From IMG/VR virus record IMGVR_UViG_2802429224_000007, positions 1-13,436 of that record: a stretch of DNA of 13,436 nucleotides. One strand, written 5' to 3'. Source of the stretch: a virus (lineage: Duplodnaviria; Heunggongvirae; Uroviricota; Caudoviricetes). Positions 1-13,436 of the stretch are shown here, in pieces (positions within the stretch are counted from its first letter, which is position 1; each line of letters begins with the position of its first letter). The notes beneath the pieces are model-generated. The model was not told the origin of the DNA and ran no database searches. It worked only from the letters and a program-made list of their open reading frames with translations. Made by a program: the position numbers and the translations under genes.

Positions 1-192
<192 letters not shown>

Positions 193-205
193 ATGCCAAA
201 GCAGA

Positions 206-2278
<2,073 letters not shown>

Positions 2279-2287
2279 CTATAAATT

Positions 2288-2305
2288 GTCTGATCGGACT
2301 TGTTC
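2288..2305 (+). promoter_or_regulatory. FadR-like operator box in the fabB promoter (tctgatcggacttgttc)
   Basis: The sequence tctgatcggacttgttc resembles the FadR consensus (CTGGTCNGACCTGTT-like) and sits about 65-85 bp upstream of the fabB ATG, where FadR is known to activate fabB. Site recalled from memory, not computed. Confidence 0.55.
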
Positions 2306-2323
2306 GGCGTACAAGTGTACGCT
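2306..2323 (+). promoter_or_regulatory. FabR-like palindromic operator (ggcgtacaagtgtacgct) in the fabB promoter
   Basis: Near-perfect palindrome gcgtaca-ag-tgtacgc immediately downstream of the FadR-like box. This matches the known arrangement in which the FabR site abuts the FadR site in fabA and fabB promoters. Confidence 0.6.
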
Positions 2324-2370
2324 ATTGTGCATTCGAAACTTACTCTATGTGCGACTTACAGAGGTATTGA

Positions 2371-3591
2371 ATGAAACGTGCAGTGATTACTGGCCTGGGC
2401 ATTGTTTCCAGCATCGGTAATAACCAGCAGGAAGTCCTGGCATCTCTGCGTGAAGGACGTTCAGGGATCACTTTCTCTCAGGAGCTGAAGGATTCCGGCA
2501 TGCGTAGCCACGTCTGGGGCAACGTAAAACTGGATACCACTGGCCTCATTGACCGCAAAGTTGTGCGCTTTATGAGCGACGCATCCATCTATGCATTCCT
2601 TTCTATGGAGCAGGCAATCGCAGATGCTGGCCTCTCCCCGGAAGCTTACCAGAATAACCCGCGCGTTGGCCTGATTGCAGGTTCTGGCGGCGGTTCCCCG
2701 CGTTTCCAGGTGTTCGGTGCTGACGCAATGCGCGGCCCGCGTGGCCTGAAAGCGGTTGGCCCGTATGTGGTCACCAAAGCGATGGCATCTGGCGTTTCTG
2801 CCTGCCTCGCCACACCGTTTAAAATCCACGGTGTTAACTACTCCATCAGCTCCGCTTGTGCGACTTCCGCACACTGTATCGGTAACGCAGTCGAGCAGAT
2901 CCAACTGGGCAAACAAGACATCGTGTTTGCTGGTGGTGGCGAAGAGCTGTGCTGGGAAATGGCGTGCGAATTTGACGCGATGGGCGCGCTGTCTACCAAA
3001 TACAATGACACCCCGGAAAAAGCCTCCCGTACTTATGACGCTCACCGCGATGGTTTTGTTATCGCTGGCGGCGGCGGTATGGTGGTGGTTGAAGAGCTGG
3101 AACACGCGCTGGCTCGTGGTGCTCACATCTACGCTGAAATCGTTGGCTACGGCGCAACGTCTGATGGCGCAGACATGGTTGCTCCGTCTGGCGAGGGCGC
3201 GGTTCGCTGCATGAAGATGGCGATGCACGGCGTTGATACCCCAATCGACTACCTGAACTCTCACGGTACTTCGACTCCGGTTGGCGATGTGAAAGAGTTG
3301 GCAGCTATCCGGGAAGTGTTCGGTGATAATAGCCCGGCGATTTCTGCAACTAAAGCGATGACCGGTCACTCACTGGGCGCTGCAGGTGTGCAGGAAGCAA
3401 TCTACTCTCTGCTGATGCTGGAACACGGCTTTATCGCCCCAAGCATTAACATTGAAGAGCTGGACGAGCAGGCTGCGGGACTGAACATCGTAACCGAAAC
3501 GACCGATCGCGAGCTGACCACCGTTATGTCTAACAGCTTCGGCTTCGGCGGCACCAACGCCACGCTGGTAATGCGTAAGCTGAAAGATTAA
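2371..3591 (+). CDS. fabB: 3-oxoacyl-[acyl-carrier-protein] synthase I (beta-ketoacyl-ACP synthase I, KAS I)
   Basis: 406-aa ORF with hallmark KAS I motifs: active-site Cys in SSACATSAH, catalytic His in [11 protein letters not shown] and [12 protein letters not shown], and C-terminal [15 protein letters not shown] gagg 6 nt upstream of ATG 2371. Stop TAA 3589-3591. Confidence 0.97.
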
Positions 3592-3604
3592 TTCTGCGAC
3601 ATGT

Positions 3605-3685
3605 CGGAGTCGGTTGGAGCAGCTCGGATAAGACGCGTAAGCGTCGCATCCGACATTACGCGCCAGCTCCGCATTCGGCAGTAAC
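3605..3685. repeat. REP-like extragenic palindromic element downstream of fabB
   Basis: Imperfect palindromic sequence cggataagacgcgtaagcgtcgcatccgac flanked by partially complementary arms (ggagcagctcgg / cgccagctccg), typical of REP units. Confidence 0.5.
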
Positions 3686-3690
3686 GCAAA

Positions 3691-3715
3691 AGGGAGCCTG
3701 ATGGTTCCCTTTTTC
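3691..3715 (+). terminator. Rho-independent terminator downstream of fabB
   Basis: Hairpin agggagcc-tgat-ggttccct (8 bp, one G-U pair) followed by a T-tract (ttttt). Confidence 0.65.
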
Positions 3716-3874
3716 ACATCATTGACAATCGCTGTTTGTTCCAGGCAAACTTCTTGCTTTGTCGATATCCTGCTGAAAATACGTACGCGTTAAACCCTTC
3801 CAACGCACTGTAACCCTGAAAACCAGAGAGATAAGACGGGGAAATTCTTCGCCTTGCGCTGCATTCTGGAGTAA

Positions 3875-6048
<2,174 letters not shown>

Positions 6049-6187
6049 TACGTATCCTTATACCTGAAATCATCGCAAGTATGCCTGGCCGCGAGATTAT
6101 GGCACACTTGTCCGGTTAACTCTCGTTCTCATACAGGTAGCACAAACGTGAAAATCCTTGTTGATGAAAAAGATGATTGGTTAATTT

Positions 6188-6211
6188 ATTGATATAAAAG
6201 GATTTATATCA
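6188..6211. promoter_or_regulatory. Perfect 10-bp inverted repeat ttgatataaa-agga-tttatatcaa in the flk upstream region
   Basis: Exact palindrome with a 4-nt spacer, AT-rich, about 140 bp upstream of the flk start. Candidate operator or recombination site; function unknown. Confidence 0.3.
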
Positions 6212-6251
6212 ACGTATGTCCACGCAGTGACCACATTTTCGAGATATAGTT

Positions 6252-6285
6252 AAAGCCCGTAAAATATGCGGGCTTTATAATTCTT
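6252..6285 (+). terminator. Hairpin plus T-rich tail (aaagcccg-taaaatatg-cgggcttt, then ataattctt), terminator-like
   Basis: 8-bp stem with a 9-nt loop followed by a T-rich run. No plus-strand gene ends immediately upstream, so it may instead mark the core/island junction. Confidence 0.3.
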
Positions 6286-6327
6286 GCTTTGCCCTCTTTT
6301 CAAACCATAAAATTTGTGTGCCTTTTT

Positions 6328-6334
6328 GGGGGGG
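6328..6334. repeat. G7 homopolymeric tract in the putative promoter region of the 246-aa gene
   Basis: ttttt-ggggggg-ag lies 33-39 bp upstream of ATG 6367. Homopolymeric tracts of this length are uncommon in E. coli intergenic DNA. Confidence 0.9.
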
Positions 6335-6366
6335 AGTTTTATCTTTGATATTATGGAGAATTATTC

Positions 6367-7107
6367 ATGCTTCATTGGGTTTGTACAAAATGTCAGTCTA
6401 AAAATTCTACGAAGGAATCAGTGTGTCCTGCGTGTGGAACTTCTTTTTGGTCGACGCAGAAAAAAGAAAGGAGAGGGTGTTTATTGTTGGTTGTAATGCT
6501 CTTCGTTGTGTTTTGGGTTATTGGGCAATTATCCGGAAACGAATCCGATTCACAGGTAAATAATATTCCATCGAAAGATCATATTAGCGATGAACTTGCT
6601 TTATCTGGAGTAGACAAGGCGAAACCGTATTCTTTTGTGCGTTATGACGACATAAGTTATGCGGGACGAAAGAGATTTAAGGTTTTTATAGTGTCGCCTG
6701 AATCTCAAGATTTAGAATCAAGAGTTTCGACAGCAAGGGCTGCGGCTATTGAGTGGCAGAAAGAAAAGAGAGCTGACTTTGTGTCTGTGTTGCTTCTACC
6801 TACGGAAAATTCGGAAGGTAGTTATCTATTGACAATGGCTGATTATTCTCCTGATGGTTGCGGAACTGGTGCCGTATGTGACAATAAAAAATGGGCTATA
6901 TCATCTAGTGATGTAATATTAACAAAATCACAACTTCAATCCATATCTTTGTGGAATGAATATAAGAAAAAGTTTGCGGGTAATGATGGGGTTTTGGATT
7001 TAAAGGAAGAAAAGAAATTGAAGCAGTTTATTAGTAAGCAGCTAAATATTCCTGTTAAGGATGTATTTGCTCCAAGAGTCTTGCCTTTAAAGGAAATCGT
7101 AGATTAA
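6367..7107 (+). CDS. Hypothetical membrane protein with N-terminal zinc ribbon (CxxC-x13-CxxC), one transmembrane helix and a ~190-aa C-terminal (likely periplasmic) domain
   Basis: 246-aa ORF: CTKCQSKNSTKESVCPACG, then hydrophobic segment CLLLVVMLFVVFWVIGQL, then a K/E/S-rich domain. Markedly AT-rich compared with the flanking core genes, consistent with horizontal acquisition. SD ggag about 8 nt upstream of ATG. Confidence 0.6.
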   Translation: MLHWVCTKCQSKNSTKESVCPACGTSFWSTQKKERRGCLLLVVMLFVVFWVIGQLSGNESDSQVNNIPSKDHISDELALSGVDKAKPYSFVRYDDISYAGRKRFKVFIVSPESQDLESRVSTARAAAIEWQKEKRADFVSVLLLPTENSEGSYLLTMADYSPDGCGTGAVCDNKKWAISSSDVILTKSQLQSISLWNEYKKKFAGNDGVLDLKEEKKLKQFISKQLNIPVKDVFAPRVLPLKEIVD

Positions 7108-7272
7108 CAAGATAGATGGGGCCAAACTGGTATTATTGCAACCCTCACTTGTGAGGGTGCAAAAAACCGTAGTTTTTGCGCTGCGGGTTTCTGCTTTGGG
7201 ATGATAGGGTGCCTTATCGACCTTAACCCTGGCAACCGATTGACGGGGGATTGCTCCCCCGTCGCGGTTTCC

Positions 7273-7413
7273 TTACTGTTTACACTGTAAGAACGCCGCA
7301 AACTCCGCTCCCCAGAAGCTCATCCGTATTTCACACAGCGAGCCGTGCAGCATCCAGATGATGAGGATTGCCGTCACGCAGAACGTGATGACCGTAAGCG
7401 ATTTTTGCGACAT
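7273..7413 (-). CDS. hok: Hok/Gef-family type I toxin (small membrane-depolarising peptide), 46 aa
   Basis: Manual translation of the minus strand gives MSQKSLTVITFCVTAILIIWMLHGSLCEIRMSFWGAEFAAFLQCKQ. It has the family hallmarks: N-terminal transmembrane helix, SLCE(I/L) motif and C-terminal E(F/L)AAFL.CK (compare HokA ...SLCELHIKQESYELAAFLACKLKE). Strong SD aaggag 8 nt upstream of ATG 7413. Not in the ORF track because it is under 60 aa. Confidence 0.82.
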   Translation of the reverse strand: MSQKSLTVITFCVTAILIIWMLHGSLCEIRMSFWGAEFAAFLQCKQ

Positions 7414-7513
7414 AGCGCTTGCTCCTTTTTCGGGGAGGCGCTAACCTATCACTTGCTAAGGGTAGATGGTTAGGGCCTCGGTTAAACAAAAATGTTTTCC
7501 GGGGCCTTTCCAC
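7331..7513 (-). CDS. Mok-like overlapping reading frame (putative translational coupler for hok)
   Basis: 60-codon ORF in a different frame, starting about 100 nt upstream of hok (GTG 7513) and ending inside hok, as expected for mok in hok/sok loci. Basic, low-complexity product. Could also be a chance ORF. Confidence 0.3.
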   Translation of the reverse strand: MERPRKTFLFNRGPNHLPLASDRLAPPRKRSKRYVAKIAYGHHVLRDGNPHHLDAARLAV

Positions 7514-7599
7514 ATCCGGCCTTCAGGTATTCCCTCCAGCCATCAGCCGAAAGGCACCCGCGCGAATTCTAGCTTGGTTTTTTCCCTTGTTTCAATCCG

Positions 7600-7699
7600 T
7601 TGAGGCCTCTCAGCCTTCTGATATAAAATTCCCGACCGCAGACATTATTCAGTCACGCATTTGATACATGCTTCCGCCGGCGTTCGCGCCGGTTTTTTT
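7600..7699 (+). ncRNA. Candidate ~65-nt small RNA: sigma70-like promoter (TTGAGG -35 at 7600-7605; extended -10 TGaTATAAA at 7619-7627) plus strong intrinsic terminator
   Basis: Promoter-like elements with a 16-nt spacer. The terminator (feature below) is about 50-65 nt downstream of the predicted transcription start. No ORF between them. Located on the strand opposite to hok/mok, upstream of mok, so it could be a Sok-like antisense RNA if the hok leader extends this far. Confidence 0.4.
7676..7699 (+). terminator. Rho-independent terminator (GC-rich stem ccggcg-ttcg-cgccgg followed by T7)
   Basis: Perfect 6-bp GC stem with a 4-nt loop, immediately followed by ttttttt. Terminator-competent on the plus strand only. 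Confidence 0.75.
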
Positions 7700-8081
7700 C
7701 GTCCTGTTGCTGCGTAGATCGTCATGTGCGATCGAGGCGCGGTATTGATCCTTTTTTCAGTTTAATTCTGACTCTTGATTTTGCGCAGGCCGCGCTGCGT
7801 CTGGCTTCTTTGTTTGAGGGTTGTTTAACGCGATCCTTTTCGCGATCGTGTCTTGTCCCACGTAAAGTATGAAAACTCTTTTAATATCAGCCTGTTTTCT
7901 TTCTCCTGCCATTCATGAGATCGTAAAAATCCCTCTGAAAACTGCAAAAAATTTCAAAGCGTGAAATTTCAGATCTTCGCTTTTCCCTCAGTTGCTGCGC
8001 GGGCTGGCGGTCATTTTTGCACGGCAGAAAACTGAAAAACTGTTTCGACACAAAACCCGCGGGTTGGAGGGGGTAGCGCGG

Positions 8082-8124
8082 TTTACGTCACCTCACGCTT
8101 TACGTCACACCGTTTACGTGGTGT
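8082..8124. repeat. Three direct repeats of TTTACGTCAC / TTTACGTG (starts 8082, 8099, 8113), the last embedded in a palindrome cacacc-gtttacgt-ggtgtg
   Basis: Direct repeats spaced 17 and 14 bp apart inside an ORF-free region downstream of the phage-like operon. Resembles iteron or arm-type binding-site arrays. Confidence 0.45.
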
Positions 8125-8242
8125 GCGCATACAGCGCCGGAATGGCACGCAGAACGCATTAATCAGGTGGCAGATATGAAAACGCACGGCCTGAACCGTG
8201 CGTTGCGTGATGGGGCGTTTATGTGGATTTTATGCCCGGTGA

Positions 8243-9940
8243 TCAGGCGATAAGGTCGCCGTATTTTTCGCGCAGGCTCGTAGCCTGTTGGGCGTCTGCG
8301 GCAAGTTCGCTGCTGTTTGTTGGTGCGCCAGTGTTGCTGTGGGTGTGGTTTGCAGTGTGTGTGGCCAGCAACTGAACCAGATCCAGAATATCAATCAACA
8401 ACGTCAGCAGATTAAGTCCGGATTTTTCCCGTGAGCCACCGCGCCCAATAAATACAGTCGGGGCGGTAAATTCCAGGCCGCCGTCCGCCCGGCATGTTCT
8501 GCGGCCTCCCACGTTTTCGGTGAGGTTATGCTCGATAGTGGATGTCGCCCCTTTGAGTTTAGTCAGCAAATCCTGCGCTACCATCTGGATATGCTCACCG
8601 GCTGCGATCGCATAATGGCCAGTAGTAATGTGTTCTGTCTGACCTGTCATCAGCTTGCTGGTTCCCAGAACGCTGGTTATGTCGTTTGCCTGTACTGTTG
8701 TTGTTCTGGTTGTTGTTGTGCGTTCTTCCTGATCGCTGTTAATGGTTCGCCTGGCTGAATGCTCCCTGATTTGCTGGTCGGTTTCTCTGTGCCAGCTTCC
8801 GTCAGTCGTGACACGCTGAAACACTTCTGCGCGCTGTTGTTGCAATTGTTCGCCGGGTTTTACATCAGGCAGGTTATGACCAGCGGGTAAGATTTGCCTG
8901 ATAACAGGCTTATCCGGGCGTCCTTCAATGTTGGATATTTCCACGATGGTGCCTGCTGGCGGGTAGGCAAAACATCCCGCCTCACTGCCAGCCATGGGGA
9001 CGGGGAGTGGTACTGCCGGGTAAACAGGCGTATCGTTTTTATCGTTGCCGTTCTCATCAAGCAACTGCACATCGACGGCGTAGCGTGGGCGGAAGCTGTC
9101 GGCCACATCGCCCAGGGTGACGGATTCCGTTGGGGCAATGACGCGCGCCAGCCTGGTATGTAGAGTACCGCTGGCCAGTTCCGGGAACTGTGTTTCCATC
9201 TGTCTGCGCAATGGTGATTTGGAGACAGGGCTGCCCGTGACGGTAAGGCGCTCCCATGTCAGGGTCATTTTCTCGTTGTTGAGGGCTACGCGGGTAATGC
9301 GTCCGGCGGGAAGATTCACGCCCGGTCGCACAGTTTCCATAAACATGATGTCGATGCTGTTTCCGCCGCTTTGCCCGAGTGTGTACTGTTGCGGAATATC
9401 CGGCATTGTAATACTGGCAAATCGTGAATCAGCTGCGCTTCCCACAAATACAGAACCGTCCGGCATAGGGTGCCAGACGTAATCGCTGATACTGAATGCT
9501 CGCCCCAGTTGGCTGAGCAGTTGTGCTCCGCTGCCGCTGTGGGTGATGTAGGGAGTTGGTATACTGGCATAATCCGCATCCGGAGTGATAAAAACGATAC
9601 CGCTTTGTCGCCCCAGATTATCGAGTACCCCCCGCAACGTCGGGTGTTGCATGGAGCAAGGGAAATCAAAATCCAGCACAGCAGCCGCTTCACGAATAAA
9701 AAGGCGACGTGAGCCATTTTCAGCAGGTTGATCGCGCTCAATGTAGCCGGAGAAATAGCGCCATGCTTCACCGTCACGGCCGAGATCAATTTGTACCATT
9801 GCGCCGGCAAGGCTGTGTTCGGGTGACAGATTGTTAACAGAAATGAAGCCACGACCGGCAGCATTCAGGGTAAGAACAAGGCTTATATCGGCAATTTCCA
9901 CCCGTTCGCCATTAATCATGCAGCGTTGTATCAATTTCAT
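8243..9940 (-). CDS. Phage structural protein, putative baseplate hub / central spike or fiber-tip protein (C-terminal HxH metal-binding apex-like motif)
   Basis: 565-aa ORF and last gene of the operon. ATGA overlap with the upstream gene stop; SD gaggaagg upstream. C-terminus ...LLATHTANHTHSNTGAPTNSS resembles the HxH apex motifs of trimeric spikes and fibers (P2 gpV C-terminus HTHKHPGDSGGTTG; lambda Stf HxH repeats). N-terminal region loosely resembles gpD/gp27-like hub proteins. Recalled from memory, no search run. Confidence 0.4.
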   Translation of the reverse strand: MKLIQRCMINGERVEIADISLVLTLNAAGRGFISVNNLSPEHSLAGAMVQIDLGRDGEAWRYFSGYIERDQPAENGSRRLFIREAAAVLDFDFPCSMQHPTLRGVLDNLGRQSGIVFITPDADYASIPTPYITHSGSGAQLLSQLGRAFSISDYVWHPMPDGSVFVGSAADSRFASITMPDIPQQYTLGQSGGNSIDIMFMETVRPGVNLPAGRITRVALNNEKMTLTWERLTVTGSPVSKSPLRRQMETQFPELASGTLHTRLARVIAPTESVTLGDVADSFRPRYAVDVQLLDENGNDKNDTPVYPAVPLPVPMAGSEAGCFAYPPAGTIVEISNIEGRPDKPVIRQILPAGHNLPDVKPGEQLQQQRAEVFQRVTTDGSWHRETDQQIREHSARRTINSDQEERTTTTRTTTVQANDITSVLGTSKLMTGQTEHITTGHYAIAAGEHIQMVAQDLLTKLKGATSTIEHNLTENVGGRRTCRADGGLEFTAPTVFIGRGGSREKSGLNLLTLLIDILDLVQLLATHTANHTHSNTGAPTNSSELAADAQQATSLREKYGDLIA

Positions 9941-10512
9941 GTTTTCCCTTCCTCTTTCACGCTCCCGATGCCAACAGCATTCAGACCAGAGCCAACGGCA
10001 TCATTGATTTTTTTCCAGAACGAACTTTGCGTATTCATGCCTTTGTCTGGTACCTGTTCGCTGCCATTCTGGGTCTGCTGTCTGGCGATGGTTTTCTGCG
10101 AACCGCTGCGTGCGGATGCTTTCTCTGGCACGCTTAATTTTTCCCTGAGAGTAAAGGTGATCTGCCAGTGCATCTTTCCCTGTTGTTCCGTGGCATCAAT
10201 GCCACCAGAAAACACCCCCTGTCGCATATTGATTGCCTTCGCGGTAGCGTTAGCAATGCGATATGTTTTTTTGGCACCGTTGCTTTCTGTTGCCTCCGCA
10301 AGCTGAAAAATACGGGTCAGAATAGCTTCATCGTTAAAATCAATAACCCCCGACACGCGCAGCTCTTTAGCCTTGTTTCCCTGCTGGGCGCTCGTGGTGC
10401 TGGTTGACTGCCCGGACATATCTTTGTCCGGTAGTTGCATGGTGGCGCTGACGGTGATGTTGCGCAGCAGAATGGCTTCCCCGTCAAGCGCAAGGACAAT
10501 CATCTGGGTCAT
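9937..10512 (-). CDS. Hypothetical phage-associated protein (191 aa)
   Basis: Translationally coupled on both sides (29-nt overlap with the upstream gene, ATGA overlap with the downstream one). SD aaggga upstream of ATG 10512. No recognisable catalytic motif; Q/S/T-rich centre. Confidence 0.55.
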   Translation of the reverse strand: MTQMIVLALDGEAILLRNITVSATMQLPDKDMSGQSTSTTSAQQGNKAKELRVSGVIDFNDEAILTRIFQLAEATESNGAKKTYRIANATAKAINMRQGVFSGGIDATEQQGKMHWQITFTLREKLSVPEKASARSGSQKTIARQQTQNGSEQVPDKGMNTQSSFWKKINDAVGSGLNAVGIGSVKEEGKT

Positions 10513-11197
10513 GTAGTGCTTCCCTTAGTGATGAGAGATTATCGCCGACGAACAGCATCACAGCTGTAAAAACCCACTCGGGGTGTGGGATGTTTTTTTG
10601 TATCAGCACTGCAGCCTGGCTAAGGGCTCCCTTGTAGCAAAAGCGCCACACCGGGCAAAATTTTTGCCGGAGTGCGGCCTGCTGATCAGCGATTTCCTGT
10701 AAGGCTTTATCTCTCGCATTCATGAACTGATGCAGCGATGATGACAATGTTTCCGGTGATGTGGCGGCAGGAGTGGCTGCCTGTGCAATGGTTGCTGCCA
10801 GCGACATGCTGCGAGTGGTCTGTGTCGACAGCATTATCGGTTCCGGAAGTGATGTTGCCGGTCTGGCGGGGATTTGCATTCTGCTGATGGCCAGTGAAAG
10901 TTGACTGGAAATCATGCGGGACATTCGCCCCACCTCTGGCAATGGAAATGCGCCTGAAAATTGCCTGGCGAGTGATAAAAACTCGCCAGCAGAAGGAGCG
11001 CAAAACAACAGCGCCACAATGTCTTTTTCTGTGCTTTCTTTCAGGTAGGGTAAAAGTGCAGATACAGCATTTTCGGGGCTGAGATAACGCCCCGATGGTT
11101 TGATGTTTCCGGTATTTTCTGACCATGGATGAAGGCAAACCACAGAGCATTTAATGTTCATGGCTGACGGGCGCAGAATTGCCTTTTCCCATTTCAT
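10484..11197 (-). CDS. Hypothetical phage-associated protein (237 aa), S/T/A/P-rich low-complexity central region
   Basis: ATGA overlap with the upstream gene stop (11194-11197). Longest frame across the interval, but unusual composition and a nested alternative-frame ORF (10707..11150) make the coding call less secure. Composition is reminiscent of tape-measure or linker proteins. Confidence 0.45.
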   Translation of the reverse strand: MKWEKAILRPSAMNIKCSVVCLHPWSENTGNIKPSGRYLSPENAVSALLPYLKESTEKDIVALLFCAPSAGEFLSLARQFSGAFPLPEVGRMSRMISSQLSLAISRMQIPARPATSLPEPIMLSTQTTRSMSLAATIAQAATPAATSPETLSSSLHQFMNARDKALQEIADQQAALRQKFCPVWRFCYKGALSQAAVLIQKNIPHPEWVFTAVMLFVGDNLSSLREALHDPDDCPCA

Positions 11198-11766
11198 TCT
11201 GACTCTCCAGCCTGAAAAGCGCGGATGTCGGCAAGATTATTCAGGCTATCCAGCACATCCTTCATCTGTCGCTGACGTCGATAAATTTCATCGTTGCGGT
11301 TAACTTGCGCCCGTGCCATTGCTGTAGCCAGCTCTTCAAGCTCTGGCATCGACATCTTCACTTGTTGATTATCGGCGTCACCCCATGCCATAACGTCCCG
11401 TGCTGTGTCGGATTTCGCAGCCATTACTACCGGATAAAGGCGGGTCAGTGAGTCCGGGCCAGCGTTCCAGGTGCGTCCGTTCCATTCGAATGCGAACGGC
11501 TGCGCTTCCTGTTCTGTTCGCCAGGCTTCGATTTCCTGGCGTTTTGCGGCTTTTGCCGCTGCGATAAGTTCCGGCGTGACGGTGAACGGGGCGATTTCGC
11601 CCCATTTGCCGCTTTGCAGTTCCCGCCAGACTCGCTGGCCTGTTGTTGCTGTGTCTTCTGATGTGGCTGTGTAGGGAACAAATTCCCCCATTCCTTCAAA
11701 AAGCACTTCGCAGTCAATCGCTCCAGATTCCAGATAACGTGGATTCAGAATTTTTATAACTCGCAT
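11194..11766 (-). CDS. Putative tail fiber assembly / chaperone-like protein (190 aa, acidic, helical C-terminal half)
   Basis: TAATG overlap with the upstream 419-aa gene; SD gagga. Position directly after a fiber-like gene and the pattern ...FEWNGRTW...MSMPELEELATAMARAQ... resemble phage tail-assembly chaperone families (DUF4376-like). Assignment from memory only. Confidence 0.4.
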   Translation of the reverse strand: MRVIKILNPRYLESGAIDCEVLFEGMGEFVPYTATSEDTATTGQRVWRELQSGKWGEIAPFTVTPELIAAAKAAKRQEIEAWRTEQEAQPFAFEWNGRTWNAGPDSLTRLYPVVMAAKSDTARDVMAWGDADNQQVKMSMPELEELATAMARAQVNRNDEIYRRQRQMKDVLDSLNNLADIRAFQAGESE

Positions 11767-13025
11767 TACGCAATCCTCATAAACAGCCCTACAACAGCCC
11801 TTGTGTAGACATTGACCGAGTCGGTGCTGGATAAAGAAATGTAAGTGCCTGAAAGGTCGGCTCCACCTACAAGTGCAGTGGGGCCTGATTCAAATCCTGA
11901 AGAACGAAAATCCGCATAAAACGTCGCCTGTCGAAGCCTTGAGCCGGAATATGACCGTCCACGAATCAGCGTTTTTTTGCTTTCGCTGTCTGAATCTCCG
12001 GTATATGCGGCAAGAACAAGTCCTCCAATATCAGGGAGGTTGTGGTATGAGTCAGTCCATGAATACAATACTCGCGTAAAATCATCCACCTTAAGTAGTT
12101 TTTTTTCCCAACTGTCAGGCAGGGTTGCAGGGGTGATACCGCTGTGAATTCTTGCTGTATAACTCTCCCCATTTATTCCTTTAAAAATTACCTGCTTCGT
12201 TTCTTTTTGCTGATTCTCCGGGGTGGTATTTGTGCGAATTTCAATATCCAGATAGCCGGAAAAAACCAGCGTGCTGGGGCCAGTAATTATGGGGTTCTTT
12301 TTACTGCCACCGAACTGGCTGACAAGATAACGCCCGGGTGGTGTTTCACGTACCCACTGTAAAAATTCGGTCGGCCCCCTTTCGGCACTGAATTTAATTT
12401 CCTCTCCATATTTAAACAGTGCACCAAAGCCGAATGCACCTGGTATGGCAAGGCAACCTTCGGTGCGGTCGTAAATATCGCTCTGGGATTCCATTGTAGA
12501 CGCACTTTTTAGTCCCAGATTGTTTCGGGATTCCTGCTGCGCCTCTTCTCCCTCTGCTGCAATTTCTGACAATCGGTTAGGAGCTTTCAGCATTGATTTC
12601 AGCTCGGGGGTAATATCCACCTGCCAGCTCTGTGGAGGAACGGTAATCTGCGCAGCCTGAGCCACGCCCTGATAAGTAATCGTGAAATTCCTGACCAGTG
12701 ACTCGCCAGTATGTTTCTGGCGAACAGGGGTTTTTATTACGCCGCACAGTGTTCTGCTGGCCTGATGAATGAGGCAAATCCAGTCATAGCTGAATGCACA
12801 GTCATCAGGAACAACTGCGCTACACACAATATTGTTCGGGTTTAACTGGCCATAGGTCAGTTCATTCACAGCATATGTGATTTTTTCTTCCGGAACGGTA
12901 TTATCTTCGCGCGTTGGTTCCCGCTCCATCAGAGCAAAAATAATGGCGTCAGGACGTGCAGGTAAATTACTGGCTGTGCATTCGGCAACCCACTTTTCAA
13001 ATGCTTTCGTTAACAGTGCGCTCAT
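11766..13025 (-). CDS. Putative phage tail fiber protein (419 aa) with a divergent tail-collar/fiber N-terminal domain
   Basis: N-terminal ~120 aa follows the spacing pattern of P2 gpH / Mu gpS-type fiber N-domains (VVPDD..F.YDWICL...TL.GV compared with VIPADVGGF..RE.GL.D..G.LIAV), but the conserved GDG motif is absent. Followed by a chaperone-like gene. Low-confidence functional call. Confidence 0.4.
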   Translation of the reverse strand: MSALLTKAFEKWVAECTASNLPARPDAIIFALMEREPTREDNTVPEEKITYAVNELTYGQLNPNNIVCSAVVPDDCAFSYDWICLIHQASRTLCGVIKTPVRQKHTGESLVRNFTITYQGVAQAAQITVPPQSWQVDITPELKSMLKAPNRLSEIAAEGEEAQQESRNNLGLKSASTMESQSDIYDRTEGCLAIPGAFGFGALFKYGEEIKFSAERGPTEFLQWVRETPPGRYLVSQFGGSKKNPIITGPSTLVFSGYLDIEIRTNTTPENQQKETKQVIFKGINGESYTARIHSGITPATLPDSWEKKLLKVDDFTRVLYSWTDSYHNLPDIGGLVLAAYTGDSDSESKKTLIRGRSYSGSRLRQATFYADFRSSGFESGPTALVGGADLSGTYISLSSTDSVNVYTRAVVGLFMRIA

Positions 13026-13031
13026 TACTTC

Positions 13032-13436
13032 TTAATTCTCGCTAATGTTCTGCGGTAATTCTGGCCATACAATCGAGGCATACGATGCTTTATCTGTAAC
13101 CTGGCTGAATGTCATCTGCTGTAGTGCTTTCGCATAAATACGGCATGCTTTCAGTTTTTCCCTGTCTTCGTCGCTGATTAATCCCAGCAGCAGGTCTTTT
13201 TCCCATTCGCTGGTCATGATGCTGGCCTGTTTTAACAGTGCATCACGCTCATCTTCCGCTTTAAGTTTGTAGTCAAAAACAAATGCATCATTGCGGTAGA
13301 ACCAGTAACCCGACGCCTCAATGCGACGATTGGCGGTAATATCCGGTAGCTCAATCACGCTTTTATTTTCCGGGCAGATTGAGGTGATGTCTTTTCCAAC
13401 CCAGACCACTTCGCCAGTTTCAACATAAATAACTTT
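13032..13436 (-). CDS. Tail fiber assembly protein, P2 gpG / Tfa family (5'-truncated by the window end)
   Basis: The frame is open to the window edge; the ORF-track start at 13409 is a GTG and in-frame codons continue upstream (KVIYVETGEVVWVGKD...). Matches gpG-type Tfa as I recall it: VIELPDITANRR (compare VVEVPDITSNRR) and the C-terminal ...Y..L...D....I.WPELP motif. Confidence 0.7.
   Translation of the reverse strand, partial: KVIYVETGEVVWVGKDITSICPENKSVIELPDITANRRIEASGYWFYRNDAFVFDYKLKAEDERDALLKQASIMTSEWEKDLLLGLISDEDREKLKACRIYAKALQQMTFSQVTDKASYASIVWPELPQNISEN

Follow-up and report, generated by a model that had tools for sequence, protein, structure and literature searches.

The DNA from position 6171 to the end of the analyzed stretch at 13436 is very probably the right-hand (attR-side) end of a P2-family (Peduoviridae) prophage in Escherichia marmotae, integrated at an attachment core inside pdxB. 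The window, by which we mean the whole stretch of DNA that was analyzed, is the entire contig PTST01000056.1 (13,436 bases) of assembly GCA_002965365.1, from E. marmotae (Escherichia sp. MOD1-EC5948). The prophage itself is undescribed, though of a known type; its integration site and mechanism are already published as the pdxB attachment site of phage phiSM.

The left 6.1 kb of the window is core chromosome carrying mnmC (minus strand), fabB (plus), yfcJ (plus), and flk (minus), with 83 to 95% identity to E. coli. The Flk protein matches that of E. marmotae at every residue, and the flk DNA is 83% identical to K-12 flk. The original prediction was that pdxB should lie next to flk and divergent from it, and the K-12 reference indeed has pdxB in that orientation, 98 bp away. 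Similarity to K-12 spans positions 98 to 6170 of the window and then ends. Alignment with an empty site from the same species, E. marmotae, gave 100% identity through 6170, which was lost from 6171. Comparison with intact flk-pdxB loci, which had been proposed as a check, therefore mapped the junction to 6170/6171. The break lies 23 nt into pdxB and not within the flk-pdxB spacer. Features on the chromosomal side are as follows.

5053 to 6048, minus strand: flk, last of the core genes ahead of the junction (called gene with Pfam Flk_N)
6049 to 6147, no strand: native spacer between flk and pdxB, 99 bp; it matches the conspecific empty site exactly and K-12 at 97.5%
6148 to 6170, plus strand: kept 5′ end of pdxB, 23 nt (GTG AAA ATC CTT GTT GAT GAA AA), from alignment with K-12 and E. 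marmotae pdxB
6154 to 6170, plus strand: attR core, 17 bp, ATCCTTGTTGATGAAAA, an exact match to phiSM attP/attB

The pdxB GTG start is at 6148, and the remnant now runs into a 14-codon ORF (translation VKILVDEKDDWLIY, then stop). Judging from the divergent arrangement of the two genes, the spacer at 6049 to 6147 probably carries the promoter, or whatever drives pdxB at empty sites, and would here be severed from the gene. The core starts 6 bp into pdxB and spans codons 3 to 8. In phiSM, a P2-like phage of Citrobacter rodentium, the attP/attB core was determined experimentally and lies 6 bp inside the pdxB 5′ end in E. coli K-12 (PMC6456863). The window has the identical 17-bp core at the same position in pdxB as this phage (Shae_phiSM, Peduoviridae, Xuanwuvirus; Magaziner et al. 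2019, PMC6456863), whose GenBank record opens with the core. When E. coli STEC719 and K-12 were compared, the block identical in attL, attR, and attB was 20 bp long (6151 to 6170), and AAAATCCTTGTTGATGAAAA was common to attL and attR of STEC719 and attB of K-12. Judged by sequence, the crossover is the 17-bp core at 6154 to 6170, inside pdxB, and not the inverted repeat or the hairpin that lie beyond it. The mechanism of integration, which had been called unclear, thus corresponds to a published attachment site that matches exactly (PMC6456863).

The DNA after flk had also been described as foreign, AT rich, and phage derived, and the composition and gene content agree. GC content is 0.375 to 0.41 across about 6000 to 7200 versus about 0.50 to 0.55 on both sides, and HP1 ORF34/ORF35-like and fiber genes occupy 8243 to 13436. 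The distal part of the window contains the following.

7584 to 8242, no strand: stretch without a convincing ORF, 93 to 98% identical to E. coli prophages
8243 to 9940, minus strand: HP1 ORF35-like baseplate/spike protein, 565 aa (phrog_2258 baseplate protein, E = 4e-233)
9937 to 10512, minus strand: HP1 ORF34 baseplate-complex protein, 191 aa (Pfam PF25759, E = 2.7e-53)
10484 to 11197, minus strand: 237-aa phage protein (phrog_31292, phrog_1677)
11194 to 11766, minus strand: DUF4376 tail-fiber-associated protein, 190 aa (Pfam PF14301; phrog_1141 tail fiber protein)
11766 to 13025, minus strand: tail fiber, 419 aa (Pfam Phage_tail_fib; tail-fiber PHROGs)
13032 to 13436, minus strand: tail-fiber assembly protein, cut at the contig end (Pfam Caudo_TAP)

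Tail and baseplate genes of P2/HP1 type, which we took as the mark of Peduoviridae, are therefore present. Comparison of the structural genes with sequenced phages gave no close match; the ORF35-like protein was nearest, among isolated phages, to ESSI-2-like Peduoviridae, at 45 to 47% amino acid identity. As in the window, an ORF34/ORF35-type baseplate pair closes the tail module of HP1/K139/ESSI-2-like Peduoviridae (e.g., Quadragintavirus), but protein identity is only at this level, and a search found no DNA-level match. HP1 integrates into a tRNA-Leu gene (PMC3448106). The backbone also differs from that of phiSM, where, as in P88, ogr, gpD, and the tail sheath gene come after hok, whereas in the window the ORF35/ORF34-like baseplate and fiber genes do; the hosts, C. 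rodentium and E. marmotae, differ as well. The stretch at 7584 to 8242 had no match in the phage collection and contains TTTACGT three times at about 8083 to 8120. It may hold the cos region; the P2 cos sequence was absent.

The same element is complete in E. coli STEC719 (NZ_CP041411.1, about 1,580,570 to 1,615,600), where about 35 kb lie between flk and pdxB. STEC719 and the window are 91.5% identical over 98 to 11785. The order in STEC719 is flk, attR, DUF4875, hok, HP1 ORF35/34-like baseplate, fibers, tail, and lysis, followed by capsid, terminase, portal, ogr, parM-like, gpA, cox, C, int, attL, and pdxB. The prophage carries a GpQ-GpL capsid/terminase operon, a GpA replication protein, and a cox/C switch. 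Its integrase is identical to phiSM Int at 330 of 334 positions (99%) and adjoins pdxB at the far end, and its int-side arm nearly matches the phiSM one, down to an AAGGAG-N7-TTG that reads in frame into pdxB. Together with STEC719, six further complete E. coli genomes have the same element at the same site, and 95% of the window aligns with these copies at 91 to 92% identity. In STEC719 the attachment arm is 100% identical to that of the window, and DUF4875 and hok are likewise present; DUF4376 and the N-terminal parts of the tail fiber, however, diverge (77% identity or unaligned), the annotation lacks the 237-aa ORF, and the host is another species.

Only one junction, attR, falls within the window, since the contig stops at 13436, about 7 kb into the prophage. 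As originally noted, neither an integrase gene nor a tRNA gene is present in the 13,436-nt window. The integrase is missing because the contig ends, in the tail-fiber assembly gene, about 7 kb into a roughly 35-kb prophage; as the STEC719 twin has int at a distance of about 35 kb, beside pdxB, that of this element is expected past the contig end. The proposed search of the other end for an integrase or att repeat was accordingly answered in the twin, which has both int and a second core, while the other end in this genome lies beyond the contig.

The window displays cargo and tail-end genes alone and then stops, and the E. marmotae type strain CP025979 has a remnant disrupted by IS1 and IS3 at the pdxB site. 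By analogy, what occupies the pdxB site here could be the product of deletions, either a defective remnant or a (tailocin-like) cluster reduced to tail genes. We consider this unlikely: all phage ORFs in the window are intact, gene order and sequence match the complete prophages of the seven E. coli genomes, and breaks of draft assemblies in tail-fiber genes are typical of repeated fiber modules. A tRNA-targeting island was rejected for want of a tRNA, a P4-like satellite because the element has tail structural genes, and IS-mediated insertion because the junction shows neither an IS nor terminal repeats.

Between the attachment arm and the baseplate genes, the prophage carries two segments of different conservation.

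6277 to 7141, plus strand: variable cargo slot, GC about 0.38 to 0.41; its DUF4875 cargo occurs in 7 of 5,426 complete E. coli genomes
6367 to 7107, plus strand: gene for a 246-aa protein with a zinc ribbon (residues 6 to 26), one transmembrane (TM) helix (about 37 to 55), and DUF4875 (84 to 236)
7142 to 7583, minus strand: hok/sok-type toxin-antitoxin module, common to many P2-like and Stx phages
7273 to 7413, minus strand: hok, 46 aa, called Hok/Gef in RefSeq twins

Prophages at the pdxB site are alike through 6276 and again from 7142 and are unlike between these positions. Other contents of the slot are com with a DNA methyltransferase, a zinc-ribbon membrane protein with a VasI/TagO-like protein (phiSM and 500465-2), and an IS621 insertion; it can also be empty. 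In phiSM, as in the window, hok/sok adjoins a cargo slot, but the cargo there is the zinc-ribbon and VasI/TagO-like pair and not DUF4875. The module at 7142 to 7583 is about 90% identical to that of other prophages at the pdxB site and to P88, P884B11, and phiSM. Family scores for hok were consistent with one another but below threshold (Pfam HOK_GEF weak; NCBIfam HokA E = 9e-9, 35 bits against a cutoff of 89), as was the Rfam sok match at 7400 to 7559 on the minus strand (E = 7.5e-8, 43.3 bits against a gathering score of 59).

The DUF4875 domain (Pfam PF16175) scored above the Pfam gathering threshold, corresponds to the fold of PDB 4lg3, and is extracytoplasmic. The exact protein of the window is recorded only for Escherichia sp. 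MOD1-EC5948. A DUF4875 profile search of a word-indexed protein database returned only 11 proteins. The zinc-ribbon/TM/DUF4875 protein recurs in P2-family prophages, and relatives with 26 to 33% identity stand at accessory positions of P2-family elements in Escherichia, Photobacterium, Oceanobacter, Aeromonas, and Vibrio. One adjoins att and the ORF35/34 tail end at another chromosomal site, and the Photobacterium relative adjoins hok. In Oceanobacter, the relative adjoins the portal gene, which is the GpA-GpQ defense hotspot described for P2 (PMC13586616). In Aeromonas phage LPM4 it lies within the repressor-integrase operon, and in Vibrio phage MAR it ends the tail module. These recurrent accessory positions suggest that the DUF4875 cargo is an accessory gene expressed in the lysogen. 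None of six proteins tested against the PADLOC-DB v2 defense models matched at E ≤ 0.01; sequence searches of PADLOC, NCBIfam, and the PDB gave no function for DUF4875, and a literature search for it returned nothing, so the family is missing from the defense databases and literature searched. As a tentative possibility, the zinc-ribbon/TM/DUF4875 protein may provide an unrecognized lysogenic-conversion function of P2-family temperate phages, for example as an envelope superinfection-exclusion or anti-phage protein.

With its GC content of 0.38 to 0.41, the DUF4875 block is unlike both of its neighbors, and other genes replace it in related prophages, as would also be seen if it were a small separate island that had inserted beside flk independently of the prophage. 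This origin is very unlikely, however: the block is internal to the phage, with the attachment arm on one side and hok on the other, is found in E. coli in this prophage context only, has distant homologues that also reside within P2-family prophages and phages, and brings neither repeats nor its own recombinase. The most fitting description is a moron that is swapped between phages by recombination at flanking hairpins.

The attachment arm itself has the following elements.

6171 to 6276, plus strand: attachment arm of the phage, across the core from int, 100% identical to STEC719
6182 to 6194, minus strand: match to the IHF consensus, TATCAATAAATTA (WATCAANNNNTTR), overlapping the left half of the inverted repeat
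6189 to 6198 and 6203 to 6212, no strand: perfect inverted repeat of 10 bp, TTGATATAAA/TTTATATCAA, its halves 4 nt apart; no other occurs in the window
6217 to 6235, minus strand: CGTGGACA and TGTGGTCA, direct repeats whose starts are 11 bp apart and which fit the P2-type integrase arm-site consensus tgTGGaCa
6251 to 6277, plus strand: G+C-rich hairpin, terminator-like on the plus strand (−16 kcal/mol, z = −3.6)

The arm can be aligned to phages or prophages of five additional origins, phiSM and 500465-2 among them, and is conserved across the 7 aligned phage and prophage arms at the pdxB site, which come from different P2-family prophages. The perfect IHF consensus has a single match in the window, where 0.54 are expected by chance and 81 of 200 shuffles contain at least one, so that a single match is compatible with chance. 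The TTAATTTATTGAT beneath the match is invariant in all seven phage arms, and IHF may bind at 6182 to 6194. The 10-bp inverted repeat is not significant alone (shuffled versions of the region covered by the original prediction average 0.08, and 6% of the shuffles have at least one), and the palindrome is degenerate in phiSM. We take the constrained element to be the IHF-like half and not the palindrome. The consensus tgTGGaCa for arm sites of P2-type integrases is published (PMC3448106); with one mismatch allowed, it has only 10 matches in the window on both strands, and CGTGGACA and TGTGGTCA are adjacent to each other. The same arm repeats are present in the int-side arm of STEC719 and phiSM, so that P2-type repeats flank the core, with one arm alone falling within the window. 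In the hairpin stem, seven pairs are invariant across the 7 arms; an outer pair reads AU in five arms but UU in the other two, and a further pair changes among UG, CG, and UA without loss of pairing; the loops vary in sequence and length. The hairpin forms the left edge of the variable cargo slot. Two Rfam matches, a weak one to the Trp leader on the attachment arm (E = 0.36) and one to a snoRNA (E = 0.037), were dismissed as chance.

This arrangement resembles that of phiSM, whose arm likewise has the IHF-like TTAATTTATTGAT, GTCCAC-type arm repeats, and a hairpin. [quoted passage not shown] The core and target differ from those of P2, as the core in the window is not a P2 loc site and, unlike that of P2, lies within a protein-coding gene whose 5′ end is replaced by the phage.

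The inverted repeat and the hairpin had been suggested to mark the junction. Both structures are real, at slightly different coordinates (6189 to 6212 instead of 6188 to 6211 for the repeat, and 6251 to 6277 instead of 6252 to 6276 for the hairpin), but as junction marks they fail: both sit within the phage, in its attachment arm, 19 to 107 bp past the crossover at 6154 to 6170. That an island unrelated to phages went in without an integrase, with these two structures as its junction or terminal repeats, is scarcely credible, since, for all that both exist near the break and are conserved, similarity to the empty site stops 19 bp short of the repeat, the bases at the break are an att core established by experiment, both structures are present in free phage genomes (phiSM and 500465-2), the palindrome is degenerate in phiSM, and the surrogate STEC719 has a matching attL with an integrase.

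The favored account, insertion of a P2-family prophage at pdxB, is as follows. A tyrosine integrase carried out site-specific recombination at the 17-bp core ATCCTTGTTGATGAAAA, 6 bp into pdxB. The first 23 nt of pdxB and the native spacer have stayed beside flk, and the phage arm adjoins the core. Past the arm come the swappable cargo slot (here DUF4875), hok/sok, and then the baseplate and tail-fiber genes; the remainder, past the contig end, would by analogy with STEC719 include the replication genes, cox, the repressor, and, last, the integrase. The int-side arm would join the remaining pdxB and supply a new promoter, Shine-Dalgarno sequence, and TTG start (MSETEKGLKILVDEN...), as judged from STEC719 and phiSM; the attL expected in this strain is GGGTTAAAAATCCTTGTTGATGAAAATATGCC. 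For phiSM, a promoter carried by the phage has been reported to read into pdxB, together with an AAGGAG Shine-Dalgarno sequence and a TTG start codon, and phiSM lysogens kept growing on minimal medium (PMC6456863). Because the int-side arm would restore the start signals of pdxB, the lysogen should remain a vitamin B6 prototroph. The hairpin may insulate the prophage from the orphaned pdxB promoter and, in the circular phage, might also terminate transcripts leaving int.

The distribution of the insertion is that of an accessory element. A 141-nt probe across the empty site was intact in 5,123 of 5,426 complete E. coli genomes, which leaves about 5.6% with an interrupted site. Ten distinct contexts with an identical E. 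marmotae Flk were found: eight were empty, one held a P88-like prophage, and one was the type-strain remnant, which in CP025979 includes a DUF4875 fragment and hok. The genes beyond the junction are thus accessory, as had been proposed, and were not found as conserved core at this locus across the species. Between E. marmotae and E. coli, prophage segments are 92 to 100% identical and flanking core genes 83 to 95%; that the prophage is more alike between the species than the core genes beside it points to its recent horizontal spread. A scan of genome contigs for the attR junction pattern detected no other species; the only hit was a 4.2-kb contig of a Planococcaceae MAG, which is probably contamination.

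The synteny break after flk is thus very probably an ordinary case of a prophage inserted at an attachment site already on record, and the absence of an integrase an artifact of a short contig. The stretch from the arm to hok is a small swappable cargo slot with hairpins at its bounds, and the membrane-anchored DUF4875 protein that it holds here belongs to an uncharacterized phage-associated family. Prophages at the pdxB site occur in E. coli as well as in E. marmotae, and the phiSM-type int/att module is common to two P2-family backbones, one P88/phiSM-like and the other HP1/ESSI-2-like.

The attR junction pattern, which marks the flk-side end of the prophage, had a sole match among GTDB representatives, at positions 4012 to 4051 of DEQA01000038.1, a contig of the Planococcaceae bacterium UBA3378 metagenome-assembled genome (MAG). 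Because an enterobacterial prophage junction here sits in a Firmicutes MAG, the match suggests that this contig is a contaminant. The pdxB attachment site was also inspected in the E. marmotae type-strain chromosome, CP025979 (L024, positions 1 to 4500), where flk is followed by a 72-amino-acid open reading frame (ORF), a 470-amino-acid DUF4116 protein, and IS1, and then by a 68-amino-acid DUF4875 fragment, hok, and a further insertion sequence. The type-strain site is a decayed form of the prophage end in the window, with different extra cargo.

Three TTTACGT direct repeats (GGTTTACGTCACC, GCTTTACGTCACAC, and CGTTTACGTGGTG) lie at 8060-8125, immediately 3′ of the HP1 ORF35-like baseplate/spike gene. 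The record of phage ESSI2_ev015 begins, past adapter remnants, with GTAGCGCCGTTTTTG, which is similar to GTAGCGCGGTTTACG at window position 8073; the 8060-8125 segment may be a cos or terminase-binding region. The surrounding 660 bp (7584-8242) contain no convincing ORF and are 93 to 98% conserved with respect to the E. coli twin prophages; no match to this stretch was found in the phage collection.

A 237-amino-acid ORF (10484-11197, minus strand; phrog_31292/1677) is intact in the window and annotated in E. coli AJ1. It is absent from the annotation of STEC719, the E. coli strain carrying a complete twin prophage, despite 97% DNA identity to window positions 10484-11197. Between gpA and ogr, the STEC719 prophage encodes ParM and a plasmid-partition/stability protein (L005, positions 2382 to 3660); such partition genes are unusual in an integrated P2-family phage.

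On the chromosomal side, a REP/BIME-like unit of ~94 nt is tandemly duplicated 3′ of mnmC (window positions 4-91 and 98-185) and is present as a single copy in the E. coli genomes compared. Rfam naRNA4 (RF02564) matched positions 63-141 on the plus strand with a score above the gathering score.

A G7 homopolymer occupies positions 6328-6334, 33 bp 5′ of the start codon of the DUF4875 gene, and STEC719 carries GGGGTGGTTAG at this position. The run might influence expression, or the site might be prone to assembly error. In Photobacterium carnosum (WMDD01000002.1; L020, positions 5995 to 16000), a DUF4875 homologue adjoins hok in a P2-family element of this marine member of the Vibrionaceae; the DUF4875-hok pairing therefore predates the Escherichia prophage.

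Follow-up and report, generated by a model that had tools for sequence, protein, structure and literature searches.

The window analysed here is the whole 13,436-nucleotide stretch, contig PTST01000056.1 of assembly GCA_002965365.1 from Escherichia sp. MOD1-EC5948, in which a prophage end lies beside a chromosomal flank that is ~11% divergent from E. coli. The genes follow one another in the order mnmC, fabB, yfcJ, flk, a DUF4875 gene, a hok/gef toxin gene, and phage baseplate and tail-fibre genes. On the chromosomal side, a match to naRNA4 (RF02564; 63-141, plus strand, 74.8 bits, E = 4e-12), a REP-derived nucleoid-associated RNA, was found 3' of mnmC. The features at the prophage end are as follows.

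6150 to 6250, no strand assigned: left end (att-proximal arm) of the prophage; in alignments, similarity to loci L027 and L045 starts at ~6150.
6251 to 6277, plus strand: terminator-like hairpin, AAAGCCCG-loop-GCGGGCTTT; the cassette starts right after it.
6328 to 6334, plus strand: G7 homopolymer, by direct reading; the same G7AG is present in L008, L054 and L055.
6328 to 6336, plus strand: hypervariable block, GGGGGGGAG in the window, equivalent to an 11-nt G/T-rich block in most relatives.
6355 to 6359, plus strand: Shine-Dalgarno sequence GGAGA, 7 nt before the ATG, by direct reading; the same in all alleles.
6367 to 7107, plus strand: coding sequence of 246 aa with zinc ribbon, transmembrane (TM) helix and DUF4875 (ORF call and Pfam; 'DUF4875 domain-containing protein' in RefSeq).
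7167 to 7186, plus strand: terminator-like hairpin, 60 nt past the stop codon; the cassette ends and similarity to the strain no107 prophage restarts.
7273 to 7413, minus strand: hok/gef-family toxin gene, the next prophage gene (from the gene call at L007 3907-4047, transferred to the window; PF01848; RefSeq orthologues).

The left end of the prophage resembles that of phage P88 (Peduoviridae). In L027, a phage integrase lies directly 5' of the cassette, as in a circular or attP-type junction. The same prophage end is found in L045 beside DUF1391-type genes, at another chromosomal site, which indicates that the phage has at least one integration site besides flk. The hairpin at 6251-6277 is common to strain no107 and phage P88, and similarity to both stops directly after it. 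The no107 prophage at the same site has no cassette, and P88 (Xuanwuvirus, Peduoviridae) carries a different 80-aa gene at the cassette position. Given this absence, this replacement and the hairpins on either side, the stretch from 6278 to ~7150 is a self-contained cargo cassette (a moron) at the prophage end beside flk, with a promoter that is predicted. This promoter must sit in the 89 nt that separate the hairpin from the ATG. Beyond the cassette, the hok/gef region is 90-95% identical to MokW/hok near the end of P88 and of Xuanwuvirus P884B11. Between the hok/gef gene and a 565-aa baseplate gene (8243-9940), ~830 bp (7414-8242) hold no convincing ORF, and an Rfam scan of this interval at the gathering threshold returned nothing, Sok-type RNA included; Rfam likewise gave no match in or near the run region. 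The DUF4875 gene was present in only 7 of 5426 complete E. coli genomes. Protein-based and DNA-pattern scans of species-representative genomes found the cassette in none, and plasmids held no homologue of it.

The encoded protein belongs to the DUF4875 family (PF16175), with a match over residues 84-236 that exceeds the Pfam gathering cut-off of 25 by a wide distance (111.8 bits, E = 3e-32). Its N-terminal CxxC...CxxC zinc ribbon (C6, C9, C20 and C23) falls under the Pfam gathering cut-off; all four cysteines are kept in the five aligned full-length Escherichia sequences, the truncated Citrobacter sequence P0004 in the same alignment being without the zinc-ribbon region. A hydrophobic TM helix is predicted at residues ~38-55. 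With the conserved cysteines and this helix, the description of a zinc-ribbon membrane gene given in the initial annotation holds. A surface or defence role, of the kind that the initial annotation associates with phase variation, found no backing, as PADLOC defence models did not match the 246-aa protein and its PHROG matches were confined to families of unknown function. Furthermore, a literature search on DUF4875 found no publication mentioning it, and the homologues in sequenced phages were only distant ones, in Vibrio and Aeromonas phages. An AlphaFold2 model from a six-sequence alignment was poor (mean pLDDT 54, pTM 0.42). The place of the gene in the prophage suggests that it may serve lysogenic conversion or exclusion. 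An internal start candidate, TTG at 6484-6486 (codon 40), is accompanied by the Shine-Dalgarno-like GGAGAGGG at 6471-6478; it would yield a 207-aa form that lacks the zinc ribbon and starts at the TM helix, and this form is used in some public gene calls (P0003, P0015 and P0016).

Direct reading of the sequence around the run (...gcctttttGGGGGGGagttttatctttgatattatGGAGAattattcATG) places its seven G residues at 6328-6334 and the ATG at 6367, so that the earlier placement of the run 33-39 bp upstream of the start codon is correct. It is the sole G7 or C7 run within the 13.4-kb window. Dinucleotide-preserving shuffles contained a mean of 1.53 such runs, with at least one run in 131 of 200 shuffles, and the run is thus unsurprising on composition alone. 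Such runs are scarcer in real E. coli DNA than in the shuffles, as a 250-kb sample of the STEC711 chromosome contained three G/C runs of seven or more, from which ~0.16 would be expected per 13.4-kb window. The run is uncommon and unremarkable, and by itself it is no evidence for function. An identical G7AG was recovered in three further contigs (Logan SRR3987707, SRR14986369 and ERR6002191), which rules out an assembly artefact for the G7 of the window; SRR3987707 and the window may stem from one isolate, so the four G7AG contigs come from at least three samples. A 60-codon ORF across the run (6314-6496) was rejected as spurious, being out of frame with the gene and lost across length variants. 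As for the runs in the STEC711 control sample, a G9 (L062 421-429; NZ_CP041416.1 2000421) lies within a glycosyltransferase gene of the O-antigen cluster and could be a frameshift-prone site, while the others are a G8 in gsiA (L063 26312-26319) and a C7 (L062 20364-20370).

We compared the upstream block across 61 homologous loci from complete E. coli genomes, NCBI drafts, Logan and ENA assemblies, one JGI metagenome and IMG/VR. The survey covered 24 of the 57 index blocks holding P0008, and further alleles certainly exist. JGI metagenomes contributed one locus only, with allele A. Over the 61 loci the block has ten states, and the other ~78 nt of the 89-nt region from hairpin to ATG are nearly invariant. 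The states are as follows.

GGGGTGGTTAG: 30 loci, including all complete genomes examined; interrupted.
GTGGTTGTTAG (allele B): 11 loci (L027-L036 and L046); interrupted.
AGGGGAGTTAG: 1 locus; interrupted.
GGGGGAGTAGTTAG, a longer allele: 2 loci; interrupted.
G9TAG: 5 loci; uninterrupted.
G8TAG: 2 loci; uninterrupted.
G7TAG: 4 loci; uninterrupted.
G6TAG: 1 locus; uninterrupted, probably a long-read error.
G8AG: 1 locus (L076); uninterrupted.
G7AG: 4 loci including the window; uninterrupted.

The run is not conserved among carriers of the gene, as 44 of the 61 loci (72%) have interrupted blocks in which the longest run is G4-G5. Uninterrupted runs were found in the other 17, in six states. No length change at all occurred in the three 11-nt interrupted alleles (42 loci), and length polymorphism is limited to uninterrupted runs, as slipped-strand mispairing predicts. 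Across the 17 pure-run loci, the 870-bp cassette has only three substitution sites (6579, 6711 and 7122), and when 11 full-length loci were compared over 3 kb, no site other than the tract had more than two length variants. Substitutions are concentrated in the block as well, with at least 7 steps in its 11 nt versus 3 in the ~78 flanking nt. Allele B has only two substitutions outside the block, and both fall in the TATTAT hexamer at 6349-6354 (GATATTAT to GACATCAT); by position alone, the chance of such a double hit is ~0.006. The assembly with G6TAG (L040/L069; GCA_050626015.1, a 5-Mb contig) also has a T7 shortened to T6 at window-equivalent position 7693, and its G6 may therefore reflect long-read homopolymer under-calling.

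The comparison of tract length across isolates, proposed in the initial annotation as a check, gave a positive result, with G7, G8 and G9 (and a doubtful G6) in near-identical cassettes. The window thus carries an uninterrupted homopolymer in the slippage-prone range (6-7 units or more), with G7 here and G7-G9 in sister loci. Between strains the repeat number differs by more than one unit, but the sub-lineage of the window has G7AG in four of four contigs. The run originated from the interrupted block. G8TAG has the same length as GGGGTGGTTAG and is two T-to-G changes apart from it, which indicates that the run was born by substitutions removing the interrupting T residues and that slippage came afterwards. 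G/T interchange beside G runs is a classical signature of transient misalignment in replication, and the type of substitution fits transient-misalignment mutagenesis at the run ends. Furthermore, L076 carries G8AG on a P0008-type cassette, a haplotype unlike that of the window, so the T after the run was lost twice independently. From the comparison of these alleles, the run is a genuine slippage hotspot of recent origin.

Changes in length seem to be infrequent. The closest pair with unequal lengths, L070 (G9TAG) and L076 (G8AG), is separated by 23 substitutions in 7.1 kb. G9 is constant in five assemblies from two host species (the cryptic clade and E. coli); L068 and L071 both have G9, and they are 1 substitution apart in the host flank and 32 apart over 7.1 kb of prophage. 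L043 and L044 both have G8 and are identical over 3.1 kb. These comparisons of assemblies, which recombination blurs, suggest that length follows lineage and that the rate of change is well below that of classical phase variation. A rough, recombination-blurred estimate would be ~1e-7 to 1e-6 per generation, which falls short of classical phase variation by orders of magnitude. According to a study of E. coli, indel rates show an exponential rise as homopolymers get longer, and runs of 7-8 G/C stand out as genome outliers (PMC8510543); on this rough reckoning, 1e-7 to 1e-6 would be ordinary for a G8-G9 run with mismatch repair (PMC8510543). In a scheme devised for Neisseria, G/C runs of at least 7 count as over-represented (PMC5084427), and by that scheme the tract, with its range of more than one unit, would rank as a moderate rather than a strong candidate. 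Of the initial proposal, proneness to slippage stands in the pure-run lineage, and the phase-variable switch is improbable, as length tracks lineage and most carriers have interrupted blocks.

A scan for sigma-70 promoters with a heuristic matrix, which gives no more than an indication, had two leading candidates.

6284 to 6313, plus strand: P_A, the best candidate sigma-70 promoter, TTGCTT (6284-6289), 18-bp spacer, TAAAAT (6308-6313); heuristic matrix.
6326 to 6354, plus strand: P_B, the alternative, TTGGGG (6326-6331, overlapping the run), 17-bp spacer, extended -10 TGaTATTAT (6346-6354); heuristic matrix.

P_A had the top score (12.0) in every allele, and its hexamers and spacing are identical in all ten upstream alleles, the most divergent included. 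With a predicted start at ~6320, the run would occupy about +8 to +14 of the leader. P_B scored second (10.7), and its spacer varies with the block: 17 bp with G7AG and G6TAG, 18 with G7TAG, 19 with G8TAG and allele A, and 20 with G9TAG. Its predicted start at ~6361 lies 3' of the Shine-Dalgarno sequence and would give a leader of ~6 nt without GGAGA. For the canonical Shine-Dalgarno sequence (6355-6359) to be part of the mRNA, transcription has to begin upstream of it. In allele B (11 loci), the -10 of P_B is changed to CATCAT and the gene is intact. A stricter consensus scan returned no plus-strand promoter, neither P_A nor P_B; it missed P_A because the -35 matches at only three of six positions. 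Judged by the heuristic ranking and the place of the Shine-Dalgarno sequence, the run probably lies in the 5' leader of the gene, with a candidate promoter upstream of it. The initial claim that the run sets promoter spacing would apply to P_B and to no other candidate, and it is weakened by the position of that start past the Shine-Dalgarno sequence and by the mutated -10 of allele B.

RNA folding was predicted for eight alleles. With two assumed starts, Shine-Dalgarno accessibility was 0.32-0.53 (0.44-0.53 save for G9TAG at 0.32), and AUG accessibility was 0.52-0.59. A translational switch was dropped as a candidate, because in the predicted folds neither the Shine-Dalgarno sequence nor the AUG becomes masked as run length changes. 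With an assumed start at ~6288, nearly complete pairing of pure G runs with the upstream GCCCUCUUUU is predicted, the unpaired probability of the run being 0.01-0.04 in pure versus 0.22-0.50 in interrupted alleles, and the minimum free energy (MFE) is ~4 kcal/mol lower in the pure ones.

We lean towards reading the run as a young, lineage-specific repeat that acts as a mutational hotspot rather than as a programmed on/off switch. T-to-G changes turned a G/T-rich block with interruptions, which most carriers still have as GGGGTGGTTAG, into a pure G run. The run sits promoter-proximal, probably in the 5'-untranslated region, before a self-contained prophage cargo gene, in a cassette laid out as terminator-like hairpin, putative promoter, zinc-ribbon/TM/DUF4875 gene and terminator. 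Once pure, it would gain and lose G residues via slipped-strand mispairing, and the flanking T would be lost repeatedly, so that lineages have come to differ, with G7, G8 or G9. The rate would be that of an ordinary long G run in mismatch-repair-proficient Escherichia, with changes falling between lineages and not between sister isolates. If the run is 3' of the transcription start, as predicted, its length changes would have little or a graded effect on expression. Several points count against a hotspot with no further role. The promoter candidates behind this reading come from a heuristic matrix, and the stricter scan has no plus-strand promoter. Furthermore, the window allele and G6TAG give P_B an optimal 17-bp spacer, which is possibly not a coincidence, and both substitutions outside the block in allele B hit the -10 of P_B, so that this hexamer is perhaps not neutral. 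The excess of substitutions in the block fits selection on expression as well as relaxed constraint.

The last point leads to a tentative alternative, to which we give distinctly less weight, in which the block is a tuning knob in the leader. Its length and composition would grade promoter escape, mRNA structure or mRNA stability, and the diversity of the block would represent expression levels selected in each host. The crowding of at least seven substitution steps into 11 nt, the repeated change at the 3' edge of the run, and the predicted pairing of pure runs with GCCCUCUUUU at a lower MFE (start at ~6288) are all consistent with it. However, the predicted accessibility of the Shine-Dalgarno sequence and AUG is essentially constant, a mutation-prone unconstrained spacer would give the same pattern, and G/T interchange is what transient misalignment leaves by G runs. 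A miscalled run length, in the window or between assemblies, is very improbable as an explanation. The G6TAG assembly (L040/L069), with its T7 also read as T6 at 7693, is typical of long-read error; nevertheless, four contigs representing three or more samples agree on G7AG, the states G9TAG, G7TAG and G8TAG recur in five, four and two assemblies, respectively, the lengths agree within haplotype groups, and the other homopolymers of the 3-kb region are constant save for that one T7.

Phase variation through a promoter spacer is also unlikely in our view. The run would then form part of the TTGGGG -35 of P_B and the start of its spacer, and slippage between 17 and 20 bp would toggle high and low expression. 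The geometry is that of the poly-G and poly-C promoter switches of Neisseria and Bordetella; P_B is the second-best candidate, its spacer shifts with run length, run length differs among isolates, and the two outside substitutions of allele B both lie in its -10. On the other hand, a start at ~6361 leaves a leader of ~6 nt without the conserved GGAGA, the 11 allele B loci keep an intact gene behind a degraded CATCAT, 44 of the 61 carriers have a non-slipping block with a 19-bp spacer, and length is stable inside lineages. Furthermore, Escherichia has mismatch repair, and slippage of G7-G9 would be expected to be orders of magnitude slower than at contingency loci (PMC8510543). In its boldest form, this reading would make the locus a newly evolved phase-variable promoter, created by two T-to-G changes before a prophage membrane-protein gene and spreading between E. 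coli and the cryptic Escherichia clade, with the 17-bp allele of the window 'on' and G8/G9 'off' or low; we regard this as improbable too. The locus is at most a candidate contingency locus.

The hotspot reading is in line with what is known of E. coli homopolymers. As at non-coding polymorphic homopolymers of this species, a G/C run of 7 to 9 differs between strains by single units, and as at its homopolymer hotspots, the rate would rise steeply with length and no dedicated machinery is involved (PMC8510543). Unlike at ordinary E. coli homopolymers, one can trace here, within one prophage cassette, how the repeat arose from an interrupted block, and the run is multi-allelic, its 17 loci showing six states. 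The porA and opc tracts of Neisseria and the fim tracts of Bordetella share with this locus a G/C tract near -35/-10-like hexamers, a membrane-protein gene, and strain variation in length (PMC1891110, PMC5084427). By contrast, those tracts usually have at least 9 units and are conserved across strains, whereas the run is absent here in 72% of carriers; they lie between mapped -35 and -10 elements, whereas the run here is probably downstream of the predicted start; and they vary within clonal complexes and cultures, whereas length here is stable within lineages, in a host with mismatch repair. In kpsC of E. coli, slippage acts on an accessory gene, as here, and the A7 tract changes reversibly from 7A to 6A, a change found in natural isolates as well (PMC13410964).

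In E. coli, neuO of prophage CUS-3 is controlled by a heptanucleotide-repeat switch. The repeats of neuO and kpsC lie inside the genes, where slippage shifts the reading frame with a phenotype that has been demonstrated, whereas the run here is 5' of the ORF. The morons of P2-like phages (Peduoviridae) have the same arrangement as the present cassette, terminator, promoter, gene and terminator, flanked by the att-proximal hairpin on one side and the hok module on the other; the cargo differs, being here a DUF4875 protein without a match in defence-system models. To our knowledge, a hypermutable tract before a P2-like moron cassette has not been described.

Phase variation in Escherichia proceeds mostly via DNA inversion and Dam methylation. 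If the run modulates expression, it would count as an uncommon instance of variation driven by repeats in this genus and would attach a testable regulatory feature to the DUF4875 family of prophage cargo; a true phase-variable promoter would be a rare homopolymer-driven contingency locus in this genus, its birth caught in the act. If it does not, the locus is a clean natural case of homopolymer instability arising once an interrupting base was lost. Public genomes still contain the non-slipping ancestor, the substitutions that founded the run and the length variants that followed. The interest is modest and lies mainly in this traceable birth of a repeat and in how rarely Escherichia shows repeat-based variation. 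As a practical warning, the tract site will vary between assemblies.

Elsewhere in the prophage, the tail-fibre genes (window 11766-13436; 15400-19800 in L068-L077) are highly mosaic among otherwise near-identical prophages; their products range from 416 to 810 aa, and they are the source of most differences between these prophages. The prophages of L070 (GCA_910573545.1) and L076 (GCA_015176185.1), compared over 9970-17070, show the 23 differences mentioned above in ~7100 positions, and the host flanks of the two are ~11% apart, one in the cryptic Escherichia clade and the other in E. coli. Such near-identity in divergent hosts indicates a recent transfer of the prophage across species.

Follow-up and report, generated by a model that had tools for sequence, protein, structure and literature searches.

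Among the closest described relatives of the locus analysed here is the paradigm type I toxin-antitoxin system, hok/sok (parB) of plasmid R1. Translation of R1 hok needs the mok frame, whose start region reads GAGG, 8 nt and AUG. The R1 toxin has 52 residues and is preceded by a leader of ~173 nt, and its mRNA pairs the 5' end with a 3' fold-back element, can form an alternative 5' hairpin, and holds the hok ribosome-binding site in a hairpin. The antisense RNA consists of a single-stranded 5' tail and one hairpin. Other points of comparison are HokA of E. coli K-12 and hokW-sokW of Sakai prophage 5, a lambdoid Stx phage. More than 80% of Hok peptides conserve C16, T18, L30, C31, E32 and E41 in R1 numbering (Escalera-Maurer et al., bioRxiv 10.1101/2025.08.07.668861); that work covers coding sequences, and explicitly sets aside Mok, Sok and mRNA elements. 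Here we compare with these systems a 46-codon frame in a 13,436-nt stretch of viral DNA (Caudoviricetes; IMG/VR record IMGVR_UViG_2802429224_000007, positions 1 to 13,436; hereafter the window). An original prediction, made from the sequence by eye, had called this frame an unannotated Hok/Gef-family type I toxin gene at the edge of a mobile island. The assignment to a type I toxin gene of this family in a mobile island is borne out by both protein evidence (Pfam and phrog_251) and RNA evidence, and we conclude with high confidence that the frame is a genuine Hok/Gef-family membrane-toxin gene, part of a prophage-borne type I hok/sok cassette.

The hok open reading frame (7273-7413, minus strand) runs from an ATG through 46 codons to a stop, and its listed translation is MSQKSLTVITFCVTAILIIWMLHGSLCEIRMSFWGAEFAAFLQCKQ. 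Residues 6-22 give a Kyte-Doolittle mean that peaks at 2.58 over 17 residues, which fits a single transmembrane helix, and the SLCEI motif is present. Together with the AAGGAG ribosome-binding site 8 nt before the ATG, these features and the coordinates of the minus-strand frame are as originally predicted. The Pfam Hok/Gef profile search that had been proposed as a check of the 46-aa peptide scored 29.6 bits with HOK_GEF (PF01848; E 5.2e-7) against a curated gathering score of 22 bits, and aligned residues 8-44 with positions 6-42 of the 42-position profile. The match to phrog_251 was full-length (80.7 bits, E 1.2e-22; all 46 residues on positions 2-49 of a 50-position profile), and a Hok/Gef name or domain was found in all 67 of the 67 clusters homologous to the peptide. 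The 46-47-codon frame is intact in 14 homologues of 59-98% identity, with length differences that are multiples of three.

Within the family, the peptide belongs to a separate subfamily. Its best NCBIfam match, to the HokA equivalog NF007290, reached 35.2 bits against a cut-off of 89, and the generic Hok subfamily NF007279 gave 23.3 bits against a cut-off of 73; these scores place the peptide in a Hok subfamily of its own and led us to reject orthology with HokA. Identity with HokW was likewise rejected, HokW being a 51-aa peptide of a different Hok cluster. In BLASTP alignments, which bring the conserved residues into register, the window peptide, 46 residues long rather than the 52 of R1 Hok, is 37% identical to R1 Hok over 35 residues and 38% identical to a HokA-type sequence. 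Window residues C12, T14, L26, C27, E28 and E37 fall on R1 C16, T18, L30, C31, E32 and E41 (BLASTP register, offset 4), so that all six conserved residues are matched, and C44 aligns with the Y/C position 48 of R1 numbering. With HokA of E. coli K-12, which lies at a different genomic site, the peptide has in common an M-x-QK start, a WM..SLCE core and an AAFL.C tail. Both C27 and C44 are hard-coded, as in HokA and unlike HokB to HokE, and A-to-I editing by the tRNA-adenosine deaminase should therefore not be needed for the window Hok.

The surroundings of the frame have the layout of a hok transcription unit. A sigma-70-like promoter site (TTGAAA, 18 nt, TAGAAT; 10 of 12 consensus matches) lies at 7566-7595 on the minus strand, and its TAGAAT-type -10 is kept in most homologues; from its position, the hok mRNA would begin at ~7559. 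At gathering thresholds Rfam reported nothing at the hok locus. Searched permissively, the Rfam RF01794 'sok' model matched 7559-7400 (minus strand) over its full length (1-157; E 2.9e-8), starting exactly at 7559, with 43.3 bits, under the curated gathering score of 59. This match lies on the hok-sense strand, and the model thus recognises the hok leader. Other permissive Rfam matches (sR1, CRISPR-DR9, mir-1188 and CsrC) were dismissed as chance.

A terminator-like hairpin followed by a U-run (7159-7194, minus strand) was taken as the 3' end, which together with the promoter-derived 5' end gives a predicted full-length hok mRNA of ~400 nt (7160-7559, minus strand). Compared with the other homologues, the window and E. 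coli AJ1 lack 6 nt of this terminator and carry a C/A mismatch in it, and it folds at -11.7 kcal/mol vs -20.2 in relatives. A second conserved hairpin, CCCUCACAAGUGAGGG, follows the terminator at 7157-7142 on the same strand. In a single-sequence fold, a 425-nt transcript reached -178 kcal/mol (z -5.8) with its 5' and 3' ends paired: the first 15 nt of the transcript pair with GGUCGAUAAGGCACCC at 7222-7207 in a helix of 12-15 bp. The 5' partner, GGGUGCCUUUCGGCU (7545-7559, minus strand), corresponds to a tac-like element, and the 3' partner, in the 3' UTR (7207-7222, minus strand), to an fbi-like fold-back element. The tac-like element can pair either with the fold-back element, in a closed form, or with 7509-7501, in an alternative 5' hairpin, which on its own folds at -33.8 kcal/mol (z -4.6). 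Thirteen full-length hok mRNAs, from E. coli, E. albertii, Salmonella enterica, S. diarizonae, Klebsiella oxytoca and Citrobacter braakii, were aligned, and in their consensus structure 96% of cells are paired, vs 37-44% in slid controls, with double-sided changes in 13 pairs.

Both partners of the 5' end are conserved among these 13 homologues. Helix 1, which joins the 5' element to the fold-back element (columns 1-12 with 359-371), is 98% paired and contains three compensatory pairs, and the alternative 5' helix (columns 1-10 with 51-59) is 94% paired. Alignment column 10 covaries with both of its partners, changing from C to U together with columns 51 and 361. It is by coupled covariation of this kind that the hok mRNA family has been defined. 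Further downstream, a leader hairpin at 7471-7506 (minus strand; helices 4 and 5) is the complement of the stem of the Sok-like RNA described below, and by-eye comparison with an R1-type locus (L003) puts its GAGG (7479-7476) where R1 has the ribosome-binding site for mok. The hok ribosome-binding site AAGGAG (7422-7427, minus strand) is locked with CCUCC in a local hairpin of -13.0 kcal/mol (helix 7 of the consensus). The start-codon region (7413-7398) pairs with the coding segment for AEFAAF (7305-7290) in 13 of 13 homologues (columns 153-168 with 261-276; helix 8), and this pairing is probably why the AEFAAF segment is invariant at the nucleotide level. In the 3' UTR, upstream of the fold-back element, a GC-rich conserved hairpin, GACGGGGG...CCCCCGUC (7241-7264, minus strand; helix 15), shows compensatory changes in 5 of its 9 pairs. 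Comparative analysis thus establishes the structural elements of a hok mRNA, which agree with those of R1; the window leader, at 146 nt, is shorter than the R1 leader. The mRNA 5' end also begins GGGUGC... in hokW-sokW, as read from published primer sequences (PMC8621323). In one Salmonella copy (loci L012 and L013, upstream of 3001) the GGGUGCC 5' element and the TAGAAT promoter are gone, though both the hok frame and the fold-back element survive; this cassette may have been inactivated.

The original prediction had considered a Sok-like antisense regulator not obvious by eye. Nonetheless, a putative antisense promoter, which is conserved, and an RNA of Sok shape can be placed at 7419-7511 on the plus strand, so that a Sok-like antisense unit at the hok leader is predictable from sequence. 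The predicted promoter (7419-7447, plus strand) has a -35 hexamer TTGCTC (7419-7424), which overlaps the hok ribosome-binding site, a 17-nt spacer and a -10 hexamer TAACCT (7442-7447). Across 38 distinct leaders the -10 reads TAACCT in 37 and TATCCT in 1, the -35 reads TTGCTC in 34, TTTACT in 3 and TTGCCT in 1, and the spacing is always 17 nt. Position and spacing are as in R1: the R1-type locus L003, read by eye, has TTGCGC-17-TATCCT. By consensus the predicted promoter is weak, with 3 of 6 matches in the -10 TAACCT, and a generic promoter scan did not flag the site. The predicted RNA itself would be ~57 nt long (7455-7511, plus strand; ends estimated) and, like its R1 counterpart, would consist of a single-stranded 5' tail and one conserved hairpin (7473-7507), here followed by UUU. 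It folds at -24.9 kcal/mol (z -3.8), and its shape is common to 38 of 38 leader variants, while the single-stranded 5' tail is the most variable stretch of the entire locus. A C/A mismatch that never varies in the hairpin of the mRNA strand corresponds to a G-U pair in the antisense RNA.

A mok-like overlapping frame upstream of hok had also been predicted, and such a frame does exist in the window: 60 codons at 7331-7513 (minus strand), with a GTG start at mRNA position 47, a possible GAAGG ribosome-binding site 6 nt upstream and the phase relative to hok (hok-1) that mok has in R1. Its function is doubtful. The mok-like peptide gave no Pfam or PHROG match, and the frame is open in 20 of 37 distinct leaders (67 of 98 copies) but closed or start-less in 17, all distant clades included. 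Leaders that are one nucleotide longer use ATG45 and keep the same phase. In at least 10 leaders, including that of the window's closest E. coli orthologue, a TAA or TAG at position 101 or a TGA at 128 closes the frame, and every Salmonella, Klebsiella and Citrobacter copy keeps hok and the RNA switch and has no mok-like start codon. The codon at mRNA position 101 varies between copies (TTA, TAA, TAG, TTG, TCA, TTC), so this position looks unconstrained; given the 17 leaders in which the frame is closed or start-less, a mok role is unproven. Our own earlier view, based on 13 loci, that the frame was almost unique to the window was withdrawn when 80 added viral loci showed it open in the commonest E. 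coli variant.

The arrangement also differs from that of R1. Where R1 has GAGG, 8 nt and the mok AUG, in the window family AUC comes after the GAGG, and a stop soon closes the frame. The sole long overlapping frame starts ~50 nt further upstream and is not conserved throughout the family; where it is present, its start falls on the 3' edge of the Sok target rather than beneath the 5' end of Sok. In half of the leader variants, all distant clades among them, the hok frame is retained along with the 5'/3' switch and the Sok unit, yet no frame with a canonical start runs into the hok ribosome-binding site. We tentatively raise the possibility, which we think rather doubtful, that this Peduoviridae-borne Hok subfamily can do without the R1-type mok leader frame or has moved it elsewhere, and that Hok is controlled directly, without translational coupling. 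Direct control would then work through sequestration of the ribosome-binding site and the start codon, plus Sok-triggered decay. If true, a mok-free subfamily would qualify the textbook model of translational coupling drawn from R1, a point of modest interest.

In one further respect the original prediction does not hold as worded: the gene had been described as unannotated and of a kind often missed by annotation. The exact window peptide is named on at least 1000 contigs in a public protein collection, as "Hok/Gef family protein" and "protein HokA", and PGAP annotation, phage P88 records and a preprint catalogue all carry the peptide or near-identical variants. At the orthologous flk-proximal locus of E. 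coli, where the gene order is flk, the DUF4875 gene, hok and tail/baseplate genes, PGAP annotates the Hok/Gef family protein WP_000078916.1, which differs from the window peptide solely by V8A. The region is matched by 1679 of 5426 complete E. coli genomes, and 309 matches come from IMG/VR. The 141-nt gene is labelled "MokW-like host killing / hok/gef family protein" in temperate phages that have been isolated, among them P88 (Peduoviridae, Xuanwuvirus) and Chuche. P88 gp52 is a 46-aa peptide with 2 differences from that of the window, and the hok-mRNA region of ~410 nt is 90-95% identical; in P88, too, it lies downstream of a tail gene near the genome end, though with different neighbour genes, since in the window hok is separated from the att core by a DUF4875 gene. 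The window hok is, in short, an ordinary and already catalogued gene that annotation pipelines routinely call, and the practical value of this standard cassette, from a widespread catalogued subfamily, goes little past correct annotation.

The V8A variant also provides a link to toxicity data. It is peptide 72_1621 of Hok cluster 72, cloned as plasmid LRP137, and stands in Table S2 among the toxicity-tested representatives of abundant clusters (Escalera-Maurer et al., bioRxiv 10.1101/2025.08.07.668861). The preprint names three non-toxic sequences only, and 72_1621 is not among them, which suggests that the V8A variant was toxic; we found no discussion of "cluster 72" in its main text (bioRxiv 10.1101/2025.08.07.668861). 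By way of this variant, the window Hok would itself be expected to act as a toxin on the membrane when expressed. The label "MokW-like host killing" (PHROG phrog_251, RefSeq phage; locus L099, 1660-1800) sits on the Hok toxin frame itself; the label names Mok and the family is the Hok peptide, and the name of phrog_251 is thus misleading. An alignment-based scan of genome contigs for hok relatives returned 7 loci, 3 of them in non-enteric assemblies. These near-identical enterobacterial hok loci, in a Planococcaceae MAG, Vagococcus sp. and Xanthomonas pisi (L004, L006 and L008), are most likely contaminating contigs.

Unlike R1 hok/sok, which is carried by a plasmid, the window locus lies on a prophage. 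A 20-bp att-like core, TTTTCATCAACAAGGATTTT, is present at 6151-6170 (minus strand) as a single exact copy, with 0 expected by chance, and marks the prophage/chromosome junction beside flk, between flk and the DUF4875 gene. The same sequence is the direct repeat that bounds the orthologous 35-kb prophage of E. coli AJ1 (locus L018, 856-875 and 36417-36436), a complete P2-type prophage between pdxB and flk with its integrase at the far end. The core at 6151-6170 puts hok 1.1 kb inside the prophage, as its second-to-last gene, so that "island edge" was approximately right as a description, except that the att-like core is 1.1 kb from hok and the DUF4875 gene lies between them. This neighbour (6367-7107, plus strand) is convergent with hok and low in GC (38-41%), and its protein has a weak N-terminal zinc-ribbon match and PHROG matches to families of unknown function. 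PADLOC had no model match for either the Hok peptide or the DUF4875 neighbour, so that assignment to a recognised defence system is unsupported. The genes beyond hok encode baseplate and tail-fibre proteins (phrog_2258, HP1_ORF34, DUF4376, a tail-collar fibre and Caudo_TAP). The window Flk is identical to that of E. marmotae, and the core genes are ~90% identical to those of E. coli.

Salmonella P2 prophages carry this Hok type at their ends, behind gpD and Ogr and sometimes in three tandem copies. In one P2-like prophage (loci L016 and L017; 2005-2145, 2503-2643 and 3001-3141), three diverged copies, each with its own leader, stand at a spacing of ~498 bp after gpD and Ogr.

Taken together, these features make it very likely that a P2/HP1-like (Peduoviridae) prophage, at the pdxB-flk site of an Escherichia marmotae-like strain, carries this hok/sok cassette as a moron close to the right prophage end. 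For its transcription and processing, the toxicity of its exact peptide variant and its biological role, we infer a course of events largely from the R1 paradigm. The full-length mRNA, closed by pairing of 7559-7545 with 7222-7207, would be translationally silent. Slow 3' trimming would free the 5' end, which would then pair with 7509-7501 in the alternative hairpin and so open the leader both to translation and to the short, unstable Sok-like RNA (~7455-7511, plus strand). As long as Sok is made, the duplex would be destroyed and translation blocked. Once transcription of the cassette stops, be it by loss of the prophage, shut-off of the host by an infecting phage or induction of the prophage, Sok would decay first and Hok would permeabilise the membrane. 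The prophage would likely be the one to benefit, by being stabilised, by keeping out other phages, or by an aid to lysis of the kind described for hokW-sokW.

How firmly can an active toxin cassette be preferred to other explanations? Nothing but its short length would speak for a chance ORF with a coincidental likeness to the Hok motif; the Pfam match over a curated threshold, the full-length PHROG match, the retention of the frame in all homologues with in-frame indels only, and the conserved hok-mRNA architecture make this exceedingly improbable. The cassette might instead be a relic in decay that has fallen silent, as several hok loci on the E. coli K-12 chromosome have, with a peptide frame that survives but no longer any Hok expression or killing. 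In favour of decay are the weakened terminator of the window, with its 6-nt deletion and mismatch, and the stop codons that close the mok-like frame in many near-identical copies, and chromosomal hokA, hokB and hokC were earlier found unable to mediate post-segregational killing (summarised in the introduction of bioRxiv 10.1101/2025.08.07.668861). Yet the promoter, 5' element, fold-back, ribosome-binding site and frame, as well as the predicted antisense promoter and hairpin, are all intact in the window cassette, which contains no IS element or frameshift. Copies from Escherichia, Salmonella, Klebsiella and Citrobacter have moreover kept these elements through compensatory changes, isolated phages carry the same cassette, and the peptide type is probably toxic, to judge from the V8A variant (bioRxiv 10.1101/2025.08.07.668861). 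We consider a silent relic quite unlikely.

If the cassette is active, as we favour, its main role could still be in lysis and release of the prophage on induction rather than in addiction or abortive infection. For hokW-sokW of Sp5, the Sok RNA vanishes on induction, and without the locus phage release halves (PMC8621323). In favour of such a role, the window cassette is carried by a P2-type prophage that seems complete, and it is also present in phages of that family that have been isolated. HokW, however, is a 51-aa peptide of another subfamily in a lambdoid phage, and in the AJ1 orthologue hok is far from the lysis genes of the prophage; nor does any sequence feature separate a lysis role from one in stabilisation or exclusion. 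A main role in lysis is thus a possibility to keep in mind, though a fairly unlikely one, and for the active hok/sok cassette that we prefer, stabilisation and exclusion stand beside it as candidate roles.

Some further observations concern the flanks of the cassette and of the window. Between the baseplate gene and the hok promoter, ~640 bp (7600-8242) contain no convincing ORF, and a terminator-like hairpin lies within this stretch at 7676-7693 on the plus strand. The place just upstream of hok is taken by a regulator gene, of Ogr type or another, in phage Chuche and the Salmonella prophages. At the contig end, just outside mnmC, a REP-type element (63-141, plus strand) matches Rfam naRNA4 (RF02564) with 74.8 bits, above the gathering score of 59.5, and is the sole match in the window at Rfam gathering thresholds.

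What the first reader, a model, noticed from the sequence alone, without database searches (positions are those of the whole stretch)
7600..7699. Candidate ~65-nt small RNA with promoter and strong terminator, antisense to the hok upstream region
An extended -10 element (TGaTATAAA) with a -35-like TTGAGG precedes, by about 50-65 nt, a near-ideal intrinsic terminator (ccggcg-ttcg-cgccgg plus T7). No ORF lies between them. Size and orientation match a Sok-like antitoxin RNA, although it lies farther from the hok start than in canonical hok/sok loci; it could be an independent sRNA.
Basis: seen in the sequence. Interest (0 to 1): 0.5.

Follow-up and report, generated by a model that had tools for sequence, protein, structure and literature searches.

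The report
Promoter–terminator RNA unit beside hok
A compact promoter-plus-terminator unit that could make a ~65-nt RNA lies next to, but does not overlap, a hok/sok toxin–antitoxin cassette at the accessory end of a P2-family prophage of E. coli; it is not the Sok antitoxin and is at best an unvalidated prophage small-RNA candidate.

Summary
The sequence features are real. There is a -35 TTGAGG (7600-7605), a TG-extended -10 (7619-7629) and a strong intrinsic terminator (7676-7699) on the + strand. The Sok reading fails. By homology the hok mRNA starts at 7559, from a TTGAAA-18-TAGAAT promoter at 7595..7566, so the candidate lies wholly upstream of it and diverges from it. The real Sok is predicted at about 7453-7515. 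The candidate has no unusual complementarity to hok mRNA or to Sok.

The window holds the accessory end of a P2-family prophage. The order is a D/Vgr-like tail gene, a conserved non-coding region that is probably cos, this unit, a mobile hok cassette, then variable cargo. The unit occurs only in this prophage family, in 41 of 5,426 E. coli genomes.

A divergent relative has the same architecture: an identical -10, an identical terminator stem and a T-run, around an unrelated body. Other relatives lack the body and terminator, and one lineage has lost the -10.

Best reading: an accessory, moron-type non-coding transcription unit, a candidate small RNA with unknown target (0.45). The main rival is a terminator that insulates the cos and tail region from + strand transcription (0.3). 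No expression data exist. Modest interest.

The parts
7600..7605 (+). -35-like hexamer TTGAGG of the candidate promoter. It sits back-to-back with the hok -35, 4 bp away.
   Evidence: TTG is invariant in all 26 type A alleles. The variants are TTGAGA, TTGGGG and TTGACT.
7619..7629 (+). TG-extended -10 region TGaTATAAAAT. It can be read as TATAAA (7622-7627) or as TAAAAT (7624-7629).
   Evidence: TAAAAT is nearly invariant in 22 type A alleles (pi 0.015), while the spacer is the most variable stretch of the whole intergenic region (pi 0.168). It is identical in the divergent type C unit of L033. It is lost in the 'group 3' lineage.
7635..7699 (+). Predicted ~65-nt non-coding RNA. It has a weakly structured ~40-nt 5' part followed by a terminator hairpin and a U7 tail.
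   Evidence: Fold of -17.1 kcal/mol, z = -1.8. No Rfam family matches. The transcript is inferred only; there are no expression data.
7676..7699 (+). Intrinsic terminator: GCCGGCG-TTCG-CGCCGGT followed by T7.
   Evidence: It is present in every type A allele and in type C, which has an identical stem and a different loop. On the minus strand no U-run follows the hairpin, so it acts in one direction only.
7566..7595 (-). hok promoter TTGAAA-18-TAGAAT (context, not part of the candidate).
   Evidence: 10/12 match. It lies 7 nt upstream of the modelled hok mRNA 5' end at 7559.
7200..7559 (-). hok mRNA (context). It holds the tac 5' end at 7559..7551, a mok-like frame at 7513..7331, the hok CDS at 7413..7273, a 3' stem-loop at 7264..7241 and the fbi at 7215..7207.
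   Evidence: RefSeq annotates the homologous gene as a Hok/Gef family protein. The mobile cassette shared with about 1,750 E. coli genomes spans 7203-7583.
7453..7515 (+). Predicted genuine Sok antitoxin RNA. Its promoter is TTGCTC (7419-7424), a 17-nt spacer, then TAACCT (7442-7447).
   Evidence: Read from the sequence. The fold is a 5' tail plus a long hairpin, -24.7 kcal/mol, z = -3.8. It overlaps the mok start, as Sok should. It lies inside the RF01794 hit.
7718..8242 (.). Conserved non-coding phage backbone next to the unit. It holds a GATC cluster and TTTACGT repeats and is the probable cos/packaging region (context).
   Evidence: The assignment rests on analogy with the HP1 layout cosL-attP-int.

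Best explanation
The unit is an accessory, self-contained non-coding transcription unit, a 'non-coding moron'. It lies in the cargo region of a P2-family prophage, between the probable cos region and a mobile hok/sok cassette.

Proposed mechanism:
- A sigma-70 promoter (-35 TTGAGG, -10 TAAAAT with an upstream TG) fires divergently from the hok promoter.
- Transcription starts near 7634-7635.
- It ends after about 65 nt at a strong Rho-independent terminator with a U7 tail.
- The product would be a small RNA with a largely unstructured ~40-nt 5' part and an Hfq-type 3' end.
- It would act in trans on a target that is still unknown.

It is not the antitoxin of the neighbouring hok.

Shown here: the signals, their position relative to hok and sok, their distribution, and their conservation pattern. 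Inferred: that the promoter fires, that the RNA accumulates, and that it has any target.
For: 1. A consensus-like promoter and a strong terminator lie in the same orientation about 47 nt apart, with no ORF between them.
2. Among 22 closely related alleles the -10 is almost invariant (pi 0.015), while the 18-nt spacer is the most variable stretch of the 1-kb intergenic region (pi 0.168).
3. In the most divergent type A allele (L077, the same contig as L034), 14 of 15 substitutions within 7600-7699 fall outside the -35, -10, stem and T-run (Fisher P = 0.018, a post hoc test).
4. A relative whose tail gene is 86% identical (L033) carries the same architecture at the same place: TTGAAT-17-TAAAAT, a 51-nt body, then GCCGGCG-TATTA-CGCCGGT and T8. 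The -10 is 6/6 identical and the stem 14/14 identical. Its body aligns to the window's body no better than shuffled sequence (P = 0.30).
5. The unit shows presence/absence polymorphism among related prophages, as morons do. Morons are defined as independent transcription units with their own promoter and terminator (PMC3594210).
6. The 3' end, a GC hairpin plus at least 7 U, is the generic form of enterobacterial Hfq-binding small RNAs. The L033 version gives weak sub-threshold hits to RseX and OmrA-B through that feature.
Against: 1. There is no expression evidence of any kind, and nothing on this sequence in the literature.
2. The promoter motif on its own is not above chance.
3. One established lineage has lost the -10 yet keeps the body and terminator at 98-100% identity. 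This is 'group 3', the raiA-integrated prophages L003, L004, L009 and L010.
4. Type B relatives (L028, L049) keep a promoter-like TTGAAC-16-TATGAT but have no body or terminator.
5. The transcribed body is the part that is not conserved between types A and C. A trans-acting small RNA with a conserved seed would show the opposite pattern.
6. No target was found among hok mRNA, Sok or the 48 translation-initiation regions of the prophage.
7. There is no covariation in the stem. Changes are few. Two in L045 keep pairing, and two others (one in L009, one in L023/L057) break an outer pair.
Confidence: 0.45

Rival explanations
1. The functional element is the terminator, acting as an insulator. It would stop + strand transcription coming from the cargo side from running across the GATC-rich, probable cos region and then antisense into the late tail operon. 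Sources of that transcription would be read-through of Sok, whose own U-tract is only UUUCC, cargo genes such as the + strand DUF4875 gene, or the divergent promoter itself. The ~65-nt RNA would be a by-product with no function of its own.
For: The terminator is the most widely retained element. It is present in every type A allele, including the promoter-less group 3, and in type C with an identical stem. The RNA body is not conserved between types A and C. All 8 terminator-like sites in 6500-9000 are on the + strand, the direction that would be antisense to the tail genes. The Sok hairpin is followed by only three U. In phiCTX a moron next to cos is likewise closed off by annotated terminators.
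Against: Type B prophages (L028, L049) and hok-less relatives (L025, L042) exist without this terminator. In canonical P2-like prophages the same hok cassette abuts ogr, only 23 nt from the end of the cassette homology, with no such terminator. Sok read-through is therefore tolerated there. This reading does not explain why a near-consensus -10 is kept 47 nt upstream in types A and C.
Confidence: 0.3
2. The unit has no function. It would be a chance or relic arrangement at a mosaic junction between the hok cassette (up to about 7583) and the phage backbone (from about 7718). It might be the 3' end and terminator of a lost gene next to an AT-rich stretch that happens to resemble a promoter.
For: The promoter motif is not above chance on its own. 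The unit lies exactly between two independently mobile modules. It is dispensable, since types B and the hok-less relatives lack it. Group 3 has lost the -10. The reading frame 7419-7664 stops 12 nt before the hairpin, as a gene's 3' end would. All type A copies are closely related, so part of their identity is simply shared ancestry.
Against: The type C unit repeats the same promoter-body-terminator architecture around an unrelated body while its flanks are 75-96% identical. The -10 is nearly invariant beside a hypervariable spacer. No homologue of a parent gene was found in E. coli genomes, plasmids or phages.
Confidence: 0.2
3. The RNA is an antitoxin for the adjacent hok. It would act either like Sok, as a cis-antisense RNA, or like the divergently encoded type I antitoxins IstR-1, OhsC and OrzO, which pair in trans with the toxin's 5' UTR.
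For: Its size, its strand (the same as Sok) and its position immediately upstream of and divergent from a type I toxin gene fit such a role. In the E. coli genome collection it always co-occurs with this hok cassette, 41 of 41 genomes.
Against: It does not overlap the hok mRNA, whose 5' end is at 7559. The longest Watson-Crick complementary run to hok mRNA is 8 nt for type A (P = 0.24) and 7 nt for type C (P = 0.69). From my own knowledge, the divergent antitoxins use about 18-21 nt. Duplex energy with hok mRNA or Sok is no better than for shuffles. A complete canonical Sok is already present at about 7453-7515. Type B prophages carry hok without the unit.
Confidence: 0.03

Closest known systems
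Sok antitoxin RNA of hok/sok (plasmid R1 parB; Rfam RF01794)
   Same: It is a short RNA of about 60-70 nt with its own promoter and a terminator hairpin. It lies next to hok, on the strand opposite hok.
   Different: It lies entirely upstream of the hok transcription start. It has no overlap with and no complementarity to hok mRNA, and it does not match RF01794. The locus already has its own Sok at about 7453-7515.
Divergently encoded type I antitoxins (IstR-1/tisB, OhsC/shoB, OrzO/zorO). This comparison is from my own knowledge and was not checked in a paper here.
   Same: It is a small RNA gene placed head-to-head with a type I toxin gene without overlapping it.
   Different: Those RNAs carry an 18-21-nt stretch complementary to the toxin's 5' UTR. 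Here the longest complementary run is 7-8 nt, which is at chance level, in both type A and type C units.
Prophage-encoded small-RNA morons of E. coli: Esr41 (RF02676), AgvB and AsxR, PasA-D, STnc100 (bioRxiv 10.64898/2026.05.13.724894)
   Same: It sits in the accessory region of a prophage, is an autonomous promoter-terminator unit with a U-rich 3' end, has a patchy distribution and diverges quickly between strains. Sok is often found in the neighbourhood of such small RNAs.
   Different: It has no sequence or structure match to any of these families. Its host element is a P2-family prophage and not a lambdoid or Stx phage. Expression and targets have not been demonstrated.
The ctx moron of Pseudomonas phage phiCTX (AB008550)
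   Same: It is an accessory unit with its own annotated -35 and -10 and its own terminators, inserted directly beside cos in a P2-family phage.
   Different: ctx encodes a protein toxin. The unit here has no ORF, and its position next to cos is inferred, not mapped.

Membership tests
Sok (cis-antisense antitoxin of hok/sok) | Encoded antisense to, and overlapping, the hok mRNA leader and the mok translation-initiation region | tested here: not met
   The hok mRNA 5' end is modelled at 7559 and its promoter at 7595..7566. The candidate spans 7600-7699.
Sok (cis-antisense antitoxin of hok/sok) | Extended complementarity to hok mRNA | tested here: not met
   Duplex energy is no better than for shuffles (P = 0.45). 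The longest Watson-Crick run is 8 nt (P = 0.24).
Sok (cis-antisense antitoxin of hok/sok) | Match to the Rfam hok/sok model RF01794 | tested here: not met
   The only hit is at 7400-7559, scoring 43.3 bits against a gathering threshold of 59. Nothing matches at 7590-7715 even at E <= 10.
Sok (cis-antisense antitoxin of hok/sok) | An RNA of about 60-70 nt with its own promoter and a terminal hairpin | tested here: met
   The architecture alone fits. It is generic to many small RNAs.
Divergent trans-encoded type I antitoxins (IstR-1, OhsC, OrzO type) | About 18-21 nt of complementarity to the toxin's 5' UTR | tested here: not met
   for both type A and type C. The defining length is from my own knowledge.
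Phage moron (independent accessory transcription unit) | Its own promoter and its own terminator flanking the insert | tested here: met
   Consensus-type signals are present in types A and C. The definition is from PMC3594210. The activity of the signals was not tested.
Phage moron (independent accessory transcription unit) | Present in some and absent from other closely related phages | tested here: met
   Types A, B and C and the hok-less relatives show this.
Phage moron (independent accessory transcription unit) | Expressed from the repressed prophage | not testable with these tools
   No transcriptome data are accessible.
Hfq-dependent trans-acting small RNA (general class) | A Rho-independent terminator with a long U-tail, preceded by an accessible region | tested here: met
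   A 7-bp GC-rich hairpin plus U7, with a 5' 40 nt that is mostly unpaired in the minimum-free-energy fold.
Hfq-dependent trans-acting small RNA (general class) | A conserved seed and identifiable mRNA target(s); Hfq binding | tested here: inconclusive
   The body is not conserved between types A and C. No target was found among the prophage translation-initiation regions. Host-wide targets and Hfq binding cannot be tested here.
Known prophage small-RNA families (Esr41, AgvB, AsxR, STnc100, DicF, IpeX and others in Rfam 15) | Covariance-model match at or near the gathering score | tested here: not met
   Only hits driven by the terminator appear, far below threshold.

The most novel reading that the evidence does not exclude
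The unit is a swappable small-RNA slot. It would be a fixed promoter and terminator frame next to the cos and hok region of HP1-layout P2-family prophages, into which unrelated ~45-50-nt RNA bodies have been exchanged between lineages (type A versus type C). Each lineage would then carry its own regulator, acting either on host mRNAs or on competing phages.
Probability: 0.15. Interest if true: 0.55.

Novelty: new member of a known kind. Interest (0 to 1): 0.3.

Why it matters
If the RNA is made, it would add a small-RNA moron to P2-family prophages. Accessory small RNAs are much less charted there than in lambdoid and Stx phages. It would also give an example in which the promoter and terminator are conserved while the RNA body is replaced.

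In practice, the result corrects a likely mis-annotation. The antitoxin of this hok lies at about 7453-7515, not at 7600-7699. The work also defines the boundaries of a very widespread 381-bp hok/sok cassette.

If the unit is only a terminator, or a relic, it is ordinary.

Tried and rejected
- **Sok or IstR-like antitoxin:** rejected on position and on lack of complementarity.
- **Known RNA family:** Rfam at gathering threshold and at E <= 10 gave nothing for the unit.
- **Esr41 (a recollection of mine):** it is in Rfam as RF02676 and does not match.
- **Homology outside this prophage family:** none in the phage or plasmid collections. In E. coli genomes the unit is confined to the 41 genomes that carry this prophage family. 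The type C unit has no match in E. coli genomes. A pattern scan of IMG/VR for the terminator returned only this prophage family.
- **Degenerate second hok/sok copy:** there is no second RF01794 hit.
- **Bidirectional terminator for the late operon:** on the minus strand no U-run follows the hairpin.
- **Small protein:** the only ATG ORF (7668-7748, 26 aa) has no Shine-Dalgarno sequence, crosses the terminator and is absent from type C.
- **Targets inside the prophage:** the best duplex with the 48 translation-initiation regions is matched or beaten in 76% of shuffles.
- **More distant relatives:** searches anchored on the D-like tail protein in GTDB genomes, IMG/VR and metagenomes gave only 3, 24 and 9 loci. 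The comparative depth is therefore shallow and no covariation test was possible.
- **Literature search for the sequence:** no papers.

Full report
**1. Observation**

The + strand carries four elements:
- TTGAGG at 7600-7605.
- TGaTATAAAAT at 7619-7629. This reads as TATAAA with a 16-nt spacer and an upstream TG, or as TAAAAT with an 18-nt spacer. The scan tool scores the second version 9/12.
- The hairpin GCCGGCG-TTCG-CGCCGGT at 7676-7693.
- T7 at 7693-7699.

The hairpin folds at -12.9 kcal/mol. A 64-65-nt transcript folds into a weakly structured 5' part plus this hairpin (-17.1 kcal/mol, z about -1.8). On the minus strand no U-run follows the hairpin, so it acts in one direction only.

The promoter motif alone is not above chance: 2 sites against 3.5 +/- 1.9 in shuffles. 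Terminator-like sites are enriched, 8 against 3.3 +/- 1.5, and all are on the + strand.

**2. Where hok and Sok really are**

- hok is the 46-codon ORF at 7413..7273 on the minus strand. RefSeq annotates its homologue as a Hok/Gef family protein.
- The Rfam hok/sok model RF01794 aligns over its full length to 7559..7400 on the minus strand (43.3 bits, E = 4e-8, below the gathering score of 59). Model position 1 falls at 7559.
- A TTGAAA-18-TAGAAT promoter (10/12) lies at 7595..7566 on the minus strand and ends 7 nt upstream of 7559.
- The first nine bases of that transcript, GGGUGCCUU (7559..7551), are exactly complementary to AAGGCACCC (7215..7207). This is the 5'/3' tac-fbi pairing that characterises hok mRNAs (read; mechanism as reviewed in PMC9841398).

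The hok mRNA therefore spans about 7559..7200. The candidate at 7600-7699 is upstream of it and divergent from it, with no overlap.

The genuine Sok is predicted on the + strand. Its promoter is TTGCTC (7419-7424), a 17-nt spacer and TAACCT (7442-7447). The RNA runs from about 7453 to 7515, with a single-stranded 5' tail and a long hairpin (-24.7 kcal/mol, z = -3.8). It overlaps the start of the mok-like frame at 7513.

The candidate has no special complementarity to hok mRNA or to Sok. Duplex energies are no better than for shuffles. The longest Watson-Crick run is 8 nt (P = 0.24). This excludes both a Sok-like role and an IstR/OhsC/OrzO-like role. The length that those divergent antitoxins use is from my own knowledge.

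**3. Genomic context**

The window is E. coli chromosome (mnmC, fabB, yfcJ, flk; a REP/naRNA4 element at 63-141) joined to one end of a prophage. A complete copy in strain STEC719 shows it to be a P2-family phage. It carries an integrase, the C repressor and Cox, a replication endonuclease, ogr, portal and terminase genes, GPO scaffold, a P2-type capsid, gpM, tail genes and tail fibres.

Its layout is HP1-like. The integrase is at one end. At the other end are the last tail gene (a 565-aa D/Vgr-like protein, 9940..8243), then 1.1 kb of non-coding DNA, then cargo. In HP1 the corresponding interval holds cosL, attP and int.

Copies sit at four chromosomal sites: flk/pdxB, raiA, copA and serS. 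The cargo beyond hok differs between them: DUF4875, a Com/Mom-like methyltransferase, a TM2 protein, a serine acetyltransferase, or TagO-like genes.

**4. Modules**

- **hok/sok cassette.** Homology to about 1,750 of 5,426 E. coli genomes covers only 7203-7583. That is the mobile hok/sok cassette. In canonical P2-like prophages it lies directly after ogr, with no intervening unit.
- **Phage backbone.** The stretch from about 7718 to 8242 is phage backbone. Part of it (7831-8088) is about 70% identical in Edwardsiella prophages that have no hok.
- **The unit.** The interval 7584-7717, which holds the candidate, occurs in only 41 E. coli genomes, always in this prophage and always next to hok. 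It has no match in the phage or plasmid collections. A pattern scan of IMG/VR for the terminator returned this prophage family only.

**5. Comparative anatomy**

Four configurations were found between the hok promoter and the backbone.

| Type | Where found | Promoter | Body and terminator |
|---|---|---|---|
| A | The window and most relatives | Consensus-like | Both present |
| A, group 3 | raiA-integrated lineage (L003, L004, L009, L010 and others) | -35 is TTGACT; the -10 position reads TGCATA and no promoter is called | 98-100% identical to the other type A copies |
| B | L028, L049 | Promoter-like TTGAAC-16-TATGAT | Absent; the promoter-like site runs straight into the backbone |
| C | L033, D-like protein 86% identical | TTGAAT-17-TAAAAT | 51-nt body, then GCCGGCG-TATTA-CGCCGGT and T8 |

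Between types A and C the -10 is 6/6 identical, and the stem (14/14) and the T-run are identical. The spacer and the body align no better than shuffled sequence (P = 0.30 for each). The flanking hok cassette and backbone are 75-96% identical over the same comparison.

Within 22 type A alleles, excluding group 3, nucleotide diversity differs sharply by segment:

| Segment | Diversity (pi) |
|---|---|
| Promoter spacer | 0.168 (the highest in the intergenic region) |
| -10 hexamer | 0.015 |
| Body | 0.051 |
| Terminator | 0.050 |

In the most divergent type A allele (L077), 14 of 15 changes in 7600-7699 avoid the -35, -10, stem and T-run (Fisher P = 0.018, post hoc). Stem changes are few. Two in L045 preserve pairing, and one each in L009 and L023/L057 breaks an outer pair. 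There is no true covariation.

**6. Interpretation**

The conservation pattern points to selection on the transcription signals and not on the RNA sequence. The presence/absence polymorphism marks the unit as accessory. An independent transcription unit with its own promoter and terminator, patchily distributed among related phages, is the definition of a moron (PMC3594210). This one has no ORF.

I rank the explanations as follows.
- **Non-coding moron, 0.45.** It would yield a ~65-nt RNA with an Hfq-type 3' end and an unknown target. Group 3 and type B would be decayed or rearranged alleles.
- **Insulating terminator, 0.30.** It would protect the probable cos region and the tail operon from + strand transcription. 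That transcription would include read-through from Sok, whose U-tract is only UUUCC. The terminator is the element retained most widely, which favours this reading. The existence of type B, and of canonical P2-like phages where hok abuts ogr, argues that such insulation is not required.
- **Non-functional junction relic, 0.20.**
- **Antitoxin of hok, 0.03.**

No target emerged among the prophage's 48 translation-initiation regions. Host-wide target prediction and any test of expression are outside these tools.

**7. Comparison with known systems and novelty**

The unit works, if at all, like the prophage small-RNA morons known from lambdoid and Stx phages: Esr41, AgvB, AsxR and PasA-D. It matches none of their Rfam models. 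Weak hits of the L033 unit to RseX and OmrA-B (20-23 bits against thresholds of 40-50) reflect only the generic AU-rich tail plus terminator.

It resembles Sok in size and neighbourhood but fails every defining test for Sok. The phiCTX ctx moron shows that P2-family phages do accept promoter-terminator units beside cos.

Verdict: a new, unvalidated member of a known kind. Interest is modest (0.3).

Noticed in passing
window 7717-7975: A cluster of 7 GATC (Dam) sites in 281 bp, against 0.71 expected at the window-wide rate (Poisson P about 1e-5). GATC sites are also present in the homologous Edwardsiella region. This suggests a Dam- or SeqA-sensitive site, for example one involved in packaging.
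   Followed up: partly
window 7936-8170 (repeats at 8082, 8099 and 8113): This is the most conserved part of the intergenic region (pi 0.028). It holds three direct TTTACGT(C/G) repeats and a G-rich stretch, GGTTGGAGGGGGTAGCGCGG. The adjoining stretch 7831-8088 is about 70% identical in Edwardsiella prophages. By analogy with the HP1 layout (last tail gene, cos, attP, int) it is probably the cos/packaging site. It is not annotated in any genome examined.
   Followed up: partly
window 7203-7583: [quoted passage not shown] In canonical P2-like prophages it lies immediately after ogr, for example next to leuZ or ihfA.
   Followed up: yes
window 7419-7515 (+): The genuine Sok antitoxin gene is predicted here and is not annotated. 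Its promoter is TTGCTC-17-TAACCT. The ~60-nt RNA has a long hairpin followed by only UUUCC. It overlaps the start of the mok-like frame (7513..7331).
   Followed up: partly
window 7606-7623: The 18-nt spacer of the candidate promoter is hypervariable: 9 of 18 positions vary among alleles whose flanks are 98-100% identical. The haplotypes do not track those of the hok leader. The cause is unexplained and could be a recombination junction.
   Followed up: partly
window 6500-9000: All 8 terminator-like sites found by the scan are on the + strand and none are on the strand of the tail operon. A weak minus-strand candidate for the late-operon terminator lies at 8205..8180 (AACGCACGG-TTCAGG-CCGTGCGTT, then TTCATATC). 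L033 has a clean terminator at the equivalent place.
   Followed up: no
window 7167-7186, and L003 7571-7598, L049 6209-6237: A palindromic, bidirectional terminator-like hairpin (AAACCCGCAG...CTGCGGGTTT in relatives) lies just beyond the 3' end of the hok cassette. It may mark the cassette boundary or close off the neighbouring cargo gene.
   Followed up: no
window 6367-7107 and homologous loci L003-L010: The slot between hok and the prophage end holds different cargo in different strains: DUF4875, a Com/Mom-like DNA methyltransferase, a TM2-domain protein, a serine acetyltransferase, or TagO-like and zinc-ribbon genes. The same prophage family is integrated at flk/pdxB, raiA, copA and serS.
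   Followed up: partly
window 63-141: A REP element matches Rfam naRNA4 (RF02564) at 74.8 bits. It lies in the host chromosome downstream of mnmC.
   Followed up: no
L014 6417-6270 (Edwardsiella anguillarum, minus strand of the locus): At the equivalent position, between the att-proximal TGGCAGCA repeats and the GATC-rich backbone, there is a promoter-like TTGCCA-18-TACTAT. About 100 nt downstream lies a weak hairpin, GGCGA-ATCTA-TCGCC, followed by TTTCGCTATTCT. This may be an analogous unit in a prophage that has no hok.
   Followed up: no

Follow-up and report, generated by a model that had tools for sequence, protein, structure and literature searches.

A probable cos site in a conserved non-coding block of an HP1-like Escherichia prophage, shared with satellite-like elements

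The window analyzed here, a stretch of 13,436 nucleotides from IMG/VR record IMGVR_UViG_2802429224_000007, contains at positions 7747-8125 a non-coding block that is very probably the cos site of an integrated HP1-like (ESSI-2-related) prophage of the P2 family (Peduoviridae). This assignment is based on the position of the block, its homology to physical phage genome ends, the conserved layout of its motifs and its retention by satellite-like elements; the binding of terminase, the precise cut sites and the length of the overhang are predicted from the sequence. Sites of the cos kind are well known, and the present one is so far unannotated in this phage lineage. It is a new instance of that kind, because the TerS of the lineage shares no more than 47% identity with its counterpart in any sequenced phage (41-47% with the HP1-like relatives) and no isolated phage carries this cos.

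Prophage context and attachment site

The window consists of Escherichia chromosomal DNA (mnmC-fabB-yfcJ-flk), ~92% identical to E. coli, running into a prophage. Its housekeeping genes reach only ~92% identity with every complete E. coli genome, and the source is probably an Escherichia other than E. coli. Downstream of mnmC, an Rfam match at 63-141 identifies naRNA4, an element of the REP type (RF02564, 74.8 bits). The relative found in STEC719 provides a complete element, which is a P2-family prophage. Its early part comprises, in order, an integrase gene next to pdxB, C/cox, a replication endonuclease, parM/parR and ogr, and is followed by the portal, large terminase, scaffold, P2-type capsid and gpM small terminase genes, then by the lysis and tail genes, the tail fibres and, at the very end, a 565-aa gene. 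The terminase of STEC719 is of the P2 type (gpM and gpP homologs), and its portal gene lies ~20 kb from the cos region; the window itself stops at the tail-fibre genes, short of the terminase.

The att core AAAATCCTTGTTGATGAAAA was located at 6151-6170 as a 20-bp duplication of the pdxB 5' end, the second copy being at the pdxB start. It is accompanied by TGTCCAC / TGTCCACGCAGTG arm-like repeats and by an exact IHF consensus at 6182-6194, which is the only match of WATCAANNNNTTR in the window, the cos region being devoid of any. The segment 6151-6230 is the prophage attR. The cos region lies 1.5 kb from the att core, inside the prophage, between the hok cassette (ORF 7273-7413 on the minus strand, promoter-like site at 7595-7566) and the stop codon, at 8243, of the last late phage gene. 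The cargo genes between att and the cos region are here DUF4875 and the hok cassette. Five insertion sites on the chromosome are represented among the relatives, four of them adjacent to serS, raiA, copA and ytfP and one in the flk-pdxB interval; the cargo differs each time, and this non-coding block adjoins the 565-aa gene throughout.

The segment 6171-7700 and its equivalents in loci L001-L009 form a variable-cargo hotspot, in which hok adjoins cos in most cases. The cargo of the relatives includes DUF4875, a RuvC-family gene, a com gene with a DNA methyltransferase, a TM2 protein, a serine acetyltransferase, a YafO toxin pair and an ATP-dependent nuclease. Such a hotspot between cos and att parallels the cos-adjacent hotspots described for P2/P4. 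At its edge, a promoter-like element on the plus strand (7600-7629, TTGAGG-18-TAAAAT) is followed by a strong terminator hairpin (7676-7693) with a T run, the stem of which is retained in locus L044 with a different loop. This 7600-7700 promoter-hairpin unit could produce an RNA of ~65 nt or could insulate hok from cos.

The last late gene and its terminator

The 565-aa gene (8243-9940, minus strand), annotated as a "baseplate protein", is the last late gene before cos. Its product does not return any Pfam family, and tblastn identifies it as a homolog of HP1 orf35 (42% identity), with 45-47% identity to the ESSI-2, SW5/SI7 and ESSI2_ev phages. In most linear HP1-like phage records, among them those of HP1, HP2, K139, PV94, phiO18P, F108, SW5, SW3, ESSI-2, ev015 and ev129, no further gene separates the orf35-type gene from the genome end. 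The distance from its stop codon to the genome end amounts to 175 bp (SW5), 192 bp (HP1) or 198 bp (ESSI-2); in the window, 167-184 bp separate the stop codon from the predicted cohesive segment, and the invariant block starts at 162 bp. A terminator-like hairpin of the late (tail) operon is located at 8181-8204 on the minus strand, formed by a 10-bp stem followed by UUUCAUAU; the stem is kept across copies and the loop and flanks vary. An equivalent hairpin directly follows the gene in HP1, SW5, ESSI-2, ev015 and PV94. The predicted cos region is found directly downstream of the orf35-type gene and its terminator, on the attP/int side.

Sequence features of the block

A first-pass annotation had described positions 7700-8242 as a region without long ORFs that carries direct repeats, a palindrome and GCGATC-containing repeats. 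Its description holds. The region is devoid of any ORF of at least 60 aa on either strand, the longest being of 56, 54, 51 and 48 aa, and no ORF is conserved in it across relatives. The three TTTACGT(C/G) direct repeats are present at 8082, 8099 and 8113; the TTTACGTSRY pattern returns three matches in the window for 0.15 expected, a number reached in 0 of 200 shuffles. The third repeat does lie within a palindrome, CACACC-N8-GGTGTG (8106-8125), as read directly from the sequence, the 6-bp arms of which are weak when taken alone. GCGATC is present three times (7728, 7830 and 7842), and its count over the whole window does not exceed chance (9 found, 7.6 expected).

The first direct repeat, TTTACGTCAC (8082-8091, plus strand; GTGACGTAAA on the minus strand), is the nearest to the core and is a candidate binding site for the small terminase subunit. 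The repeat search reports a second TTTACGTCAC at 8099-8108 (plus strand), and the third, TTTACGTGGT, covers 8113-8122 (plus strand). A fourth copy is inverted, on the minus strand at 7858-7867 (CCACGTAAAG on the plus strand), and forms an inverted pair with them from ~194 bp beyond the core. The cos core itself, AAAACCCGCGGGTTGGAGGGGGTAGCGCGG, spans 8052-8081. Within it, colinearity with phage genome ends designates GCGGGTTGGAGGGGGTAG (8059-8076, plus strand) as the predicted cohesive-end segment, with putative cut positions. On the other side of the core, 20 bp into the left arm, the motif TTTTTCAGTTT occupies 8029-8039 (minus strand); motif searches identify a second exact copy at 7753-7763 (plus strand) and a copy with one mismatch at 7939-7949 (minus strand), and overall four matches are found for 0.42 expected. 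The left arm also contains a second palindrome, the inverted pair AAATTTCA-N5-TGAAATTT (7949-7969), with arms invariant and a spacer variable across copies, and a cluster of seven GATC (Dam) sites (7717-7975). These represent 7 of the 34 GATC sites of the window, with ~0.66 expected per 259 bp, and the GCGATC sites are paired 12-13 bp apart within the cluster.

The same features single out this region at the scale of the 35-kb STEC719 prophage, as it includes four of the eight copies of the repeat motif, the sole two copies of TTTTTCAGTTT and the densest GATC cluster. Rfam analysis of 7700-8242 does not return any family, the only signal being a sub-threshold sok match in the hok leader, and single-strand folds of the core are unremarkable (z-scores of -1.7 and -1.9).

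Conservation among relatives

The region is present in 51 complete E. coli genomes and annotated in none of them; in 48 of 5426 it is found near full length, with 91-99% identity. The 35 distinct copies that we compiled come from E. coli (51 genomes), IMG/VR (23 contigs) and E. albertii, the latter being the only species representative with the cos core in a collection of one genome per species. The core (8052-8081) is nearly invariant in these 35 copies. The array of repeats is conserved, sits at a landmark of the phage genome and most likely binds protein; the comparison with related elements that the first-pass annotation had proposed shows that the repeats mark an endpoint, very probably the end of the virion chromosome.

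A phylogenetic footprint of 11 divergent copies delineates the whole predicted cos region as 7747-8125, with conserved islands flanking the predicted cut on both sides. These islands are TTTTTTCAGTTT (7752-7763), CACGTAAAG...AATATCA (7858-7890), the AAATTTCA palindrome, a near-invariant segment from 8025 to 8125, and the hairpin at 8181-8204. The TTTTTCAGTTT motif is invariant in the footprint, and the inverted repeat copy (7858-7867) is kept in all divergent copies, satellites included. In locus L007, homology ends to the left of 7747. The GATC sites, 5-7 in number and at fixed positions, are found in every full-length phage-type copy and are absent (zero sites) from the four satellite-type copies. 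A search with the left half-site for IMG/VR contigs ending at this position retrieved only contigs that carry the uncut site.

Comparison with phage genome ends

A blastn search with the region reports no match in the phage or plasmid collections. The ends of each phage record were joined and aligned to the minus strand of the window. The local alignment of the 8052-8081 block spans the end junction of ESSI-2 (z 11.1) and of ev015 (z 9.3), whereas the junction similarity is not significant as sequence for SW5 (z 3.6), HP1 (z 1.4) and P2 (z 0.1-0.2) as compared with shuffles; the support that HP1, SW5 and P2 lend to a cos site is architectural only. The ESSI-2 junction reads GACAAAAACGGCACTACACCGCACCCGC|CTGCAAGTTTTGGATCGCAAAATTTTTTCAGTTTTG and the window reads GACGTAAACCGCGCTACCCCCTCCAACCCGC|GGGTTTTGTGTCGAAACAGTTTTTCAGTTTTC. 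The 15 nucleotides CTACACCGCACCCGC occur at both ends of the ESSI-2 record, which is a property of the deposited record and not a measured overhang, and the cos core corresponds both to this terminal repeat and to the 16 nt that close the PV94 record. SW5 breaks at ...CTACACCGC|GCACCCGCC, and the genuine sequence of ev015 stops at ...GGCGCTAC, is followed by an adapter and restarts at GCACCCGCC. Three independent assemblies of phage DNA (ESSI-2, SW5 and ev015) break within the homologous segment. The adapter that opens NC_049395.1 (positions 1-44 of locus L046, ESSI2_ev015) is presumably the Nextera transposase adapter, as the reverse complement of CTGTCTCTTATACACATCTGACGCTGCCGACGA. At this genome end, the RefSeq record thus starts with an artefact of its assembly. 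The 9 nt CTACACCGC that SW5 carries at its cos junction are missing from the record of SI7.

Experimentally defined ends are available for the Vibrio phage PV94, which possesses a 16-nt 5' overhang (PMC3986222). Its record ends with ...CTCTTCCTCACCCGCC, colinear with CTACCCCCTCCAACCCGC in the window, and restarts with TGCGCG...TTTTTTTCAGTTTTT. In HP1, the record annotation places cosL at 1-9, attP at 251-694 and int from 698, and the cos of HP1 and HP2 adjoins attP and not the portal gene (PMC2771037).

The layout of the motifs was compared by counting positions from the end of the C-rich segment. The [CG]AC[GA][GTA]AA repeats are found at -62, -48 and -31 in the window, at -48 and -28 in ESSI-2, at -45 and -28 in SW5, at -49 and -28 in PV94, and at -54, -41 and -24 in HP1. 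On the opposite side, TTTTTCAG stands at +20 in the window, +24 in both ESSI-2 and PV94 and +27 in HP1, with none in SW5, and AATTTCA at +91 in the window, +115 in ESSI-2, +153 in PV94 and +118 in HP1, again with none in SW5. The inverted repeat copy is located at +194 in the window, +199 in SW5, +256 in PV94 and +212 in HP1, with none in ESSI-2. For the direct repeats and TTTTTCAG, ESSI-2, SW5, PV94 and HP1 fall within a few bp of the positions observed in the window, the layout around the cut is positionally conserved across six phages, and GATC sites occur in the left arm of all five sequences compared (window, ESSI-2, SW5, PV94 and HP1). The window and PV94 furthermore share GATCG.G..AAGGATCGCGTTAAA in the left arm (z 5.3), AAGGATCGCGTTAAA being a 15-nt string, while the PV94 proteins are only ~32% identical. 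Because these positions are shared with phages of known ends, the direct repeats read as the version, specific to this lineage, of a family-wide array beside an experimentally defined cut site, a correspondence drawn from sequence.

Relation to known cos and pac systems

The closest counterparts are the HP1-like cos sites of HP1, PV94, the Cronobacter phage ESSI-2 and the Escherichia phage ESSI2_ev015 (ev015). As in the window, they follow an orf35-type baseplate gene and a terminator on the attP/int side, and exhibit a C-rich segment ending with ...ACCCGC, direct [CG]AC[GA][GTA]AA repeats at distances of ~28 and ~48 bp, TTTTTCAG on the opposite side at 20-27 bp, an inverted repeat copy ~200 bp away and left-arm GATC sites. 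They differ in the repeat itself, GACGTAAA here as compared with GACAAAA in ESSI-2, GACGGAA in SW5 and CACGGAA in HP1 and PV94, and in its number, three here instead of two, a number that HP1 exceeds as well. The cohesive segment predicted here has 2-3 additional nucleotides, and cargo (hok, DUF4875) is intercalated between cos and att. The ends of PV94 are experimental, whereas those of the present lineage are predicted from its sequence.

The P2/186/P4 cos, a 19-nt GGCGAGGCGGGGAAAGCAC within a 55-bp core, belongs to the same phage family and terminase type. Its cohesive segment is likewise G-rich, with 12 of 19 positions matching by eye; similarity to the 19-nt cohesive end and the 55-bp core is not significant, the local alignment to the P2 junction scoring like shuffles (z 0.1-0.2). 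In both cases, cos is flanked on one side by a converging late gene with its terminator and on the other by a variable-gene hotspot, and a smaller, dependent-looking element has the site as well. In contrast, the site is here beside the last tail gene and att, and theirs is downstream of the portal gene Q. Moreover, P2 has no GATC cluster in the 350 bp facing the variable genes and a single GATC site in the 350 bp opposite.

The lambda cos is organized as cosQ-cosN-cosB, in which gpNu1 has R sites with an IHF site between them. The outline is the same here, with a predicted nicking site, three short putative small-terminase repeats on one side and accessory sequences on the other. However, the sequence and the terminase family are unrelated, the IHF consensus is missing here, the predicted overhang is longer, and an extra inverted repeat copy lies 200 bp off. 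Finally, in the Dam-controlled pac of the P1 type, cleavage requires GATC-containing elements to either side of the cut. The GATC cluster observed here is on one side only and is absent from the satellite-type copies.

Satellite-like elements carrying the block

Four distinct copies of the block are located in elements of ~12 to 12.7 kb. These satellite-like loci are L021 (1-13000, strain A36, next to hpt), L018 (5400-18300, STEC367, tRNA-Arg), L025 and L040. The gene order was established from the full annotations of A36 and STEC367, and the domains from the A36 element. It starts with an integrase, an HTH protein, a 291-aa protein and a major capsid protein of the P2 family (PF05125, 4e-42), and continues with an Icd-like protein, an 889-aa Toprim protein, a second integrase, ogr/delta, hok, the cos block and a 169-aa protein. 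The 889-aa Toprim gene is primase-like, and the element also includes a possible scaffold gene. Satellite and prophage share just hok, ogr, the cos block, a distant capsid gene and an integrase.

The identity between the satellites and the window rises from 24% (7582-7746) and 49% (7747-7937) to 68-69% (7938-8051) and 91-93% (8052-8125), and reaches 100% over the terminator hairpin (8181-8204). In the palindrome, the satellite copies read CACGCC...GGCGTG, a change on both arms. The satellite-type block is apparently present in ~9 complete E. coli genomes, 7 of which also have a phage-type copy (counts derived from places-per-genome figures, several strains being clonal), as compared with 48 of 5426 for the phage type. 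The element usually shares its genome with the full prophage, A36 and STEC316 being two such strains. For STEC316, 306, 307 and 308, the position of the third copy of the block was not found. P2 and P4, as helper and satellite, share only cos (PMC9122126). A P4-style satellite with its own capsid protein may be unusual.

Alternative explanations

The first-pass annotation had proposed a relic att or ori, or a regulatory hub, and several non-packaging functions were weighed against a cos site. Among these, transcription control is an improbable reading, according to which a phage regulator would use the TTTACGTCAC repeats as operators and the region would hold operators and promoters for the cargo (hok and others), or the GATC cluster would form the basis of an epigenetic switch of the Dam/OxyR type. 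The GATC cluster with its GCGATC pairs 12-13 bp apart, the palindrome with invariant arms (7949-7969) and the directly adjoining variable cargo genes would suit such a function. However, the only two sigma-70-like promoters detected across 7200-8400 lie at the hok edge (7566-7629), outside 7700-8242, and the region contains no Ogr-type TGT-N12-ACA site, which speaks against the proposed hub; the repeats and the core are equally conserved whatever the cargo, also in satellites without GATC sites, and the motifs stand at fixed distances from experimentally defined genome ends elsewhere. An even smaller chance is left to a small non-coding RNA or small-protein gene. ORFs of 25-56 aa are present, and one of 54 aa begins 8 nt from the core, the same being true of a 54-aa ORF in SW5; yet the ORF of the window has internal stops in six close relatives and a lost start or early stops in eight others, including the four satellite-type copies, the other ORFs are frameshifted in relatives, and the lack of any Rfam match and the modest fold z-scores (-1.7 and -1.9) argue against an RNA.

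Two further readings are the least credible of all, to an equal degree. One assumes a relic or accessory recombination site, with integrase/excisionase arm-type sites (the P arm of attP) beside the prophage end, and draws on HP1, in which attP starts only 250 bp from cos and the inverted repeat copy (+212) lies at the attP edge. Against this, the prophage att core (6151-6170) has its own TGTCCAC repeats and IHF consensus, 1.5 kb away, relatives at five chromosomal sites keep the same block, and a relic is at odds with a core nearly invariant in 35 distinct copies. The other assumes an iteron replication origin or a partition centromere, since the region resembles oriC or plasmid origins in its short direct repeats, its A/T-rich stretches and its GATC cluster, and the prophage family carries parM/parR. 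But the region contains no DnaA box, no initiator or par gene is found within 17 kb, no repeat cluster is observed upstream of parM in the STEC719 prophage, and in phages of the P2 family the replication origin is located within gene A (PMC3986222).

Proposed function of the cos region

If we assume that the block is a cos site, the small terminase subunit (gpM homolog) would bind during lytic growth to the GTGACGTAAA repeats (8082-8122), and probably also to the inverted copy (7858-7867). The bound repeats would position the large subunit to introduce staggered nicks in the G/C-rich core, predicted at ~8059-8076, generating 5' cohesive ends of ~16-19 nt. The A/T-rich motifs of the left arm (TTTTTCAGTTT and the AAATTTCA palindrome) may serve as sites for accessory or bending proteins, and the hairpin (8181-8204) would only terminate the late operon.

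The conserved region, with ~380 bp, is larger than a minimal cos, and part of it may have another role. In phage-type copies, the left arm comprises ~260 bp with 5-7 fixed GATC sites and the distal inverted repeat copy. One tentative and rather unlikely possibility is that the cos region is composite, with a minimal terminase site (8025-8125), retained by phage and satellite-like elements alike, and a ~260-bp left arm of the phage-type copies acting as a Dam/SeqA-sensitive control element. Such an element would be conserved across HP1-like phages and might time packaging, or set the processing of the cos ends or the polarity of injection, and satellites would dispense with it.

Implications

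The assignment as a cos site gives a function to a conserved 0.4-kb stretch left unannotated in 51 E. coli genomes and would fix the virion-genome ends of an Escherichia prophage lineage without isolated representative. It also provides a rule to locate cos in HP1-like prophages, in which the last baseplate gene is followed by a terminator, two or three [CG]ACG-AA repeats, a C-rich segment and TTTTTCAG. The variable cargo, hok among others, fits the known pattern of cos-adjacent hotspots, and the fragment could provide these phages with a packaging signal for transduction of the cosmid type. Lastly, the cos block shared with the satellite-like elements points to a candidate helper-satellite pair.

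Follow-up and report, generated by a model that had tools for sequence, protein, structure and literature searches.

The window, that is, the whole stretch of 13,436 nucleotides that was analysed, carries at positions 8243-9940 an open reading frame of 565 codons plus stop with an ATG start, as obtained by translation of the minus strand. Plus-strand coding of the same interval was ruled out by abundant stops, which places the gene on the minus strand. It is the last of six co-directional minus-strand genes forming an operon. The start ATG overlaps the TGA of the preceding gene (ATGA at 9937-9940) and is preceded by AGAGGAAGGG, a Shine-Dalgarno ribosome-binding site. The preliminary description of this DNA had placed a 565-aa terminal operon gene here; the reading frame and its last position in the operon bear this out, and the strand is added to it. 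The operon and its end comprise the following features:

8181..8204, minus strand: hairpin resembling a terminator, behind the last gene of the operon (stem of 10 bp, then UUUU)
8243..9940, minus strand: whole gene, fused baseplate hub and central spike, orthologue of HP1 orf35 and K139/Kappa kp45 (ORF; PHROG 2258; tblastn)
9937..10512, minus strand: 191-aa upstream partner, HP1 ORF34-type baseplate complex protein, possibly P2 gpU-like (PF25759 HP1_ORF34, E 2.7e-53; PHROG 1398)
10484..11197, minus strand: 237-aa upstream partner, HP1 orf33-type protein (PHROG 31292 and 1677)
11194-11766, minus strand: DUF4376 gene (domain match)
11766-13025, minus strand: tail-collar fibre gene (domain match)
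13032-13436, minus strand: tail-fibre-assembly gene, cut by the window edge (domain match)

The homologue of the 191-aa protein in phage ACA1 is annotated as 'putative gpU-like', an assignment which its authors mark as uncertain. The 237-aa orf33-like protein had no Pfam, NCBIfam or meaningful PDB match, and its ACA1 homologue, gp46, was found in virions by mass spectrometry (PMC10612066); it is a component of the HP1-type hub/baseplate module with no role assigned. Searching both upstream proteins against PDB by phmmer gave nothing meaningful, and a match of the 237-aa protein to NDUEG3 covered 40 residues only and was taken as spurious. The terminator-like hairpin, also recorded as inverted repeat I6, lies 39-62 nt beyond the stop of the 565-aa gene, and the 81-nt stretch containing it (8165-8245) has a fold of -21.6 kcal/mol with z -2.4; the hairpin at 8181-8204 does not satisfy the T-run rule of a consensus terminator scanner.

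To the left of the gene lie a hok/gef toxin gene, a low-GC DUF4875 ORF and the E. coli core genes flk, yfcJ, fabB and mnmC. The product of the DUF4875 ORF (6367-7107, plus strand) is 246 aa long and combines a zinc ribbon at the N-terminus with a predicted membrane segment and the DUF4875 domain (E 3e-32). The ORF, which is also found in E. coli AJ1, lies between flk and the prophage end in an island of 39% GC, and may be either prophage cargo or a separate islet. The Hok/Gef-family toxin gene (~7273-7413, minus strand) adjoins the prophage end. Many E. coli and Stx phages contain sequences that share 90-92% identity with its leader at 7420-7583, and an Rfam scan of the window gave no Sok or Hok match above threshold. 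Within the 823 bp between hok and the 565-aa gene, phage matches were obtained over the hok leader only, and no cos or att site was assigned. Two 13-nt direct repeats, CG(G/C)TTTACGTCAC, 17 nt apart, are found together with a third, TTTACGTGG, at 8079-8121 (plus strand). These repeats are non-coding and lie just downstream of the operon terminator, near the usual cos end of HP1-type genomes. The window holds no tRNA gene and no RNA element tied to the 565-aa gene. Its only Rfam match is naRNA4 (CssrE, a REP-derived nucleoid-associated RNA) at 63-141 (plus strand, 74.8 bits), downstream of mnmC and far from the gene.

The window is identical to an entire draft contig, PTST01000056.1 (13,436 bp, GCA_002965365.1), which is broken inside the tail-fibre-assembly gene. 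The preliminary description had remarked that no sheath, tube or full-length tape-measure gene is visible. This is true of the window, and it is an assembly-edge artefact, since the contig ends inside the fibre-assembly gene; all three genes are present in the complete genomes of E. coli AJ1 and A2. In AJ1 the same module occurs at 93% identity and at the same flk-side site. Ahead of it lie a second fibre gene, gpI-like and gpJ-like genes, a DUF2590 (gpW-like) gene, a 2.1-kb tape-measure gene and chaperones, followed further on by lysis genes, the tube, a DUF2586 sheath and P2-type head, terminase, portal and replication genes. In A2 the gene is found at 98.2% identity, with the same layout at another chromosomal site. 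With sheath, tube, tape measure and DUF2590/J/I genes adjoining the module in such complete genomes (93-98% identity), the setting loses the unusual character first ascribed to it. Altogether the gene is present in 64 of the 5,426 complete E. coli genomes.

The truncated contig, which carries only the distal part of the tail operon, also raises the question of whether the gene is part of a functional phage at all, or instead of the remnant of a decayed prophage or an element of the tailocin type. The related prophage of A2 points the same way in that its terminase is frameshifted and its second fibre gene is disrupted by an insertion. Against this, the 565-aa ORF is intact, as are the five genes upstream of it, with tight coupling throughout; the identical protein is also encoded on independent contigs; and AJ1 holds, at the same site, an apparently complete prophage with head, lysis and replication genes. 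A remnant or tailocin origin is accordingly regarded as improbable.

The AJ1-type prophage carries two tandem fibre/accessory cassettes (window 11194-13436, minus strand; locus L001 24092-28346), the first with a long tail-collar fibre and a gpG-like assembly protein, the second with a 419-aa tail-collar fibre and the DUF4376 protein. This arrangement suggests two alternative or simultaneous receptor-binding proteins.

The family of the 565-aa protein was established by profile and translated searches. PHROG 2258 ('baseplate protein') matches residues 1-565 over profile positions 1-544 of 544 with E 4.3e-233, and PHROG 4011 matches residues 243-559 only. By tblastn the protein is 42-47% identical to its counterparts in HP1, HP2, ESSI-2 and SW5, and the family was found in 75 phage records, which include Haemophilus HP1/HP2 (orf35), Vibrio K139/Kappa (kp45), Aeromonas phiO18P, Cronobacter ESSI-2, Salmonella SW5 and Yersinia and Pasteurella phages. 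In these records the gene always ends the late region, behind orf33-like and orf34-like genes. The synteny of the window is that of HP1, Kappa and phiO18P, with the PF25759 HP1_ORF34 and PHROG 1677/31292 genes directly upstream and the fibre and chaperone genes before them. A position after the fibre genes is the standard orf33-orf34-orf35 layout of HP1, K139 and ESSI-2. Within the HP1 orf35 family the 565-aa protein is ordinary, neither unusual nor new. When set beside HP1 orf35 (UniProt P51739) and its orthologues in HP2, K139/Kappa (kp45), phiO18P (gp46), ESSI-2 and SW5, it shares with them the full-length family (PHROG 2258), the last-late-gene position, the fusion and the helix-HxH-helix end described below. 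The differences amount to sequence divergence and small shaft indels at residues about 460-500, the window copy being located in an E. coli prophage beside flk. No experimental structure exists for HP1 orf35 or these orthologues. The phages that carry the family form the HP1 subgroup of Peduoviridae, and the tail module of this subgroup stands very far from the P2 one (PMC10612066).

The domains of the protein were delimited by structure prediction and sequence comparison as follows:

9233..9940, minus strand: hub domain, residues 1-236, a compact version of the gp27 / P2 gpD / Mu gp44 fold (AlphaFold2 model, structure comparison)
9212..9256, minus strand: fusion junction, about residues 229-243 (ends and starts of split homologues)
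8885..9085, minus strand: probable OB-fold domain, about residues 286-352, approximate limits (PF04717, TIGR01646, A1 profile, motif)
8426..8845, minus strand: probable triple-stranded beta-helix shaft, about residues 366-505, approximate limits in a low-confidence model (model, PF22178, A1 profile)
8246..8416, minus strand: apex module, residues 509-565, with a hydrophobic helix 511-531, the HxH, a Gly/Pro-rich loop and an amphipathic C-terminal helix 543-561 (predicted structure)
8339..8347, minus strand: HxH, H532-T533-H534, putative His-cage metal site on the threefold axis (translation, conservation)

An AlphaFold2 monomer model was built from an alignment of 32 sequences (A1); positions in A1 and in the first model equal the protein numbering minus one. 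Residues 1-236 were modelled at pLDDT 80-93. In structural comparison this region scored 20.5 with the MuSo2 hub (220 residues at 2.6 Å), 19.2 with Mu gp44, 15.5 with the pyocin R2 hub, a homologue of P2 gpD, and 10.0 with the compact Pam3 hub. In the predicted model, kinship to the gp27/gpD/Mu gp44 hubs therefore holds at the fold level. Pfam Phage_GPD (PF05954) gave no match at E <= 0.1. The loose hub-likeness of the N-terminal third, as it was first described, is upheld as a gp27/gpD/Mu gp44 fold and corrected in its extent, since residues 1-236 make up ~42% of the chain and not one third. The hub of ~236 aa is shorter than the 387 aa of P2 gpD, and the separate hub of Mu carries an extra domain of roughly 100 residues.

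The sequence signals for the spike are weak yet colinear and of the right kind. The probable OB-fold was matched by PF04717 (Phage_base_V) at residues 310-347 with E 0.019, below the cut-off, and by TIGR01646 (vgr_GE) at 311-363. The A1 profile run against PDB found the OB regions of VgrS and VgrG at E 0.0075-0.015, and the motif P-x-G-T-x-V-E-x-x-x-x-x-G-R-P-D-K-P aligns with gpV and VgrG. For the shaft, PF22178 (Gp5_trimer_C) matched residues 393-442 with E 0.057, and the A1 profile found T4 gp5 beta-helix fragments in PDB at E 0.003-0.01 over profile positions 417-503. In the monomer model the shaft appears as long beta-hairpins at pLDDT 35-45, as is expected of an intertwined trimer. When the single protein was run against PDB by phmmer, only sub-threshold matches to VgrG and Pvc8 were obtained.

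Foldseek gave a graded picture. Fused hub-spikes came first, over ~600-640 columns (AlgoCIS 1.8e-17, Anabaena CIS 2.3e-17, Pvc8 7e-17, VgrG 8e-15, Afp8 1.7e-14), then free hubs, then free spikes (Mu gp45 4.5e-4, P2 gpV 0.023, R2 spike 0.039). Resemblance of the C-terminal half to gpV/gp45/gp5-type spikes is thus supported. Alignment of the family by hhalign with the single sequences of P2 gpD (E 0.31) and P2 gpV (E 0.68) was not significant, and similarity of the family to gpD and gpV is not detectable by profile-to-sequence comparison; kinship of hub and spike to the P2 proteins is consequently seen only by fold and by published HHpred. The single-chain hub plus spike of VgrG-like architecture that had been proposed from the DNA is recovered here, with a hub fold and a spike-like half, and structural similarity to both hub and spike folds was found.

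VgrG proteins are among the best structural matches, and the orthologue in AJ1 is named by PGAP after the type VI secretion (T6SS) Vgr family, so that the protein could be read as a bacterial VgrG spike and not a phage virion protein. The sequence matches behind such a name are weak: TIGR01646 reaches 19.7 bits for a cut-off of 121.8, and TIGR03361 16.1 for 186.35. The hub is, moreover, ~130 residues shorter than the gp27 module of VgrG. The gene closes a phage tail operon and is translationally coupled to HP1-type baseplate genes, its orthologues occur in the isolated phages HP1, K139, ESSI-2 and phiO18P, and no T6SS genes are found nearby in the complete genomes of AJ1 and A2, the neighbours in the window being phage tail and E. 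coli core genes. Context and family cut-offs effectively refute a T6SS VgrG, which we consider extremely improbable. [quoted passage not shown] They differ in that their hub is about 370 aa and their spike is a blunt beta-helix with a separate PAAR-type tip, whereas the window protein, a temperate-phage virion protein, has its own HxH apex.

A hub-spike fusion is normal for the HP1 group and already on record: the homologues of gpD and gpV in HP1 were stated in 2023 to be fused (PMC10612066, Table S1 footnote d). Searched with a profile, 1.84 billion representatives yielded 891 relatives, and the best 150 of these included 12 fused full-length proteins, 26 free hubs and 60 free spikes. Split forms are therefore commoner than fused ones among the best 150 representatives. 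In the same set, the free hubs are 226-244 aa long and cover profile positions 1-228, and the free spikes start at profile positions 238-247; the split sizes are about 230 aa for the hub and about 320 aa for the spike. Phages phi3 of Pseudomonas, SMHB1 of Salinivibrio and ACA1 of Pseudoalteromonas have the split form, in two overlapping ORFs, with halves homologous to those of the window protein and the same apex layout; PHROG 4011 is the family of the split spike. In ACA1, gp48 was assigned to gpD and gp49, the tail spike, to gpV by HHpred, and both were found in virions (PMC10612066); the corresponding pair in SMHB1 is also gp48/gp49. The hub and spike ORFs of SMHB1, ACA1 and phi3 overlap by ~10-28 nt in different frames (L003 5989-7397; L004 5818-7448; L007 3001-4655). 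In P2, gpD and gpV are encoded by two genes in different operons, as opposed to the one chain in the window; PA0628 and PA0616 of the R2 pyocin were compared alongside them as a two-gene hub and spike. Mu gp44 (hub) and gp45 (spike) are likewise products of separate genes, and in Vibrio phage XM1, a solved 'simple' myophage, hub and spike are separate and unresolved in the structure.

The motif singled out in the preliminary description, THTANHTHSNTGAP, lies at residues 527-540 and contains H532-T533-H534, the only HxH in the 565-aa protein. The 565 aa include 15 His, for which chance would give ~0.4 HxH, and for this reason the HxH alone means little; its significance comes from conservation. 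Both H532 and H534 are invariant in alignment A1 (47-87% identity). The HxH is kept in HP1 (ATHTHRG), Kappa (ATHTHGG), phiO18P (AGHTHGS), phi3 (AGHVHPP), SMHB1 (ASHTHRS) and ACA1 (ENHGHTS). It was found in 56 of the 58 representatives that reach the C-terminus, which are mutually <50% identical, and in these 56 it always stands 30-44 residues from the C-terminus (31 residues in the window protein). An HxH apex-like C-terminus was therefore rightly noticed. The two remaining representatives (P0232 and P0250) have T-V-T instead of HxH, and a further one of the 58 (P0195) has a short gpV-like apex at the same place. P0232 and P0250 are spike-only proteins that retain the whole helix-loop-helix apex; such cage-less variants recall the viable cage-replacement mutants of P2 gpV.

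A C-terminal HxH is the accepted marker of the spike Apex domain, where three copies make up a six-histidine cage around an Fe ion, and a separate PAAR tip is proposed to be absent from such spikes (bioRxiv 10.1101/2023.02.25.529910; PMC12407873). Trimeric fibres, too, have HxH sites with iron or zinc along their length (bioRxiv 10.1101/2023.02.25.529910; PMC12407873), and the HxH might instead be a fibre-type chain-register clamp in a tail-fibre tip or receptor-binding protein. A fibre tip was raised at the outset as an alternative, and it fits a gene coming after the fibre genes. The hub fold stands against it, as do the separate fibre and chaperone genes upstream at 11766-13025 and beyond. 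No fibre family was matched by the 565-aa protein in Pfam or PHROGs, and nothing fibre-like was seen. The fibre tip was accordingly dropped, with hardly any likelihood left to it.

The apex differs in its predicted structure from that of P2 gpV. In gpV, 21 residues with beta structure form the apex cone, and 12 residues follow the HxH. In the window protein a helix precedes the HxH, and 31 residues including another helix follow it. The first helix, 511-531, is very hydrophobic and confidently predicted as alpha-helical; the second, 543-561, is amphipathic with pLDDT 87-88. The last 55-59 residues of the model superpose on antiparallel helical hairpins. It is quite possible, though we put it forward tentatively, that the spikes of the HP1 subgroup end in a trimer of such hairpins, in which residues 511-531 would form a coiled coil, the histidines a distal His6 metal cage, and the outer helices 543-561 would pack antiparallel to give a six-helix bundle. 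With about the same reserve, we suggest that this helical-hairpin apex is conserved in both fused and split forms, rare variants swapping the cage for T-V-T. A helix-HxH-helix apex, as modelled, is without a solved counterpart and would be a mildly new point; no HP1- or K139-type baseplate structure was found in the literature.

The same segment may be read in another way, with the hub-spike assignment retained: the helix-HxH-helix could be a trimerisation or register element, or a plug binding back on the shaft, and the leading point would then be formed otherwise or by another protein. The confidently predicted alpha-helix in place of a beta-helix before the HxH is in keeping with this, as are the distance of the HxH from the end (30-44 residues versus 12 in gpV), the two representatives without the histidines and the finding that the P2 apex and cage are dispensable for infection in the laboratory (bioRxiv 10.1101/2023.02.25.529910). 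Nevertheless, if helix 1 prolongs the shaft and helix 2 returns antiparallel to it, the HxH at the turn is the most distal point; moreover, the annotation of the complete AJ1 and A2 prophages shows no tip gene, PAAR-like or other, and P0195 ends with its short gpV-like apex at just this place. We hold a register element or plug to be unlikely and prefer the distal apex.

Taken together, the protein is very probably the central hub-spike of the contractile tail of an HP1-type E. coli prophage (Peduoviridae, HP1 subgroup). Its working, as we infer it by analogy with known hubs and spikes, would be as follows. Three copies would form one complex at the centre of the baseplate, in which the hub domains (1-236) would build a pseudo-sixfold ring joining the sixfold tube end, that is, the tube-initiator ring and the C-terminus of the tape measure, to the threefold spike. 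The OB-fold, the intertwined beta-helix and the apex would act as a needle driven by sheath contraction through the host outer membrane into the periplasm. For P2 gpV, it has been described that sheath contraction pushes the needle through the outer membrane into the periplasm (PMC12407873). One HxH per chain would, in a trimer, give a six-histidine cage, most likely holding Fe or another metal ion on the axis, and an apex of its own would make a separate PAAR-type tip protein unnecessary, as in P2 gpV. The complex would then leave the tube end so that DNA can exit. The functions of gpD and gpV would in this way be carried by one chain, whose gene closes the late operon behind the fibre genes.

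Naming of the family is inconsistent in the records. It is a 'hypothetical protein' in most E. coli genomes, a 'type VI secretion system Vgr family protein' in AJ1 (L001 21141-22838; RefSeq records), a 'head completion protein' in SW5 and a 'baseplate protein' in ESSI-2 and HP1. The first of these names is uninformative and the Vgr name, used in the newest records, is misleading; a fitting name is baseplate hub-central spike fusion protein of an HP1-type prophage. Beyond annotation the importance is small, and there is no sign of a new kind of system. The family nonetheless offers a compact natural case of hub-spike fusion and fission, with a hub of about 230 aa that occurs either split or fused, and its helical-hairpin apex, if true, would represent a class of membrane-piercing apex that is structurally distinct and has yet to be solved.

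Follow-up and report, generated by a model that had tools for sequence, protein, structure and literature searches.

The stretch of DNA analysed here (13,436 bp; hereafter the window) is very probably the distal late-operon module of an HP1-like prophage, holding two tail fibre units of which the second has had its receptor-binding cassette swapped. In this lineage there are two independent receptor-binding units, always in the same order, and the earlier note, which had proposed two consecutive fibre-plus-chaperone units from the window alone, was right in this respect. One virion would carry both fibre types, each docking by its own anchor, and would so display two receptor specificities at once. 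The locus is a sound, ordinary but well-preserved dual receptor-binding module and brings no new type of system to light.

The right end of an HP1-like prophage

The window is the whole of contig PTST01000056.1 from Escherichia sp. MOD1-EC5948 (GCA_002965365.1) and constitutes the right end of an HP1-like prophage (Peduoviridae, P2 family) inserted into pdxB at its 5' end, beside flk. HP1-like elements were defined by the succession of TMP, DUF2590, J, I, fibre, Tfa, orf33, ORF34 and an orf35-type hub, together with P2-type early genes and integrase; within the window this late-operon order can be followed only from Tfa onward, and the complete order was read in near-identical relatives. The assignment draws on the ORF34-family match (Table 1) and on the hub, which is 42–47% identical to the proteins of HP1, HP2, SI7 and ESSI-2. 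The attachment 20-mer at the prophage end, present as a single copy in the window, recurs at the junction between integrase and pdxB in E. coli STEC308, and the published 17-bp attB of phage PhiSM is contained within it (PMC6456863).

The STEC308 copy at this site is a deletion derivative that lacks any head, sheath or tube genes and has a frameshifted replication gene. Because of this copy, the element in MOD1-EC5948, whose own upstream genes lie beyond the contig end, could be similarly defective. STEC308 also prompted the idea of a satellite or tail-only element, which was rejected as a general case because full-length prophages occupy that position in E. coli AJ1 and SC418 and in E. albertii, and because the STEC308 replication gene is frameshifted. 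Phage P88 (Xuanwuvirus) was considered as a relative and rejected, as only the hok region is common to both and its late genes are of standard P2 type with an invertase. NCBIfam and PADLOC scans were uninformative.

The genes of the module all lie on the minus strand, as had been noted from the sequence, and the overlaps noted with them occur at two of the three junctions: fibre 2 and the DUF4376 gene overlap by 1 nt (TAATG), and the DUF4376 gene and the next gene by 4 nt (ATGA), whereas Tfa and fibre 2 are separated by a 6-nt spacer, TAAgaagtaATG. The span first given for the two units, beginning at 11194, is correct for the ORFs it contains but covers the operon only in part, which continues beyond that position into three more virion genes. 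The first of these, in conserved order in all relatives, corresponds to HP1 orf33 and SI7 gp22 by position alone; the second belongs to the HP1 ORF34 family of baseplate complex proteins; and in the third, the hub, aa 310–363 give a weak VgrG/gpV OB-fold signal (weak Phage_base_V and vgr_GE matches). An HTANHTH motif lies near the C-terminus of the hub. A search for a sigma-70-like promoter inside the gene cluster found none, and from this arrangement both units are predicted to share a transcript with the downstream orf33, ORF34 and hub genes and to be partly coupled to them in translation.

Table 1. Features of the tail module and the prophage end, in window coordinates
Feature	Coordinates	Strand	Remarks
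Prophage attachment core AAAATCCTTGTTGATGAAAA, 5' end of pdxB	6151..6170	+	Marks the prophage end adjoining flk
Baseplate hub/spike, 565 aa, HP1 orf35 homologue	8243..9940	-	phrog_2258, E=4e-233
HP1 ORF34-family baseplate complex protein, 191 aa	9937..10512	-	PF25759, E=2.7e-53
orf33-like gene, 237 aa	10484..11197	-	phrog_31292, phrog_1677; same operon
DUF4376 protein, 190 aa	11194..11766	-	PF14301, phrog_1141; translationally coupled on both sides
Replaced cassette (~860 bp): fibre-2 binding domain and first ~30 chaperone codons	11676..12536	-	Drop in identity
Fibre 2, 419 aa	11766..13025	-	PF12571 anchor; phrog_33169, phrog_2636
Fibre 2 receptor-binding domain, aa ~176–419	~12500..11769	-	phrog_2636
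Fibre 2 gpH-type anchor, aa 1–145	13025..12591	-	Followed by a linker ending in the NLGLK motif
Tfa, gpG/Caudo_TAP type, 3' part, 134 codons	13035..13436	-	Stop at 13034..13032; truncated by the contig end

Two fibre units in a fixed order

The order J, I, fibre 1, Tfa, fibre 2, orf33, ORF34 and hub is found in every relative that spans the region (15/15), with a DUF4376 gene after fibre 2 in nine and none in the remaining six; eight shorter fragments are consistent with the same order. Intact tail modules so arranged are present in three E. coli strains (AJ1, SC418 and ETEC1730) and in E. albertii L032, whose prophage lies at the same position by flk and has a fibre 2 that is 99% identical. 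A scan of genome contigs with ORF34 returned one locus, in E. albertii. Across the lineage, the anchor of fibre 1 is 92–100% and that of fibre 2 69–100% conserved, and the C-terminus of fibre 2 is hypervariable.

The first unit is represented in the window by the partial Tfa alone, which matches Caudo_TAP (PF02413; E=6.7e-19, 68.8 bits with a cut-off of 22.1) at profile positions 24–131 of 131 and phrog_136 with E=2.5e-34, and which is 97% identical to aa 51–184 of the ETEC1730 Tfa. This gene had been described as cut by the window edge; it is indeed cut, though the edge is the contig end and not an arbitrary boundary, and the sequence also breaks inside Tfa in two independent Logan assemblies. 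Immediately upstream of Tfa, all 15 relatives that span the position encode a PF12571 fibre of 551–622 aa (577 aa in the close E. albertii relative L032 and 584 aa in E. coli ETEC1730). That the fibre served by the first Tfa must lie beyond the window is thus borne out in every relative with sequence there, and the missing fibre 1 is taken to be real because the gene order is common to all 15 region-spanning relatives.

The second unit is complete. Profile searches assign the 419-aa ORF, previously called fibre-like, a gpH-type anchor at aa 3–142 (PF12571, DUF3751; E=4.4e-12, 46.7 bits, cut-off 23) and a C-terminus belonging to the tail fibre family phrog_2636 (E=9.8e-66). An AlphaFold2 (AF2) monomer model has a confident globular C-terminal domain (pLDDT 75–90) and a poorly modelled anchor (pLDDT <50); a Foldseek search of the PDB with this model had no hits below E=0.001. 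Its weak top matches (E 0.01–0.2), which are only suggestive, were phage K gp144, the phi812 baseplate and the R1 pyocin fibre. The 190-aa protein downstream matches DUF4376 (PF14301) with E=5.6e-17 and 62.6 bits (cut-off 25) and phrog_1141 with E=1.7e-85; its AF2 model (pLDDT 83) likewise gave no Foldseek match in the PDB at E<0.001, and a sequence search of solved structures with both proteins found no matches. The chaperone-like character ascribed to the 190-aa protein is upheld by its membership of DUF4376, in which some proteins have experimental support as fibre chaperones: DUF4376 proteins are needed for the function of the fibre of V22 (an Alteromonas phage) and of the H-fibre of CJIE1 (a Campylobacter prophage) (PMC10579305, PMC7289586, PMC7882524). 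Its gene directly follows fibre 2, and its N-terminal 72 aa co-vary with the binding-domain allele, suggesting that it acts as a chaperone or cap for fibre 2. Six relatives have no DUF4376 gene after fibre 2, and the DUF4376 chaperone is therefore not obligatory for every fibre in this slot.

The second unit had been thought a possible duplicate of the first, a view that does not survive comparison of the whole units: only the ~150-aa N-terminal anchors are homologous (34–36% identity). No similarity was found between the binding domains of fibres 1 and 2, and no relation was detected between the Tfa (Caudo_TAP) and DUF4376 families by hhalign, a low-power comparison with shallow profiles (Neff ~1.3). 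The same shallow-profile comparison of DUF4376 with Caudo_TAP did not confirm a published statement that Mu gene U carries a DUF4376 domain (PMC7882524). The fibre 1 anchor, 41–46% identical to those of the HP1 and SI7 fibres, is their orthologue. The fibre 2 anchor is an old, outgroup paralogue, as distant (25–35%) from that of fibre 1 as from those of the single fibres in SI7 (gp20) and HP1 (orf31).

This paralogy bears on how the two fibres are accommodated on the baseplate. Both anchors belong to PF12571, the baseplate wedge proteins J and I are 52–60% identical to those of the single-fibre phage SI7, and no extra gene lies between I and fibre 1, all of which would suit a scheme in which the fibres compete for the same six baseplate sites and yield mosaic particles or particles of two kinds, a form of bet-hedging. 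This scheme is nevertheless unlikely, on the indirect evidence that anchors which are only 34–36% identical and are each separately conserved would fit distinct docking partners better.

It is far less probable still that the second unit is a decaying or passenger module which does nothing in the virion and persists only through linkage in a defective prophage. Such a reading could appeal to the STEC308 deletion derivative at the same site and to the fibre 2 of SC418, which is marked as a pseudogene in RefSeq; however, an ORF scan reads through the SC418 gene as 683 aa, matching P0049. Moreover, all the ORFs are intact, in the relatives as in the window, translational coupling links the genes, and fibre 2 and its partner are under purifying selection, with dN/dS values of 0.06–0.16 for the anchor and 0.10–0.19 for the DUF4376 gene (0.06–0.19 overall). 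The binding-domain allele is also 98–99.6% identical to alleles in other prophage types, which therefore speaks for recent exchange of a working cassette.

The earlier note had further suggested a relic of an invertible host-range cassette, so that the second unit would be the alternative fibre end of a Gin/Cin/Pin-type system frozen in direct orientation. A precedent exists in the P2-family phage P88, with its invertible fibre cassette, two Tfa genes and invertase, but this reading is now close to refuted. A Gin/Cin/Hin-type crossover pattern allowing up to three mismatches, which recovered both sites flanking the invertible segment of P88 as a positive control, had no matches in either the window or the intact L032 prophage of E. 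albertii; meaningful inverted repeats are absent from the flanks, and the annotation of the full-length relatives, in the parts retrieved, includes no invertase. In invertible systems the alternative ends have one constant N-terminal fibre part in common. Here, all genes are co-oriented, fibre 2 has its own complete N-terminal anchor, and the arrangement is fixed in the 15 spanning relatives.

Cassette exchange in the second slot

Sliding-window identity against E. coli ETEC1730 and STEC308 delimits a cassette in which nucleotide identity to the sister prophages falls to 38–75%, between flanks that are mostly 90–100% identical (lowest 79%). The binding domain it encodes is 98.4% identical in protein to that of P0004, a fibre with a PF08400 lambda-Stf-type anchor from a phiP27-like prophage. 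The chaperone bears the same imprint: its aa 1–72 (to about nt 11551) are 100% identical to P0191, the partner of P0004, and its aa 121–190 are 94% identical to the HP1-like lineage (66/70 against 48/70). The DUF4376 protein is chimeric. Homologous recombination has replaced the fibre-2 binding domain together with the N-terminal part of its chaperone in MOD1-EC5948, with one joint in the conserved NLGLK linker and the other in the DUF4376 core, likewise conserved, and the incoming allele is also borne on a lambda-Stf-type anchor in phiP27-like, Mu-type prophages. Slot 2 is the fast-evolving slot of the module.

In the mechanism favoured here, the DUF4376 protein would fold or cap the fibre-2 tip via its N-terminal ~70 residues. 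Alternatively, it could remain attached to the tip and form part of the adhesin, in the manner of T2 gp38 and TfaMu, and so act beyond folding. This is possible though doubtful: the PHROG annotation of the family is 'tail fiber protein', DUF4376 chaperones of Alteromonas phages have been proposed to be transient fibre caps (PMC10579305), and the N-terminal 72 aa travel with the binding domain, but six members of the lineage have a slot-2 fibre with no DUF4376 gene after it. The fibre-specificity determinant of DUF4376 chaperones would map to their N-terminal ~70 residues.

A broader reading can be entertained tentatively, at somewhat less than even odds: this uncultured Escherichia lineage of HP1-like phages may mount two fibre sets at once, its two anciently diverged gpH-type anchors docking at different baseplate sites, with slot 2 serving as a universal socket for cassette exchange. 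The proposed socket partners are lambdoid side tail fibres and Mu-type (phiP27-like) phages, with cassettes made up of a binding domain and a chaperone N-domain. If so, the socket would offer a defined and engineerable route for moving host range between unrelated tail architectures.

The range of bacteria that a phage or tailocin can attack is set by its receptor-binding modules, and the locus is a natural example in which a P2/HP1-type tail has a second fibre slot with an anchor of its own. It also supplies the exact joints, the NLGLK linker and the DUF4376 core, at which a binding domain was swapped along with the matching part of its chaperone, and the same binding domain works on anchors of three types (gpH-like, lambda-Stf-like and those within phiP27-like phages). 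These features could guide the retargeting of phages and R-type tailocins against Escherichia.

Comparison with known systems

In P2 (gpH/gpG) and R-type pyocins (Prf15/Prf16), a PF12571-anchored fibre on the baseplate is followed by a dedicated assembly chaperone (PMC7882524, PMC6363177, PMC4684702). Those systems have a single unit with a gpG/Tfa-type chaperone, whereas the window has a second PF12571 fibre with a DUF4376 chaperone. The DUF4376 genes of V22 (gp27) and CJIE1 resemble that of the window in Pfam family and in lying immediately downstream of a fibre gene; they differ in that the sequences are distant and the hosts are not the same, and function has been shown only for such distant members.

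Mu (Gin), P1 (Cin), e14 (Pin) and P88 also have two adjacent pairs of fibre tip and Tfa. Their pairs, however, lie in opposite orientation, use a common constant N-terminus and are associated with flanking 26-bp crossover sites and an adjacent invertase, features that the window lacks.

A closer parallel is L54–L57 of phiP27, where four genes on one strand encode fibre, Tfa, fibre and DUF4376 protein in the same order as in the window's lineage. Between the two, Tfa is 87% identical, the DUF4376 protein 76% and the fibre-2 C-terminal domain 44%; in the E. coli sister prophages the corresponding domain is 77% identical to that of phiP27. In contrast to the window, phiP27 has a Mu-type baseplate and a fibre 1 with a Mu-type N-terminus, and neither of its fibres carries a gpH-type anchor. 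The N-terminus of its fibre 2 is lambda-Stf-like by eye, PF08400 having been confirmed only for the relative P0004.

Finally, HP1 (orf29–orf35) and SI7 (Irrigatiovirus) have the same succession of TMP, DUF2590, J, I, fibre, Tfa, orf33, orf34 and orf35/hub as the lineage described here, but with a single fibre-chaperone unit. Only the Escherichia lineage has the pair of fibre 2 and DUF4376 gene, inserted between Tfa and orf33.

Organization and prophage context of the cluster

The two consecutive fibre-chaperone units that the earlier note had read from the sequence were confirmed as ORFs on the minus strand, and profile searches assigned them to Caudo_TAP (the partial Tfa), to PF12571 and a tail-fibre PHROG (the 419-aa fibre 2) and to DUF4376 (the 190-aa protein). 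The overlapping stops and starts described for these genes hold at the 419-aa/190-aa junction (TAATG) and at the junction of the 190-aa gene with the next, 237-aa, gene (ATGA), but Tfa and the 419-aa gene are separated by a 6-nt spacer. Similarly, the genes do occupy 11194-13436 as proposed, but the operon runs on beyond 11194: the 237-, 191- and 565-aa ORFs continue the series unbroken, for six minus-strand ORFs in all, with a 29-nt overlap at the 237-aa/191-aa junction and ATGA again at the 191-aa/565-aa junction. No sigma-70-like promoter was found within the cluster. The 565-aa protein, of the HP1 orf35 family, carries an HTANHTH motif near its C-terminus, which resembles the metal-binding HxH apex in P2 gpV-type spikes; one RefSeq record labels this protein 'type VI secretion system Vgr family protein'.

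Features of the window, with strand and supporting matches
Feature	Position	Strand	Description
Prophage att core, AAAATCCTTGTTGATGAAAA	6151-6170	+	20 bp = pdxB 5' end
DUF4875 cargo gene	6367-7107	+	246 aa; N-terminal zinc ribbon, predicted membrane segment; GC 39%; just inside prophage end
hok/gef-family toxin gene	7273-7413	-	46 aa; at prophage end
565-aa ORF (hub/spike)	9940..8243	-	baseplate PHROG, E=4e-233; weak VgrG/gpV OB-fold signals
191-aa ORF	10512..9937	-	HP1_ORF34 baseplate complex protein, E=2.7e-53
237-aa ORF (orf33-like)	11197..10484	-	matches only PHROGs without assigned function
190-aa ORF	11766..11194	-	DUF4376, E=5.6e-17
419-aa ORF (fibre 2)	13025..11766	-	PF12571 aa 3-142, E=4.4e-12; tail-fibre PHROG aa 136-418
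Partial ORF (Tfa)	13436 (window edge) to stop 13034..13032, 134 codons	-	Caudo_TAP, E=6.7e-19

Tfa is indeed incomplete, its frame remaining open to 13436. The window is the full 13,436-bp contig PTST01000056.1 (GCA_002965365.1, Escherichia sp. MOD1-EC5948), so the cut is an assembly break at the contig end; the same gene is also broken in two independent Logan assemblies. The left part of the window holds chromosomal genes (mnmC, fabB, yfcJ, flk; fabB ~96% identical to E. coli) and, downstream of mnmC at 63-141 (+), an Rfam match to naRNA4 (CssrE, RF02564; 74.8 bits), a REP-type chromosomal element without relation to the fibre finding. The att core places everything from 6170 to the contig end within the prophage. 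This core is repeated in E. coli STEC308 beside a P2-type integrase, just upstream of an intact pdxB, and includes the 17-bp attB published for the P2-like Citrobacter rodentium phage PhiSM (PMC6456863). The DUF4875 cargo gene had no PADLOC match, and at its position sister prophages carry instead a TM2 protein, Com and a Mom-like DNA methyltransferase. Around the toxin gene, 7162-7571 is 82-95% identical to sequence that many P2-like and Stx phages have annotated as 'MokW-like host killing protein'; no Rfam match to Sok reached the gathering threshold in this region.

Full-length relatives, at the pdxB site or elsewhere, were found in E. coli AJ1, SC418 and ETEC1730 and in E. albertii GCA_027567715.1. 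They combine a P2-type early region (integrase, C, Cox, replication endonuclease, ParM) with an HP1-like late region that runs from portal, terminase, P2-family capsid, DUF2586 sheath and HP1 Orf24 tube through holin, M15 endolysin, tape measure, DUF2590 and baseplate J and I to fibre 1, Tfa, fibre 2, DUF4376, orf33, ORF34 and hub. This late layout is shared with HP1 and Salmonella phage SI7; however, those phages have a single fibre-Tfa pair ahead of orf33-35, whereas the Escherichia lineage has two fibre units. Hub protein identity to sequenced phage isolates in the collection never exceeded about 50%, and the lineage is thus known solely from prophages. The STEC308 copy (L001, NZ_CP091020.1 1644756-1663076) is a version of this prophage at the identical site, cut down by deletion to ~19 kb: it has no head, sheath, tube or baseplate-wedge genes and its replication gene is frameshifted, but it retains integrase, regulators, ParM, the two fibre units and the genes from orf33 to hub. 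Its 237-aa orf33-like gene, whose product is 97% identical, lacks a RefSeq annotation.

Two fibre units across the lineage

ORFs were classified in 23 related loci from E. coli, E. albertii and IMG/VR. All 15 that span the region share the order J, I, fibre 1, Tfa, fibre 2, then DUF4376 (nine loci) or nothing (six), then orf33, ORF34 and hub; the other eight are shorter fragments compatible with it. Fibre 1 (551-622 aa) has an anchor, the N-terminal gpH-type PF12571 (DUF3751) domain, that is 92-100% conserved; fibre 2 (285-842 aa) has an anchor 69-100% conserved and a hypervariable C-terminus. As fibre 1 lies upstream of Tfa in every spanning locus, the fibre served by the cut Tfa, which the earlier note had placed beyond the window, is real. 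The relative in E. albertii with a fibre 2 99% identical to that of the window has a 577-aa fibre 1 carrying PF12571 and Phage_fiber_2. The Tfa of this relative is a different allele and that of ETEC1730 is 97% identical to the window's, so the tip (C-terminal binding domain) of the window's own fibre 1 is probably closer to the ETEC1730 type.

The two units are conserved lineage-wide and under purifying selection. ORFs are intact in every locus examined, and dN/dS (Nei-Gojobori, window versus diverged relatives) is 0.06-0.16 for the fibre-2 anchor and 0.10-0.19 for DUF4376, values that indicate functional genes, working rather than decaying.

Slot 2, the fibre-2 position, also varies in architecture. 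In E. albertii NBRC 107761 (L010, 7307-9247) and in L028 it holds a 285-aa protein extending barely beyond the anchor; a separate 352-aa ORF comes next and DUF4376 is missing. Anchor and distal fibre may be split here, by analogy with the short 'a-type' DUF3751 proteins known from Pseudomonas tailocins (PMC4684702). The 668-683-aa variants of L009, L011-L014 and L023 have two successive binding-domain-like segments (~aa 176-356 and 444-682), which suggests internal duplication of the tip domain.

Whether the second unit is a duplicate of the first, as the earlier note had proposed, has a divided answer: the anchors are paralogous, but the binding domains show no similarity to one another and no kinship was detected between Tfa and the DUF4376 chaperone by BLAST or by a low-power profile-profile comparison (Neff ~1.3). 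The fibres can be aligned only across their first ~160 residues (34-36% identity). The fibre-1 anchor is 41-46% identical to the single-fibre anchors of HP1 and SI7, and that of fibre 2 is about equally far (25-35%) from fibre 1, HP1 and SI7, identifying it as an old paralogue rather than a recent copy. The other suggestion, a relic of an invertible cassette, was not upheld. A degenerate Gin/Cin/Hin crossover pattern, which recovered both sites flanking the P88 invertible fibre segment beside its invertase, gave no match at up to three mismatches in the window or in the intact E. albertii relative; inverted repeats in the region were short, chance matches only, and no invertase is annotated within the retrieved portions of the full-length relatives. 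Moreover, fibre 2 has its own complete anchor, which would be superfluous for an alternative fibre tip.

A tip and chaperone exchange in slot 2

Compared in 100-nt windows with its sister prophages in E. coli ETEC1730 and STEC308, the operon is mostly 90-100% identical in nucleotide sequence (minimum 79%), except at 12536..11676, where identity falls to 38-75%. This segment spans fibre 2 from just past the NLGLK linker to its stop and extends ~30 codons into the chaperone gene. The allele brought in for the binding domain is rare: it was found in no sequenced phage and in only three of 5,426 complete E. coli genomes, as partial matches of 82% identity at best, in each case in a lambda-Stf-type fibre followed by DUF4376. 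In a large protein collection, the C-terminal 249 aa of fibre 2 matched fibre 2 of E. albertii (99.6% identity), P0004 (98.4%) and a further Stf-anchored fibre (93%). P0004 is an E. coli fibre of 478 aa whose anchor belongs to PF08400 (lambda Stf); it is encoded in a phiP27-like prophage with a Mu-type baseplate.

The chaperone is, by its sequence, chimeric. Residues 1-72 are 100% identical to P0191, the chaperone adjoining P0004; residues 1-40 match P0191 at 40/40 positions and the ETEC1730 chaperone at 30/40, and residues 121-190 match them at 48/70 and 66/70, respectively. Tip and chaperone N-terminal part thus travel together, with the right-hand recombination joint mapping within the conserved DUF4376 core. 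Of all the data, this pairing argues most strongly that fibre 2 is the one served by the 190-aa protein, and it suggests that fibre-tip specificity is carried by the chaperone's N-terminal ~70 residues. A fibre-chaperone role is documented for members of the DUF4376 family: phage V22 needs gp27 for active fibres, and a transient-cap role has been proposed for this protein (PMC7289586, PMC10579305). Furthermore, the Campylobacter CJIE1 H-fibre on an R2-pyocin scaffold needs its downstream gene to function (PMC7882524). In the confident AF2 model of the 190-aa protein (pLDDT 83), a small beta domain at the N-terminus is joined to a helix-hairpin core and a long helix at the C-terminus; the fibre-2 model is confident for the C-terminal domain alone (aa ~205-419). 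Neither model had a significant match among solved structures.

Working model and known systems

Two complete receptor-binding units share one operon with the baseplate hub genes; each has an anchor of its own, their chaperones seem unrelated, and slot 2 trades tips with other phage types via recombination at conserved joints. The most likely reading is that both fibres are displayed on one particle at different baseplate sites, which would provide two receptor specificities or a two-step adsorption, with DUF4376 folding or capping the fibre-2 trimer. The main alternative is that both anchors compete for the same six sites.

The value of these findings lies in engineering use; they will not surprise the specialist. 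Annotation of phiP27 has included the four-gene arrangement ever since that genome was published, DUF3751/PF12571 anchors and DUF4376 chaperones belong to families already described, and fibre-chaperone modules are documented to pass horizontally between unrelated phages (PMC10579305). No relevant account of a second fibre in P2-like phages emerged from a literature search by title and abstract. phiP27 is modular in just this way: in L54 a Mu-type N-terminus is fused to a fibre-1 tip 93% identical to that of ETEC1730, and in L56 an N-terminus that is lambda-Stf-like by eye is fused to a fibre-2 tip 77% identical. Specific to the present case are a lineage of HP1-like Escherichia prophages that integrate at pdxB and have a second, gpH-anchored fibre slot as a fixed feature, and a precisely mapped joint swap of tip and chaperone N-domain.
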